From an uncultured SAR86 cluster bacterium (GTDB lineage Bacteria; Pseudomonadota; Gammaproteobacteria; Magnimaribacterales; AG-339-G14): DNA of 64,000 nt. This document shows, piece by piece, positions 1 through 64,000 of this stretch. Both the position numbers and the translations under genes were made by a program. Each line of letters begins with the position of its first letter. Positions within the stretch are counted from its first letter, which is position 1. The notes under the pieces were generated by a model. That model worked only from the letters and a program-made list of their open reading frames with translations, did not search any database and had not been told where the DNA came from. The stretch covers positions 369,884 through 433,883 of the forward strand of contig CACDKN010000001.1 of the NCBI GenBank assembly GCA_902553315.1, read 5' to 3'.

Positions 1-1642
1 CTTTAAGCACCATCCCTTGACAAAGAAGTTTTTTAAATGGCTCTCTAATTTTAAGAAGATCAAGATCGCTCATTGCTTTACAAAAAAATCTTGAATAAAG
101 AAGGTGTAGTATTGCGTGTTCAATTCCACCTACATATTGATCAACAGGAAGCCAATAATTCACTTCGTCATCGAATATTTTGTCTTTAGATTTGTAAGAT
201 GCAAACCTTGCAAAATACCAAGAAGATTCGACAAAGGTATCAAAGGTATCTTTGTCTTTTATAAAAATTTCACCATCAATTTCCGGCTCTTCTTCTCCTA
301 TAAGAGATTCATTTAATTCAGAAAATGGAATAACTTTTTGCGGATCATTTTTTGAGATCATCATTGGTATTGGAGCCCCCCAACTTCTTTGCCTTGACAC
401 TCCCCAATTTCTTAATCTGTAATTAATTTTCTTTTTCCCAAATTTAGAAAGTTGCTCTGTAGCTTCTTCCGATTTGAGTCCATTTAAAAATTCAGAATTT
501 ATTATTGTTCCCTTACTAACCTCAGCTTCTTTAGTGATGTCTACTGTGCTGTTTTTATTTTCTATGACTTGTTTAATTTTTATTTTGTATTTTTTTGCAA
601 AATCATAGTCTCTTTGATCATGAGCTGGCACTCCCATCAACGCTCCGAAACCATAACTAAGAACATAATTGCTAACCCAAACTTCTATTTGTTCTTTTGA
701 AATTGGGTGAATCGCTTTTAATTTTAGTTTGTAACCATTTTTTTCAGTCAAGTTAGAACTAATCTCAGATGTCGACCCTTTTGAATTATTTTTAAGCCAA
801 GTTTGAAGAGCATTGTCATTTCTAGCATATTCTCTAGTAATGGGGTGATTAAAGGAAAGAGCTATAAATGTCACTCCCATAATAGTGTCAGGCCTCGTTG
901 TAAAAACCTCTATAAAACCTGATTCGCCTAAACCAAAAGTAAATTCCATTCCTTCAGACTTACCAATCCAATTTTTCTGCATTGTTTTCACTTGTTCCGG
1001 CCAACCATCAAGCAAGTCAAGATCGGAAAGAAGTTCACTGGCGTAATCTTCTATTTTGAAAGACCATTGACTAATTACTTTTCTTTCCACATCCGCTCCA
1101 GATCTCCATCCTTTACCGTCTATAACTTGTTCGTTTGCCAACACAGTTTGATCCACTGGATCCCAGTTAACCTCTGCTTCTTCTCTTACCACAAGACCTT
1201 TTTTAAACAGTTCGCAAAATAACCATTGCTCCCATTTATAATAATCTTCATCACAAGTTTTGAACTCTCTTCTCCAGTCATAGCTGAATCCTAAGGACTT
1301 GAGTTGAGTTTTCATCCTTTTAATATTTTTTTCAGTCCAATCTTTCGGAGACACATTGTTCTCAATTGCTGCATTTTCAGCTGGGAGACCAAACGCATCC
1401 CAGCCCATTGGCTGTAGAACATTTTTCCCTTTCATTCTTTGGAATCTAGAGATCACGTCGCCAATTGTATAATTCCTTACATGCCCCATATGCAATTCCC
1501 CTGATGGATAAGGGAACATACTTAAGCAATAAAATTTTTCTTTTTTTGGATCAGGAGCTACTTCAAAACAACGATTCTTTTCCCAATAGTTTTGAACTTT
1601 TTCTTCAATTTCATTTGGTTTATAAATTTGAGTTTTACTCAT
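1..1642 (-). CDS. leuS: leucine--tRNA ligase (N-terminal part; runs off the window start)
   Basis: Not in the ORF track. ATG at 1642 overlaps the accC stop. Manual translation gives [20 protein letters not shown]...[23 protein letters not shown]...[14 protein letters not shown] (HIGH-type motif). Confidence 0.95.
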
Positions 1643-2982
1643 TAGTCGATGCTGAGAATATCCTTCAAGTAATTAATAGAAATTTTTCCTTCAAAAAAAT
1701 TTGGCTCTTGCATGATTATTTCTTGTAAATCTTTATTGGTCTTAATTCCATCTATGAAAAATTCTTCTAATGCAAAAGACATTCTTTTTATTGCTGACTT
1801 TCTATCATATGAGTGAGTACAAATTTTTGCGATTAAAGCGTCATAGTAAGGAGAGACCGTATACCCAGCATAAAGATGTGAATCTACCCTAACTCCAATT
1901 CCGCCAGGTGGATCATATTCTGTAACCTTACCTGGAGAGGGTATAAAAGTTTCTGGATCTTCTGCATTTATTCGACACTCAATCGCATGTCCATTCTTTT
2001 TAATGTCTTTTTGTTTAATTTTCAATTCATTACCTGCCGCTGTCTCGATCTGCAGTTTTACTAAATCAACGTTTGTAACCATTTCAGTCACTGTATGCTC
2101 TACCTGAAGTCTTGTATTCATCTCAATAAAGTAGAATTCTGAATCTTTATACAAAAATTCAAATGTCCCAACACCCTTATATTTCATTTTTTTTAAACAA
2201 TTTATGCAAAGATCAAATAATTCATTTTTTTTGTTCTCATCTAAATCCCATGCCGGAGCTTCTTCGACAATTTTTTGGTTTTTTCGTTGAATTGAACAAT
2301 CTCTTTCAAAAAAGTGAAGTGCATTTCCAAAATTATCTGCGATAACTTGAACCTCTATGTGACGAGGATTTTCAATAAATTTCTCTAAATAAATCTCATC
2401 ACTTCCGAAACTATTTAAAGCCTCTTGTTGGGTAATTCTCATACTTGATAAAAGTTCTTCTTCTTCTCTTACAATCTTAATGCCTTTTCCACCGCCACCC
2501 GCAGCAGCTTTTATGAGAAGTGGGTAGCCAATTTCATTTGCAATTTCAATTGTTTCTCTATTTGTTGCAGAAACTCTCCCGCTTCCTGGAACACATTGTA
2601 ATCCAGCTGATGTAGCCATTTCTTTGGCAGAAATTTTGTTTCCCATTATCCTTATTGATTCAGGATCTGGGCCTATAAAAGTGTATCCACTGGCCACTAC
2701 TTGATCAGCAAAATGATCGTTTTCAGCCAGAAACCCAACTCCTGGATGAATTGCATCAACTCCGGATACTTCACATGCACTTATCAATGTTGGGATGTTT
2801 AAATAGCTTTTATTTGATTGTGCTGGACCTATACAAATTGCTTCATCAGCCATTTTTACATGCTTTAGCTCTTTATCAGGTTCAGAGTAAACTGCTACCG
2901 ATTCGATTCCCATTTCTTTGCATGCCTTTAGAACACGAAGAGCTATCTCACCTCTATTGGCAATTAATATTTTTTTAAACAT
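1642..2982 (-). CDS. accC: acetyl-CoA carboxylase biotin carboxylase subunit
   Basis: [20 protein letters not shown] and [10 protein letters not shown] motifs; follows accB. Confidence 0.97.
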
Positions 2983-2984
2983 TT

Positions 2985-3452
2985 TTAATCTATGATGAAA
3001 AGGGTTTGACCGAATTCAACAGGCTCTGCATCTTCAGGAACTATTTCTAGTATAGTTCCACTAAAGTCTGCCTTAACTTCGTTCATCATTTTCATTGCTT
3101 CAATGATACAAAGAACATCCCCTTCATTTACCTTATCACCAACTTTAACAAAGGTATCTGCTCCAGGATTAGGCGCTCCATAAAAAGTACCCACCATAGG
3201 AGATTTAATTTCTTTTCCAGCAGCTACTTTAGGAATATCAGCTGGAAGATCATTTTTAACTTTATCTTCCTGTTGGTTTTCTGAACTAGTTTCTATAGAT
3301 TTTTCAACAGGAATTTGTGGAACCATAGTCTGAGTGGCAACAGAACCAGATTTAACTAATTTTACTGATTCTTCACCTTCTTTAATTTCAATTTCGTTTA
3401 AATTTGAGCTTTCTAACATCTCAATTAATTTTTTAACTTTTCTTATGTCCAT
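2985..3452 (-). CDS. accB: biotin carboxyl carrier protein
   Basis: MDIRKVKKLIE N-terminus; EAMKMMN biotinylation motif. Confidence 0.97.
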   Translation of the reverse strand: MDIRKVKKLIEMLESSNLNEIEIKEGEESVKLVKSGSVATQTMVPQIPVEKSIETSSENQQEDKVKNDLPADIPKVAAGKEIKSPMVGTFYGAPNPGADTFVKVGDKVNEGDVLCIIEAMKMMNEVKADFSGTILEIVPEDAEPVEFGQTLFIID

Positions 3453-3896
3453 CTACAAGTCTCCTATTTTTTTAATTGCAAAATTTAATGCGCTTATATA
3501 GCTTTCTTCACCTAATCCAGAAATTACTCCTAGAGCTATATCGGAAAAGAATGACTTTTCTCTAAATTTTTCTCTTCCAAATATATTGCTTATGTGAATT
3601 TCTATCATTGGTATGTCGACTCCTAAAATGGCGTCCCTCAAAGCCACACTTGTGTGAGTAAAAGCGCCAGGGTTGAAGAGAATAATTTTAACTTTTTCAT
3701 TTTTAGCAGCCTGAATTCTATCTACAAGCTCGTGCTCAGCATTACTCTGAAAGCAGATAAGCTCTTCATTAAAGTTTTGCGCATGCTGAGCAAGGCTTTC
3801 TTCAATTTCTTTTAATGATTTCTTTCCATAAATGTCCTCTTCTCTTGAGCCTAAGAGATTAAGATTTGGACCATTCAACAGGAGTATTTTTGACAT
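3453..3896 (-). CDS. aroQ: type II 3-dehydroquinate dehydratase
   Basis: LNGPNLNLLGSRE, NPGAFTHTS and EIHISN motifs. Confidence 0.96.
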   Translation of the reverse strand: MSKILLLNGPNLNLLGSREEDIYGKKSLKEIEESLAQHAQNFNEELICFQSNAEHELVDRIQAAKNEKVKIILFNPGAFTHTSVALRDAILGVDIPMIEIHISNIFGREKFREKSFFSDIALGVISGLGEESYISALNFAIKKIGDL

Positions 3897-3948
3897 TTTT
3901 AGTGATTTTATGAGATTTTAATATTAAATTCAAAGGAATTCGAAGAAA

Positions 3949-4359
3949 TTAGATGGAGATTCGTTTTGTTTCTTTATTAAAACAAATCTTATTATCGAAA
4001 CAACCCTGATATTCTAATTGAATTTGTTCATTCGAAACATAGTCAAAAGATTTAAAGCTAATAACAAAATTTTCGTCCAATATTTCTTGTTCTCCAAAAA
4101 ATTTGTCTTTTTGAATTATTGTTTTGCCAATAATTTTAAACTTGATCGCTTTACTGTCTTTTAAAATTTTTAGTTTGTTCTTATAGACATAGACGTCTTC
4201 AAGTAGAATAAAGTTTATATAATAATTATTCCCTTTTTTTGAAATATTAAAATCTATCGCCTGTTTTGAAGAAGGATAGCTGTTGCCAAAAAAGTCATCT
4301 GAACTTAATGCTAAAGAAAAAGTCACAGTAAAAATTAATAAGTGTTTTAATAAATTCAT
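3949..4359 (-). CDS. stand-alone DsbD N-terminal (alpha) domain protein
   Basis: Signal peptide, YVYKNK, DKFFGEQEI, YQGCFDNKICF cysteine pair; lies upstream of aroQ-accBC where dsbD commonly sits. Confidence 0.7.
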   Translation of the reverse strand: MNLLKHLLIFTVTFSLALSSDDFFGNSYPSSKQAIDFNISKKGNNYYINFILLEDVYVYKNKLKILKDSKAIKFKIIGKTIIQKDKFFGEQEILDENFVISFKSFDYVSNEQIQLEYQGCFDNKICFNKETKRISI

Positions 4360-4430
4360 GAATTTAAATTTTAATTAAACAAACTTCATTTAGAAGATAA
4401 AATAAAAATTATAAAACTAAAAAAATAAAG

Positions 4431-6095
4431 ATGAGCAAAAAAAGAAAATTTTCTTCTCCGCTTGTAGATGGGCCTGAACAAGCTCCGTCAAGATCAATGT
4501 TGAGAGCTGCAGGATTTTCAGATGAGGATTTTAATCGTCCTCAAGTAGGAGTGGCTTCTACTTGGTCTATGGTAACTCCTTGCAATATGCACATTAACGA
4601 TCTAGCGACTTTGGTTTGCAACTCAATTGATAAAGAGGATCTCAAATCAGTTCTTTTCAATACTATAACTATTTCTGACGGAATTTCCATGGGGACTCTC
4701 GGAATGAGATACTCTTTAGTTTCAAGAGAAGTCATTGCTGATTCGATTGAAACTGTCGTCGGCTGTCAATCTTTTGATGGAGTTGTTGCAATTGGTGGTT
4801 GTGATAAAAATATGCCAGGTTGTTTGATGGGCCTTGGGAGACTAAACAGACCCTCAATTTTTGTCTACGGTGGCTCCATTAGACCAGGTGCTAATCACAC
4901 AGATTTGGTAACTGTTATGGAAGGAGTTGGAAGCTATACTAGTAATAAGATTTCAGAGGATGAGTTAATCGCCATTGAGAAAACAGCTCTTCCTGGCCCT
5001 GGATCTTGCGGCGGAATGTACACAGCTAATACTATGGCGTCAGCTATTGAGGCGTTAGGCATGAGCTTGCCTGGAAGTAGTTCACAAGACGCAGTTTCCG
5101 AAGCTAAAAAAATTGATTGTAAAAAAATTGGAACTGCAATGAATTATTTATTAGAGAAGGATATTAAACCTTCAGACATAATGACAAAAGCTGCTTTTGA
5201 AAATTCAATAAGAGTCATAATCGCATTGGGCGGTTCGACTAATGCAGTGCTGCACTTATTAGCTATGGCACATACTGTTAATGTTCCCCTTGCTATAGAT
5301 GACTTTGAAAAACTTGGAAAAGATAGTCCTGTTTTAGCTGATTTAAGACCCTCGGGACATTATTTAATGTCTGAATTAAACGAAATCGGCGGAGTTCAAC
5401 CTTTGATGAAAATGCTTTTAGAAGAAGGACTTCTCAATGGAGAATGTATGACTGTTACAGGTAAAACTTTAGAAGAAAATTTGGATAAAGTAAAACCTTA
5501 TCCAAAATCCCAAAAAATTATTTCGCCTATTTCGTCGCCAATCAAAACAGATAGTCATTTAAGAATTTTAAAAGGTAACTTAGCCGAAGATGGCGCAGTA
5601 GCAAAAATTACTGGCAAAGAAGGAACAAGCTTTACTGGAACTGCGAGGGTGTTTAATTCAGAAGAAGAAACCTTAGAAGCAATTTATAATTCAAAAATAA
5701 ATCCCGGTGACGTAATAGTTGTTAGATACGAAGGTCCTGTTGGGGGTCCGGGTATGCGGGAGATGCTTAAGCCAACATCTGCAATTATGGGCAAAGGAAT
5801 GGGTGATAAAGTCGCTTTCATAACAGATGGAAGATTTTCTGGTGGATCTCACGGCTTTGTTGTGGGGCATATAACACCTGAAGCAGCTGAAGGAGGTCTA
5901 ATTGGACTTCTAGAAGATGGAGATCAGATTACCATAGACGCAATTGAAGGAAAAATCGACGCCAATCTTTCTCAAGAAGAAATTCTAAAAAGAAGAAAAT
6001 CTTGGTGTAATCCCAAGCCCTACAATAAGAAAGGGGTTTTGTCTAAATACGCAAGAGTTGTAAGTTCAGCATCTTTAGGAGCAATTACCGATTAA
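4431..6095 (+). CDS. ilvD: dihydroxy-acid dehydratase
   Basis: PCNMH, GGCDKNMPG, GSCGGMYTANTM, GPGMREM and TDGRFSGG motifs. Confidence 0.97.
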   Translation: MSKKRKFSSPLVDGPEQAPSRSMLRAAGFSDEDFNRPQVGVASTWSMVTPCNMHINDLATLVCNSIDKEDLKSVLFNTITISDGISMGTLGMRYSLVSREVIADSIETVVGCQSFDGVVAIGGCDKNMPGCLMGLGRLNRPSIFVYGGSIRPGANHTDLVTVMEGVGSYTSNKISEDELIAIEKTALPGPGSCGGMYTANTMASAIEALGMSLPGSSSQDAVSEAKKIDCKKIGTAMNYLLEKDIKPSDIMTKAAFENSIRVIIALGGSTNAVLHLLAMAHTVNVPLAIDDFEKLGKDSPVLADLRPSGHYLMSELNEIGGVQPLMKMLLEEGLLNGECMTVTGKTLEENLDKVKPYPKSQKIISPISSPIKTDSHLRILKGNLAEDGAVAKITGKEGTSFTGTARVFNSEEETLEAIYNSKINPGDVIVVRYEGPVGGPGMREMLKPTSAIMGKGMGDKVAFITDGRFSGGSHGFVVGHITPEAAEGGLIGLLEDGDQITIDAIEGKIDANLSQEEILKRRKSWCNPKPYNKKGVLSKYARVVSSASLGAITD

Positions 6096-6133
6096 GTGCT
6101 TTAAATAATTTAAATTTAGCCCATAATAATTAA

Positions 6134-6457
6134 ATGAGTGAAATTATTGAATTAACTGATGAGAATTTTGAGACTCAATTAAAATCAGCTGATAAGCCAG
6201 TTTTAGTAGATTATTGGGCGGAATGGTGTGGGCCATGCAAAATGGTTGCACCTGTTTTAGAAGAACTATCAGAAGAATTGAAGGATAAACTGACAATTGC
6301 AAAATTAGATGTCGATAATAATAAAGATTCTGCAATAAAGCAGAAAGTTATGAGCATTCCAACTTTGATCTTGTTTAAAAATGGAGATCCGATAGATCAA
6401 AGAATTGGTGCTTTGACTAAAAGTCAATTGAAAGAATTTTTAGAGCAACATATTTAA
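6134..6457 (+). CDS. trxA: thioredoxin
   Basis: WCGPC active site; upstream of rho. Confidence 0.97.
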   Translation: MSEIIELTDENFETQLKSADKPVLVDYWAEWCGPCKMVAPVLEELSEELKDKLTIAKLDVDNNKDSAIKQKVMSIPTLILFKNGDPIDQRIGALTKSQLKEFLEQHI

Positions 6458-6559
6458 ATATTTACTAGACCTTTATAATTATAAGTGATAGATTTTATTT
6501 GTAACTTTCAGTTGCAAGAGTAATTCCAGCAATTTTTTTCAATTTATTTTTAAAAACAT

Positions 6560-7822
6560 ATGCATTTAGGCGAACTTAAAGCCAAACCTGTCGAAGAATT
6601 GATCGGTATAGCCGAGGGAATGGGTATTGAAAATATAGCCAGATCAAAAAAACAAGACGTAATTTTTAATATTCTTAAATCTCATTCAAAAGGGGGCGAA
6701 GATATTGAAGGAGAAGGCGTTTTAGAAATTCTAAATGATGGTTTTGGTTTTCTTCGTTCACCAACTTCTTCATACTTAGCTGGTCCAGATGACATCTATG
6801 TTTCGCCAAGTCAAATTAGGAGATTTGGGTTAAAAACTGGAGATTCTATTTCAGGAAAAATTCGTCCACCAAAAGATGGAGAACGATACTTTGCTCTATT
6901 AAAAATCGACCAAATAAATTTTGAGAATTCTGACAAGACAAAAACCAAGTTAGCTTTTGAGAACCTTACTCCACTTTTTCCAGAAGATCGTTTAGTAATG
7001 GAATCGGGAAATGGAACTACCGAAGACCTTTCGGCTCGTATAATTGATTTAATTTCTCCCACTGGAAAAGGACAAAGAGGATTAATAGTTTCGCCGCCAA
7101 AAGCTGGAAAAACTCTTCTCCTTCAAAGTATTGCCCATTCAATAGAGAAAAATAGCCCAGATAGTATTCTTATGGTTTTACTTATTGATGAAAGACCTGA
7201 AGAAGTTACTGACATGACTCGATCAGTTAAGGGTGAAGTGATCGCGAGTACTTTTGATGAACCACCCTCGCGTCATGTTCAGGTAGCAGAAATGGCGATA
7301 GCTAAAGCTAAACGACTAGTTGAATCAGGAAATGACGTAATAATTTTACTAGACTCTATTACTAGACTTGGAAGGGCATATAACTCTACTCAAGCATCTT
7401 CAGGGAAGATACTTACAGGTGGAGTAGACGCCAATGCGCTAGAAAAACCAAAAAGATTTTTTGGAGCTGCAAGAAATATTGAAAACGGCGGAAGCTTGAC
7501 AATCATTGCTACTGCTTTAGTTGATACAGGATCAAGAATGGATGAAGTTATTTACGAAGAGTTTAAAGGCACAGGTAATCAAGAAATTCACTTAGACAGG
7601 GCAATTGCTGAAAAAAGAATTTTTCCAGCAATAAATATAAGAAGGTCTGGCACTAGAAGAGAAGAACTAATCACAGACGAAATGGATTTAGCAAGGACAA
7701 ATATTTTAAGAAAACTTCTTCATGAGATGGAAGACACTACAGCTACAGAATGGCTAATTGATAAATTAAGAAAGCATAAAACAAACAACGAATTTTTCGA
7801 TTCGATGAAAAAATCTAAGTAA
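6560..7822 (+). CDS. rho: transcription termination factor Rho
   Basis: [25 protein letters not shown] and [10 protein letters not shown] motifs. Confidence 0.98.
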
Positions 7823-8393
7823 TTTTTTTTCTTAGTAATCTATAAGATTTTCTACCCATAGTTTTTTCTTTAAATATTTCGTAATCTGCGATAAGAAAAT
7901 CCAAATTTATTTTCTTTTCAGTTTCTAGATAAAAAACTGTATTTAATTTATAAATTTTTTTTTCTTCAATTAAATTAAATACCTTTTCAACAAAATTCTT
8001 TTCAAAAGGGGGGTCTATGAAAATTAAATCATATGAAAATTTAGAATCATTTTTTTTAAACCAACCTTCATAACCTTCATTAAATACATTAAAAGCAATG
8101 CGATCTGTCATATCGATTAAATTTTTTTTAAGTCTTTGAGAGGCACGAACATCCTTTTCTATAAAATCTACTTTCTTTGCTCCTCTCGATAAAGATTCAA
8201 GACCCATTGCGCCCGTTCCTGCAAAAATGTCTAGGCAGTTATAGTTTCTTAAATCGTTTCCCAACCAATTGAAAACCATTTCTTTTGCTCTATCAGGTGT
8301 TGGTCTTAATTTTGAATTAATCTCAAAAGAAATTTTTTTTCCTTTCCATTTTCCTCCAATGATCCTAATCTTTCCTTTTTCCATCTCAGCCAT
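7815..8393 (-). CDS. rsmD: 16S rRNA m2G966 methyltransferase
   Basis: [24 protein letters not shown] and DPPF motifs. Confidence 0.93.
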
Positions 8394-8439
8394 AAATGAA
8401 TTATTATATTAACTGTAGACACTTTTTACCCAATATCTT

Positions 8440-8895
8440 ATGCAAGAAGAATTTTTATCAATTTTAAGAACTACGAAACAGACAGTGTTTATTATGTCCG
8501 CTGAGAAGAATGATATTAGAAGGGCCGTTACAGTTTCTTCAGTTACCTCGCTTTCGCTAGATCCGCCAATGATAATTGTTTGTATAAATAAGAATGCTTC
8601 AATTCATCAAATTCTAGAGGAAGGAAGAAAGTTTTGTTTGAATTTACTCAGACGCGATCAAAAAAACTTAGCAAATTTATGTAGCGGTCAAGATGATGGA
8701 GAAAAAAGATTTTCTTTGGGAGAATGGCACTCCCATGATCCAGTTTATTTGGAGAGCGCTCAATCAAATATTTTTTGTTCAATAGAGGAGCTAATCCCTT
8801 TTTCTAGTCACTCCTTAGTAATTGGGAAAGTGTATGAGCTTAATCATTCAGGAGATAAAGATCCTCTTATATATCAAGACGGAGATTATGAATAA
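8440..8895 (+). CDS. flavin reductase family protein
   Basis: TVSSVTSLSLDPP, FCLNLL, SHSLVIGKV and PLIY motifs. Confidence 0.88.
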   Translation: MQEEFLSILRTTKQTVFIMSAEKNDIRRAVTVSSVTSLSLDPPMIIVCINKNASIHQILEEGRKFCLNLLRRDQKNLANLCSGQDDGEKRFSLGEWHSHDPVYLESAQSNIFCSIEELIPFSSHSLVIGKVYELNHSGDKDPLIYQDGDYE

Positions 8896-9286
8896 ATTAA
8901 ATCTATTTTTATTTTTATTGATGTATTCAGCTTTAGTTTTTTCTAGCCCTGAGGTTTACTTTATAAGTCCCAAAAATGGAGAGGTGGTTAACAGTCCTGT
9001 GACAGTTAAATTTGGTTTAAAAGGTTACGGCATTGCTCCCGCAGGAATAAATTTTCCAGAAACTGGTCACCATCATTTATTACTCAACTTAACTGAACTC
9101 CCCGATTTAAAATCAAGCATACCTGCAGACGAAAATCACATTCATTTTGGGAAAGGACAAACAGAAACACTCTTGGAATTAAAACCTGGTGAATATAGTC
9201 TTCAGTTACTGTTAGGTGACTGGATGCATGTCCCGCATAATCCGCCGATCTTATCTGAAAAAATTAAAATTATTGTCAAAGATTAA
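8888..9286 (+). CDS. DUF4399-like secreted protein
   Basis: Start moved to ATG 8888 (MNKLN..., signal peptide). VYFISPKNG, TGHHHLL, HIHFGKGQTE and LGDWMH motifs. Confidence 0.75.
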   Translation: MNKLNLFLFLLMYSALVFSSPEVYFISPKNGEVVNSPVTVKFGLKGYGIAPAGINFPETGHHHLLLNLTELPDLKSSIPADENHIHFGKGQTETLLELKPGEYSLQLLLGDWMHVPHNPPILSEKIKIIVKD

Positions 9287-9288
9287 AA

Positions 9289-9480
9289 TCAATAGCAATT
9301 TTTGTTTTTACAAAAAATACTTTCACCGTCTTGAAAAGAATTTTCTTCAGGAATATATCTTGAACACTTCGAACACTTAACTACCTTAGTAACTTCGGAT
9401 GTATTTTGTGTAGTCTTAAGAAATTCTGCTAGCCCATAAAGAAAAGTTACGAAGAGTAAAAGAAAGAATAGGTTTAACAT
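9289..9480 (-). CDS. small membrane-anchored Cys-motif protein (PP0621-like)
   Basis: N-terminal hydrophobic segment, then CSKCSRYIP...FC; downstream of bamD. Confidence 0.6.
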   Translation of the reverse strand: MLNLFFLLLFVTFLYGLAEFLKTTQNTSEVTKVVKCSKCSRYIPEENSFQDGESIFCKNKNCY

Positions 9481-9485
9481 TTTAG

Positions 9486-10238
9486 TTAAATTTTTTCTTT
9501 GTATGCTTTCAATACTTCTTCTGCTTCTTGCGCAAGGTCTTCTTTTCCAAGTTCATTGTAAGCAATTATTGAAATTTCCAAGGCTTTGAGTACCTCTGGA
9601 GTTTTGGACATGTGTTGGATGATATAGTTAGCTCTATTGATTGCTGCTACATAAGCTTTTCTTTCAATATAATATTCTGCGATATAAATTTCTTGTTTAG
9701 CAATTAAATTTCTTAGGAAAATCATTCTTTGCCTTGCATTTCCGGCATACTCACTTTCGGGGTATCTAGTAAGAAATTCACTTAGATCATCAAAAGATTC
9801 TTTTGCTTTACTTAAATCTCTTTTGTAAGTCATATCTCCTAAAAAAGGAAGATCTCCAAAAAAAGTTTGATCATCAGTAAATTTTGCTAAGCCCTTTAAA
9901 TAAAAAGCATATGGAGTATTAGGATGTCGAGGATGCAGACTTATAAATCTATCAGCGGCAGAAATAGCTGCTTCAAATGAAGAACTTTTATAGTAGGCGA
10001 AAATTAGTTCGGATTGAGCTTGTTCTGCATACTTACCAAATGGAAATTGTTTTTCAAGCGCTTCGAGACTCAAAATTGCCGCAGCATAATTTCCTGTTTT
10101 AAGCCTGCTTTGTGCTTGATCGTATAAATCCTTTTCTATCATTTCTATCGTTACTTTTTCGCCGTCATCAGATGCACAAGAGATTACGAAAAATAATAGA
10201 ATTAAAACGTTAAAAATTTTTTTCTTAAGAAGATTCAT
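9486..10238 (-). CDS. bamD: outer membrane protein assembly factor BamD
   Basis: Lipobox-like VISC; TPR-like repeats FPFGKYAEQAQ and HPRHPN; divergent from rluD. Confidence 0.93.
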   Translation of the reverse strand: MNLLKKKIFNVLILLFFVISCASDDGEKVTIEMIEKDLYDQAQSRLKTGNYAAAILSLEALEKQFPFGKYAEQAQSELIFAYYKSSSFEAAISAADRFISLHPRHPNTPYAFYLKGLAKFTDDQTFFGDLPFLGDMTYKRDLSKAKESFDDLSEFLTRYPESEYAGNARQRMIFLRNLIAKQEIYIAEYYIERKAYVAAINRANYIIQHMSKTPEVLKALEISIIAYNELGKEDLAQEAEEVLKAYKEKI

Positions 10239-10266
10239 AATTTGGACTATTCTATCATTAGAAAAT

Positions 10267-11214
10267 ATGACTAAAACTAATAAAATTTTTGAAATTCCAG
10301 AACATCTGTCTGGTCAGAGAATTGATTCTGCCTTATCAGAAATACTTGATGAAATATCAAGATCAAAGATTAAAACTTGCCTTCAAGATGGAAGAGTAAC
10401 TGTTAATGAAGAAATCATAAAAAAAATAAGTACTAAAGTTTTAGGTGGTGAGAGGGTTGAGATAATTTTTAAAGCCGAGGAATCAGTTGACTACATACCT
10501 CAAAATATAAAAATTTCTGTACTTGATGAGCAAGACGATTTCATAGTGCTGAATAAAAGCCCTGGATTAGTAGTCCACCCTGGAGCAGGAAATAAATCTA
10601 AAACTTTACTAAATGGATTGCTTTATAAATACCCGGATTTAAAAAAATTGCCTCGAGGTGGAATCGTTCATAGGTTAGATAAAGACACTTCTGGTTTGAT
10701 GGTAGTGGCAAAAAATGAAAGGGCTTTATTAGATCTTTCCAATCAAATTTCGAATAGAACTGTTTCAAGGATTTATGATGCATTCGTTGTAGGAAATCTA
10801 AAAAAGTCAGGAAAAATAGATCTTGCGATTGGTAGACATCCTAACAATAGGCAAAAACAGGCCGTTCAGTCAAATGGCCGAGAGGCAATCACACATTATT
10901 CATTGAAGGAAAACTTTGGAAATTACTCACATCTAGAGTTAAAACTAGAAACTGGAAGGACCCATCAGATAAGAGTTCATTTAAGTCATACCGGATTTCC
11001 AATTATAGGTGACCCTCTGTATGGAAGAAAAAGAAGGTTTGCTAAGTCAACTAATAGTGAATTGAGAGAAATAATAGAGCTTTTCCCGAGGCAGGCTTTG
11101 CATGCTTCAAAGTTATCTTTTAAACATCCTAGTACTAAAAAACCTGTAAATTTTGTAAGTGAACTTCCAGAAGACATGAGAAGTCTGAAAGATAAGCTTG
11201 CGCAGCTTGCCTAA
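10267..11214 (+). CDS. rluD: 23S rRNA pseudouridine synthase RluD
   Basis: S4 domain; HRLDKDTSGL, TGRTHQIRVH and RQALHA motifs. Confidence 0.93.
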   Translation: MTKTNKIFEIPEHLSGQRIDSALSEILDEISRSKIKTCLQDGRVTVNEEIIKKISTKVLGGERVEIIFKAEESVDYIPQNIKISVLDEQDDFIVLNKSPGLVVHPGAGNKSKTLLNGLLYKYPDLKKLPRGGIVHRLDKDTSGLMVVAKNERALLDLSNQISNRTVSRIYDAFVVGNLKKSGKIDLAIGRHPNNRQKQAVQSNGREAITHYSLKENFGNYSHLELKLETGRTHQIRVHLSHTGFPIIGDPLYGRKRRFAKSTNSELREIIELFPRQALHASKLSFKHPSTKKPVNFVSELPEDMRSLKDKLAQLA

Positions 11215-11278
11215 AACTTGACTTGTTTTTTAGGGGTGTCAAAATTCGCTCCCTCAGGAATAAAATCTAACAATTGCA

Positions 11279-13018
11279 ATGAGTAAAAACTTAATTAACG
11301 GAGGAGGAGCCCTGATAAGAGCTCTTGCTGATGAAAATATTGATCTAATTTTTGGTTATCCAGGCGGTGCCGCTTTACACATTTACGACGCAATTTATCA
11401 ACAAAATGAAGTTCAACATATTCTGGTAAGACATGAACAAGCCGCAGTTCATGCTGCAGATGGTTATGCCAGGGCAACAGGAAAACCAGGAGTTGCTTTG
11501 GTTACTTCAGGTCCAGGGGCAACAAATGCAATTACTGGAATAGCAACCGCTTATATGGATTCAATTCCAGTTGTAGTTATATCTGGGCAAGTTGCCAGTC
11601 ACTTGATTGGCTCCGATGCATTTCAAGAAACCGACATGATGGGAATTTCGAGACCTATTGTTAAACATAGCTTTCTAGTGCAATCAGCTGAAGAAATACC
11701 AGTTGTTATAAAAAAAGCATTTCATATTGCTACTTCAGGTAGACCTGGGCCAGTAGTAATTGATGTACCTAAAAACATGACGGATCCAAATTACAAGTTT
11801 GATTATAAGTATCCTAAAGATTTAGTCATGAGATCGTTTCCAATTTTAGGAAAGGGAGATGATGAAAAAATTGCTGCTGCGATAGAATTATTTAGATCTT
11901 CAAAAAAACCAGTTATTTACTCCGGCGGCGGGACTATTCAAGCAGATGCCTCAAAAGAACTGACTGAATTTTCAAAATTAATTGGCTGTCCTGTTACCAA
12001 TACGCTGATGGGGCTTGGAGCATTTCCAGGCAATGATGATCAATTTATCGGTATGTTAGGCATGCATGGTACTTATGAGGCAAACATGGTGATGTCTGAA
12101 GCTGACTTAATTTTTAACGTTGGCGCAAGATTCGACGATCGTATAACAAACAATCCAAGTAAATTTGGCTTGGCAGCAAAGAAAATCCATATCGATTCAG
12201 ATCCGTCTTCAATCGATAAAATTATTGGAGTTGATCTAGCAATAGAAGGTGATGCTAAGTTGGTGATGCAACAATTAATAGAGCAAGTTAAAGCTAGTGG
12301 CTTCGATCAAGCCATTTACAAAGATTGGTGGAGTAAAGTTGAAGCTTGGAGAAAGGCGCATGGTTTAAATCACAACATGCTTAATCTCAAAAATCAACAG
12401 GATATAATTCTGCCGCAGCAAGTTATCCAGTCTTTATACCAAACTACCAAAGGTGATGCTTATGTAACCTCTGACGTTGGTCAACATCAGATGTTTGCAG
12501 CCCAATATTATAAATTTAAAGACCCAAGAAAATGGATCAACTCAGGCGGTCTGGGAACTATGGGCTTTGGGCTTCCATCAGCTATGGGAGTTAAATTTGC
12601 ATTTCCTGAAGCTGACGTTGCTTGCGTGACAGGGGAAGGAAGCATTCAAATGTGTATCCAAGAATTATCAACTTGTGGACAATATGGTCTTCCGATCAAG
12701 ATCATTAATTTGAATAACAGAGCTTTAGGAATGGTAAAGCAATGGCAGGATATGCAATATGGTGGAAGATATTCAAGTATCTCATACGAAGATTCTCTTC
12801 CAGATTTTGTGAAGCTTGCAGAATCCTTTGGACATGTTGGAATCAAAGTAGACAAGTTGTCAGAACTTAATGATGCTATGAAAGAAAGTTTTGCGATGAA
12901 AGATAAATTAGTATTTTTAGATGTTTTGGTAGATCCTGATGAGCATGTATATCCTATGCTTGAGGCCGGAGGGTCAATGTCTGAAATGCGTTTAAGTAAA
13001 AATAAAAAAACTTTTTAA
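11279..13018 (+). CDS. ilvI: acetolactate synthase large subunit
   Basis: FGYPGGA, RHEQAA, TSGPGATN, DVGQHQM and GGLGTMGFG motifs. Confidence 0.93.
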   Translation: MSKNLINGGGALIRALADENIDLIFGYPGGAALHIYDAIYQQNEVQHILVRHEQAAVHAADGYARATGKPGVALVTSGPGATNAITGIATAYMDSIPVVVISGQVASHLIGSDAFQETDMMGISRPIVKHSFLVQSAEEIPVVIKKAFHIATSGRPGPVVIDVPKNMTDPNYKFDYKYPKDLVMRSFPILGKGDDEKIAAAIELFRSSKKPVIYSGGGTIQADASKELTEFSKLIGCPVTNTLMGLGAFPGNDDQFIGMLGMHGTYEANMVMSEADLIFNVGARFDDRITNNPSKFGLAAKKIHIDSDPSSIDKIIGVDLAIEGDAKLVMQQLIEQVKASGFDQAIYKDWWSKVEAWRKAHGLNHNMLNLKNQQDIILPQQVIQSLYQTTKGDAYVTSDVGQHQMFAAQYYKFKDPRKWINSGGLGTMGFGLPSAMGVKFAFPEADVACVTGEGSIQMCIQELSTCGQYGLPIKIINLNNRALGMVKQWQDMQYGGRYSSISYEDSLPDFVKLAESFGHVGIKVDKLSELNDAMKESFAMKDKLVFLDVLVDPDEHVYPMLEAGGSMSEMRLSKNKKTF

Positions 13019-13019
13019 G

Positions 13020-14577
<1,558 letters not shown>

Positions 14578-14586
14578 TTTTTTTTT

Positions 14587-15465
14587 ATGATTTTTCTTGA
14601 CGGCAGTCTTGGTCATGAGCTTTTAGAACGATCCAAAAAGAAATTTAAAGGCACTTGGTCAGCGCAATTTCTTTTAAAAGAAAGTCATTTAATTTCTGAA
14701 GTTTATGATGAGTACATTGATGCTGGTTCTCAAGTTATCACAACTAATACTTATTCAACTATTCCAAGCTATCTTTCCAAAGATGGACTCGAAGATGAAA
14801 TGGTCAATCTCATTAGGAAAGCTGGAGAAATTGCAAAAAATACTGCACTAAAATATGAAGGAAAAATTAAAGTAGCCGGTTCTATTCCTCCATTAGATGA
14901 AAGTTATCGACCCGATTTAGTTCATGATCTTGAGCAATCACTTGAGGTGTATGAAGTTTTAATTAAAGAATTAGATCCTTATGTGGATTTTTATTTGTGC
15001 GAAACAATTTCCTCAATTCAAGAAACGAAAAATGTTCTGGAGTCCTTAAAGCGATTTAACTCTGGTAAACCAGTTTGGCTGTCGTGGTCATTAGAAGATT
15101 TTAACTCTAATAAGCTCAGAAGCGGCGAGGGAATAGAAGCTGCCTTTTTAGAAGCGGAGCAATACAATCCTGATGCATATTTATTTAATTGCACCGATCC
15201 GGATTCAATTTCAAAAGGATTGAATGAACTTCAAAAACTTACAGACAAAAAGATAGGAGCTTATCCAAATGTTTTTTCTGTGCCTTTAGGATGGACTCTA
15301 GATAATGAAATTAAAAATCAAGTAAGAGATTTGAGTAAAGATGCTTTCGTTGAATACTGCATGGAGTGGAAGAAAATTGGGGCCTCAATTTTTGGCGGCT
15401 GCTGTGGTATTGGTCCAGACTTCATCAAGCCGATGACAGAAAAAATAAGAAATATTTCTAATTAA
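14587..15465 (+). CDS. homocysteine S-methyltransferase family protein
   Basis: LDGSLG, AGSQVITTNTY, ET, NC and GGCCG (Zn-binding) motifs. Confidence 0.88.
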   Translation: MIFLDGSLGHELLERSKKKFKGTWSAQFLLKESHLISEVYDEYIDAGSQVITTNTYSTIPSYLSKDGLEDEMVNLIRKAGEIAKNTALKYEGKIKVAGSIPPLDESYRPDLVHDLEQSLEVYEVLIKELDPYVDFYLCETISSIQETKNVLESLKRFNSGKPVWLSWSLEDFNSNKLRSGEGIEAAFLEAEQYNPDAYLFNCTDPDSISKGLNELQKLTDKKIGAYPNVFSVPLGWTLDNEIKNQVRDLSKDAFVEYCMEWKKIGASIFGGCCGIGPDFIKPMTEKIRNISN

Positions 15466-15515
15466 TTTCTTACCAAATTAAATTATTTCTTGTAGTATGA
15501 TCGTCCCATTCAATT

Positions 15516-15592
<77 letters not shown>

Positions 15593-15653
15593 ATTTTTCC
15601 TTAAAAAATAAGTATTTCAAGACATTTTCGTCAATCACTAATCTCAAGAAAAA

Positions 15654-15690
15654 TATACACAGTTATGCACAGTAGAATTTACTGTGTATA
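15654..15690. repeat. putative integrase arm-site triplet (left end of cassette 1)
   Basis: TATACACAGT (15654) + TATGCACAGT (15664) + 7 bp + inverted ACTGTGTATA (15681). Confidence 0.8.
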
Positions 15691-15699
15691 AAATAAGGT

Positions 15700-17325
15700 A
15701 TGACTGATAAAGAAAACGAAAATAATAAAAATAAGAAAGTAGAAAATAAGGATTCATCTAGAGAAAAAGATAAAGAAATAAATCTAGATGATTTCAAAGA
15801 AAAACTTTGGAAATCAGCAAACAAACTTCGTGACCAAATGGATGCCGCTGAATACAAACATATTGTCCTAGGTCTTATCTTTCTTAAATACATCTCAGAC
15901 TCATTTAAAGAACAAAAAGAAAAAATTAAAGAAATGGTTACTGACCCTGACTCCGATTTTTTTATCAGTGACAACTTATCTGATATCAACAAAGAAATTC
16001 TAGAAGATAGAGATAACTTCATTCAAGACAACGTCTTTTGGGTTCCAGAGTCTGCAAGATGGGAAACAGTCAGAGATCAAGCAAAGCAACCTGATATTGG
16101 TGCAATTATCGATCGTGCTATGGGAGATATAGAATCAGAAAATAAGTCACTTAAAGGAAAACTTGATAAACGCTTTGGAAGAACACAACTTGCTGAAGGA
16201 AGGTTAGGCGCACTGATAGACCTTATTTCTACTATTGGTTTTTCAAGTAATCAGAAAGCAGTTGATGTTTTGGGAGAAGTATATGAATTTTTTCTTGGTA
16301 AGTTTGCTTCAGCAGAAGGGAAAAGAGGTGGGCAATATTACACCACCCAAAGCATAGTAAAAACCTTAGTAGCAGTCCTATCACCTACAAATGGAAGAGT
16401 TTATGATCCTTGTTGTGGTTCAGGTGGAATGTTTGTTCAAAGTGAAAGATTTATTGAGGCACATGGTGGAAAAAGAGATGATATTTCAATTTATGGTCAA
16501 GAAAGCAATCCTACTACATGGAGACTGGCATCAATGAATATGGCACTTAGAGGATATTCTGCTGATTTGGGTAAAGAGAATGGAAGCACATTTGCAAAAG
16601 ATCAGCATCCCGATATTAAGTTTGATTACATATTGGCAAACCCTCCCTTCAATGATTCTGATTGGGAAGGTGAAAAATATAGAGAAGATGTTAGGTGGAC
16701 ATATGGAACTCCACCAATTGGAAATGCTAACTACGCTTGGTTCCAGCACATTCTCTGGAAATTAAAATCTAATGGACAGGCAGGAGTAGTAATGGCAAAT
16801 GGCACTTCATCTGCTAATGATTCCGGAGAGGGAGATATTAGGAAAGCAATGATACTTGACGATACTATTGAGGTGATGGTGGCACTTCCATCTAATCTTT
16901 TTGCAAATGTAACCGTGCCTGCAACATTATGGTTTTTATCAAAAGACAAGACTACGAATGGTCGAGATAGAAAAAAAGAAACTCTTTTCATAGATGCAAG
17001 AAAACTTGGAACCATGGAAACAAGAGTTCTTAAAGTTCTATCTGATGAAGATATTAAAAAAATTCAGGACACAGTTTCTTCTTGGAGAACTGGAGACGGA
17101 TATGAGGATGTTGAAGGTTATTGTAAAAGTTCAACCATTGAAGAGATTGAGAAAAATGGTTTTATTTTAACTCCTGGAAGATATGTTGGTATTGCAGATG
17201 AAGAAGATGATGGAGTTCCTTTTGAAGAAAAATTTACAAAATTTAGTAATAAATACAAACAACTCAAAATTGAATCACAGAAAATTGATGATGAAATAGA
17301 TAAAATTTTGAAAACAATTTTATGA
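15700..17325 (+). CDS. hsdM: Type I R-M methyltransferase subunit
   Basis: LWKSANKLR, GQYYT, YDPCCGSGGMF and ANPPFN (amino-methyltransferase motif IV). Confidence 0.96.
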   Translation: MTDKENENNKNKKVENKDSSREKDKEINLDDFKEKLWKSANKLRDQMDAAEYKHIVLGLIFLKYISDSFKEQKEKIKEMVTDPDSDFFISDNLSDINKEILEDRDNFIQDNVFWVPESARWETVRDQAKQPDIGAIIDRAMGDIESENKSLKGKLDKRFGRTQLAEGRLGALIDLISTIGFSSNQKAVDVLGEVYEFFLGKFASAEGKRGGQYYTTQSIVKTLVAVLSPTNGRVYDPCCGSGGMFVQSERFIEAHGGKRDDISIYGQESNPTTWRLASMNMALRGYSADLGKENGSTFAKDQHPDIKFDYILANPPFNDSDWEGEKYREDVRWTYGTPPIGNANYAWFQHILWKLKSNGQAGVVMANGTSSANDSGEGDIRKAMILDDTIEVMVALPSNLFANVTVPATLWFLSKDKTTNGRDRKKETLFIDARKLGTMETRVLKVLSDEDIKKIQDTVSSWRTGDGYEDVEGYCKSSTIEEIEKNGFILTPGRYVGIADEEDDGVPFEEKFTKFSNKYKQLKIESQKIDDEIDKILKTIL

Positions 17326-18668
17326 ATAGAAAAAACTGGAAACATCTATCTATAAATGAATGTGCTGATGTTATTGGTGGAGGCACTCCTTCAACTAAGA
17401 ACTCAGATTACTGGGATGGAAATATTTCATGGATATCACCAAAAGATTTATCAAATCACCAAGACAAATATATAACAAAGGGTGAAAGGTCTATTACCGA
17501 ACTTGGTTTGGAAAAAAGTTCTGCAAAGTTATTGCCTGCAAATTCATTGCTTTTTTCTTCAAGAGCACCAATTGGTTACTTAGCAATTAATACTAAACCA
17601 GTGGCAACTAACCAAGGTTTTAAAAGTTTGATTCTAAAAGAAGAGTTTGATGTAGAGTTTTTTTATTATCTTTTTAAAGACAAGACAGAATACATAAAGA
17701 ACCTTGCTTCTGGATCAACGTTTCAAGAAGTTTCAGGATCGGTTGTGAAAAATCTTTCATTTTTAATACCTCCAAAGCAAGAGCAAAAAAGAATATCAAA
17801 TATTCTTTCTAAACTAGATAAAAAAATAGAACTCAATCTAAAAATGAATGAATCTCTTGAAGAGATTGCAAAGACACTATTCAAATCTTGGTTTATAGAC
17901 TTTGATCCAGTAAGAGCAAAAGCAGAAGGAAGACCCACAGGATTGTCAAAAGAAATAAGTGATTTATTTCCTGATTCTTTTGAAGATTCTGAGTTGGATG
18001 AGATTCCAAGAGGATGGACGGTAACACATCTTGATGACATTGCTGATTTTCAAAACGGTTATGCATTTTCAAGTAAGGAATATGAGTTTCCAACACAGGA
18101 CTCCAAAGAAGTTTTTAGAATGGGTTATATCAAGATAGGTGGTGGTTTTAAAGAGGATAATACCCCCGTTTTTGTTCCAATATCATCTAAAGGAAATCAA
18201 CAAAAATACGTGCTCTACAAAGATGATTTGACAATTTCAATGACTGATGTGAAAAACAATATGCAGATTCTTGGTTGCTGTGCCCTTATAGAAGAAGATG
18301 AGAGATTTCTACTTAATCAAAGAGTCGGAAGGATAAGGGTCAAAGAATGCGTTCATATTTGTCCATATTATTTATATATTTATATGAATGACCCCAAGAA
18401 TATTGATTTACTTCGTTCTAGGTCAAACTCAGGTGTTCAAGTAAATCTTTCAACCTCAACAATAAAAGAAACAAACATCATTCTTCCAACAAAAAAGTTA
18501 TCCCAATACTTTTCTGACATAGTTAGACCCATTTATTCAAAAATATTTCATAACAATGTGGAATCAAAGAACCTTGAAGAAATTAGAGATATTTTTTTAC
18601 CAAAATTAATTTCTGGTGAACTTCAGATTCCAGATGCAGAGAATCTGATTGAGGAGGCAGGCATCTAA
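17322..18668 (+). CDS. hsdS: Type I R-M specificity subunit
   Basis: Two TRDs separated by the conserved block PPKQEQKRI...LFKSWFIDFDPV...EIPRGW; C-terminal RDIFLPKLISGEL. Confidence 0.95.
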   Translation: MNRKNWKHLSINECADVIGGGTPSTKNSDYWDGNISWISPKDLSNHQDKYITKGERSITELGLEKSSAKLLPANSLLFSSRAPIGYLAINTKPVATNQGFKSLILKEEFDVEFFYYLFKDKTEYIKNLASGSTFQEVSGSVVKNLSFLIPPKQEQKRISNILSKLDKKIELNLKMNESLEEIAKTLFKSWFIDFDPVRAKAEGRPTGLSKEISDLFPDSFEDSELDEIPRGWTVTHLDDIADFQNGYAFSSKEYEFPTQDSKEVFRMGYIKIGGGFKEDNTPVFVPISSKGNQQKYVLYKDDLTISMTDVKNNMQILGCCALIEEDERFLLNQRVGRIRVKECVHICPYYLYIYMNDPKNIDLLRSRSNSGVQVNLSTSTIKETNIILPTKKLSQYFSDIVRPIYSKIFHNNVESKNLEEIRDIFLPKLISGELQIPDAENLIEEAGI

Positions 18669-21600
18669 TGTCTCTAATTACTGAAGAACAGGTAGAACTG
18701 CAAAGTATTGAATGGTTTAAGGAACTTGGTTACCGGTATAGAGATGCTTATGAAATTGCACCTGAGGGCATAAACCCAGAAAGAGATGATTTTAGACAAG
18801 TTATTCTTGAAGAAAGACTCAAGACTGCACTTATTAAAATAAATCCTGATATACCCAATACAACTATTCAAAATTCAATACTAAAAATAATAAATCCCAA
18901 TATTCCTGGACTACTTAACTGTAATCGTGAAATGCATAAGTGGATTACGAAAGGATTAAAAGTAACTTTTATGCAAGACAATCAAGAGGTCGGAAGACAA
19001 CTCAAGTTAATCGATTTTGAAAACATCAATAACAATGACTGGTTAGTTGTAAATCAATTTCAAATACAAGGCGATCGGAGATTGAGAAGACCCGATGTCT
19101 TGGTTTTTGTGAATGGTTTACCTTTAGGAGTTATCGAATTAAAGAATCCTGCAGATGAGAATGCTGATGTTTGGTCTGCCTATAACCAATTACAAACCTA
19201 CAAAGAAAATATACCTGATTTATTTAATACCAATGGAGTATTAGTAATTTCTGATGGCATTCAAGCGAGAATGGGTTCTCTAACAGCACCACAAGAAAGA
19301 TTCATGAGGTGGAGAACTATTGATGGTGAGACCACTGATCCTTTGGGTGCATATCAAGATTTAGAAACTTTAATAAGAGGACTCTTTGATAAAGAAACTT
19401 TCCTAAACTTTATAAGATACTTTTGTATTTTTGAGGACGATAAAACCATTATTAAAAAGGTTGCTGGATATCATCAGTTTTATGCGGTGCAAAAAGCACT
19501 TGAGAAAGTGGTTGAAGCATCACAAGTTGACGGCAGTAAGAAAGGTGGTGTTGTTTGGCATACTCAAGGAGCAGGTAAAAGTTTAGAAATGACCTGTCTC
19601 GCGGGACGAATCATCTCGGAACCCAGATTGGGAAATCCAACCATTGTGATGGTGACAGATAGACAAGACTTAGATGGACAACTGTTTGGAGTATTTAATG
19701 ATGCGGGAGAATTACTCGGAGAGGCACCAAAACAAGCAGAGACCATCAGAGAACTCAAAGACCTTCTTGCAGATCGACCATCTGGTGGAATTATTTTTAC
19801 CACTATTCAAAAATTTAAACCGGAGAAGGGAGAAGATAAGTTTCCAGTTTTAACTGATCGACACAACGTTATTGTCATGTGCGATGAAGCACACAGAACT
19901 CAATATGGATTTAAGGGAGTAGTCGATCAGAAAACAGGACAGATTAAATATGGTCTTGCACGCGCCTTGAGAGACGGGTTGCCCAATGCAACCTTCCTTG
20001 CTTTTACAGGAACACCAATATCTCAAGACGATCGAGATACTCAAGCAGTCTTTGGAGAATACGTTGATATTTATGATATCCAACAAGCAGTAGAAGATGG
20101 AGCAACGGTTCCCATTTATTACGAATCCAGATTGGCAAAAGTAGAGATTGATGAATCCAAATTACCAACACTTGACGATGAAGTTGAAGAAATTTTCGAA
20201 GATGGCATTGAAAATGAAGAAGAACAGGAAAAAGCAAAGTCGAAATGGTCACAAATCGAAGCATTGGTTGGCGCGCAATCCAGATTAAAAGAAATTGCAG
20301 AAGATTTAATTAGACATTTTGAAACTCGACAAAAAACTCAACCCGGCAAAGCGATGATTGTTGGTATGAGTAGAGACATCTGTGCAAGACTTTACGATGA
20401 AATTATCCGGGTAAGACCTCAATGGGATAGTCCAGATCATAATTCAGGAGTCGTCAAAGTTGTCATGACTGCATCTGCTCAAGATGAACAACATTTGCAA
20501 AAGCACCATACATCAAAACAACAAAAGAAAGATCTTGAAAAAAGATTTAAAAACCCATCCGATGAACTGCAAATCGTAATTGTCAGAGATATGTGGTTAA
20601 CCGGTTTCGATGCTCCCTGCTTGAGTACAATGTATATCGATAAACCCATGCAAGGAGCAAACCTGGCGCAAGCAATTGCAAGAGTCAACAGAGTCTTCGC
20701 AGATAAACCAGGTGGATTGGTTGTTGATTACATTGGTATCGCACCGCAACTAAAAGAAGCATTAGCAACTTATGGTGCTGGTGGAGGAAGGGGTAAACCC
20801 ACCATAGATACGGATGAAGCACTAAAAATTCTCCAAGAAAAAATTGCAGTGGCAAGAGATCTACTCCACCCCGTAGATTTTTCAGAATATAAAAGTAAAG
20901 CACTGCAACTCCTTCCAGAGTGCATAGATCACATTTTAGAATTGGAAGATGGCAGAAAAAGATACTGCGATATTGTTTTACAAATGACCAAAGCATTTGC
21001 TCTATGCGGTGCTATGGACGATGCGTTGGTTTTTGCCGATGAAGTAGCATTTCATCAAGCGGTCAGAGGACCTTTGATAAAGACCGCAAGAAAAGGAGGA
21101 ATGGGAGAATTTAAAGATACAGATTTCGAATTAAAACAATTGGTTTCAGAATCATTAGTTTCTGGAGGTGTGTCAGACATTTTTAGTATTGCAGGAATAA
21201 AAACTCCAGATATCTCAATTCTTTCAGAAGAATTTTTAAAAGAAGTGCAAAAAATGAAATTTAAAAATATTGCAGTTGAATTGTTAGAAAAACTTATCAA
21301 CGATGAAGTGAAGTCAAAGTTTAGAACCAATGTAGTGAAACAAAAAAAATTTAGTGATTTATTAAAAAACGCACTAACAAAATATCAAAATAGATCTATC
21401 GAAGCAGCACAAGTAATAGCGGAGTTGATTGAAATGGCAAGGGAGTTCAAGAACGATTTAGAGAAGTCAAAAGAACTTAATCTTAATCCTGCTGAAACCG
21501 CATTTTATGACGCTTTATCAAATAATGAATCTGCAGAGGAATTAATGGGAGAAGAAGTTCTTATTCAAATTTCCAAAGAAATCGCAGAAAAATTAAGAAA

Positions 21601-21766
21601 AAATGTGACTGTCGACTGGTCCGTAAGAGAATCAGTAAGAGCAAAGTTAAGACTCTTAGTTAAAAATCTCTTAAGAAAATACAAGTATCCTCCTGACCAA
21701 CAAGAAAGTGCAACTCAGTTGGTGTTAAAACAAGCAGAAGTGATTTCAGGTGAATTTGCTCAATGA
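18668..21766 (+). CDS. hsdR: Type I R-M restriction subunit
   Basis: RPDVLVFVNGLPLGVIELK nuclease motif; HTQGAGKS, DEAHR, FTGTP, MWLTGFD and QAIARVNR helicase motifs. Confidence 0.96.
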   Translation: MSLITEEQVELQSIEWFKELGYRYRDAYEIAPEGINPERDDFRQVILEERLKTALIKINPDIPNTTIQNSILKIINPNIPGLLNCNREMHKWITKGLKVTFMQDNQEVGRQLKLIDFENINNNDWLVVNQFQIQGDRRLRRPDVLVFVNGLPLGVIELKNPADENADVWSAYNQLQTYKENIPDLFNTNGVLVISDGIQARMGSLTAPQERFMRWRTIDGETTDPLGAYQDLETLIRGLFDKETFLNFIRYFCIFEDDKTIIKKVAGYHQFYAVQKALEKVVEASQVDGSKKGGVVWHTQGAGKSLEMTCLAGRIISEPRLGNPTIVMVTDRQDLDGQLFGVFNDAGELLGEAPKQAETIRELKDLLADRPSGGIIFTTIQKFKPEKGEDKFPVLTDRHNVIVMCDEAHRTQYGFKGVVDQKTGQIKYGLARALRDGLPNATFLAFTGTPISQDDRDTQAVFGEYVDIYDIQQAVEDGATVPIYYESRLAKVEIDESKLPTLDDEVEEIFEDGIENEEEQEKAKSKWSQIEALVGAQSRLKEIAEDLIRHFETRQKTQPGKAMIVGMSRDICARLYDEIIRVRPQWDSPDHNSGVVKVVMTASAQDEQHLQKHHTSKQQKKDLEKRFKNPSDELQIVIVRDMWLTGFDAPCLSTMYIDKPMQGANLAQAIARVNRVFADKPGGLVVDYIGIAPQLKEALATYGAGGGRGKPTIDTDEALKILQEKIAVARDLLHPVDFSEYKSKALQLLPECIDHILELEDGRKRYCDIVLQMTKAFALCGAMDDALVFADEVAFHQAVRGPLIKTARKGGMGEFKDTDFELKQLVSESLVSGGVSDIFSIAGIKTPDISILSEEFLKEVQKMKFKNIAVELLEKLINDEVKSKFRTNVVKQKKFSDLLKNALTKYQNRSIEAAQVIAELIEMAREFKNDLEKSKELNLNPAETAFYDALSNNESAEELMGEEVLIQISKEIAEKLRKNVTVDWSVRESVRAKLRLLVKNLLRKYKYPPDQQESATQLVLKQAEVISGEFAQ

Positions 21767-21960
21767 GAGAATTAGTTATTTTTAATAATGTACCTTCTAC
21801 AGAGAATCCAGAAGAATATTCAGAAGGATTATTCGTTTGGATAGAAAATGATCAAATGATGACTACTCTTGAGTACCATTGCGCAAAAGGAGGAGATCCC
21901 GAGGTTTATAAAAAATGGGAAGAATCAAATAAGGCATTTATTACTAAAAAAGAACTTTAA
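21763..21960 (+). CDS. hypothetical protein (65 aa), coupled to hsdR
   Basis: ATGA overlap with the hsdR stop; ends 7 bp before the arm-site block. Confidence 0.55.
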   Translation: MRELVIFNNVPSTENPEEYSEGLFVWIENDQMMTTLEYHCAKGGDPEVYKKWEESNKAFITKKEL

Positions 21961-21967
21961 AACCCTT

Positions 21968-22034
21968 ACTGTGCATATTTTCTCTAATTTTGTCTTAAAG
22001 TTTTATGAAAAATATACACAGTAATATACACAGT
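21968..22034. repeat. putative integrase arm-site triplet (right end of cassette 1)
   Basis: Inverted ACTGTGCATA (21968); direct TATACACAGT at 22013 and 22025. Confidence 0.8.
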
Positions 22035-22082
22035 AAATCCTGAAACCTTTATTTAAAGGACTTTTTTTTCAGCACCTCACGA

Positions 22083-22128
22083 CTGATAAGGGTGAGGTCG
22101 CAGATTCGAGTTCTGCCAGACCCACCAA
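22083..22128 (+). repeat. displaced tRNA-Ile 3' half (attR of cassette 1)
   Basis: 46/46 identical to 15548-15593; starts exactly at the anticodon loop CTGATAA. Confidence 0.95.
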
Positions 22129-22163
22129 AAACCCTTTTAAATCAACACTTAGAGGGTTTTTTT
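22127..22163 (+). terminator. terminator-like hairpin after the tRNA fragment
   Basis: AAAAACCCT...AGGGTTTTT inverted repeat ending in a T run; loop contains an IHF-like AATCAACACTTAG. Confidence 0.45.
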
Positions 22164-22185
22164 AGTTTTAGAGATATTAAAAATA

Positions 22186-22222
22186 TATACACAGTTATGC
22201 ACAGTTGTATTCACTGTGTATA
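22186..22222. repeat. putative integrase arm-site triplet (left end of cassette 2)
   Basis: TATACACAGT (22186) + TATGCACAGT (22196) + 7 bp + ACTGTGTATA (22213). Confidence 0.8.
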
Positions 22223-22305
22223 AAACTGCTCCATATTAATTTCTTTTGTTGAGAAATATTAGTAATCTATGTAATCATAAAATTTTCTTATAAGTAAAAA
22301 GGATC

Positions 22306-22584
22306 ATGGAAATAAATAAAATACTAAATTTAGAACCTAAAGAAGAACAGATTGAAAAATTATTTGAATACAAACTTGAATGTCAAAAAGAGATTAACCG
22401 TTGGACAGAAATAATAGAAATTCACAAAAAATGGAATAAAAAATCTGAAGAAGATTTTATTAATTATCATTTAAATAATCTTGATTATGACTATAAAGAA
22501 ATATCTAAAGCACAAGAAAATCTTATAACAAAAGAAATAGAATTAAATAATTTAAATAAAATTTTGTCTGAATACCTTCAATGA
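22306..22584 (+). CDS. hypothetical helical/coiled-coil protein (92 aa)
   Basis: AAGGA upstream; E/K/L-rich heptad-like pattern; very AT-rich. Confidence 0.6.
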   Translation: MEINKILNLEPKEEQIEKLFEYKLECQKEINRWTEIIEIHKKWNKKSEEDFINYHLNNLDYDYKEISKAQENLITKEIELNNLNKILSEYLQ

Positions 22585-22617
22585 AAAAATTAATACTTTT
22601 TTTGGCATACTAATTGG

Positions 22618-23304
22618 ATGGAAGCAAAGTTACTTAAATATAACCAGTTGGTGATGAATGAAAATGGCATCCATCTCCAAAAAGGTATGAATTTTGGAAT
22701 ACAAGGTTCTTACTCAATAGTTTTAATGTCAGTAGAAAAGAATGCTCCATATGCTGATGAAATGCTTGAGGATGGAACTATCAGATATGAAGGTCATGAT
22801 GCTCGTGTTTCACCAGAAGATAAAAAAATTACTGACCAACCAATGGCAAACAAAACCGGCACATTGACTGAAAATGGAAAGTTTTTTCAAGCAGCAGAGA
22901 ATTTTAAAGTTGGCAAAAGAGAACCAGCAAAGATAAAAGTTTATAGAAAGTTAAGACCTGGTGTATGGGTCGATATGGGTTTTTATGATTTAACAGATGC
23001 TCTTATCGAGCATGATGGCAAAAGAAAAGTTTTTAAATTTATACTTAAACCAAACTTTGAAGATTTTGACCCAGAAACCTCTGAGAATATTGACCTTGCA
23101 CATAATAGGTATATTCCAGGTGATGTAATGCAAGAAGTTTATATACGAGACGGAGGCAAGTGTATTGAATGTGGTTCAGAAGATAACCTTCACTATGACC
23201 ATAAAATACCTTTTTCAAAAGGAGGTTCTTCAAAAGATGCAAGAAACATTCAGTTATTGTGCGCAAGGCATAATTTAAGCAAAGGGAATAAATTTAAATA
23301 CTAG
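22618..23304 (+). CDS. HNH endonuclease with SRA/YDG-like N-terminal domain (candidate modification-dependent REase)
   Basis: C-terminal CIECG...HYDHKIPFSKGG...NIQLLCARHN HNH motif; N-terminal SYSIVLMS...YADE...DGTIRYEG resembles SRA. Confidence 0.75.
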   Translation: MEAKLLKYNQLVMNENGIHLQKGMNFGIQGSYSIVLMSVEKNAPYADEMLEDGTIRYEGHDARVSPEDKKITDQPMANKTGTLTENGKFFQAAENFKVGKREPAKIKVYRKLRPGVWVDMGFYDLTDALIEHDGKRKVFKFILKPNFEDFDPETSENIDLAHNRYIPGDVMQEVYIRDGGKCIECGSEDNLHYDHKIPFSKGGSSKDARNIQLLCARHNLSKGNKFKY

Positions 23305-23308
23305 TAAC

Positions 23309-23357
23309 CCCCTCATAAGGGTGAGGTCGCAGATTCGAGTTCTGCCAGACCCACCAA
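23309..23357 (+). repeat. third copy of the tRNA-Ile 3' half (outer attR)
   Basis: 48/49 identical to 15545-15593; single G>C change in the anticodon loop (CTCATAA). Confidence 0.93.
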
Positions 23358-23433
23358 CTGTTTTCAAATCTGATACAAAAAGTTTTTTTTTAGTCACACC
23401 AAAAATATTTTTTTCGAATAAGATTGTTATGTT

Positions 23434-25005
23434 TTGTGTAAATTTCTTTGTTCATTAGCTTTCTTTTTTTCGTTGACCTTACTATCTCATCCAGAATCAT
23501 CTATTGAGAAATATCCTGCTGAAATAGCGCACTCTCCATCACCTTTGCCTGATAGAGTTGTTTTAACCTGGAACGATGATCCTGCAACTACGCAAGCTGT
23601 TAGTTGGCGAACAGATGTATCGGTTAAAGCCGGGCTCGCTCAGCTTGCTATAGCAAATGCAAATGGAAGAGCTCTTAAGCCAGATGAATTCAAAGCAGAA
23701 ACAAGTTATTTTAAAAGTGATATCAATGAGGCTCATTACCATAGTCTAACTTTTAAGAATCTTCAGCCAGATACTCTATATGCTTACAGAGTTGGAGATG
23801 GAGTAAATTGGACGGAGTACTATCATTTCAAAACTGCAAGTTCTGAAGAAGAGCCCTTCAGTTTCATTTATTTTGGTGATGCACAAAACGAAGTGAGAAC
23901 TCATTGGTCAAGAGTTTTTAGAGAGGCTTTTCGTGATGCGCCGAGAGCTGCATTTGCATTATATGCTGGTGATATGGTGAATCGAAAGTTTAGCGACTCC
24001 GAGTGGGGAGAATGGCATCAAGGTCCAGATTGGGTTAATGGTACTCTCCCGGTGATTGCGACACCAGGTAACCACGAATACTTTAATTATGATCAACGAT
24101 TCAATACAGAGTTTTATTGGACTGACAAGGAAGGAGACGATGTCGAAGTTACGCTGACTTCTATGGTTGAGGAAGAAAATGATCAGGGCAAGGTTTATAA
24201 AATGTCATTTTTGGCATCTGATAGTGAAAAAATAACGATAGAATTTAATGATTCTGGTGTAATAACTCAAACAGACGATCAAATAGAAGTTGTTACTGGA
24301 TTTTCTAAAAAACAATTACTAGGTCGAAATTTATATGGTTCACCACTTTACAATCGACAACGTATTCCAGAGCAAGCTTCTCTAAGCAATCACTGGAGGA
24401 TGCAGTTTGAGTTTCCCGTTCAGAATGTACCTGACCCTGCACTTGCTGAAACTGTCTATTATATTGACTATCAAGGTGTAAGATTTATATCTCTTGACTC
24501 GAATAATGCAAAGGAGTCCCAGGTAGAGTGGTTAAAAAAGGTGCTGGAAAGCAATAAGAATTTTTGGACAATTGTTACGTTCCATCATCCAATGTTTTCA
24601 CCAGGATCGGATAGGGATAATCCTGAAATAAGAAAGCTTTGGAAACCAATTTTAGATGAATTCAAGGTTGATTTGATACTAAGTGGACATGACCACACAT
24701 ATGCACGAACTGGTCAGATCGGATCAAAAAAAATTATGAACATTCCGGAGGGTTACGAGAAAGCTTACGATCCAAATATTGGTACTGTAAATGTAGTGTC
24801 AGTAAGTGGCCCTAAAATGTATAAAATCACAAAGGGTGCTTTTGCAAAACGAATGGCAGAAGATACTCAACTCTACCAAATTGTTGATATAAAAAAAGAT
24901 AGTCTTAGGTTCCGCGCATATACTGCAACGGGAAAGCTGTATGATGAATTTCTTCTTAAAAAACGAAAAGATCAGCCAAACTTATTAATAGAAACGGGTC
25001 CTTAA
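23434..25005 (+). CDS. secreted metallophosphoesterase (purple acid phosphatase-like, FN3 + calcineurin-like domains)
   Basis: Signal peptide; LQPDTLYAYRVG; GDAQ, GDMVN, GNHE, FHHP and GHDHTY metal motifs. TTG start is uncertain. Confidence 0.85.
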   Translation: MCKFLCSLAFFFSLTLLSHPESSIEKYPAEIAHSPSPLPDRVVLTWNDDPATTQAVSWRTDVSVKAGLAQLAIANANGRALKPDEFKAETSYFKSDINEAHYHSLTFKNLQPDTLYAYRVGDGVNWTEYYHFKTASSEEEPFSFIYFGDAQNEVRTHWSRVFREAFRDAPRAAFALYAGDMVNRKFSDSEWGEWHQGPDWVNGTLPVIATPGNHEYFNYDQRFNTEFYWTDKEGDDVEVTLTSMVEEENDQGKVYKMSFLASDSEKITIEFNDSGVITQTDDQIEVVTGFSKKQLLGRNLYGSPLYNRQRIPEQASLSNHWRMQFEFPVQNVPDPALAETVYYIDYQGVRFISLDSNNAKESQVEWLKKVLESNKNFWTIVTFHHPMFSPGSDRDNPEIRKLWKPILDEFKVDLILSGHDHTYARTGQIGSKKIMNIPEGYEKAYDPNIGTVNVVSVSGPKMYKITKGAFAKRMAEDTQLYQIVDIKKDSLRFRAYTATGKLYDEFLLKKRKDQPNLLIETGP

Positions 25006-25025
25006 AAAGTAAATTTAATGGAAAT

Positions 25026-26306
25026 CTAGACTTTTGGATCTAAATCGATTTCGTATGAAAGGAGTTTAAAACTTTGCATGGTATACAAAACCAGCAAACT
25101 TAAAAGACTGATCGACTGGTGAAGCACAAACACTTGAAAGATCAATAAATTTGAATTGAATAAACCTGAGAAAAATAAAATAGAAATTAAAAGTGAAATT
25201 TTGATAGTCTCATTAACATAATTTAATTGATAACTCTCAAACCCTTTTAGAGTGACAATTACTGAAGCAACCAGAATTAAAGCGTAAGCATAACTTTCTA
25301 GTAAACTAAGACTGCCAATGAATGAGGCGATAAACGCCGAAGTCAAAATTATGAAAGATAGCTGGACCCAGCCATAAATTTTCAAATAGATTGAGTTTTT
25401 CGGATCATAGGCTTCAAAATTTGCTAAGTCATTTCTGAAGATGGGGTAATTTTGCTCTACATCATTGGGGCGCCATTTCGGCGGGGAGAAAATAACTTTG
25501 AATTTATCAGACCATTTTTTTGTGCGGCTGAAATCTTTAATAATTTCGGCAAACACTTCAAAATTTGCTTTGAGAGGGTTCCAACTTCTCAGTGGCTTAG
25601 TTGTGCCATAGATTGGTTTCACTTCGTCTTTTTCAGGTTTATAAGAACCAAATATCCTATCCCAAATAATAAATACACCGCCATAATTTGCATCGATGTA
25701 GTCTTTATTTTGGGCGTGATGAACTCTGTGATTAGAAGGAGTAATGAAAATATACTCAAGCCATCCTAATTTACCAATGTGTTCTGTATGCACCCAGAAT
25801 TGATACACTAAGTTGATACCTGCAACCGTAACAAAAACTTCTGGCGGAACTCCTATAAGAAGCATTGGTAGATAAAAAATCCACTTCCAAAGAAAACCGG
25901 TACTAGTTTGTCTCAGTGCAGTTGATAGATTAAATTCTTCACCGTGATGATGTACTACATGCGTAGCCCATAGAATTTTCACTTCATGGTGCAATCTATG
26001 CATCCAGTAATAACTTAAATCATATAAAAAGAAAGCCAAGAACCACACCCAAAGATCTGCGGCTGAAAAAAGTGCTAAGTTAAAATAAGTCGCGACATAA
26101 GCAAATGCTGCGCCTTGAAGACCAATACCTAGTAAGGGAATAAATCTGCTAATTAATCCTAAAGAGATACTTGTGAAAGTATCGTTGAACCGATAGTTGT
26201 TTTTTCCACTAAAGTGTCCATAAATAATTTCTATGAAAATTAGCAGAAAAAAAGTTGGTACTGCAAGGTTGATAATTATTGATGAATCAAAAGCGATGCT
26301 GTCCAT
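25026..26306 (-). CDS. sterol desaturase family protein, alkylglycerol monooxygenase-like
   Basis: His boxes HRLHH, HVVHH and HRVHH; LVYQFWVHTE; NYGGVFIIWDRIFG; C-terminal TM extension. Confidence 0.85.
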   Translation of the reverse strand: MDSIAFDSSIIINLAVPTFFLLIFIEIIYGHFSGKNNYRFNDTFTSISLGLISRFIPLLGIGLQGAAFAYVATYFNLALFSAADLWVWFLAFFLYDLSYYWMHRLHHEVKILWATHVVHHHGEEFNLSTALRQTSTGFLWKWIFYLPMLLIGVPPEVFVTVAGINLVYQFWVHTEHIGKLGWLEYIFITPSNHRVHHAQNKDYIDANYGGVFIIWDRIFGSYKPEKDEVKPIYGTTKPLRSWNPLKANFEVFAEIIKDFSRTKKWSDKFKVIFSPPKWRPNDVEQNYPIFRNDLANFEAYDPKNSIYLKIYGWVQLSFIILTSAFIASFIGSLSLLESYAYALILVASVIVTLKGFESYQLNYVNETIKISLLISILFFSGLFNSNLLIFQVFVLHQSISLLSLLVLYTMQSFKLLSYEIDLDPKV

Positions 26307-26390
26307 GGAAAAATTCTATGTGTAACTTATTGTTTAGGCAATGATTTTACGTTAAAGTTTTTTTTGCTCAACACTTTTATGGAGAAATGA

Positions 26391-27089
26391 ATGACAGATA
26401 TAGCTAAATTATCTAAGGAAGGGGACATCTCAATTATTCAATTAAATGATGGAAAGGCCAACGCCTTTTCTTTCGACATGCTTACCACTGTCCAAGGTTT
26501 TTTAAGCGAAATACCTAAAGATTCCGGTGCCGTTGTAATCACCGGCAGAGAAGGTTTATTTTCTGGCGGCTTTGATCTTAAAACTCTTGCATCTGGCGAT
26601 GCTGAAGCTGCAGTGAAAATGACAAATTTAGGTTTCAAGACACTACTTGATTTGTATTCTTTTCCTCGCCCAATAGTTGCCGCTGTATCTGGTCATGCTG
26701 TTGCTTTAGGATTGTTCACTGTGTGTTGCGCTGATATTAGAGTTGGTATCGAAGGAAAGTTTGTGCTGCAAGCCAATGAAGTTAGAAATAACATGGATAT
26801 TCCAGTGCAAATTCTTGAAATCGTTAAAGATAGATTGGATAAAAAACATTACTACAAAGCACTTTATCATTCAGCTACCTACACTCCATCTGAAGCAGTT
26901 ACCGCAGGTCTTCTAGACGAAGTAGTGCCAGCAGATAAATTAATGGAGACAGCTTTAGCGAGAGCAAATGATTTAGCTACATTACCGCATCCTCACTATG
27001 AAAAAACAAAACAATATTCTCAAAAATTAGTCGTCGAGAGGATTTTAGAAGCTTTAAATAAGCATGGGAATTATCTCCCACAAGCTTAA
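26391..27089 (+). CDS. enoyl-CoA hydratase/isomerase (crotonase) family protein
   Basis: DGKANA, FSGGFDL and PIVAAVSGHAVALG motifs. Confidence 0.88.
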   Translation: MTDIAKLSKEGDISIIQLNDGKANAFSFDMLTTVQGFLSEIPKDSGAVVITGREGLFSGGFDLKTLASGDAEAAVKMTNLGFKTLLDLYSFPRPIVAAVSGHAVALGLFTVCCADIRVGIEGKFVLQANEVRNNMDIPVQILEIVKDRLDKKHYYKALYHSATYTPSEAVTAGLLDEVVPADKLMETALARANDLATLPHPHYEKTKQYSQKLVVERILEALNKHGNYLPQA

Positions 27090-28102
27090 GTATTTTTTTT
27101 TGTCAGAAGGTAGTGGGTCACAAACCATTCTTTGCCTTTATTTATCTTAAAAAACTCTTCACAAGTTAGAAAAAATATACGCCATCTATAAAACCATATA
27201 TTTTTTTCATCATAGTGATCGTTAAGAATTTTTTTTATTTCATTTTTGTTTTTATCCATATTCTTCAACCAATCTTTAGATGTTTTTGAATAGTTTTTAC
27301 CGTTTATTTCCCAGGAATTTTTTAGGATTAAATCTTCATTAAAATAATTGAAAATATCTTGTGAGGGCATTATTCCTCCGGTAAAGAAAAATTTTGACAT
27401 CCAATCACTATCACTCTTTGTTTCATATAAATAAGTAGAATTTTTATGACAAAAAATATGAACAAATAATTTTCCATCTTCTACTAGGAGATCAGAAATT
27501 TGCTTCATTAATTTCTTGTAATTTCTCATGTGCTCAAACATTTCTATAGAAACGATTCTGTCAAATTTTTTATCTAAATTTAATTCATTAATATTTTGTC
27601 TAATGGCTTTGACGTTAGTTAAATTTAATGCAGTTGCTCTTGCATTAATAAAATCAATTTGATCTTTTGAATTACTTATCGAGGTAAAGTTTGATTGAGG
27701 AAATTTCTTGGCCGCATGCAGGGTAAAACTTCCCCAGCCACAACCTAAATCTAAAATTTCTTGATTAGATTTAATATCAGCTCTGTTGAGATATTTATCC
27801 AACATAAAAATCTCTGCACTATTTAGGTCTTTATTGTTTTCATCGTAAAGGCAACAAGAATATTTCAAATTCTCCCCTAGGACTTTTTCAAAAAAAATTG
27901 GTGGCACTTCATAATGTTGTTCATTTGCCGAAGATGTACTTTCTGCAATTGGACCTTCTTTTAATGTATTCAAAACTTTAAGTTTTTCAGAGAAGACATT
28001 AGGCATTCTTACTCTGGCTTTACTAAGGAACTTAACAGCAACTCTTAGAATAAAATCAGGAAGCATTCCTCTTTCAGCAAGCCAGATTCCTAAAGTTATC
28101 AT
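27086..28102 (-). CDS. SAM-dependent methyltransferase (Cfa/coclaurine N-methyltransferase-like)
   Basis: ANEQHYEVP, KYSCC, LDLGCGWGS and VSIEMFEHMRNY motifs. Confidence 0.88.
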   Translation of the reverse strand: MITLGIWLAERGMLPDFILRVAVKFLSKARVRMPNVFSEKLKVLNTLKEGPIAESTSSANEQHYEVPPIFFEKVLGENLKYSCCLYDENNKDLNSAEIFMLDKYLNRADIKSNQEILDLGCGWGSFTLHAAKKFPQSNFTSISNSKDQIDFINARATALNLTNVKAIRQNINELNLDKKFDRIVSIEMFEHMRNYKKLMKQISDLLVEDGKLFVHIFCHKNSTYLYETKSDSDWMSKFFFTGGIMPSQDIFNYFNEDLILKNSWEINGKNYSKTSKDWLKNMDKNKNEIKKILNDHYDEKNIWFYRWRIFFLTCEEFFKINKGKEWFVTHYLLTKKNT

Positions 28103-29274
28103 TTATGAGTTAATTTATATTGCGACACTTCTAATTGATTATTTAAAAATCCACCTCTGCAATATGATAGATACATATCCCACGTTCTTTTAAATTTTTC
28201 GTCAAATCCAATTTCTCCAATAGCATCCCATTTTTTTTGGAAATTTTTGTACCAAATTTCTAGAGTCTTCGCATATGAACCCGCAAAATTTGTAATGTCC
28301 GAAGCAATCAACTCAGAATTTGCAGCATTCTCCTTGAAAACTTTATCCGATGAGAGCTCTCCCCCAGGAAAAATATAAGTTTGAATGAAATCAGGCCAAT
28401 CGTGATAACCTTCATAAAAATCTTCTTTCATGGTTATTGTTTGTATTAACGCCTGACCATTTGATTTCAGAAGCTGCTTAACCACATCAAAATAAGTTTT
28501 CCAATATTTGGATCCAACGGCCTCAAACATTTCTATTGAAACTACCGCGTCAAACTTTCCTTTTAACTTTCTATAATCTATTAATTCAATTTCTGGATCG
28601 TTCGTTAGCCCTTTTATTCTATTGGATGCGAACTTAAATTGTTCTTGCGAAATCGTAATTCCTTTTATTTTGTAACCAACACTAGAAGCATATTCTAAAA
28701 AGCCTCCCCAACCACAACCAATTTCTAAAATAGAAGAATTTTTTGGAAGGCCTAATGTATCTAGAATCAGTTTATATTTTCTATTCTGGGCCTCTTTTAG
28801 ACTGTCAGAATTTCTTTCAAAAAAACCTGAAGAGTAGGTCATTGTTTCATCCAACCAAGATTCATAAAAATCATTCCCTAAGTCATAGTGAGCATGAATA
28901 TTTTTTTTACTACCCGATAAGGAGTTTTCATTTCTGAAATGAGAAAATTTTGTGAGTAATTTCCAGAAACCGCTTCCGCTATTGACCCGATCAAAAGAAT
29001 TATAGTTTTTACTTATGAGATCCATAAGCTTCATCAAGTCGTCGGTATCCCAATAATTTTCAAGGTAACCTTCGGTAAATCCTAAACTCCCACGAGAGTA
29101 TATGAGCCACAAAGCCTTCCAACTTTTTACTTCAAGCGTCGCCTCTAGATTCAAATTACTTTTACCATGCAGTAAAATTGTTTCTTCTGTATCCGGAAGA
29201 ACCAATTTAAAAGTTCCCTGCTCTATTTCTTCTAAATTTCTAGAAATCCAATAATTCAGTATTTTATTCAGCAT
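28099..29274 (-). CDS. cfa: cyclopropane-fatty-acyl-phospholipid synthase family methyltransferase (UfaM-like)
   Basis: NIHAHYDLGNDFY, MTYSS, EIGCGWG, SIEMFEAVG and FIQTYIFPGG motifs; start probably MLNKIL at 29274. Confidence 0.85.
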   Translation of the reverse strand: MLNKILNYWISRNLEEIEQGTFKLVLPDTEETILLHGKSNLNLEATLEVKSWKALWLIYSRGSLGFTEGYLENYWDTDDLMKLMDLISKNYNSFDRVNSGSGFWKLLTKFSHFRNENSLSGSKKNIHAHYDLGNDFYESWLDETMTYSSGFFERNSDSLKEAQNRKYKLILDTLGLPKNSSILEIGCGWGGFLEYASSVGYKIKGITISQEQFKFASNRIKGLTNDPEIELIDYRKLKGKFDAVVSIEMFEAVGSKYWKTYFDVVKQLLKSNGQALIQTITMKEDFYEGYHDWPDFIQTYIFPGGELSSDKVFKENAANSELIASDITNFAGSYAKTLEIWYKNFQKKWDAIGEIGFDEKFKRTWDMYLSYCRGGFLNNQLEVSQYKLTHK

Positions 29275-30007
29275 ATCCGTTGCCCTCATGAGGCGTTACT
29301 TTAAGTTTTTTTATCCATAACCTTAGTGCTTGCCAATGAATTCTTATCATCACAAATACGCTATTGAAAGATATAAAAAAGTAATAATAAATTTTATTGA
29401 AAAATTTTCTTTCTATTAATTTTCCTTTTAATTCTGTTAAAACTTCTAATTTACTTAACGAATTATACTGATTAATCTTTATTGAAAATGGAATCGAAGA
29501 TATTTTAAATTTGTAGAAACCCTTTTTTTCAGAAAAGGGCGAAACGTACATTTTCTTGGTTTCTTTGTACCAATAATTGGAGTCAATTTCTTCTCCTTTA
29601 TTATGTATCTCGTAAAGTTGTTTTTCGAAAAAGGTATTTTTCACTTCAGAAAGTAAAAAAATTACCTTTGAACCATTGGATAAAATCCAAAAGGAGACAG
29701 GGTTGAAAGATTTAAAAAAGGGATTATCGGGTGTTTTTAAAACACTTACATTTAAATCAGCAAACTTAACATTGTTAGAAATTGCGAATTTTTCAAACCT
29801 AAGGAGAATTTCTAAGTATTCCTTTTCTTTAAAAAAATTAAATTTGAAATAATTTGATTTTGGAACAGTAGAACGCTTTTCGTTAAAATTATAAAAATTT
29901 TTAAGATAGAAGCTTTTGTAGGGGTATAAAAATTTGTGATTTTTGCCTTTTACTCTTCTATGAAACACGTCTCCATCAAAAAAAAATTTTTTCACTTTAT
30001 CTCTCAA
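29264..30007 (-). CDS. DUF1365 family protein
   Basis: GDVFHRR...HKFLY, FNPVSFW, EVKNTF, KMYVSPF and RIHWQALRLW motifs. Confidence 0.85.
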   Translation of the reverse strand: MRDKVKKFFFDGDVFHRRVKGKNHKFLYPYKSFYLKNFYNFNEKRSTVPKSNYFKFNFFKEKEYLEILLRFEKFAISNNVKFADLNVSVLKTPDNPFFKSFNPVSFWILSNGSKVIFLLSEVKNTFFEKQLYEIHNKGEEIDSNYWYKETKKMYVSPFSEKKGFYKFKISSIPFSIKINQYNSLSKLEVLTELKGKLIERKFFNKIYYYFFISFNSVFVMIRIHWQALRLWIKKLKVTPHEGNGYAE

Positions 30008-31187
30008 TCAATTTACTGACTTTAAGGGCAGAATTTATTCCATCTTCATGAAAGCCATACCCTAGGTAAGCCCCGCAGTAAAAAGTGTTATTCAATCCTT
30101 GAATACCGTCAACATTTTTTTGTCCCTTAAAAGTATCTAAATTATAAAATGGATGCTCATAAATCATACTCCTGTGCTCTTTATTGTCTCCTATCTTGAA
30201 ATCTCCAATTGAAACAAATATATTTTTGCTTGTTTTAAGTTCCTGAAGATTATTCATCCAATAGGTAACAAATTCTGAATTTGAGTTTTTATTCACATTC
30301 CATGAGCACCATTCCTCTTTGTTTGAAGGCATAAGTGACTCGTCGGTATGTAAACAAACTTTATTTTCTGTAAAAGCAAAGTTTTCTAAGATAGAAATTT
30401 CAGTTTTCCCCAGATCAAGAATAGATCCTATTATTTCTCTGGCATTGCAAGCCATTATTAATCTATCATATTCGTGTTTCTCCCCGTAATTTTCTAAAAT
30501 TATTTTATTTTTATTTCTTTCAATTGCTACCTTAGAATCAAGATATATATTATTTAAATTTCCTTTTTCAATAATTTTTTCTATGTATTGATTGCTTCCT
30601 CCTTTAATAGAAAACCATTGAGGGCCTCTAAAAAGATTTAATAAACCGTGATTATTCAAAAAATTTATCAAAGAACTCGCAGGATAATCTTTCATCCTCT
30701 CTGAAGATCCAGACCATATTGCTGCAATCATTGGATATAGATAGGCTTCAGAAAAATCTTTTGAAAAATTTTTCTCTCTTATCCATTTTTCAATTGGCTC
30801 TGAAGATGAGTTAGATTTAGCTAAGTAGTTGAATTTTATTATTTCAGATATTAACTTTAAGTTTCTTAAGGAAAAGAGATTTCTTATTTTTGAAAATTTT
30901 TTTGAACTCCACTGAAAATCTTTTGTTTGCACACTCAATGACATATCACATCTATGAAATTCTAGACCTAATTCATTAAAAAGTTTGGTTAGGTTCGGAT
31001 AGTTCTTCTTATTAAAAACTATAAAACCTGAATCAACATCTAACTCATTATCTAATTTTATTCTGTGTGTATGAGTATGGCCGCCGAGTCGGTTATTTTT
31101 TTCAAAAATGTCTATTTTGTGTTTTTTTGCTAGAAAGAATGCGCTTGATAAACCACTTATCCCTGAACCTATGATTGCGACTCGCAT
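29997..31187 (-). CDS. FAD-dependent oxidoreductase (amine-oxidase-like, UfaD-like)
   Basis: GSGISG, GGHTHT, VDSGFIVFN and GYGFHEDG motifs. Confidence 0.87.
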   Translation of the reverse strand: MRVAIIGSGISGLSSAFFLAKKHKIDIFEKNNRLGGHTHTHRIKLDNELDVDSGFIVFNKKNYPNLTKLFNELGLEFHRCDMSLSVQTKDFQWSSKKFSKIRNLFSLRNLKLISEIIKFNYLAKSNSSSEPIEKWIREKNFSKDFSEAYLYPMIAAIWSGSSERMKDYPASSLINFLNNHGLLNLFRGPQWFSIKGGSNQYIEKIIEKGNLNNIYLDSKVAIERNKNKIILENYGEKHEYDRLIMACNAREIIGSILDLGKTEISILENFAFTENKVCLHTDESLMPSNKEEWCSWNVNKNSNSEFVTYWMNNLQELKTSKNIFVSIGDFKIGDNKEHRSMIYEHPFYNLDTFKGQKNVDGIQGLNNTFYCGAYLGYGFHEDGINSALKVSKLIER

Positions 31188-31272
31188 GGACTTATTTTAG
31201 GCTAATTACAAGCTTGCGGATGGAATAAAAATAGAAAAAATTTTGTTTTTTTAAGATATAATTCTTCGCTCT

Positions 31273-31348
31273 GGGGCTATAGCTCAGCTGGGAGAGCGCC
31301 TGATTTGCATTCAGGAGGTCCGCGGTTCGATCCCGCGTAGCTCCACCA
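31273..31348 (+). tRNA. tRNA-Ala(TGC)
   Basis: GGGGCTA/TAGCTCC stem with G3:U70, CCTGA-TTTGCAT-TCAGG anticodon arm, CCA. Confidence 0.97.
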
Positions 31349-31376
31349 TTAATGAAATTATTGTTATCATTCAGGA

Positions 31377-31973
31377 ATGTTCGTTGTTGGATTAACTGGG
31401 GGAATTGGTTCAGGCAAATCAGCTGCTACATCTATTTTTGAAGATTTAGGAATAGACGTAGTCGATGCTGATTTAGCATCCAGGGAAGCGGTATTACCCG
31501 GCTCAAAATCTCTAAGTGAAATTCAAAAGAAATTCGGAAACGAAATACTCCTTGAAGATAAAAGTTTGAACAGGGCAAAGTTAAGGGAAATAATTTTTGA
31601 CAGCTCTAAAGATAAAGTTTGGTTAGAGCAACTATTACACCCGGAAATAAGAAATATTATTCAATCTAAATTAAAAAAATCTTCTTCAGAGTATGTTATT
31701 TTAGTTTCGCCTTTATTATTTGAGACAGATCAACACGAATTTTGTAATGATACTATCTTGATTGACTCTTCATTAGATTCGCAAATATCTAGAACTTCAA
31801 AAAGAGACTCTGTTTCAAAAGATTCTGTAAAGAAAATAATTTCAGCTCAAATGTCTCGAGAAGATAAATTAAAAATTGCAACGATAGTTATCAAAAATGA
31901 TGATTCTTTAGAGCAACTTGAAACAAATGTTAAAAAAGTACACAAGAATCTTTTAAAAAAAATACATAAATGA
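31377..31973 (+). CDS. coaE: dephospho-CoA kinase
   Basis: GLTGGIGSGKS, DAD, LHP and PLLFE motifs. Confidence 0.95.
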   Translation: MFVVGLTGGIGSGKSAATSIFEDLGIDVVDADLASREAVLPGSKSLSEIQKKFGNEILLEDKSLNRAKLREIIFDSSKDKVWLEQLLHPEIRNIIQSKLKKSSSEYVILVSPLLFETDQHEFCNDTILIDSSLDSQISRTSKRDSVSKDSVKKIISAQMSREDKLKIATIVIKNDDSLEQLETNVKKVHKNLLKKIHK

Positions 31974-32128
31974 AATGTCTTAACTGTAAAAAAGAAATCT
32001 TGAAAAGTGATCAAAGTGACTTTAAACCTTTTTGCTCAGAAAGATGCAGAGCATTAGATTTATCAAATTGGTTAAGTGAAAAAAATGTTATCTCAACAAC
32101 TTTTGACTCTAAAACTAACTACGATTAA
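31970..32128 (+). CDS. yacG: DNA gyrase inhibitor YacG (52 aa)
   Basis: Below the ORF-track cutoff. Manual translation MKCLNCKK...FKPFCSERCRALDLSNW; follows coaE. Confidence 0.9.
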   Translation: MKCLNCKKEILKSDQSDFKPFCSERCRALDLSNWLSEKNVISTTFDSKTNYD

Positions 32129-32667
32129 TCTTTAATTAAAGAAATTCCAGCAACTCCTTGCCCACCGTTTTTAATAGCATCGATTACATTTTCCTTTTTC
32201 ATTCCTCCTAAAGCAAAACTTGGACAAGCACTTAATTCAGATAAATATTTAAAACGACTCCAACCTATACCTTCCTTACCATGGACTTTGTTTATAGGGG
32301 AGATAAGCAAATAATCACAGCCAATTTTTTTTGCTTTCTTTATTTCAAGATCGTTGTGGCAAGATGCTCCAAGTATGAAACTAGTTGAAATTGGTCTTTT
32401 ATCGAATCTCATTAAATCCTTTGAGTTTAGATGTAAATTAAAATTTCTAGATATTTGATCTAAATGTCTGGAGTTAATCGCTATTTCTTTATTTATACTT
32501 TTGGCTATCGAGATGAAATTCCTAAAATGCTTGTTGAATTCTTTTTTATTTTTAAATCTTAGAATCAGTAGATCTAGTTTTGATTCAAAAGAATCTTTGA
32601 TCTTTTTAAAATCCTTATCCTGTATTACTTCTGGAGTGATACCTATTAGATTAACTTCGGTAATCAC
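32125..32667 (-). CDS. thiamine phosphate synthase/TenI-like domain protein
   Basis: LHL, GASCH, DYLLISP, GIGW, FALGG and GVAGI motifs. Confidence 0.8.
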   Translation of the reverse strand: MITEVNLIGITPEVIQDKDFKKIKDSFESKLDLLILRFKNKKEFNKHFRNFISIAKSINKEIAINSRHLDQISRNFNLHLNSKDLMRFDKRPISTSFILGASCHNDLEIKKAKKIGCDYLLISPINKVHGKEGIGWSRFKYLSELSACPSFALGGMKKENVIDAIKNGGQGVAGISLIKD

Positions 32668-33823
32668 TATTTATAGAAACATACTCATGAGTCAAATCAG
32701 ATGATTTTACTTTTGCACAATGCCTAGAAGGCCCTAAGTTAACAGCTAGAGATATTCTTTGTTTTTTGAATTCCTTTTTACCCAAAGCCTCTCTGTATTT
32801 TTTGTGAATCTCTCCTTTGTTAAGAACTTTAATTTGACCGATCTTTATAGATACGTTTTTTGCTAGAAATTTATGTTTTGTATTTCCTGCTGCGGATAGT
32901 ATTCGACCCCAATTAGGGTCTTCTCCATAGGCAGCAGTTTTTAATAAAGGTGAATTTGCTATTTTTTTTGCTACTTCCTTACAAGCAGTTTTCGATTTCA
33001 GTCCTGAGACTTCTATCTCAATTAGTTTTGTAGCTCCTTCCCCATCCAACAATAGTTTTTCAGAAAGTTCTGTAAAAACAACTTCTAAGGATTTCTTAAA
33101 CGTTTGGAGTAATTTTGAAGAGTTTATTAAATTTTTACCCGTTGCAACTAAAATACTCGAATCACTTGGGGATTGATCGCCATCTATTGAAATTGAATTA
33201 AAAGTTTCATTGCAGATGCTTTTATGAATTTTTTTCAAAGAGGATTCGGCAATTTTAAGGTCAGTAAATACAAAGCTTAATGTGGTGGCCATGTTGGGTT
33301 CAATCATACCAACTCCTTTAGCCACACCTAAAATCGAGAATTTTTTGTTACCAATTTTAACAACTTTTTTTGATATTTTAACTTTTTTATCAGTGGTCAT
33401 TATGGACGTAGCCAAGTTATTAAAGTTATTCTTTTTGAGACTTTTTGAACATTCTTCAAAGGCCGAAGTTAATGATTTTATTTTAAGTCTTTCTCCAATA
33501 ACTCCAGTTGAAAAGGGCAGAATATTTTTTATTTCAACTCCTGTCATTGAGGACACACAATTGAGTAATAACTCTAAATCCTTTTCTCCAGCGAGGCCTG
33601 TTCCTGCATTCGCATTACCAGCATTTATAACAAGCAATTTATTTCCATTTAATTTTTTTTTAAATTTTTTTAAACAGTCTTTTACTGGAGCCGACTTAAA
33701 ATTATTAGTGGTAAAAACTCCCGACAAAGTCGATGATTTCGGAATTTTAACCACAGCACAATCCAAGCGTTCTTTATATTTTGAATTTGTGGTGGCACAA
33801 CCAATTTCTATTTCATCTAACAT
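32651..33823 (-). CDS. argJ: ornithine acetyltransferase ArgJ
   Basis: GVFTTN, NAGNANAGTG, STGVIG, KGVGMIEPNMATTL, DGEGATK and DPNWGR motifs. Confidence 0.93.
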   Translation of the reverse strand: MLDEIEIGCATTNSKYKERLDCAVVKIPKSSTLSGVFTTNNFKSAPVKDCLKKFKKKLNGNKLLVINAGNANAGTGLAGEKDLELLLNCVSSMTGVEIKNILPFSTGVIGERLKIKSLTSAFEECSKSLKKNNFNNLATSIMTTDKKVKISKKVVKIGNKKFSILGVAKGVGMIEPNMATTLSFVFTDLKIAESSLKKIHKSICNETFNSISIDGDQSPSDSSILVATGKNLINSSKLLQTFKKSLEVVFTELSEKLLLDGEGATKLIEIEVSGLKSKTACKEVAKKIANSPLLKTAAYGEDPNWGRILSAAGNTKHKFLAKNVSIKIGQIKVLNKGEIHKKYREALGKKEFKKQRISLAVNLGPSRHCAKVKSSDLTHEYVSINSDYRS

Positions 33824-33824
33824 A

Positions 33825-36440
33825 TCATTTCCTTTTTCTATTAGCTTTGGCTTTCATCCGTCTTTGTCTTCTATTGCCTTCGCTTCTTAGATTGTTGTGA
33901 TTGATGTTAGGTTCTAATTTATTTTCTAATAATGAATCAAAAGAAGCTTTTTTTGATTTTGTTTTATTGATCAAGTCTTCACTTCTTTCATTATCTTCTG
34001 AACTATTTTCAGAGACCTCAACTTTAGTTAAAAATCTAACCGATTCAGATTTAATGCTTTCTAAAAGCTTTTCGAACATTTCAAAAGCTTCTCTTTTATA
34101 CTCTAGCCTGGGATCTTTACCTGCATAACTTCTAAACCCAATGTTTTGTCTAAGACTATCTAGACTATTTATATGATTCTTCCAGGTTTGATCTATAACT
34201 TGCAGCACTATTTGTTTTTCAATCTGATTAAAGATGTCTCGCTTATCGTTTCTTTTGGATGAATATTTTTCGGATACAACATCTAAAATTTCTTTTTTAG
34301 ATTCGGTAAAGTCAGTATTATTTTTTTCAAAGATATTTATAAAATTTATTTCGACACCGTATTCACTTTTACAAAGATTATTGAGCTCTTCACTTTTCCA
34401 TTCAGACTCCAAACCAGATTCAGGAACTAACTGATCAAATTGAAAAGACAAGACGTCTTCTATCATCGAATCAATTAGATCGTTGATCTCTAAACTGTTT
34501 AGAATTTCATCGCGCTGTGAATATATTATTTTTCTTTGTTCGTTAAGGACATCGTCGAACTCTAAAATTCTTTTTCTGATATCGAAGTTTCTTCCTTCAA
34601 CACGCCTCTGAGCTCTTTCAATAGCGTTCGTAAGCATCCTGTGTTCTATGGCTTCTCCTTTTTCCATTCCTCCCATCGAAGTCATTAGATTTTTAATTCT
34701 TTCTGGGGCAAAAATTTTCATCAAAGGATCTTCTAAAGAAACAAAAAATCTCGAAGACCCCGGATCGCCTTGCCGACCACTTCTTCCTCTTAATTGATTA
34801 TCTATTCTTCTAGATTCGTGTCTTTCTGTTCCAATGACATGTAGTCCTCCTAATTCTATTATTTTTTCCCTTTCTTCATCAGAAGAATCTAGACCTCCTA
34901 AAACAATGTCAGTTCCTCTTCCAGCCATATTTGTTGCGATGGTAACCGCTCCTAATTTACCTGCTTCAGAGATAATTTGAGCCTCACTTTGATTTTGCTT
35001 TGCATTTAACACGTTATGATGAATACCTATGGCTTTTAACTTCTGTGAAATAATTTCAGATGCTTCAATTGAAATAGTACCTATCAAAATAGGTCTTTGT
35101 TTTGAATGAAAAGTAGATATTTCATCAACAACTGCATCAAATTTTTCTTCTATCGATAAGTAAATTTTATCCTCCATATCGTTTCTAATCATTGGCATAT
35201 TCGTTGGAATAGAAATTGAAGATAGTCCATAGATTTCCTCAAATTCTGCGGCTTCAGTTTTAGCTGTTCCAGTCATTCCAGAAATTTTCTTAAATAATCT
35301 AAAGAAATTTTGAAAAGTGATTGAGGCAAGTGTTTGGCTTTCTTGTTGAATTGAGAGATTTTCTTTCATTTCCAAGGCTTGATGAACTCCACCTGATAAT
35401 CGCCTTCCTGGCATAGGTCTCCCCGAATTTGTATCGATTAAGATAATTTTATTATTTTGTAAAATATAATCTGTATTTTTATGAAAAAGTAAATTTGCTC
35501 TTAAAATACAATTCACCATGTCGAGCAACTTCAAATTCTTATTGGAGTATAGATTTTCATTTGAAGCGATAAGGCTTAATTCTCTCAGCTTTTCTTCAAC
35601 CTTTTCATGACCTTGGTTAGTAAGTTCTATAGAGTTAGATTGCAAATCGATTATGTAATCACCTTCTTGTGAGGTTTCATTTGTATCCAAATCTACAATT
35701 TCTTCACTAAGAAATTTTGGAATATTTTTTAATTTAATATAAAGATCAGCATTATCTTCTGCTAAACCGCTGATTATTAATGGAGTCCTAGCCTCGTCTA
35801 TTAAAATAGAATCAACCTCATCGATAACAGCAAAGTTTAATTCTCTCAAGGTTTTGTCTTCTTTTTTGATAAGCATGTTATCGCGAAGATAGTCGAATCC
35901 TATTTCGTTATTTGTAACGTAAACTACATCCTTTTCGTAAATAGCCTTTCTTTCGGCTAGACTCAAACCGGAGGAAATAAATCCGACTGACATACCAAGA
36001 CCCTCAAAAATTGGCTCCATCCATTTAGAATCTCTTTCAGCAAGATATTCATTTGCAGTAATTACCAATACACTTTTTTTCGTAAGAGCATTCAGATAAC
36101 AGGGAAGGGTAGCAGCAAGAGTTTTTCCTTCCCCTGTAGCCATTTCTGCAATACTGCCGTTGTGTAAAATTATTCCACCCAAAATCTGACAGTCAAAATG
36201 CCTTAAACCTATATTTCTTTTGCTAGATTCTCTAACAGCTGCAAAAGCTTCTGGTATTAACGCTTCTAGGTCTTTTTCTTGTGAGTAAAAATTAATTAAA
36301 TCTTCTGATTTTTGCTTTAATTCTTCATTTGAAAAATTTGAAAATTCTTCTTCAAGTGAATTTATTTTAGTTAAATAACTATTAGCTTTTTTTAAGCTTT
36401 TAGTATCTTTGTTTCCAAAAATTTTACTTAAAAAAGACAT
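33825..36440 (-). CDS. secA: protein translocase ATPase SecA
   Basis: MATGEGKT, DEVDSILIDEARTPLIISG, ATNMAGRGTDI and RRIDNQLRGRSGRQGDPG motifs. Confidence 0.97.
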   Translation of the reverse strand: MSFLSKIFGNKDTKSLKKANSYLTKINSLEEEFSNFSNEELKQKSEDLINFYSQEKDLEALIPEAFAAVRESSKRNIGLRHFDCQILGGIILHNGSIAEMATGEGKTLAATLPCYLNALTKKSVLVITANEYLAERDSKWMEPIFEGLGMSVGFISSGLSLAERKAIYEKDVVYVTNNEIGFDYLRDNMLIKKEDKTLRELNFAVIDEVDSILIDEARTPLIISGLAEDNADLYIKLKNIPKFLSEEIVDLDTNETSQEGDYIIDLQSNSIELTNQGHEKVEEKLRELSLIASNENLYSNKNLKLLDMVNCILRANLLFHKNTDYILQNNKIILIDTNSGRPMPGRRLSGGVHQALEMKENLSIQQESQTLASITFQNFFRLFKKISGMTGTAKTEAAEFEEIYGLSSISIPTNMPMIRNDMEDKIYLSIEEKFDAVVDEISTFHSKQRPILIGTISIEASEIISQKLKAIGIHHNVLNAKQNQSEAQIISEAGKLGAVTIATNMAGRGTDIVLGGLDSSDEEREKIIELGGLHVIGTERHESRRIDNQLRGRSGRQGDPGSSRFFVSLEDPLMKIFAPERIKNLMTSMGGMEKGEAIEHRMLTNAIERAQRRVEGRNFDIRKRILEFDDVLNEQRKIIYSQRDEILNSLEINDLIDSMIEDVLSFQFDQLVPESGLESEWKSEELNNLCKSEYGVEINFINIFEKNNTDFTESKKEILDVVSEKYSSKRNDKRDIFNQIEKQIVLQVIDQTWKNHINSLDSLRQNIGFRSYAGKDPRLEYKREAFEMFEKLLESIKSESVRFLTKVEVSENSSEDNERSEDLINKTKSKKASFDSLLENKLEPNINHNNLRSEGNRRQRRMKAKANRKRK

Positions 36441-36449
36441 TGTTAAAAA

Positions 36450-37370
36450 TCAACCAGAACTAGGATCTATGATTGGTTCAATATATTTTATTTCAGGCGC
36501 ATCACCGTCAGATGAAATCAATTCCCAGGCTTCAGGCGATTCTTGTAATTTTTTCAGGAGCAAATTATTTTGCGTGTGACCAGATTTATAACCTTCAAAC
36601 TCTCCAATTATGTTGTATTGAAGTAAATATAAATCTCCAACAACATCTAATATTTTGTGTTGAACAAATTCATCTTTAGACCTCAGTCCTTCATCGTTTA
36701 GAATTCCATCCTCTCCAATAGCTATGGCATTTCTTTCACTCGCTCCTAGAGCAAGATTTTTTTCTTTGAGCACATTTAGTTCTTCCATAAAGCCAAAAGT
36801 TCTTGCTCTAGAGATTTCTTTTAAATAAGTTGTGGAATTAAAATCAATACTTTTTTTCCTAGAATATTGTTTATGCTTTTTGTCGTCATAAACTAAAGAA
36901 TATGTAACCTTGAATCCATCGTATGGAGATAATTTAACAAAGGCGCCATTATCCGTTTCAACCGAGATTTCTTTTTTTATTTTGATAAATTTTTTTGGCT
37001 TAGTTTGTTCTTTAATTCCAGCAGACTGTATGAGGAAGACAAAAGAACTTGAACTCCCATCCATTATTGGTACTTCTACATCATTTATTTCAATGATCGC
37101 ATTGTCTATTCCCAAGCCTGCAAATGCAGAAAGCATATGCTCAATTGTCGATATTTGAACTTCTCCCTCCATTAGAGTGGTAGCAAGAGTTGTAGCTCCG
37201 ACATTATTGACAATTGCTTTAATCTCAACAGAAGGATTCAAATCAACTCTTCTAAAAATGATTCCAGTGTCTTCTTCTGCAGGCAGGAGTTTGATAGAAA
37301 TTCTTCTTCCAGAATGCAGCCCAACGCCGACGGCGTTTATTGAATTAGTCAGTGTTCTTTGAACTAGCAT
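36450..37370 (-). CDS. lpxC: UDP-3-O-acyl-GlcNAc deacetylase
   Basis: QRTL, GVGLHSG, TIEH, PIMDGS, ARTFGF and HKILDVVGDL motifs. Confidence 0.96.
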   Translation of the reverse strand: MLVQRTLTNSINAVGVGLHSGRRISIKLLPAEEDTGIIFRRVDLNPSVEIKAIVNNVGATTLATTLMEGEVQISTIEHMLSAFAGLGIDNAIIEINDVEVPIMDGSSSSFVFLIQSAGIKEQTKPKKFIKIKKEISVETDNGAFVKLSPYDGFKVTYSLVYDDKKHKQYSRKKSIDFNSTTYLKEISRARTFGFMEELNVLKEKNLALGASERNAIAIGEDGILNDEGLRSKDEFVQHKILDVVGDLYLLQYNIIGEFEGYKSGHTQNNLLLKKLQESPEAWELISSDGDAPEIKYIEPIIDPSSG

Positions 37371-38081
37371 TTACAATTCCCTCTGTCGAAAGACTTCAAA
37401 TAGAATAACAGAAGAAGCATTGGAAACGTTAAGACTTTCTAATTTAGCATTCATAGGAATTTTTATCTTTTCCGATGCCAATTCTTCCAAAGCTTTTGAA
37501 ACTCCATCATTTTCTGATCCAAATACTAGGGCCAAGCTTTGAACAAAATTAGCTTCATAGAAATTCTTTTTACTTTCGCTTGAACAAGTAAATATATTTA
37601 CATTATTCTGAACAAGAAATTTAGTAACCTTTGTAAGGTTAGATACGATAATTAAAGGAATCACTTCTGTGGCCCCCTTTGAAACCTCTCTGACAGTTTT
37701 GGTGAGATGACAGGAATTTTTATTAGGAACAATAATTGCATCCACATTCATCCCAAGAGAAGTTCTAAAAATAGAACCCAAATTTTGTGGATCTTGAATT
37801 CTGTCTAATATTAGAAAAAATAAATTTTTTTTGTTGAAGGTTAAATCTTCAAGAAAGTTTATATTCTTAATTTCTTTAGGATAAAAAGTCATTGATATTT
37901 TTAGATCTTTTTTATTCGATTTAGACACACAAACACCTTTTGCTTTGGCTGTATTCACAATAGAAGTTATTCTTTCAATTCCATCTTTATATTCAATCTC
38001 AACGATTTTTTCATGATTTAATTCAATTAAAGTCTTGATGAAATTTATATCAGTTGAAGTAATGATTCTTTCTTTTAGCAT
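37371..38081 (-). CDS. rlmB: 23S rRNA Gm2251 methyltransferase (SpoU family)
   Basis: LDRIQDPQNLGSIFR, FGSENDG and ESLNVS motifs; directly follows rnr. Confidence 0.85.
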   Translation of the reverse strand: MLKERIITSTDINFIKTLIELNHEKIVEIEYKDGIERITSIVNTAKAKGVCVSKSNKKDLKISMTFYPKEIKNINFLEDLTFNKKNLFFLILDRIQDPQNLGSIFRTSLGMNVDAIIVPNKNSCHLTKTVREVSKGATEVIPLIIVSNLTKVTKFLVQNNVNIFTCSSESKKNFYEANFVQSLALVFGSENDGVSKALEELASEKIKIPMNAKLESLNVSNASSVILFEVFRQREL

Positions 38082-39634
38082 TTCTTTAAATCTATCCGTT
38101 TTCTAAAAATATCCACTGAAGTAATTTTTACTTTTATAGAATCCCCAACGAAATAATTTTCTTTCTTTCCTTTAAGAGCTTGGATTGTCTCATCTAATTT
38201 ATATCTAATTCTTTTACCGCCTTTAAAAGAATTTATGTGGCAAAATCCATCAATATTGAGTTTGTGAATTTTTACAAAGAATCCAAAATCAAAAACTGAA
38301 ACAATTGTGCCGTCAAATTCCTCTCCGATATAATTTTCAGCACATTTACACTTAAGAAACTTTTCTGCTTCCTTAGTTATTTTTTCTGTTTTTCTCTCCT
38401 TGTCTGAAATAAGCTCAGAAATTTCAGCTACCTCATTTTTATCATAAAAAAAACTTGAGCCATTATTTTTATTTTGTCCTCGAAGATATCCCTTGATGCC
38501 ACGATGCACAACTAAATCAGCATATCTCCTTATTGGAGAGGTAAAGTGACAGTATTTATCAAGAGCCAATGCAAAATGATCACTGTTAGCAGAGTCATAC
38601 TTTGCGAGTTTCATGCTTCTCAAAATTTGAATATTAATTATTTCTTCAAATCTTGTTTTTTTTGATTCTTCGAGCCAACTAAGAATTGCATTTCTAAAGT
38701 TACTAGTTTTCATGTTTTTCTTAAAACCTCTACTTGTAAGAAATTCTTTTAAGTTTGTGATCTTAGAAAGATCAGGTTTTTCATGAAATCTAAAAATTGT
38801 AGGAATTTTTCTTTTAAGCAAAAAATTAGCGGCACAAATATTTGCGAGGATCATACATTCTTCTACAACACCATGATATTCATTCCTTTTTAATTTAGAG
38901 AATTTTAAAATTCGATTGGATTTATTTGAGATCGGTTTAGTTTCAGAAAGATTAAATTCAATACTATTTCTTTGCTGTCTTTTTTGCTTTAACGCTCGAT
39001 ATATTTTTTCTAAATTATTTAAACTGGTATTAATTTTTTTATCTAACTTATTTTTTGATTTTGAAAAAAGAGGGCCGAGACTTTCATAAGTGAGACGGGC
39101 TTTTGACTCTATAACTGATTCACAAAAATCGTAATTCTTTATTTCTGCATCTCTGGTGAGGTCAATGACACAAGATATCGTATATTTTTTCTCATTCGGA
39201 TTAAGAGAACACTTACCGTTTGATAACAATTCAGGCAACATAGGGATCACTTTATTTCTAAAGTATATTGAAGTGCCTCTATTCAAAGCTTCAATATCTA
39301 AAGCAGAATTCTTTTTTACATATTCAGACACGTCCGCAATAGAGACAAATAGCTTAAAACCAGAAGTGGTTTCCTCTGCGTAAAGAGCATCATCAAAATC
39401 TTTCGCACTTTTACCATCTATTGTTACGAAAGATTTATTTGTTAAATCAACTCTGGAAACAGAGGAATCTGTCGCCTCTTCTTTTTTGATCTTATTGATT
39501 TCTCTAATTGTTGATTTGGGCCAAGTCTCTGAAATGTCAGACCTCTCTAAGGCTAGCTCAGTAGAGAATTCAAAAGGATTATTGAATTCATAGCTTATAA
39601 ATGAATTTTTTTTTACATTTTTTTTCTTAGCCAT
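38075..39634 (-). CDS. rnr: ribonuclease R family exoribonuclease (N-terminally reduced)
   Basis: TIDGKSAKDFDDA, EECMILAN, HFTSPIRRYADL and C-terminal S1. Start moved to ATG 39634 to avoid overlap with the rraA-like gene. Confidence 0.88.
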   Translation of the reverse strand: MAKKKNVKKNSFISYEFNNPFEFSTELALERSDISETWPKSTIREINKIKKEEATDSSVSRVDLTNKSFVTIDGKSAKDFDDALYAEETTSGFKLFVSIADVSEYVKKNSALDIEALNRGTSIYFRNKVIPMLPELLSNGKCSLNPNEKKYTISCVIDLTRDAEIKNYDFCESVIESKARLTYESLGPLFSKSKNKLDKKINTSLNNLEKIYRALKQKRQQRNSIEFNLSETKPISNKSNRILKFSKLKRNEYHGVVEECMILANICAANFLLKRKIPTIFRFHEKPDLSKITNLKEFLTSRGFKKNMKTSNFRNAILSWLEESKKTRFEEIINIQILRSMKLAKYDSANSDHFALALDKYCHFTSPIRRYADLVVHRGIKGYLRGQNKNNGSSFFYDKNEVAEISELISDKERKTEKITKEAEKFLKCKCAENYIGEEFDGTIVSVFDFGFFVKIHKLNIDGFCHINSFKGGKRIRYKLDETIQALKGKKENYFVGDSIKVKITSVDIFRKRIDLKKC

Positions 39635-39641
39635 CTTATGC

Positions 39642-39649
39642 ATTATAAT
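39642..39649. promoter_or_regulatory. palindromic bidirectional -10 element (ATTATAAT)
   Basis: TATAAT on both strands, each 7 nt from the ATG of a divergent gene. Confidence 0.6.
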
Positions 39650-39656
39650 TCGTAAA

Positions 39657-40145
39657 ATGACTAAAAGATTTAGTACTCCAGATATTAGTGATAAATATTC
39701 ACATTCACTTGCTATCAATATTCAATTTCGTAGTTTTGGAAAAAAAGAATATTTTTGTGGGCAAGTAAAAACTGCGCAATGTCCAGAAGACAATAGCAAG
39801 CTAAAGGAAATATTGAGTCAAGATGGTTCAGGACAAGTCCTAGTGGTAGACGGTAATGGAAGTTCCAAAGTAGCTCTTTTAGGCGACATGATTGCAAAGC
39901 AGGCGATTGAGAATTCTTGGGAGGGAGTAATAATTAATGGTTGTGTTCGCGATGTAGAAATTTTAAAGACACTTTCGCTTGGCATTTTTGCTATTGGTTC
40001 TTGTCCGGTGAGAAGCAACAAAGAAAACAGAGGCGCCCTGGGGCACCCAATTGAAATAGGAGGTGTTTTAGTTAATGAAGGTTCTTGGATATTTGCTGAT
40101 GAAAGTGGTGTGCTCGTTTCTAAAACTAAATTGGAGGATTCTTGA
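39657..40145 (+). CDS. rraA: RraA family protein (regulator of RNase E / HMG aldolase-like)
   Basis: TPDISD, EDNS, VLVVDG, ALLGD, GCVRD and ADESG motifs. Confidence 0.88.
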   Translation: MTKRFSTPDISDKYSHSLAINIQFRSFGKKEYFCGQVKTAQCPEDNSKLKEILSQDGSGQVLVVDGNGSSKVALLGDMIAKQAIENSWEGVIINGCVRDVEILKTLSLGIFAIGSCPVRSNKENRGALGHPIEIGGVLVNEGSWIFADESGVLVSKTKLEDS

Positions 40146-40507
40146 AAATTTCCTTTTATTGGATACTTTTAACATTAGGTTTTTATTTTGTAATTTCAAT
40201 TTTTCAAATTACCGCTGTCACAGATTCTTTATTATTCATTTTTAATATCAATAATACTTTTCTCGAAGGGTTAACTTTCATAGTTTCAATTTTTTTAACT
40301 TTTACTCCATTAGTTGGACCTGTGTTAGGAATACTCGGAGCAACTTTGGTATGGGATTGGAATATACTTTTTGCAGTTCTTTTATTTTTTTGGCCTTATT
40401 TTTTTCTGTTTTTAGGAATGTTTTTTTCTCCTGCGAAGAAAACTGAAAAAAAGAAAAATGAGGAGCAGATAGTCGATGCAGAAATCATTGATGAAGAAAA
40501 ATTTTAA
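40142..40507 (+). CDS. hypothetical membrane protein
   Basis: Hydrophobic segments plus a charged tail; TTG start overlaps the rraA stop. Confidence 0.65.
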   Translation: MKISFYWILLTLGFYFVISIFQITAVTDSLLFIFNINNTFLEGLTFIVSIFLTFTPLVGPVLGILGATLVWDWNILFAVLLFFWPYFFLFLGMFFSPAKKTEKKKNEEQIVDAEIIDEEKF

Positions 40508-40514
40508 AAGAAAT

Positions 40515-40898
40515 CTATTTTAATTCTTTACCCATGTATTTATGAATTATTTCTACCGCTTTTAATGGTCTAATCATGACTTTAAACTCTGTTATCTTTC
40601 CGTCTTCGTTCCAAGAAATAATATCTATGCCATTGATATTTATTTCGTTAAGAACTAGTTCAAACTCTAAGCAAGCCAACCCTGCGGTGATCAGCTCTTT
40701 TGTGTAATTAAAGCTATCGTCTGCAAAAACAATAGCTGCAGCACTTAAATATTTCTTTGTTGCTTCTTTACCATTTTGTGGTGAAAAAACTACTGGTGAA
40801 TAAAAAATGCAATCTTCATCTAAGATTTCATCTAACTTAGAAAGTTCTCCATTTTCAACTACTTTGTGCCAGGTTTTAATTGGATTGATCTTATTCAT
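40515..40898 (-). CDS. NTF2-like/SnoaL-like protein
   Basis: FYSPVVFSP.GK, LEF, NGIDII and FKVMIRP motifs. Confidence 0.85.
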   Translation of the reverse strand: MNKINPIKTWHKVVENGELSKLDEILDEDCIFYSPVVFSPQNGKEATKKYLSAAAIVFADDSFNYTKELITAGLACLEFELVLNEININGIDIISWNEDGKITEFKVMIRPLKAVEIIHKYMGKELK

Positions 40899-40906
40899 TA
40901 TCCCTT

Positions 40907-42175
40907 TTAAATATTTTTAATAAAATCATACACTGCATTTGCACAACCTTTAGGATTTTCTATGACATTAAAATGTGAAGATTTTGGGATGAGAGCAAAA
41001 GATTCAAGTTTTGCGCTGGGTAACAACTTAAGCTTTCTATAATCTCTTTTCTCCTCGATAAGATTTGAAACTTTTTTATTTAGATCTTGACCCACACAAC
41101 CAGGAAATAGATCTTCAACTTCATTTTTAAAAAGATTGTAAATTCCAAAATAAGGTTGATCTGATATTAATTTTCTATTTTTTCCGTATTTAAATTCATC
41201 TTCTCCTTGAAATTGCATTATTTTTACATCTATATTTTTCAATTTCTTTCTATTTAAAACTTCCATTTTAGAGTCAGTTTGCATGAAGGTTTGTTGAACC
41301 TTTAAAAGATGTTTCCTTGTAGGGTTATTAGCTTTATAAATCAGGTGTGTTACTCGATCATACTCTTCAGAACCTTTTTTTGAACCTCTCAAGTGACTAG
41401 CTATTTCTGTAATTCCAAAAGGGATTTTAATGAATGTTATGAGAAAAAATAAAAGCCTCAGTTGAAAGGGATATGCCATGTACCTATGGGGAGGCCCTAC
41501 ACAAATTTTGGGAGCTAACTTTGACCATTCATCCTTATAATAATCCCAAACCTGAGACCCTCTGCTCAAGCTAAGAAATATTTCTTGATTTGAGATTAAT
41601 AAATTTTCAAAGACTATCACTCCTCTGTCGTGTCCAACAAAGTGAGCTTTTTTTAATTTTAATTTTTTAAATATTTTTAAGGTAATTTGTGCTTGGTTCT
41701 CGTGGCTAAATTTTGGATCAATATTAATTTCCTTAAAATTTATTTCACGATCAAAAGGAAACTTCAATGCATTGAACTTTGCATAAAGATTCTTATCCAA
41801 ATTTATTTTTGAATATTCTTCGTAATAAGGAAGATGCAAAATTAAAACATGTAAATCTTTATCTTTTCTACAAAGTTCTGATGCCATCCAGTAAAGGCTT
41901 TCGCTTGGATCGGTAGGAATGCCGCCCATCATTACGATAGTATTTTCCTCCGAGGCTTCTGTATTCCCGCATTCTGTTATCAAGTGCTGATAACCGTCAA
42001 TATGAATAAATCTTTTTTTTAGGTAAATACCTTTGTAGTTTAGGTCATTGCTTTGTTTCTTAAACAATTTCTCTTCCTCTCTGATAAAGCAAATTACTGT
42101 AAAAATAATTCTTAAAAAGAAGAGAAAAGTTTTCACCAGAAGGGCAAAGATAATTTCAACAAGGATTTTAATCAT
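40907..42175 (-). CDS. membrane-anchored alpha/beta hydrolase (Asp nucleophile)
   Basis: N-terminal TM; HFVGHDRG nucleophile elbow; SSHFNVIENP catalytic His. Confidence 0.7.
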   Translation of the reverse strand: MIKILVEIIFALLVKTFLFFLRIIFTVICFIREEEKLFKKQSNDLNYKGIYLKKRFIHIDGYQHLITECGNTEASEENTIVMMGGIPTDPSESLYWMASELCRKDKDLHVLILHLPYYEEYSKINLDKNLYAKFNALKFPFDREINFKEINIDPKFSHENQAQITLKIFKKLKLKKAHFVGHDRGVIVFENLLISNQEIFLSLSRGSQVWDYYKDEWSKLAPKICVGPPHRYMAYPFQLRLLFFLITFIKIPFGITEIASHLRGSKKGSEEYDRVTHLIYKANNPTRKHLLKVQQTFMQTDSKMEVLNRKKLKNIDVKIMQFQGEDEFKYGKNRKLISDQPYFGIYNLFKNEVEDLFPGCVGQDLNKKVSNLIEEKRDYRKLKLLPSAKLESFALIPKSSHFNVIENPKGCANAVYDFIKNI

Positions 42176-42191
42176 TTCGAAATACAAACGG

Positions 42192-42264
42192 AGCTGGCGA
42201 TTGGATTCGAACCAACGACCACCTGATTACAAATCAGGAGCTCTACCAACTGAGCTACGCCAGC
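42192..42264 (-). tRNA. tRNA-Thr(TGT)
   Basis: GCTGGCG/CGCCAGC stem, CCTGA-TTTGTAA-TCAGG arm; followed by CCG rather than CCA. Confidence 0.93.
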
Positions 42265-42284
42265 TAAGGAAATTGATTATATAA

Positions 42285-43079
42285 CTATTCTTTTATTTTA
42301 AAAGAGAGTTCTCCAGAAGAAATTAGTTTGGTTTCCTTGTCGATCTGTACTTTTAATCTTCCCTCGGAGTCTACTTCAATTACCATGCAATTTTTTTCTT
42401 TGAAATTCTCTGAGATTACAGTTTTATTTTTGAGATAATTATGTAGGTTGAATTTTTTTTGAAAGTGAGCAAAACCATAAATCTTATAAGCTCTAAAATA
42501 ATCTAATACTTTAGACGTCAATTTTCCAATTATTAGATTTCTGTCATACTTTTTTTCTCCATCTATTAATTTTAGGGAAACCCAATTCTGATCTATATGT
42601 TCATTGGTTTGCATAAAAACGTTTATCCCTATACCTATAATAATCTTGACTAAATTATTTTCATATTTAGTTTCAATCAAAATTCCACATAATTTTTTAT
42701 CTTTAAAAAAAATATCATTTGGCCATTTTATTTTTGAATCTATGTCATAAAGTTCTTCCAAAGTGTCTCTAATTGCAAGACCAACCATCAAACTAAAGCC
42801 ATTAAGGTTGGAGTTTTTTTCTAACTGGAAAGAAAATGACAAGTAAATATTTTGACCCGTTGGACTTTCCCATTTTTTATTTCCTCTACCTTTGCCCCTA
42901 GTTTGCTTCTCAGCTGAACAAATAAAAAGAGTATTTGCATCAATTTCTAAATCAGATAAGTATCTATTTGTTGAGTCTATTTCTTCAAAAATTAGTATTT
43001 TTATCTTACGGAAATCTTTTAAATTCAAATACGAATTAATAATTTTCTTATTTAAAGGGTTTTGATTGACATCTTCCAT
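42285..43079 (-). CDS. birA: biotin--[acetyl-CoA carboxylase] ligase (no HTH)
   Basis: DSTN, QTRGKGRG, KWPND and KLCGILIE motifs. Start moved to ATG 43079 because the longer ORF is antisense to tRNA-Tyr. Confidence 0.92.
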   Translation of the reverse strand: MEDVNQNPLNKKIINSYLNLKDFRKIKILIFEEIDSTNRYLSDLEIDANTLFICSAEKQTRGKGRGNKKWESPTGQNIYLSFSFQLEKNSNLNGFSLMVGLAIRDTLEELYDIDSKIKWPNDIFFKDKKLCGILIETKYENNLVKIIIGIGINVFMQTNEHIDQNWVSLKLIDGEKKYDRNLIIGKLTSKVLDYFRAYKIYGFAHFQKKFNLHNYLKNKTVISENFKEKNCMVIEVDSEGRLKVQIDKETKLISSGELSFKIKE

Positions 43080-43107
43080 TTGTAACAAGAGAATAAGCGT
43101 CCAATAT

Positions 43108-43191
43108 GGAGGGGTTGGGGAGCGGTCAAACCCAGCTGACTGTAAATCAGCCGCTTCGGCTTCGCAGGTTCGAATCCTGCCCCCTCCACCA
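43108..43191 (+). tRNA. tRNA-Tyr(GTA)
   Basis: GGAGGGG/CCCCTCC stem, GCTGA-CTGTAAA-TCAGC arm, long variable arm, CCA. Confidence 0.96.
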
Positions 43192-43199
43192 TATTTTTG

Positions 43200-43228
43200 T
43201 TGCAATTAACCTTAGAATTGAGTATAAA
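43200..43228 (+). promoter_or_regulatory. sigma70-like promoter for tRNA-Thr/tuf
   Basis: TTGCAA-17 bp-TATAAA. Confidence 0.55.
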
Positions 43229-43310
43229 CGCGAACGGAGTTAAGGGTCTAGGTTTGTTAATTTTTTTTTGATGATGATGAGCCAAGATTTTCTTTTTTCT
43301 TACAGGGTTT

Positions 43311-43386
<76 letters not shown>

Positions 43387-43426
43387 GAATTTTAAAAATT
43401 TAGTTTAATTTTAGAGAGGAAAAAAA

Positions 43427-44620
43427 ATGGCTAAGGAAAAATTTGAAAGAACCAAACCGCATGTAAATGTTGGAACTATTGGTCACGTAGACCATGGTAA
43501 AACTACACTTACCGCTGCTCTTACAAAAGTATGTGCAGACGCTTATGGAGCTGGAGAAGCCGTAGCTTTTGATGGAATTGATAATGCACCTGAAGAGAAA
43601 GAAAGGGGAATAACTATTGCCACCTCTCATGTGGAATACGATACACCTAATAGGCATTATGCACATGTTGATTGTCCGGGTCATGCTGACTACATTAAAA
43701 ATATGATTACAGGAGCTGCCCAGATGGACGGCGCAATATTAGTGGTCAATGCTGCCGATGGTCCTATGCCACAAACTAGAGAGCACATTTTATTAGCAAG
43801 ACAAGTAGGTGTTCCATACATTGTAGTTTTCTTGAATAAAGCTGACATGGTAGATGACGAGGAATTGACAATGTTGGTAGAAGAAGAAATTAGAGAATTA
43901 TTAACAGAATATGATTTTCCTGGGGCAGATACTCCAATTATTGTCGGATCTGCTTTGAAAGCACTTGAAGGAGACGAATCAGATATCGGTGTTTCAGCAG
44001 TCACGAAACTTGTGGAAGCGCTTGACTCTTACATTCCAGAACCTGAAAGAGAAACAGATAAACCTTTTTTAATGCCTATAGAGGACATTTTTTCTATTCA
44101 AGGAAGAGGAACTGTTGTAACAGGAAGAATTGAGAGAGGTATGGTCAATGTTAACGATCCTTTAGATATCATAGGTATCAAAGAATCTGAAGCTACAGTT
44201 TGTACTGGAGTAGAAATGTTTAGAAAACTTCTAGACCAAGGAAGAGCTGGAGAAAACGTAGGTGTCTTATTAAGGGGAACGAAACGAGAGGAAGTAGAGA
44301 GAGGTCAAGTTCTATGTGCTCCCGGTTCTATCAAATCTCATACTAAATTCGAAGCTCAAGTTTATGTTTTAAGCAAAGAAGAAGGAGGAAGGCACACACC
44401 TTTCTTTAAAGGTTACAGACCACAGTTTTATGTTAGAACTACTGATGTTACAGGTGCAGTTACTTTACCTGATGGCGTAGAGATGGTCATGCCAGGTGAT
44501 GATGTCTCTGTTACTGTTGAGCTTATTTCACCCATCGCGATGGAAGACGGCATGAAATTTGCTATCAGAGAGGGTGGAAGAACTGTAGGTGCCGGAGTAG
44601 TTACTAAGATTATCGAGTAG
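43427..44620 (+). CDS. tuf: elongation factor Tu
   Basis: [22 protein letters not shown] and NKAD motifs. Confidence 0.99.
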
Positions 44621-44694
44621 GCCAGTAGCTCAATTGGTAGAGCGGCGGTCTCCAAAACCGCAGGTTGGGGGTTCGATTCCCTCCTGGCCTGCCA
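44619..44694 (+). tRNA. tRNA-Trp(CCA)
   Basis: AGGCCAG/CTGGCCT stem, GCGGT-CTCCAAA-ACCGC arm, CCA; first 2 nt lie in the tuf stop codon. Confidence 0.97.
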
Positions 44695-44714
44695 CGATTT
44701 GAAGGTAGTTTTTG

Positions 44715-45083
44715 ATGTCACAACAAGTAGAAAGTAATTTTAATATCCAAAGCAAGCTGCTTTGGCTCATAGGATTATGCCTAATTTCCCTTGCCGTATG
44801 GGGCAATTCATATTTTTCTGACATTGGTCTTTTATATAGAGTGTTAGGCGTTGTTGGGATTCTTTTTGTTTCTTTATTTGTCTTGAGATTTACAATATTC
44901 GGAAACCAAACTTACAATTTACTTATACAATCTTCTACAGAAATTAGGAAGGTTGTATGGCCCAACAGAACAGAAACGACCCAGACAACTCTTATAGTTA
45001 CTGTTGCGGTTTTAATTGCTTCTCTTATTTTGTGGGGATTGGACTCTTTGTTTTCTTTTTTAATCAAATTGTTATTGGGTTGA
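44715..45083 (+). CDS. secE: preprotein translocase subunit SecE
   Basis: Three TM segments; EIRKVVWP motif. Confidence 0.93.
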   Translation: MSQQVESNFNIQSKLLWLIGLCLISLAVWGNSYFSDIGLLYRVLGVVGILFVSLFVLRFTIFGNQTYNLLIQSSTEIRKVVWPNRTETTQTTLIVTVAVLIASLILWGLDSLFSFLIKLLLG

Positions 45084-45086
45084 AAT

Positions 45087-45620
45087 ATGTCTAAAGCTTG
45101 GTATGTAATTAATTCTTACTCTGGTTACGAAAATAAGGCCAAAGAACAATTAATGGATAGAATTGTTTCTGAGGGACAGGGTGAATATTTTGGAAGAATA
45201 GAAGTTCCTACTCAGGAAATAACAGAAATTAAAGGTGGTAAAGAAAAAATCGTACAAAAGAAGTTCTTTCCTGGATACATTTTAGTGGAAATGGAAATGA
45301 ATGATGATACTTGGCATTTGGTTAAAGAAACTCCAAGAGTTTTAGGTTTTATAGGAGGAACAAAAAATGATCCTAAGAGCATCACAGATGTTGAGGCGAA
45401 CAGAATTTTAAATCAGATTGAAAATGGAGTTGATGAATCTACGCAAACAGTCTCATTTGAGCCTGGGGAAATGATTAGGGTCATAGACGGGCCTTTTAAT
45501 GATTTTAGTGGCGTTGTGGAAGAAGTAGATAACGAAAAAAGTAAAGTTAAAGTTGCAGTTATGATATTTGGAAGATCAACTCCAGTTGAACTAGATTTTA
45601 CTCAAATTGAGAGAAGCTAA
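45087..45620 (+). CDS. nusG: transcription factor NusG
   Basis: [22 protein letters not shown] motif and [10 protein letters not shown]. Confidence 0.97.
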
Positions 45621-46054
45621 TGGCCAAAGATAAGAAAATTATGACTTATATTAAGCTTCAAGTTCCTGCAGGAGCTGCAAGCCCTAGTCCTCCTGTTGGT
45701 CCGGCACTCGGTCAACATGGAGTGAATTTGATGGATTTTTGTAACGCTTTTAATACAAAAACAAATGATTTAGAAAAAAATGTTCCTGTTCCTGTTGTTA
45801 TATCAGTTTATGAAGACAGAAGTTTTGATTTTATAGTTAAGACTACACCTGCAAGTATTTTATTAAAAAAAGCTGCCGGACTTACAAAAGGAAGCGGTAC
45901 TCCCAACTCAGAGAAAGTTGGGAAAGTTAATAGATCACAATTGGAAGAAATAGCTCAAGCTAAAATGGCAGATTTAAATGCCTCAAGCTTAGATGCTGCG
46001 GTCAAGATTATTGAAGGCAGCGCAAGAAGCATGGGAATCGAAGTAGAGAATTAA
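45620..46054 (+). CDS. rplK: 50S ribosomal protein L11
   Basis: [13 protein letters not shown] and GSARSMG motifs. Confidence 0.98.
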
Positions 46055-46057
46055 ATT

Positions 46058-46702
46058 ATGGAAAAAGTTAAATTAGAATTTGCTATCAGTGAAATTAATG
46101 AAAGCGCGTCAAAAAATTTTAAAGAAGCATTAGATGTAGCAGTCAATTTAGGGATTGATCCAAAAAAAACAGATCAAGCCGTTAGAGGAGCGACAAATTT
46201 ACCTCACGGAAATGGAAAAACTTATAAAGTAGCTGTTTTTGCCGAGGGCGATGAAGCTAAGGATGCTAAAGAAAATGGAGCCGATAAAGTTGGAATGGAA
46301 GATTTGGCCGATGAAATGAAAAAAGGAAATTTAGATTTTGATGTAATCATAGCAACGCCTTCAACTATGAAAGTGGTTAGTCCGCTTGGGCAAATACTTG
46401 GGCCTAAAGGTCTAATGCCTAATCCCAAATCAGAAACAGTTACGAAAGACATTAAATCAGCTGTTAAGAACGCTAAGTCTGGACAAATTAGGTATAAAAC
46501 TGATAAGCAGGGTATAATCCACACCCGTATTGGGCAAGTAGGATATTCAGAAGATCAAATCAGAGACAATTTAGAAGCTTTTCTTACAGATTTAAAAAAA
46601 GCTAAACCTCCTTCTTCTAAAGGAGTTTTCATTTCTAAAGTTTCTATTTCTTCTACTATGGGGAAAGGCTTTGATTTAGATCTAACTAATTTGAATTTTT
46701 AA
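46058..46702 (+). CDS. rplA: 50S ribosomal protein L1
   Basis: [27 protein letters not shown] and SSTMG motifs. Confidence 0.96.
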
Positions 46703-46761
46703 TGCTAAAACATAATTTTGTAGATAAAGAATTTTTGTGCCATTGCAATTCCATTGCAATT

Positions 46762-46816
46762 GTCAAAGACCGCAGGAGCTTCGTAAAAAAAAGCTTAATT
46801 TTTCCTGCGCAGATGG
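46762..46816 (+). promoter_or_regulatory. ribosomal protein L10 leader (rplJ autoregulatory RNA)
   Basis: GTCAAAGACCGCAGG...TTAA...CCTGCGCAGATGG pattern in the rplA-rplJ gap. Confidence 0.8.
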
Positions 46817-46873
46817 TTCTCAATGCTCTTCGAGAGGTTGAGGTTTTATATTACTCATTTTGAGGAATTAACA

Positions 46874-47392
46874 ATGTCTAATTTAGACTTAAAAAAAGTA
46901 CAAGTTGATGAATTAAGGAAAGTTGTTGATGAGTCTCTATCGGTTGTTGCGGTAGATTATCGAGGAACAGATGTTCCAAAACTTACTTCTTTCAGAAAGG
47001 ATGCAAAAGACAAGTCTGTTTTTATTAAAATAATTAAAAACACTCTTGCTAAAAAAGCACTAGAGGATTCTAAATTTGATTCCCTGGTAGACGTTTTATC
47101 GGGTCCAACTTTGCTGGCTTTTTCTAAAGAAGACTATCAAAGCGCTGCAAAACTCATAAAAGATTTTTCAAAATCTGAAGAATCTTTTGAAGTCAAAGGT
47201 CTCTCAATAGGGGAAGGTTTACTTTCAGCAGATCAACTTAACAGAATTGCTTCACTGCCTAATAAAGAAGAAGCAATTTCAATGTTATTGGGATTAATGT
47301 TAGCCCCAATTACTAATCTAGCGTTGATCTCGAAAGAAATCCCGTCTTCTATGGTAAGAACTTTGAGTGCTTACAGCGATTCTAAAAATTGA
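46874..47392 (+). CDS. rplJ: 50S ribosomal protein L10
   Basis: Start moved to ATG 46874 (GAGGA upstream). DYRG, KNTL, GPT and ASLP motifs. Confidence 0.94.
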   Translation: MSNLDLKKVQVDELRKVVDESLSVVAVDYRGTDVPKLTSFRKDAKDKSVFIKIIKNTLAKKALEDSKFDSLVDVLSGPTLLAFSKEDYQSAAKLIKDFSKSEESFEVKGLSIGEGLLSADQLNRIASLPNKEEAISMLLGLMLAPITNLALISKEIPSSMVRTLSAYSDSKN

Positions 47393-47421
47393 GTTTGGTT
47401 TATCATATAAGGAGTTAAAAA

Positions 47422-47805
47422 ATGGCTTTAACCAAAGAAGAAATCTTAGACGCAATTTCAGAAATGAGCGTCATGGATATTGTCGATCTAGTTAAACTTA
47501 TGGAAGAAAAATTCGGAGTTTCCGCTGCAGCCCCTGTTGCTGCCGCTGCTGCTCCTGCTGCTGGTGAAGCCGGCGCTGAACCTGCTGAAGAGCAAAGTGA
47601 ATTTGAGATCTTCCTTGTTGATGTGGGTGATAAAAAAATAGATGTTATTAAAGCGGTGAGAACGATTACTGGATTAGGCTTAAAAGAAGCTAAGGCTATT
47701 GTCGATGGAGCACCAGCGTCTGTTAAAGAGGGTGCTAACAAGGAAGAAGCTGATACAGCTAAATCTCAGTTAGAAGAAGCTGGCGCAACTGTTGAATTAA
47801 AATAA
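47422..47805 (+). CDS. rplL: 50S ribosomal protein L7/L12
   Basis: [10 protein letters not shown] and [17 protein letters not shown] motifs. Confidence 0.98.
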
Positions 47806-47817
47806 TTAATATTATTT

Positions 47818-50800
47818 ATGACTGAAAACTATTCATTTGCTGAAAAGAAAAGAATAAGAAAAAGCTTTGAAAAAATCTCTAGCGTCATGTCGCTTCCCGA
47901 CATTTTGGAGATTCAAACAGACTCTTACAAACACTTTTTACAAAGTGATATTGATCCAGAAAAAAGGAAAGACCAGGGCCTGGAGCAGGTCTTTAGATCA
48001 ATATTTCCAATCGTAAGTGTTTCGGGTAATGCCAAAATAGATTATTTAAAATATGAGTTAAGCGAACCCGAATTTGACGTATTTGAATGTCTTCCAAGAG
48101 GTAGAACTTATGAAGCTCCTTTACATATTTGGTGTCGAATTACTTTCATCGATAAAACAACTGGTGAAGAGAATCTTAAAAGTGCGAGAGATGAAAAGGT
48201 ATATATGGGCACTATGCCCCTGATGACTGAACATGGAACTTTTGTAATCAACGGTACTGAAAGAGTAGTTGTTTCACAACTCCATAGATCGCCAGGATTA
48301 ATTTTTGATCATGACAAAGGAAAAACTCATTCCTCAGGGAAACTTTTATATTCTTCTAGAGTAATTCCTTACAGAGGCTCTTGGTTAGACTTTGAGTTTG
48401 ATCATAAGGATTTGATCTACATAAGAATAGATAGAAGGAGAAAACTTTACGCTTCAATTTTACTCAAAAGTTTAGGTATGACACCTAAGGAGATTCTAGA
48501 CATCTTCTATGAAAAAGAATCTTATACTTTGAATAAAAATGGTATGTATAGTCTTTCTTTAAATTCACAAAAACTAGTAGGAAGATTAGCGCCGGTAGAT
48601 ATTCTTGCTAAAGATAAAAGTGTAATCATTGAATCAGGAAAGAGAATAACTGCTAGACATATTAGATTAATAGAGTCTAATAAAATTAAATCTTTAGATC
48701 TTCCTAAAGAGGCCCTTGTAGGCCTTTCGCTTAGTGAAGATATTATCGACGAAGCAACCGGAGAAATTATTTTTTCTTGCAATTCTCTTATAGATTCCGA
48801 AATGCTTGAAAAATTGGAAGAATTGAAAATTAAGCAAATTAATACGCTTTACATTAATGAGCTTGAATCTGGTCCTTACATTTCAGAGACTTTGAGATCG
48901 GATACAACCGCTACAAATCTAGAAGCTTTAGCAGAAATATACAGGATGATGCGTCCAGGAGAGCCGCCCACGAAAGAAGCAGCTACTCTTCTATTCGAAA
49001 ATTTATTTTTTAATGCAGATAAATATGATTTGTCTGATGTGGGTAGAATGAAGTTCAACAAAAGATTAGGTAAAGAAGAGCTAATCGGAGAAGGAGTTCT
49101 GTCTAAAGACGACATCATCGATGTGATGAAAACTCTTGTTGATATTAGAAACGGAAAGCAAAATTGTGATGACATCGATCACCTCGGAAACAGAAGAATT
49201 AGATCTGTTGGTGAAATGGTCTCCAATCAGGTGCGAGTAGGGCTTTTGAGAGTAGAGAGGGCAGTTAGAGAACGTCTGAACGTTGCAGAAGCAGAGGGAT
49301 TTGGTCCTGCTGATTTAATCAATGCAAAACCAGTAACTGCTGCTATCAATGAATTTTTTGGATCCAGTCAATTATCTCAATTCATGGATCAAAACAATCC
49401 TCTGTCAGAAGTTACTCATAAAAGAAGGGTTTCTGCGCTGGGTCCTGGTGGCCTTACTAGAGAAAGAGCAGGTTTTGAAGTTAGGGATGTTCACCCCACT
49501 CATTATGGAAGAGTTTGCCCTATTGAAACTCCTGAAGGTCCAAATATAGGTCTTATAAATTCTTTGTCAGTCTATGCGAGAGTTAATGATTTCGGATTTA
49601 TTGAGACTCCTTACAGAGAAATAATCAACGGAAAGGTATCAGAGAATATCAAGTACATTTCTGCAATCGAAGAGGGCGAATTTGTGATTGCCCAGGCTAG
49701 TGCTGTGCTTGATAAGAATAATAAATTTGTAGAAGAACTTGTTCCTGTTAGATACAGAAATGAATTTGAATTAGTTACCCCTGATAGAGTCGACTTAATG
49801 GATGTTTCACCTCAACAAGTCGTTTCCATTGCAGCAGCATTAATACCATTTCTTGAGCATGACGACGCAAACAGGGCATTGATGGGTTCTAATATGATGA
49901 GACAAGCAGTCCCAACGCTTTCTACCGAGACTCCATTAGTAGGAACTGGAATGGAGAGAACTGTGGCAAGAAATTCTGGAGACTGTGTGATAGCTAAAAA
50001 TGCTGGAATTATTGAAAAGGTAGACTCTGGAAGAATTGTCGTTAGGAAAAATTTGAAAGATATTTCTGGCACAGGTTCTGCTGTAGATATTTATAATCTT
50101 ATCAAGTACACCAGATCTAATCAGAACACTTGTATCAATCAAAAACCTATTGTTTCAGAGGGAGATAGAGTCTCTAAAGGCGATATATTGGCTGATGGAT
50201 CTTCAATAGATCTCGGTGAATTGGCCTTGGGACAAAATATAAAAATAGCATTTATGCCATGGCATGGATATAACTTTGAAGATTCAATTTTAATTTCTGA
50301 CCGACTTGTTCAAGAAGACAAATTAACTAGTATTCATATTGTAGAAGAAACCTGTACTTCTAGAGATACAAAGCTTGGACCAGATGAAATTACTGCTGAT
50401 ATTCCAAACGTTGGTGATTCTGCTTTATCTAAGTTGGATGAATGTGGAATTGTTCATATTGGAGCTGAAGTAAATGCAGGCGATATACTTGTTGGAAAAG
50501 TAACACCAAAAGGAGAAACCCAACTTTCTCCAGAAGAAAAACTTCTTAGAGCAATTTTTGGAGAAAAAGCCTCTGACGTTAAAGATACCTCGTTGAGAGT
50601 TAAATCTGGGCAGGATGGAACAGTTATCGATGTAAAAATTTTTACTAGAGAAGGACTGGATAAAAATTCAAGAGCTCAAGTAATTGAATCTATTTCCTTA
50701 TCAGAAATTCAAAAAGACATAGACCAAGAATTATCAATCGTCACAATGGCTACATTGAATTCTTTGAAATCTTCCATCGTTGGAAAACAGATAGTTAGCG

Positions 50801-51897
50801 CGAAGGGCTTAGAAAAAGGTAGCAAAATTGAAGATGCCTTTTTGTCAGATCTTCCTCCCTCTGAATGGTTTAAGTTGAGAATGAAGGACGAATCTTTAAA
50901 TGATGACATTAAAGAAGCTAAGGATAAGTTAAAAAAATATGAAGAAGATTTGAAGAAAAAATTTGATGACAAAAAGAAGAAAATTATTTCTGGAGATGAT
51001 TTGCCGCCAGGAGTTCAACAAGTAATCAAAGTTTATTTAGCAGTTAAGAGGAGAATTCAGCCAGGAGACAAATTGGCTGGGCGTCATGGAAATAAAGGCG
51101 TAATTTCAGTGATTATGCCGGTAGAAGACATGCCATATGATGAGAAAGGCGAGCCGGTAGATATTGTTTTGAACCCTCTCGGCGTTCCATCCAGAATGAA
51201 TGTAGGTCAGTTAATGGAAACACATCTTGGATGGGCTTCCAAAGAACTTGGAAAAAAAATTGGTGAGTTGATTGATTCCACAAACACTAAAGAAGCAAGA
51301 GAATTCGTGAACAAAGTTTATTCTTCTGTTGGAAGAGAAGAAGACCTCAATAAACTAAACGAAAAAGAGTTTAAAGAACTTTGTAATAATTTGAAATCCG
51401 GAGTTCCCATGGCTACGCCAGTATTCGATGGGGCTTCAGAAAAAGAAATAAAATCTATGCTTGATTTAGCGGGGCTTCCTACTTCAGGCCAAACCACTCT
51501 TTACGATGGAAGAACTGGGGATGCCTTTGAAAGACCAGTAACTATCGGATACATGTATATGCTTAAACTTAATCATTTAATAGAAGATAAGATGCATGCA
51601 AGATCAACTGGTTCATACAGTTTAGTGACTCAACAGCCATTAGGTGGAAAAGCACAGTTTGGTGGTCAAAGACTTGGAGAGATGGAAGTTTGGGCTCTTG
51701 AGGCTTATGGAGCTGCTCACACTTTACAAGAAATGTTGACTGTAAAATCTGATGATGTATCGGGAAGAACAAAAGTTTACAAAAATATAGTGGATGGAAA
51801 TCATGAGATGGAAGCTGGAATTCCAGAATCCTATAATGTTTTGACTAAAGAAATAAGATCTTTAGGCATAGACATAGATTTTGAAGAGGTAGATTAA
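47818..51897 (+). CDS. rpoB: RNA polymerase beta subunit
   Basis: [25 protein letters not shown] and [13 protein letters not shown] motifs. Confidence 0.99.
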
Positions 51898-51900
51898 TTT

Positions 51901-54900
51901 ATGAAAGACTTATTAAAACTATTCAATCAAGATCAATCCGATAATTTCAATTCTATTAAAGCTGGATTAGCTTCGGCTCAACAAATCAGATCTTGGTCCT
52001 TTGGCGAGGTAAAAAAACCAGAGACAATAAATTACAGAACATTCAAGCCAGAAAGAGATGGTCTATTTTGTGCAAAGATTTTCGGTCCGGTAAAAGACTA
52101 CGAATGCATTTGTGGAAAATATAAAAGAATGAAACACAGAGGAGTTGTCTGTGAAAAATGTGGAGTTGAAGTAACACTAGCAAAAGTTAGAAGAGAAAGA
52201 ATGGGGCATATTGAATTAGCTGCTCCTGTAGCGCACATATGGTTTCTAAAATCGTTACCTTCAAGGATTTCATTACTTCTAGACATGACCTTAAGGGAGA
52301 TAGAAAGGATTTTATATTTCGAATCTTTTGTGGTTACCGATCCAGGTATGACAGATTTAGAAAAAGGTCAGATTCTTGATGAAGAAGAATACTTTGAAGC
52401 TTTAGAAAATTATGGTGAAGAATTTTCCGCTGGAATGGGTGCTGAATCTGTAAAAATTCTTCTTTCAGAAATGAATTTAGAAGAAGAAATAAGTGAAGTC
52501 GTTTCTCAAATAGAAGGAACAAATAGTGAAGCCAAGATAAAAAAATTGTCAAAAAGACTTAAAATTCTTAAAGGTTTCTTATCATCTAGCAACAAACCAG
52601 AATGGATGATTTTAGATGTTCTCCCGGTATTACCTCCAGATCTAAGACCTTTAGTTCCTCTTGAAGGAGGAAGATTTGCTACCTCTGATCTAAACGATCT
52701 ATATAGGAGAGTTATCAATAGAAATAACAGATTAAAAAGATTATTAGAGCTTAGTGCACCCGAAATAATTGTTCGAAATGAAAAAAGAATGTTACAAGAA
52801 TCTGTCGATGCTCTTTTAGATAACGGAAGAAGAGGAAGAGCTATAACTGGGTCAAATAAACGCCCCTTAAAATCTTTATCTGACATGATTAAAGGTAAAC
52901 AAGGAAGATTTAGACAAAACCTTTTAGGCAAAAGGGTTGATTATTCAGGTAGATCAGTAATTGTTGTTGGGCCAACTTTAAAACTTCATCAATGTGGGTT
53001 GCCAAAAAAAATGGCTCTAGAACTTTTCAAGCCTTTTGTGTTTGGAAGACTTCAGAATATGGAGCTTGCTACCACGATTAAAGGAGCTAAGAGAATGGTT
53101 GAAAGAGAAGAACCAGTAGTTTGGGACATCTTGGCTGAAGTTATCAGAGAACATCCTATTCTTTTAAACAGAGCGCCTACACTTCACCGTCTTGGAATCC
53201 AGGCTTTTGAACCTACTCTCATCGAGGGAAAAGCAATTCAACTCCATCCACTGGTTTGTAAAGCCTACAATGCCGATTTTGATGGAGATCAAATGGCAGT
53301 GCATGTTCCCTTAACTTTAGAATCTCAATTAGAGTGTCGAGCATTAATGATGGCGAGTAATAATATCCTGTCGCCTTCAAACGGAAGGCCTATTATTGAT
53401 CCTTCTCAAGATGTTGTTCTAGGTATTTATTACATGACAAAGTCTAAATTAAACTCTTTGGGTGAAGGATCTATCTTTGCCGATGTCGATGAAGTTAAAA
53501 GAGCTTACGACTCGAAGCAAGTAGATTTACAAGCAATTATCAAATGCCGAATAGATAATTCTGATGGAACCACAGATCTAGTTGAAACTACAGTTGGTAG
53601 AACGATATTGTGGGGAGTAGTTCCTAAGGAAATTCCTTTCGAAAAAGTTAATAAACCTTTAAACAGTAAAGCAATTTCAGATCTTATAAATACTTCCTAT
53701 AGATACTCTGGTTTAAAAGCAACAGTGATCTTTTCAGACAAAATAAAAAATCTCGGCTACGATTATTCAACAATTTCTGGTTCGTCAATTTGTGTTGAGG
53801 ATTGTGTTATTCCTGACAATAAAGAAACGATTATTTCTCAAGCTCAAAATGAGGTTAAAGAAATAGAAGCTCAATATTCTTCTGGCCTAGTTACCCAAGG
53901 AGAGAAATACAATAAAGTTATAGATATTTGGTCCAGAGCAAATGAAGCCGTTGCCAGCTCTCTAATGGAAACTATTTCTAAGGATAAAGTTACAAATTCA
54001 GAAGGAGATGAAGTAGACGAGGACTCTTTTAATTCAGTCTTTATGTATTTAGATTCTGGAGCAAGAAGTTCTCCCGCCCAAGTTAGACAACTTGCTGGCA
54101 TGAGAGGTCTTATGGCTAAGCCAGATGGCTCAATAATTGAAACACCTATAACAGCTAACTTTAGAGAAGGGCTCACAGTGCTTCAATATTTCACTTCTAC
54201 TCATGGAGCAAGAAAAGGCTTGGCCGATACCGCATTAAAGACAGCGAACTCTGGATACCTCACAAGACGTCTTGTGGATGTCGCGCAGGATCTAGTTATC
54301 AGAGAATATGATTGTGGAACTAAAGAGGGTTTAGAATTAAGAACTATAATCGATGGAGGAGAAGTTGTTCAATCGCTAAGCGAGAGAATATTAGGAAGAG
54401 TTTTGGCTCAGGACATTAAATCGAAAGATGGAGAGCTAAAAATTTCTAAAGGAACTTTAATTGACGAAGAACTAGCTGAAAAAATTGATCATCATAAGAT
54501 AAATTATGCTCTGGTTAGATCTGCTATTACTTGCGAAACAAGCTTCGGTATTTGTTCTATGTGTTATGGAAGAGATCTTGGAAGAGGAAATTTAGTAGAT
54601 CCTGGTGAGGCGGTAGGAATTGTAGCCGCTCAATCCATAGGAGAACCTGGCACACAATTAACCATGAGAACCTTCCATATAGGAGGTGCGGCTTCGAGAG
54701 CTTCTGAAAACGATAAGATAGAAGTAAAATTTGACGGATTAGTAAAATACAAAAATATTAGCTCTGTAACAAATAAAGATAAAAACGAAGTATGTATTTC
54801 TAGATCTGCGGAAATACTTTTGCTCGATGAAAATGATTTTGAGAAAGAAAGATATAAACTCCCTTATGGCGCAACTATCAATGTAAAAGATGGAGCAAAT

Positions 54901-56052
54901 GTTAAAGCTGGAGAGATTTTAGCTAGATGGGATCCTTTAAACCATCCAATCATTTCTGAAGTAAAAGGAAAAGCAAAGCTCTTGGAAATGGAAAATGGAA
55001 TCTCAGTAAGAGTTGTTCAAGACGAGCTCACTGGCTTAAGTAGCATGGAAGTTCTTGATGCAGGAGAAAGAACTTCTGCAGGAAAAGATTTAACACCTAC
55101 AATTTCAATTGTTGATGAAAAAGGTAACGAAGTTCTTCTTCCAAATGGTAAAAGACCTGCTAATTATGTTCTTGAACAAAAATCACTGGTTAATGTTTCT
55201 GATGCAGAAGCAATAAACGTGGGAGATGTTTTGGCCAGAATTCCTAAAGAGTCGTCGAAAACAAGGGACATAACCGGAGGACTTCCAAGGGTTGCCGATC
55301 TTTTCGAAGCGAGAAAACCAAAAGAAGTTGCTATTCTTGCAGAGTTAACTGGAGTAGTTTCCTGGGGTAAAGAGACTAAAGGAAAAAGAAGACTAATAAT
55401 CACTGGCAAAGAATCTGGAGAAGAGGTTGTTAGTGAAACTTTAATTCTTAAAACCAGAAGTATTAATGTTTTCGAAGGTGAAACCGTCAATAAAGGTGAC
55501 GTTATTAGTGAAGGCTCTTTGAGTCCGCATGACATCTTATCCTTAAAAGGTGTAACCGAGTTGACTGATTATGTTGTAAACGAAATTCAGGATGTATACA
55601 GATTACAAGGTGTTGAAATTAGTGATAAACACATTGAATGTATCCTCAGACAAATGTTACGTAAAGTTGAAGTTACAGAATCTGGAGATTCTGATTTTAT
55701 AATAGGCGATCAAGTGGAATTTTCAGAGGTTGTTAAAGTAAATAAAAAACTTTTAGCTGAAGGCAGTATTCCGGCAAAATTTAATAGATTATTACTTGGT
55801 ATAACAAAAGCTTCTCTAGCAACAGAGTCATTTATTTCAGCTGCGTCCTTTCAAGAAACTACTCGCGTCCTAACTGAAGCAGCAGTAACCGGGAAAGTAG
55901 ACAAGCTTAGAGGGCTCAAAGAAAATGTAGTTATTGGTAGGCTTGTTCCTTCTGGAACAGGATATAACGTTGATACAAAAGAAGAGATAGACGTTGCAGA
56001 TCTTGAGTCTGAAATTTCAGAAGCAATGAACTCTGAAGAAGACTCATCTTAA
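51901..56052 (+). CDS. rpoC: RNA polymerase beta' subunit
   Basis: NADFDGDQM catalytic motif; N-terminal Zn finger. Confidence 0.99.
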
Positions 56053-56066
56053 TTAGTACAATTTTA

Positions 56067-56095
56067 TTGACCTGAATAGAAAGCAACTTTAAAAT
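56067..56095 (+). promoter_or_regulatory. sigma70-like promoter of the str operon
   Basis: TTGACC-17 bp-TAAAAT. Confidence 0.7.
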
Positions 56096-56107
56096 CGCAT
56101 CATTTTT

Positions 56108-56479
56108 ATGGCAACTATAAATCAACTTATAAAAAAACCTAGGAAAATCAAGAAGGTAAAAAGTGATGTTCCTGCTTTAGGCGGCTCTCCGCAGAAAAGA
56201 GGAGTTTGTACAAGGGTATATACTACGACTCCAAAGAAACCTAATTCAGCATTAAGAAAAGTATGCAAAGTAAGGTTGACTTCTGGATATGAAGTTATTT
56301 CTTACATTGGTGGAGAAGGTCATAATCTTCAAGAACATTCTGTAGTTTTACTAAGAGGAGGAAGAGTCAAAGATCTTCCAGGGGTTAGATACCATACTGT
56401 AAGAGGAACTCTTGACACTACGGGTGTAGAAGATAGGAAACAAAGGAGATCTAAATATGGATCTAAAAAACCAAAATAA
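56108..56479 (+). CDS. rpsL: 30S ribosomal protein S12
   Basis: [13 protein letters not shown] and [10 protein letters not shown] motifs. Confidence 0.99.
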
Positions 56480-56949
56480 TGCCTAGAAAAGGACCAATTC
56501 CAAAAAGAGAAATTTTACCTGATCCAAAATACGGTAATTTAAAGCTCTCTAAATTTATTAATAACCTCATGGAAAGAGGGAAAAAGAGTACTGCTGAGAA
56601 AATAATATATTCTGCTCTCGAAGAAATATCTAATAAAGCTAAAAGAGATCCTTTAGAAATCTTTGAAGAAGCTCTTGATAACGTTGGTCCGCAAGTAGAA
56701 GTAAAATCTAGACGAGTTGGAGGAGCGACTTATCAAGTACCTCTTGAAGTTAAGACATCAAGAAAAATGGCATTAGCAATGCGTTGGTTAGTTACCAGTG
56801 CAAAAAATAGATCAGAAAAGAATATGTCTTCAAAATTGGCAAATGAATTGCTTGAAGCTTCCGAAGGAAAAGGAGAGGCTGTTAAAAAAAGGCAAGATAC
56901 TCATAAAATGGCTGAAGCGAATAAAGCTTTCTCTCATTTCAGATTTTAA
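56479..56949 (+). CDS. rpsG: 30S ribosomal protein S7
   Basis: [12 protein letters not shown] and [10 protein letters not shown] motifs. Confidence 0.99.
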
Positions 56950-56957
56950 TATTTGTC

Positions 56958-59072
56958 ATGGCCGGTAGAAATTTCCCTCTAGACTTATATCGCAATATAG
57001 GAATTTGCGCTCACGTTGATGCTGGAAAAACTACCACTACCGAAAGAGTTCTTTTTTACACTGGGATCTCTCACAAAATTGGTGAGGTTCATGATGGAGC
57101 TGCAACCATGGATTGGATGGAGCAAGAACAAGAAAGAGGAATAACAATTACCTCTGCCGCTACAACGTGTTTTTGGAAAGGCATGAGACAAAATTTTCAA
57201 GAACACAGAATTAATATAATTGATACACCTGGACACGTTGATTTCACTATTGAAGTAGAAAGATCTCTTAGAGTTCTTGATGGGGCTGTTGTTGTATTCT
57301 GCGGAAGTTCCGGGGTAGAGCCACAATCCGAAACTGTTTGGAGGCAAGCAAATCGCTATAAAGTTCCAAGGATATGTTTTGTAAACAAAATGGATAGAGC
57401 TGGAGCTGATTTTGAAAGAGTTATTGACCAAATTAAAAATAGATTAGGCGCTTCTCCTGTAGCAATTCAATTACCAATAGGTGCCGAAGACGATTTTTCA
57501 GGGATTATTGATTTAATAAAAATGAAAGCTCTTTTCTGGGACGGGGATGATAAAGGAACAAGCTACAGAGAAGAAGAGATTCCAGATAATCTAATAGAGA
57601 AAGCAAAGAAATACCGAGAAGATATGCTCGAGTCAGCTGCCGAAGCAAATGAAGAAATAATGGAGAAATATTTAAATGATGGCGATTTGTCAGAGGAAGA
57701 TATACACAAAGGTTTAAGAGAGAGGACACTTTCAAATGAAATAGTTGTATGTATTTGCGGTTCCGCATTTAAAAATAAAGGTGTTCAACCTATGCTTGAT
57801 TCTGTTATCCAGTATCTCCCTGCGCCAACTGAAGTGGAAGCGATTCAAGGAGTTTTAGAAGATGGAGAAACTATAGAATCTAGAAATTCCGACGATGATG
57901 AGCCTTTTTCTGCTTTGGCTTTTAAAATAGCAACCGATCCATTTGTTGGAACGCTTACCTTTATAAGGGTTTACTCTGGAGTTTTGACTCAAGGAGACTC
58001 GGTTTTTGCTTCATCAAAAAGTTCCAAAGAACGAGTTGGAAGGATGCTTCAGATGCACGCAAATAACAGAGAGGAAATCTCTGAAGTTAGAGCAGGAGAT
58101 ATTGCGGCAATAATTGGACTTAAAGATGTGACAACAGGGGACACATTATGTGATTTGAAAAAAACAATTATTTTAGAAAAAATGACATTTCCTGAACCAG
58201 TCATATCAGTTGCCGTTGAACCGAAAACAAAATCTGATCAGGAAAAGATGGGATTAGCACTAGGTAGGCTAGCTCAAGAGGATCCATCTTTTCGAGTTAA
58301 TACTGATGAAGAATCTGGACAGACCATTATATCCGGTATGGGAGAACTTCATTTAGAAGTCTTAGTAGACAGAATGAAGAGAGAATTCGACGTCGAAGCT
58401 AATATTGGAAAGCCTCAAGTTGCCTATCGAGAGTCTATTAGAGAGAGTGTGGAGTCAGAAGGAAAGTTCGTTAGACAATCAGGAGGTAAAGGGCAATATG
58501 GTCATGTTTGGTTAAAAATTGAACCTCTAGAAGATAGTGAAAAAGAAGACGAAAAAGAAGTTTTCCAGTTTGTTAATAAGATTGTAGGAGGAACAATTCC
58601 TAGGGAATTCATTCCTGCTGTTGAAAAGGGAGCAAAAGAGCAGATGCAATCAGGAATTATCGCCGGTTATCCTTTGATAGACGTTAAAGTGACTGTTTAT
58701 GATGGTTCTTTTCACGACGTTGATTCTAGTGAAATTGCCTTCAAAGTTGCTTCTTCCATGGCTCTTAAAGATGGAGCCTTGAGGGCTAAACCTGCGCTTT
58801 TAGAACCAATAATGAAGCTGGAAGTTGTTACTCCTGAAGAATACATGGGAGACGTTGTTGGAGACCTCAATAGAAGAAGAGGAATAGTTAACGGCATGAC
58901 TGACGTGCATGCTGGAAAAGTTCTAGATGGAGAAGTCCCGTTAGCAGAAATGTTTGGTTATGCTACCGACCTAAGATCAGCAACTCAGGGTCGAGCAACC
59001 TTCACTATGGAACCATTGAAATATTCAGAAGTTCCTACAAACGTAGCTGAAGCTATTATTAGTAAAACGTAA
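56958..59072 (+). CDS. fusA: elongation factor G
   Basis: [17 protein letters not shown] and GMGELHL motifs. Confidence 0.99.
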
Positions 59073-59083
59073 GATATTATCTG

Positions 59084-59112
59084 TTGACACAATCCCTCTG
59101 CCCCAATAGAAT
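59084..59112 (+). promoter_or_regulatory. sigma70-like promoter of the S10 operon
   Basis: TTGACA-17 bp-TAGAAT followed by a GC-rich discriminator. Confidence 0.8.
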
Positions 59113-59188
59113 TGCGGCTCTTTGTGCTTTTTATTAATTAAAAAGCTAAGTTCTTTAACAATTTTGTATTTTTTTTTAGAGGTATATT

Positions 59189-59512
59189 TTGCAAAACCAA
59201 AATATCAGAATTAGGCTTAAAGCCTTCGATAATAAGCTGATTGACAAATCAGCTAAGGAAATTGTTGAAACTGTAAAAAGGACTGGCGCAATCGTTAAAG
59301 GGCCAATTCCAATGCCTGTAAGAAAACGACTCACTACTATTCTTATCTCTCCTCATAAAGATAAAGATGCTAGAGATCAATACGAAATTAGAACTTACAA
59401 AAGAATAATGGATATTATCAAGCCGACAGAAAAAACTGTAGATGCTTTGATGAAATTGGATTTATCTGCGGGTGTAGACGTTCAGATATCCTTAGACGAA
59501 TTAACTAAATAA
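59189..59512 (+). CDS. rpsJ: 30S ribosomal protein S10
   Basis: [15 protein letters not shown] and [16 protein letters not shown] motifs; TTG start. Confidence 0.97.
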
Positions 59513-59525
59513 TTAGGTATTTAAA

Positions 59526-60161
59526 GTGATTGGTTTAATTGCAACTAAAGAGGGAATGACAAGAGTATTTCACGAAAATGGTGAATCCATTCCTGTAAGT
59601 GTTATCAAGGTTGACCCAAATATTGTTTCTCAGATTAAGAACGAAGAAACCGATGGGTACTCCGCAGTCCAATTGTCTTCAGATGATCGAAAAGAAAAAA
59701 ACGTCATAAAACCTTACAAAGGTCATTTTAGTAAAAATAAAATCAATACAAAAAATAACATTCATGAGTTTAGAGTTACATCAGACAGTCTTGCTGAGAT
59801 TGAAATTGGAAAAGAATTTTCTGTAAATAATTTTGAGGAAGGTCAGTTTGTAGATGTATCTGGAATTTCTAAAGGTAAAGGTTTCGCTGGAACTGTTAAA
59901 AGATGGAATTTTGCTACTCAAGATGCAACTCATGGAAATTCCTTAGCTCATAGAAAACCCGGCTCTATTGGACAATGTCAAACACCTGGAAGAGTTTGGA
60001 AAGGAAAAAAAATGTCTGGTCACTTGGGTAATGTAAATAAAACGATTCAAAATCTGAAAATTGTAAAGATTGATGAAGAAAATAAACTGATTTTAGTCAA
60101 AGGATCTATACCTGGGCCTTCTGGCTCAAAAATAATTATCAAACCCGCGATAAAAAAATAG
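59526..60161 (+). CDS. rplC: 50S ribosomal protein L3
   Basis: [15 protein letters not shown] and [12 protein letters not shown] motifs. Confidence 0.97.
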
Positions 60162-60163
60162 AT

Positions 60164-60775
60164 ATGGAATTACCAGTAATTAATTCAAAAAATAAAACTT
60201 TACCTGTTTCCGATGTTTTGTTTAACCAAAACGTCAATGAAAATCTAATTTCTCAATTAGTCAATTCATTCATTGATAACAGTCATCAAGGAACTAAAGC
60301 TCAAAAAAATAGATCTCAAGTAAGTGGGGGAGGAAAAAAACCTTGGAGGCAAAAAGGAACCGGGAGAGCAAGAGCTGGTACATCAAGAAGTCCTATCTGG
60401 AAAGGCGGAGGTGTTACGTTTGCAGCCAGATCCAAGTCGTCGGAACCAAAAAAAATTAATAGAAAAATGTATAAATCAGCAATGAGATCTATTCTTTCAA
60501 ATCTAGCGAAGGAAAATAAAATATTTATCTCTCAAGATCTGGAAATAGCATCTCCAAAAACTAAAGAGCTTTCTTTGAAACTCAAAGAAATAGGATTTGA
60601 GAAAGGTCTCATAATTTATAAAGAGTTGAGCGACAATATGAGACTAGCTAGTAGAAATATTGCTAACTTAGAAGTAATCGAAATTAATTCTTTAAATCCT
60701 ATTTCTCTTCTTAAGAATAATTCAATTCTAATTGATAACGATTGCCTTAAGAATTTAGAGGAGCTTTACACGTGA
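60164..60775 (+). CDS. rplD: 50S ribosomal protein L4
   Basis: [14 protein letters not shown] motif. Confidence 0.97.
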
Positions 60776-61074
60776 GCAATCTTTTTCCTAATCAAGTTAT
60801 TTTTTCGGGGCATATGACTGAAAAAGCCTCTCTTGTAGGACAATTTGCAAATGCGTACGTATTTAAAGTAAGTCCAAAAGCCTCAAAAATTGAAGTAAAG
60901 AAAGCAGTAGAAGAAGAATTCAAAGTAACTGTCAATAAAGTAAATATTCTTAACGTTAAAGGAAAGTTAAAAAGAAGCATGACAGCTAAAGGAAAAATTT
61001 CAAAAAAATCTAATTGGAAAAAGGCTTATGTCGCTTTGAAAGAAGGAGACAGAATAGAAATATCTCAAGATTAG
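60772..61074 (+). CDS. rplW: 50S ribosomal protein L23
   Basis: TEKA, YVFKV and WKKAYV motifs. Confidence 0.95.
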
Positions 61075-61076
61075 TT

Positions 61077-61901
61077 ATGGCAGTAATAAAGGCAAAACCC
61101 ACCTCACCTGGAAGAAGATTTAGAAGCATTTCTTCTAATCCTGACTTACACAAAGGAAGATCTTATCAACCTTTGACAGAACCTAATCTAAAGTCTGGCG
61201 GTAGAAATAACGCTGGAAGAATTACTACCAGACACATCGGAGGTGGACATAAACATCACTATAGAATCATTGATTTTAAAAGGAACAAAGACAACATTCC
61301 TGCCAAGATCGAAAGATTAGAGTATGATCCAAATAGATCAGCCCATATCGCTTTAGCTTTATATGCAGACGGGGAGAGAAGATACGTTATTGCTCCTAAA
61401 AATATAAAAGTAGGAGACGAAATTATTTCAGGAAGTTCAGCTCCCATAAGTATCGGCAACTCTTTAGAATTAGATAACATTCCCGTTGGTACAACCATTC
61501 ACTGTGTTGAGCTGAAGCCAAAAAAAGGAGCTCAAGTTGCTAGAAGTGCTGGATCCTCTGTCCAGTACGTTGCTAAAGATGCTGGGTATGCTTCTTTAAG
61601 ATTAAAAAGTGGGGAGGTTCGAAAAGTGTTAACTTCTTGTAGGGCTACGATTGGAGAGGTTTCAAATTCAGAACACTCTCTAAAGTCAATTGGTAAAGCT
61701 GGAGCAAAAAGATGGATGGGTGTTCGTCCTACCGTAAGAGGAGTGGCTATGAATCCAGTAGATCATCCTCATGGTGGAGGTGAAGGAAGGACTTCAGGAG
61801 GTAGACATCCTGTTTCTCCTTGGGGAACTCCAACGAAAGGGTTTAGAACAAGAAATAACAAAAGAACTGACTCATTTATCATCAGAAGGAGGAAGAAGTA
61901 A
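61077..61901 (+). CDS. rplB: 50S ribosomal protein L2
   Basis: Start moved to ATG 61077. EYDPNRSA and [13 protein letters not shown] motifs. Confidence 0.98.
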
Positions 61902-62170
61902 TGCCTAGATCAATTAAAAAAGGTCCTTTTGTAGATCACCATCTTTTAGACAAAGTTGTTAGAGCTTCTTCAAATAATGACAGGAAACCAATAAAAACTT
62001 GGTCTAGAAGGTCATTAATTATTCCTGAAATGGTTGGCTTAACAATTTCTGTCCATAACGGAAGGGACCACGTTCCTCTTTCCATTAAAGAAGATATGGT
62101 TGGACATAAACTAGGAGAATTCGTTCTCACAAGAACTTTCAAGATGCATTCTGGAGATAGGAAAACTTAA
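61901..62170 (+). CDS. rpsS: 30S ribosomal protein S19
   Basis: [16 protein letters not shown] and MVGHKLGEF motifs. Confidence 0.98.
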
Positions 62171-62171
62171 G

Positions 62172-62513
62172 ATGAATGAAGTAAAAGCTAAATTAAGTCG
62201 CCTCCCAGTATCTAGCTTCAAAGTAAGATTACTTGCAGATCAAATTAGAGGAAAGTTTGTTTCAGAAGCTTTAGACATTCTCAATTTTAGTAAAAAATCT
62301 TCTTCTAAGAATCTAAAGAAACTTTTAGAGTCCGCAATAGCTAATGCAGAACATAACAATGGTTTAGATATTGATAATCTTTTTATATCTGAGATTTCAG
62401 TAGATGATGCTTTTTTGCTTAAAAGAATAAGGCCCAGAGCAAGAGGAAGGGCGGATAGAATTCAAAAAAGGTCATGTCATATTAATCTATCACTTAATAC
62501 GAGAGGAATTTAA
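62172..62513 (+). CDS. rplV: 50S ribosomal protein L22
   Basis: SAIANAEHN and RPRARGRA motifs. Confidence 0.97.
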   Translation: MNEVKAKLSRLPVSSFKVRLLADQIRGKFVSEALDILNFSKKSSSKNLKKLLESAIANAEHNNGLDIDNLFISEISVDDAFLLKRIRPRARGRADRIQKRSCHINLSLNTRGI

Positions 62514-63164
62514 ATGGGACAGAAAGTAAATCCAATTGGAATCAGGTTAGGCATTTCTAGAGACCATAATTCAGTTTGGTACGCAGAAAAAAATAAATAC
62601 CAAAAACTACTTCTAAACGATTTCGTGGTTCGTGAGTTTTTAAAGAAACGACTAGATAATGCTTTCGTGAGTAAGATTGAAATCGAAAGACCTTCTGAGA
62701 GCGCTAAAGTTTCAATTCATACCTCTCGACCAGGGATGATAATTGGTAAAAAAGGCGAAGACATAGATAAGCTAAGAGCTGAACTATCTGAGCTTATGGA
62801 AGTTCCAGTAAGTCTAAATATCAAAGAAATTAGAAAACCCGATTTAGACGCTCAACTAGTTGCGGCCAACATAGCAGTACAACTAGAAAAAAGGGCAATG
62901 TTTAGAAGAGTTATTAAAAGAGCGGCACAAAATTGCACAAGACAAGGTGCTTTAGGTGTAAAAGTGAGAGTTTCAGGTAGATTAGGTGGAGCTGAAATTG
63001 CTAGAGCTGAATGGCATAAGGAAGGAAGAGTGCCATTACATACCTTAAAAGCTGATATAGATTATGGTTTCGCTGAAGCAAAAACCACTTATGGAATAAT
63101 CGGCGTTAAAGTTTGGATTTGTAGAGGCGAAGTCCAAAAGAAGAAGAATTCAATCACTGATTAA
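62514..63164 (+). CDS. rpsC: 30S ribosomal protein S3
   Basis: MGQKVNPIG and GRVPLHTL motifs. Confidence 0.98.
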
Positions 63165-63166
63165 TT

Positions 63167-63580
63167 ATGTTTCAACCCAAGCGAACAAAATATAGAAAAC
63201 AAATGAAAGGCAGAAATACCGGCCTTTCACAAAAATCTAATACGCTTGATTTTGGCGCTTTTGGCTTAAAAGCTACTTCAAGAGGTCAAATCACCTCAAG
63301 ACAAATTGAAGCAGCGAGGAGAGCAATGACTAGGCATGTGAAGAGAGGAGCTCAAATTTGGATAAGAATTTTTCCAGACAAACCTATTACAAAAAAACCC
63401 TTAGAGGTAAGACAAGGAAAAGGAAAAGGCAATGTTGAGTATTATGTAGCTCCAATAAAACCTGGAAAAATTCTTTATGAAATGGAAGGAGTAGATGAGG
63501 AAGTTGCAAAAGAAGCTTTCGCTCTAGCTGCTGCAAAGCTTCCAATTGCCACAAAATTTATTGCAAGGAAATCAATCTAA
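63167..63580 (+). CDS. rplP: 50S ribosomal protein L16
   Basis: PKRTKYRK and WIRIFPDKP motifs. Confidence 0.98.
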
Positions 63581-63768
63581 TGGCTAAAAAAAATATTGAT
63601 AAAAGCTCGCAAGAATTGAAGAAGTTGAACAAGACATATTTCGATCTAAAGATGAAACATTCTAGTTCCGCTCTTAAAGAAACTCATAAGCTTTCTGAAG
63701 CTAGAAAAGATATAGCAAGAATTAAAACAAAAATTAACCAAGAAAAGAGGTCATTAAACAATGGATGA
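63580..63768 (+). CDS. rpmC: 50S ribosomal protein L29
   Basis: RKDIARIKT motif; lies between rplP and rpsQ. Confidence 0.9.
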
Positions 63769-64000
63769 TGTTAAAAGAACAATGACCGGCTCAGTTATTA
63801 GTTTATCAGGAGATAAATCAAGAGTTGCTCTCATTCAAAGAACAGTAAAACATAAGTTGGTTGGAAAAATTATGAAACGTTCTTCTAAAATTAGGTTTCA
63901 TGACGAGCAAAATTCTTCAAAGCTAGGCGACAAAGTAAAAATTAAAGAGACTAGGCCAATTTCTAAAACCAAGTCTTGGGAATTGGTTGAGATTGTGCAG
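63761..64000 (+). CDS. rpsQ: 30S ribosomal protein S17 (runs off the window end)
   Basis: Manual translation [12 protein letters not shown]...HDEQN...[18 protein letters not shown]. Confidence 0.93.

Follow-up and report, generated by a model that had tools for sequence, protein, structure and literature searches.

Candidate arm-type integrase sites around tRNA-Ile cores in tandem defence islands of a SAR86 bacterium

Background

The stretch of DNA analysed here (the window, 64,000 nucleotides of an uncultured SAR86 cluster bacterium) raises the question of which protein reads a 10-bp repeat, TATRCACAGT, that is clustered around copies of a tRNA 3' end and beside a type I restriction-modification operon. 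The original prediction held that the repeats are maintained P and P' arms of one integrase. Based on comparison of this locus with its relatives in other genomes and in metagenomes, we consider it probable that the repeats are candidate arm sites of a lambda/P4-style heterobivalent tyrosine integrase targeting tRNA-Ile(GAT), and that they lie as orphans in CIME-like tandem islands.

Results and discussion

Distribution of the repeat and organization of the locus

An exact-match search of the window recovered nine copies of TATRCACAGT in the predicted places. Copies on the forward strand start at 15654, 15664, 22013, 22025, 22186 and 22196, and copies on the reverse strand start at 15681, 21968 and 22213. 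In 100 shuffled windows the mean was 0.10 copies and none of the 100 reached nine. This enrichment is limited to exact copies, the search with up to two mismatches giving 73 matches against 73.2 expected. The nine copies are also the total for an exact search of the whole assembly (1,130,532 bases in 13 contigs, 88% complete), in which the reversed control pattern had one match. Occurrence of the motif throughout the genome, upstream of ordinary genes, had been named as the outcome that would speak against arm sites; zero copies were found outside the two att regions of the genome itself, and in 60 relatives the motif stood at the control level, with the exception of one block in G011. A genome-wide transcription-factor box is therefore rejected.

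The repeats and their surroundings are organized as follows.

15516..15592, forward strand: complete tRNA-Ile(GAT), identified by ARAGORN
15548-15592, forward strand: core copy 1, attL side; last 45 nt of the tRNA-Ile, anticodon loop to CCA (repeat family D1)
15593..15653, forward strand: island 1 spacer from core to arm block, 61 bp; no hairpin, fold -2.3 kcal/mol, z -0.1
15654..15690, forward strand: block A, candidate P' arm of island 1; direct 10-mers 15654-15663 and 15664-15673, 7-bp spacer AGAATTT, inverted 10-mer 15681-15690
15700..21766, forward strand: island 1 cargo, a type I restriction-modification operon (Pfam)
15700-17325, forward strand: hsdM (Pfam N6_Mtase, HsdM_N)
17322-18668, forward strand: hsdS (Pfam Methylase_S)
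18668-21766, forward strand: hsdR (Pfam HSDR_N, SWI2_SNF2, T1RH-like_C)
21763..21960, forward strand: orf65, ending 8 bp before the first P-arm repeat
21968..22034, no strand assigned: block B, candidate P arm of island 1; inverted 10-mer 21968-21977, direct 10-mers 22013-22022 and 22025-22034
22083..22127, forward strand: core copy 2, serving island 1 as attR core and island 2 as attL core; 45 nt, the same sequence as 15548-15592
22127..22161, forward strand: hairpin after core copy 2; 11-bp stem, 13-nt loop, then seven T
22186..22222, forward strand: block A', candidate P' arm of island 2; direct 10-mers at 22186 and 22196, 7-bp spacer TGTATTC, inverted 10-mer at 22213
22306..23304, forward strand: island 2 cargo, orf92 and an HNH endonuclease gene
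22306-22584, forward strand: orf92, no family match
22618-23304, forward strand: HNH endonuclease, 228 aa (Pfam HNH; PHROG HNH endonuclease)
23309..23357, forward strand: core copy 3, distal end of the array; 49 nt, one mismatch at 23314 (anticodon base 1), no block after it

The two tRNA copies described originally are present, and the count of two was incomplete in that a third 3' copy, with one mismatch, occupies 23309-23357. This third copy means that there are two tandem islands bounded by three tRNA-Ile 3' copies (15593-23357). These copies represent the core sequence, which is common to both junctions and to the empty target site. The distances from the tRNA copies to the blocks agree with the prediction, with 61 bp between the CCA at the end of tRNA-Ile (15592) and the first block and 58 bp between the second CCA (22127) and the second block. 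The DNA in between has diverged as claimed; the two spacers show no relationship, matching in 30 of 61 aligned columns. Likewise, TAGAAT is found at 15673-15678, and 9 bp separate the end of the left block from the hsdM ATG (15700). Since the spacer at 15593-15653 contains no hairpin, nothing terminator-like stands between the tRNA and hsdM.

The gene content of island 1 consists of hsdMSR and orf65 only, with core and arm repeats at each end. The Hsd proteins fall in small clusters at 90% identity, with 7 members for HsdM and 3 for HsdR versus 316-422 for the flanking core genes. The product of orf65 had zero Pfam or PHROG matches; its position would suit a directionality factor, an assignment that is plausible but unsupported. 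Where the two islands meet, the 255 bp from 21968 to 22222 have the layout of an attP, with three 10-mers on each side of core copy 2 and the final direct 10-mer of block B ending 48 bp before that core. Island 2 has zero P-arm repeats ahead of core copy 3 and retains the P' side only.

Empty sites and related loci

Two congeners, G005 (97% complete, one contig) and G006, carry an empty site in which the window's flank from 23361 on begins within 3-4 bp of the tRNA-Ile CCA. Because this empty site is precise in both genomes, 15593-23357 is recognized as an insertion.

The complete block (two abutting direct 10-mers, 7 bp and one inverted 10-mer) was found in 24 instances. Two of these are in the window, one is in G011, two are in L069, and 19 are marine metagenome loci recovered by a scan for the block, the original prediction having proposed to look in marine metagenomes. 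The CCA was in view for 21 instances, and all 21 blocks lie 58-62 bp after the CCA of tRNA-Ile or of its 3' fragment. Among them are three variants of the T-arm and five classes of spacer sequence whose mutual identity is at most 72%. The gap between the block and the following gene, by contrast, is variable (4 bp to over 100 bp), and the genes next to the L116 block have the opposite orientation. All 24 instances were retrieved by the block search itself, so the internal conservation of the block is partly ascertainment; the association with the tRNA is not affected.

A scan of genome_contigs for direct pairs gave 91 stretches, 11 of them with short flanks, and the abutting pair followed by 7 bp and an inverted copy was present only in L069. 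Nine other genome_contigs loci with at least three copies have a geometry different from that of the block. The direct-pair scan of viral_contigs gave seven stretches, none with a third copy, and a profile of the integrase described below had only one 39-residue match in the same set. On these scans a phage origin is rejected.

P-arm repeats before the distal fragment are absent from G011, both L069 cassettes, L118, L119, L125 and L128. With island 2 and most of its relatives one-armed, a requirement for two arms is not general. A direct pair with a 2-bp gap, as in the P-arm pair of the window, was detected at the far end of the restriction-modification island L132.

The associated integrase and its N-terminal domain

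Of the 19 metagenome loci, five have a 386-aa ORF beginning 4 bp downstream of the block; the 2 kb analysed per contig stops short of their distal ends. The ORF matches the PHROG 1 integrase (E 2.6e-18), is too divergent to be detected by Pfam PF00589, and retrieved zero chains in a PDB sequence search at E up to 1. The closest structure to its AF2 model (pLDDT 85) is full-length lambda Int (1z1b_A, E 8.6e-8, 391 columns), and the next closest are Tn1549 Int, XerA and Cre. The model predicts a three-domain fold that is most like full-length lambda Int. When the N-domain was modelled separately (pLDDT 80), the top three Foldseek matches, weak at E 0.03-0.07, were 3rmp, 3jtz and 3ju0, which are the arm-binding domains of the P4-like, HPI and HAI7 integrases. 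A VIA-align comparison of the N-domain with 3jtz gave Z 5.1 and rmsd 2.6 over 60 residues, with unrelated folds scoring level, and Pfam assigned DUF6538 to 7 of 12 N-domain members with a weak best E of 0.0029. Integrases that are 77-100% identical keep TATACACAGT as the repeat.

In the 88% complete genome of the window, the PF00589 proteins are XerD and XerC only, and neither the integrase nor its N-domain was found. The integrase profile likewise had zero matches at E 1e-30 among 401 genomes sampled across the class, which is a sample and not a proof of absence.

A diverged integrase homologue (44% identity) in G009 lies beside tRNA-Phe and is accompanied by a different repeat, TAACACA, all nine copies of which in the 19.9-kb locus fall within the two arms. 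On the left, the arm extends from 63 bp past the CCA to 8 bp short of int; on the right, direct copies precede the tRNA-Phe fragment by 69 and 57 bp, compared with 70 and 58 bp ahead of the core in the window. In this single diverged case, the sequence of the repeat changes with the integrase and the geometry is kept.

The 10-mer of the window was also identified upstream of three genes that encode the N-domain only (63-71% identity) in another genus (g17), and in those three genomes paired copies are restricted to the site of the N-domain gene. One of the three is on an 8.9-kb contig (G117), the whole of which is devoid of tRNA; the other two were seen as loci of about 3 kb. Furthermore, the N-domain is fused to a Rieske Fe-S protein in 18 of the 30 genomes of one genus and to an indolepyruvate-oxidoreductase-like enzyme in 3 genomes, both fusions being under purifying selection.

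The fixed distance, the link to the integrase, the covariation in G009 and the N-domain genes together make the arm-site reading well supported by comparison. The predicted P and P' arms of one integrase are accordingly supported by the tRNA distance, the int link and G009. The term 'maintained' is not supported, there being no such integrase in this genome; without the cognate enzyme it can only mean that the sites were recently used or are used in trans.

The hairpin between core and arm block

An IHF site had been suggested at about 22140. The 13-mer in question, AATCAACACTTAG (22141-22153), is a near match to the IHF consensus, and three genes of the HU/IHF family are present in the genome. 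The same 13-mer forms the loop of a hairpin with an 11-bp stem and a run of seven T behind it; the hairpin (22127-22161) folds at -10.6 kcal/mol with z -2.5 and looks like a terminator. Analysis of the five spacer classes demonstrated the stem in four, with a loop sequence that differs among them. It is consequently the hairpin and not the 13-mer that is conserved, and an IHF site within this variable loop is not supported. Promoter and terminator scans found nothing beyond the shuffle level.

Alternative functions of the block

The block might be an operator only, through which the N-domain protein or another regulator controls the downstream promoter, with the tRNA adjacency inherited rather than functional. 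All five integrase-bearing loci have the int ATG 4 bp past the end of the block, whose second direct and inverted sites form a palindrome around 7 bp with the look of a dimeric operator, so promoter control alone could explain the conservation there. The same 10-mer precedes the N-domain fusion genes and occurs on the tRNA-less G117 contig, and KplE1 IntS offers a precedent for an autoregulated int promoter overlapping attL (PMC2951348). A promoter-like 9/12 match also falls inside block A, but the scan total of 3 such matches is not above the 1.5 +/- 1.4 of the shuffles. The originally suggested regulation of hsdM gains nothing from this match, and this genome encodes no protein to read the block. 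An operator does not account for a spacer that stays at 58-62 bp through five unrelated sequences while the distance to the next gene varies, with L116 having its genes on the opposite strand. Nor does it account for repeats on the other side of the core (21968-22034, with a counterpart in G009), which follow the last cargo gene and have nothing to regulate. We regard control of transcription as the sole function as unlikely.

It is less likely still that the sites bind some other protein, be it a directionality factor, a host factor, or an iteron binder through which the excised circle would replicate. The family-less orf65 does end 8 bp before the P-arm repeats, and iterons are likewise short repeats of about 10 bp. 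Against such a protein, the integrase is the only gene common to block-bearing loci, the cargo differing nearly everywhere, and the motif changes with the integrase in G009 and accompanies the N-domain alone in g17. The box of a restriction-modification controller protein is rejected, the island having no HTH gene and the block preceding unrelated cargo elsewhere.

A full FRT site consists of a pair of direct elements and, across a spacer, an inverted one. The block has an equal geometry and could be imagined as a simple crossover site of this type, with strand exchange in the 7-bp spacer. Contigs of two runs join 22181/22182 to 15649/15651, as recombination between A' and A would; these joints are ambiguous, having a short side of 45-52 nt, and fit a related cassette (for example L122) split-mapped at 90% likeness. 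In addition, arrays end in a tRNA fragment with no block after it (23357 in the window, G011 and L125), the empty sites of G005 and G006 are without a block, and the 7-bp spacers of the neighbouring blocks are unequal (AGAATTT versus TGTATTC), which would block exchange. The array ends, the empty sites and the differing spacers lead us to reject an FRT/lox-type site, to which we assign hardly any probability.

Proposed mechanism and comparison with known systems

If the 10-mers are integrase arm sites, they would be bound by the N-terminal domain of the enzyme. Its target would be the part of tRNA-Ile(GAT) from the anticodon loop to the CCA, with strand exchange inside the 45-nt core. The block, with its two abutting direct sites and its one inverted site 7 bp further on, would be the P' arm, 58-62 bp downstream of the core; the P arm would be the inverted site and direct pair that end 48 bp upstream of the core. 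The two elements may have entered successively at the intact tRNA, the type I restriction-modification island (15593-22127) coming last and pushing the HNH island (22128-23357) outward; entry in this order would be the reason that the junction at 21968-22222 reproduces an attP layout. As neither the islands nor the assembly hold an integrase, the sites would be orphans, active only if a related integrase-bearing element arrived, and this dependence on an incoming integrase makes the islands CIME-like. We infer that the 10-mers are needed for recombination and that the islands are mobilised in trans. In integrase-bearing relatives, with the int start codon 4 bp past its end, the block is probably also an operator for int autoregulation.

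The window is a further case of known layouts, namely a tRNA-then-int attL lying over the int promoter and integrase-less, CIME-like islands. Panis et al. 2010 (PMC2951348) describe KplE1 (CPS-53) IntS/attL and an 'STI' class of modules, in which a tRNA gene is followed by a co-oriented integrase gene; the int promoter lies within the attL region that carries the P' arm-type sites, overlapping it, and is predicted to be under negative autoregulation. The five integrase-bearing metagenome loci have the same layout. In contrast to that system, the window has no integrase gene and its cargo directly follows the block, the present integrase is beyond PF00589 detection, and no RDF was identified.

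CIMEs, as described by Guedon et al. 2017 (PMC5704250), have lost their integration genes and kept attL and attR, with tandem accretion at the tRNA 3' end. Island 1 resembles this description in having kept attL and attR without integrase or transfer genes, and the tandem would likewise come from successive integration. The islands differ from it in that no conjugation genes occur anywhere, defence cassettes of 1.2-6.5 kb residing in a genome of about 1.2 Mb, and in that several of the present elements keep only the attL-side arm. Tycheposon tRNA islands of Prochlorococcus, as outlined by Hackl et al. (10.1101/2020.12.28.424599), arise through repeated proximal integration that leaves partial tRNAs and integrase-less material. 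Tycheposon islands and the islands here share tRNA-adjacent growth by proximal integration in a streamlined marine genome. The host lineage differs, Prochlorococcus there versus gammaproteobacterial homologues here, and the term 'arm-type' is absent from the main text of that source.

The likeness to lambda Int and the P4-like integrases (1Z1B; 3JTZ, 3JU0, 3RMP) lies in the predicted three-domain fold and the weak match of the N-domain to P4-type arm domains. The window unit of about 255 bp further resembles the lambda attP in having three sites on both flanks of the core and a proposed crossover in the tRNA gene. Unlike in these systems, the integrase has no PDB sequence match at E up to 1, the P' arm of the window consists of two direct sites that abut and one inverted site, an IHF site is unsupported there, and many members of the family are without P-arm sites.

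Integrons are arrays of small integrase-less cassettes, each with a recombination module, in which newcomers enter proximally. We put forward, as a tentative possibility, that the loci form an integron-like, tRNA-anchored cassette system and not decayed islands, with the arm domain and 10-mer also co-opted as a regulatory module. Cassettes of such a system would need in cis only about 145 bp, made up of the 45-nt core, the 58-62-bp spacer and the block. The defence cassettes (restriction-modification systems, HNH and PD-(D/E)XK nucleases) would be without an integrase, and a rare integrase in a few cells would insert, excise and reshuffle them in trans, proximal to the tRNA. The arm-binding domain and 10-mer may in addition have been adopted for regulation, in fusion with housekeeping enzymes. 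The system would differ from integrons in that the window site is a tRNA 3' part with arm repeats and not an attC hairpin, and in having a lambda-like integrase with a predicted arm-binding domain and no resident integrase or Pc promoter.

As integrase biology, orphan arm sites of a tRNA-targeting enzyme are conventional. Their value is a concrete att-site architecture (core, spacer length, arm motif and candidate reader domain) for an uncharacterised clade of integrases, which would move restriction-modification and nuclease genes into the tRNA-Ile hotspot of marine bacteria with very small genomes. The majority of cassettes at the hotspot travel with no integrase of their own, which bears on the exchange of defence genes in streamlined ocean bacteria.

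Variation in cassettes and in metagenome contigs

Cargo differs in nearly every cassette, the integrase being the sole gene common to block-bearing loci. Cassette order varies as well, the same cassette being the first one behind the full tRNA in one genome and preceded by other cassettes elsewhere (L069 versus L119, L126 and L121), with a second such case in L128 versus L125. Parts of the window occur in 20 read runs from 12 studies. In the contigs of the 4 runs compared, no excision or circular form was seen, with zero contigs joining core 1 to core 2 or 3. Read depth was higher in the bins that hold a block, a difference confounded by the tRNA part. One contig (run X2) joins 22587 to 23323 with a short side of 30 nt and represents a variant without the HNH gene.

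Repeats and tandem islands behind tRNA-Ile

A pattern search of the window bore out the nine TATRCACAGT copies, and their positions, on which the original prediction of P and P' arms of one integrase was built. Nine matches stand against a mean of 0.10 in 100 dinucleotide-preserving shuffles, none of which reached nine. Allowing up to two mismatches gave 73 matches where 73.2 were expected, so that the enrichment is limited to exact copies of the 10-mer. The assembly as a whole (1.13 Mb in 13 contigs, 88% complete) contains no copies beyond these nine, which speaks against a genome-wide box, the alternative considered in the prediction. The two blocks, each of two abutting direct 10-mers, a 7-bp spacer and one inverted 10-mer, do begin 61 and 58 bp past the CCA ends; the left block contains TAGAAT (15673-15678) and ends 9 bp ahead of the hsdM ATG. 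The DNA between CCA and block has indeed diverged, the two spacers being unrelated (30 of 61 aligned columns identical). The first and second tRNA copies are as described, and there is a third: the 3' part of tRNA-Ile(GAT), from anticodon loop to CCA (the core), is present three times and delimits two tandem insertions.

Core copies and island cargo in the window
15548-15592, core copy 1, within the complete tRNA-Ile(GAT) gene
22083-22127, core copy 2, identical to copy 1
23309-23357, core copy 3, one mismatch, at the first anticodon base
Island 1 (type I restriction-modification insertion): hsdM, hsdS, hsdR and a 65-codon ORF
Island 2 (HNH insertion): a 92-codon ORF and a 228-aa HNH endonuclease

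Both islands lack a recombinase gene. In G005 (a single contig, 97% complete) and G006, two other species of the genus, the window sequence 3' of the third fragment starts 3-4 bp past the tRNA-Ile CCA, and 15593-23357 is therefore a 7.8-kb insertion bounded at the tRNA 3' end. The 10-mer block is not present at the empty site of these two genomes. Clustered at 90% identity, core genes next to the site have 316 and 422 cluster members, and HsdM and HsdR have 7 and 3, as expected of rare flexible genes. Just past the array, a purple-acid-phosphatase gene (23434-25005) is itself variable: it is at the locus in G005, G006 and G007 and missing there in G003 and G004, where a fatty-acid hydroxylase gene comes after the tRNA. 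Genes for tRNA-Ile(GAT) and tRNA-Ala(TGC) usually reside in rRNA operon spacers; in the window they are solitary (15516 and 31273), 15.7 kb apart with no rRNA between.

The block in other genomes and metagenomes

Among 60 relatives the 10-mer was at control level, with the sole exception of one block in G011 (another genus of the family), and the direct pair was present in 2 of 50 genomes of the family. When a single genome for each prokaryotic species was scanned, one more true block-bearing contig (L069) came up, and a metagenome scan with the whole block as query gave 19 loci. The search for clusters near tRNA fragments, suggested as a check of the prediction, yielded 24 block instances including those of the window. 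In all 21 with the CCA visible, that CCA belongs to a tRNA-Ile(GAT) gene or to a 3' fragment of one, and the block starts 58-62 bp past it. Three T-arm variants among the instances indicate several lineages, and the spacers form five sequence classes (lengths 61, 58, 60, 61 and 62 bp; at most 72% identity between them). The distance to the next gene ranges from 4 to more than 100 bp, and at locus L116 the block is followed by genes on the other strand, for an NgoFVII-type endonuclease and a C5 methylase. The block is thus placed with reference to the core and not to a gene. Arrays end in a tRNA fragment without a block after it (window, G011, contig L125), which puts strand exchange within the tRNA core and excludes an FRT-like crossover in the block itself.

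The recognisable cargo of block-bearing loci consists mostly of restriction-modification systems or nucleases. At the far end of one restriction-modification island (L132) lies a direct pair with the same 2-bp gap as upstream of the window's second core. Most cassettes of relatives lack P-arm repeats; either the P arm is dispensable in this integrase family, or these cassettes are immobile or move within composites. At L121:151-1805 an island directly behind a complete tRNA-Ile has no block, which occurs only past the next tRNA fragment; this tRNA site is therefore used by a second kind of element as well.

The IHF-like reading of the 13-mer at about 22140 was not supported: this stretch forms the loop of a hairpin whose 11-bp stem is followed by a T-run (-10.6 kcal/mol, z -2.5). 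The stem recurs in four of the five spacer classes with differing loops, which makes the hairpin, not the 13-mer, the conserved element. Three HU/IHF-family genes are present in the window's genome. The first spacer, that of island 1, is without the hairpin, so tRNA read-through into hsdM is conceivable. In the congener G003 a 57-bp hairpin-type spacer (L158:1048-1105, like window 22128-22185) lies directly 3' of tRNA-Ile, at a locus with neither block nor island; it could be a scar or the ancestral state.

A candidate integrase

In 5 of the 19 metagenome loci, each beside a complete tRNA, a 386-aa ORF begins 4 bp past the block. Pfam detected no PF00589 in this ORF; it matches PHROG 1 (integrase) over residues 4-371 (E 2.6e-18), and among its 154 database homologues are several with a precomputed PF00589 hit. 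The SLRH box and the C-terminal tyrosine are invariant in the family alignment. For the AF2 model (pLDDT 85.3) the nearest structure is that of full-length lambda integrase (1z1b_A, E 8.6e-8, 391 columns), followed by Tn1549 Int, XerA and Cre. The first 62 residues of the ORF form four strands and one helix. Modelled alone (pLDDT 80.1), this N-domain had the arm-type binding domains of P4-like, HPI and HAI7 integrases as its top three Foldseek matches, at E of only 0.03-0.07; VIA-align gave 3jtz a Z of 5.1, a value that unrelated small folds also reach, and residues 8-65 of lambda Int a Z of 4.1. The models are suggestive of an arm-type binding domain.

In this analysis the clade turned up in marine metagenomes and in a few small genomes only, with no match in 401 sampled genomes of the class and one match of 39 residues in viral contigs. 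Searches of the window's genome (88% complete) with the integrase and with the N-domain profile found nothing; just two PF00589 proteins are present there, and these exceed the equivalog cut-offs for XerD and XerC. The genome encodes no reader of the 10-mers, and the islands therefore match what has been defined as cis-mobilizable elements, with accretion keeping them in tandem (PMC5704250).

A diverged element at tRNA-Phe and the proposed mechanism

Searching 266 genomes of the order with the integrase gave 23 genomes with a match. One, G009, has a full-length homologue (44% identity) adjoining tRNA-Phe in the same orientation.

Element of G009 at tRNA-Phe
L154:10990-15270, complete element of about 4.2 kb: 382-aa integrase; DNA methyltransferase (PHROG 67, E 7.8e-52); 250-aa ORF of unknown function

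Its repeat differs (TAACACA), and the nine copies in the 19.9-kb locus all fall within two clusters, the arms. The left cluster begins 63 bp past the CCA and ends 8 bp ahead of the int ATG; in the right cluster an inverted copy precedes direct copies, at 91, 69 and 57 bp ahead of a 46-nt tRNA-Phe fragment. In the window the direct copies of the P arm are 70 and 58 bp ahead of the core, against 69 and 57 in G009, so the geometry is kept while motif and tRNA both differ.

Block-core spacing, adjacency to int and the G009 geometry support the arms of the original prediction, its IHF part excepted, and on these comparisons we consider it probable that the 10-mers are arm sites of a lambda/P4-type integrase at tRNA-Ile. 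Strand exchange would occur within the anticodon-loop-to-CCA segment, with the block 58-62 bp downstream serving as P' arm and the upstream inverted copy and direct pair as P arm. New elements would enter at the intact tRNA, with older ones being moved away from it, a growth also described for Prochlorococcus tRNA islands (bioRxiv 10.1101/2020.12.28.424599). With such entry, the 255-bp junction at 21968-22222, where the core has three sites to either side, would mirror attP. Island 1, with both arms present, should be excisable in trans; island 2 has a P' arm only. Neither excision nor a circle junction between cores was seen in contigs from four marine runs.

In relatives that carry the integrase, the block directly adjoins int, like the tRNA-then-int arrangement of KplE1 IntS, where the int promoter and attL overlap and int is under negative autoregulation (PMC2951348). 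The sites probably serve both as recombination arm and in int promoter control. Arm-type sites, tRNA targets, int promoters overlapping attL and integrase-less tandem islands are already known; new are the divergent integrase clade with its motif and its rule of spacing, and the finding that defence cassettes without an integrase predominate. A superficial look at the literature on SAR86 genomic islands or tRNA integrases and on arm-type autoregulated integrases found no description of them.

The N-domain in other genes

Of the other 22 matching genomes, G086 has a partial integrase homologue cut by the contig start and 21 match the N-terminal ~60 residues only. In three genomes of genus g17 the N-domain (63-71% identical) begins a 1240-aa ORF.

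N-domain genes outside integrases
L155:5054-8776, + strand, 1240-aa indolepyruvate:ferredoxin oxidoreductase-like ORF (G117; also L137 in G122 and L138 in G116)
L156:3966-4766, - strand, petA with N-terminal extension (G265; 17 further g7 genomes, L139-L153)

Direct copies TATACACAGT or TATGCACAGC lie upstream of the g17 ORF, with inverted ACTGTGTAT right ahead of its ATG, and paired 10-mer copies occur nowhere else in the three genomes. A scan of the only contig examined whole, that of G117 (8.9 kb), found no tRNA; the G122 and G116 loci span about 3 kb each. The 10-mer thus accompanies the N-domain even where there is no att site, and this co-occurrence is the best of the indirect evidence that the N-domain may read the 10-mer. 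The ORF, with a pN/pS of 0.26 over three pairs, looks like a takeover of the integrase 5' end together with its sites.

In genus g7, petA (Rieske Fe-S subunit; gene order rplM-rpsI-petA-petB-petC) carries in 18 of 30 genomes a ~70-aa N-terminal extension ahead of the twin-arginine motif, 40-50% identical to the arm-binding-like domain of the integrase. The extension is under purifying selection, with a median pN/pS of 0.26 at pS 0.69 over 78 pairs among 13 of the 18 sequences, which as kin are not independent. A conserved inverted repeat, TTTGAACA..TGTTCAAA, lies right ahead of the petA ATG.
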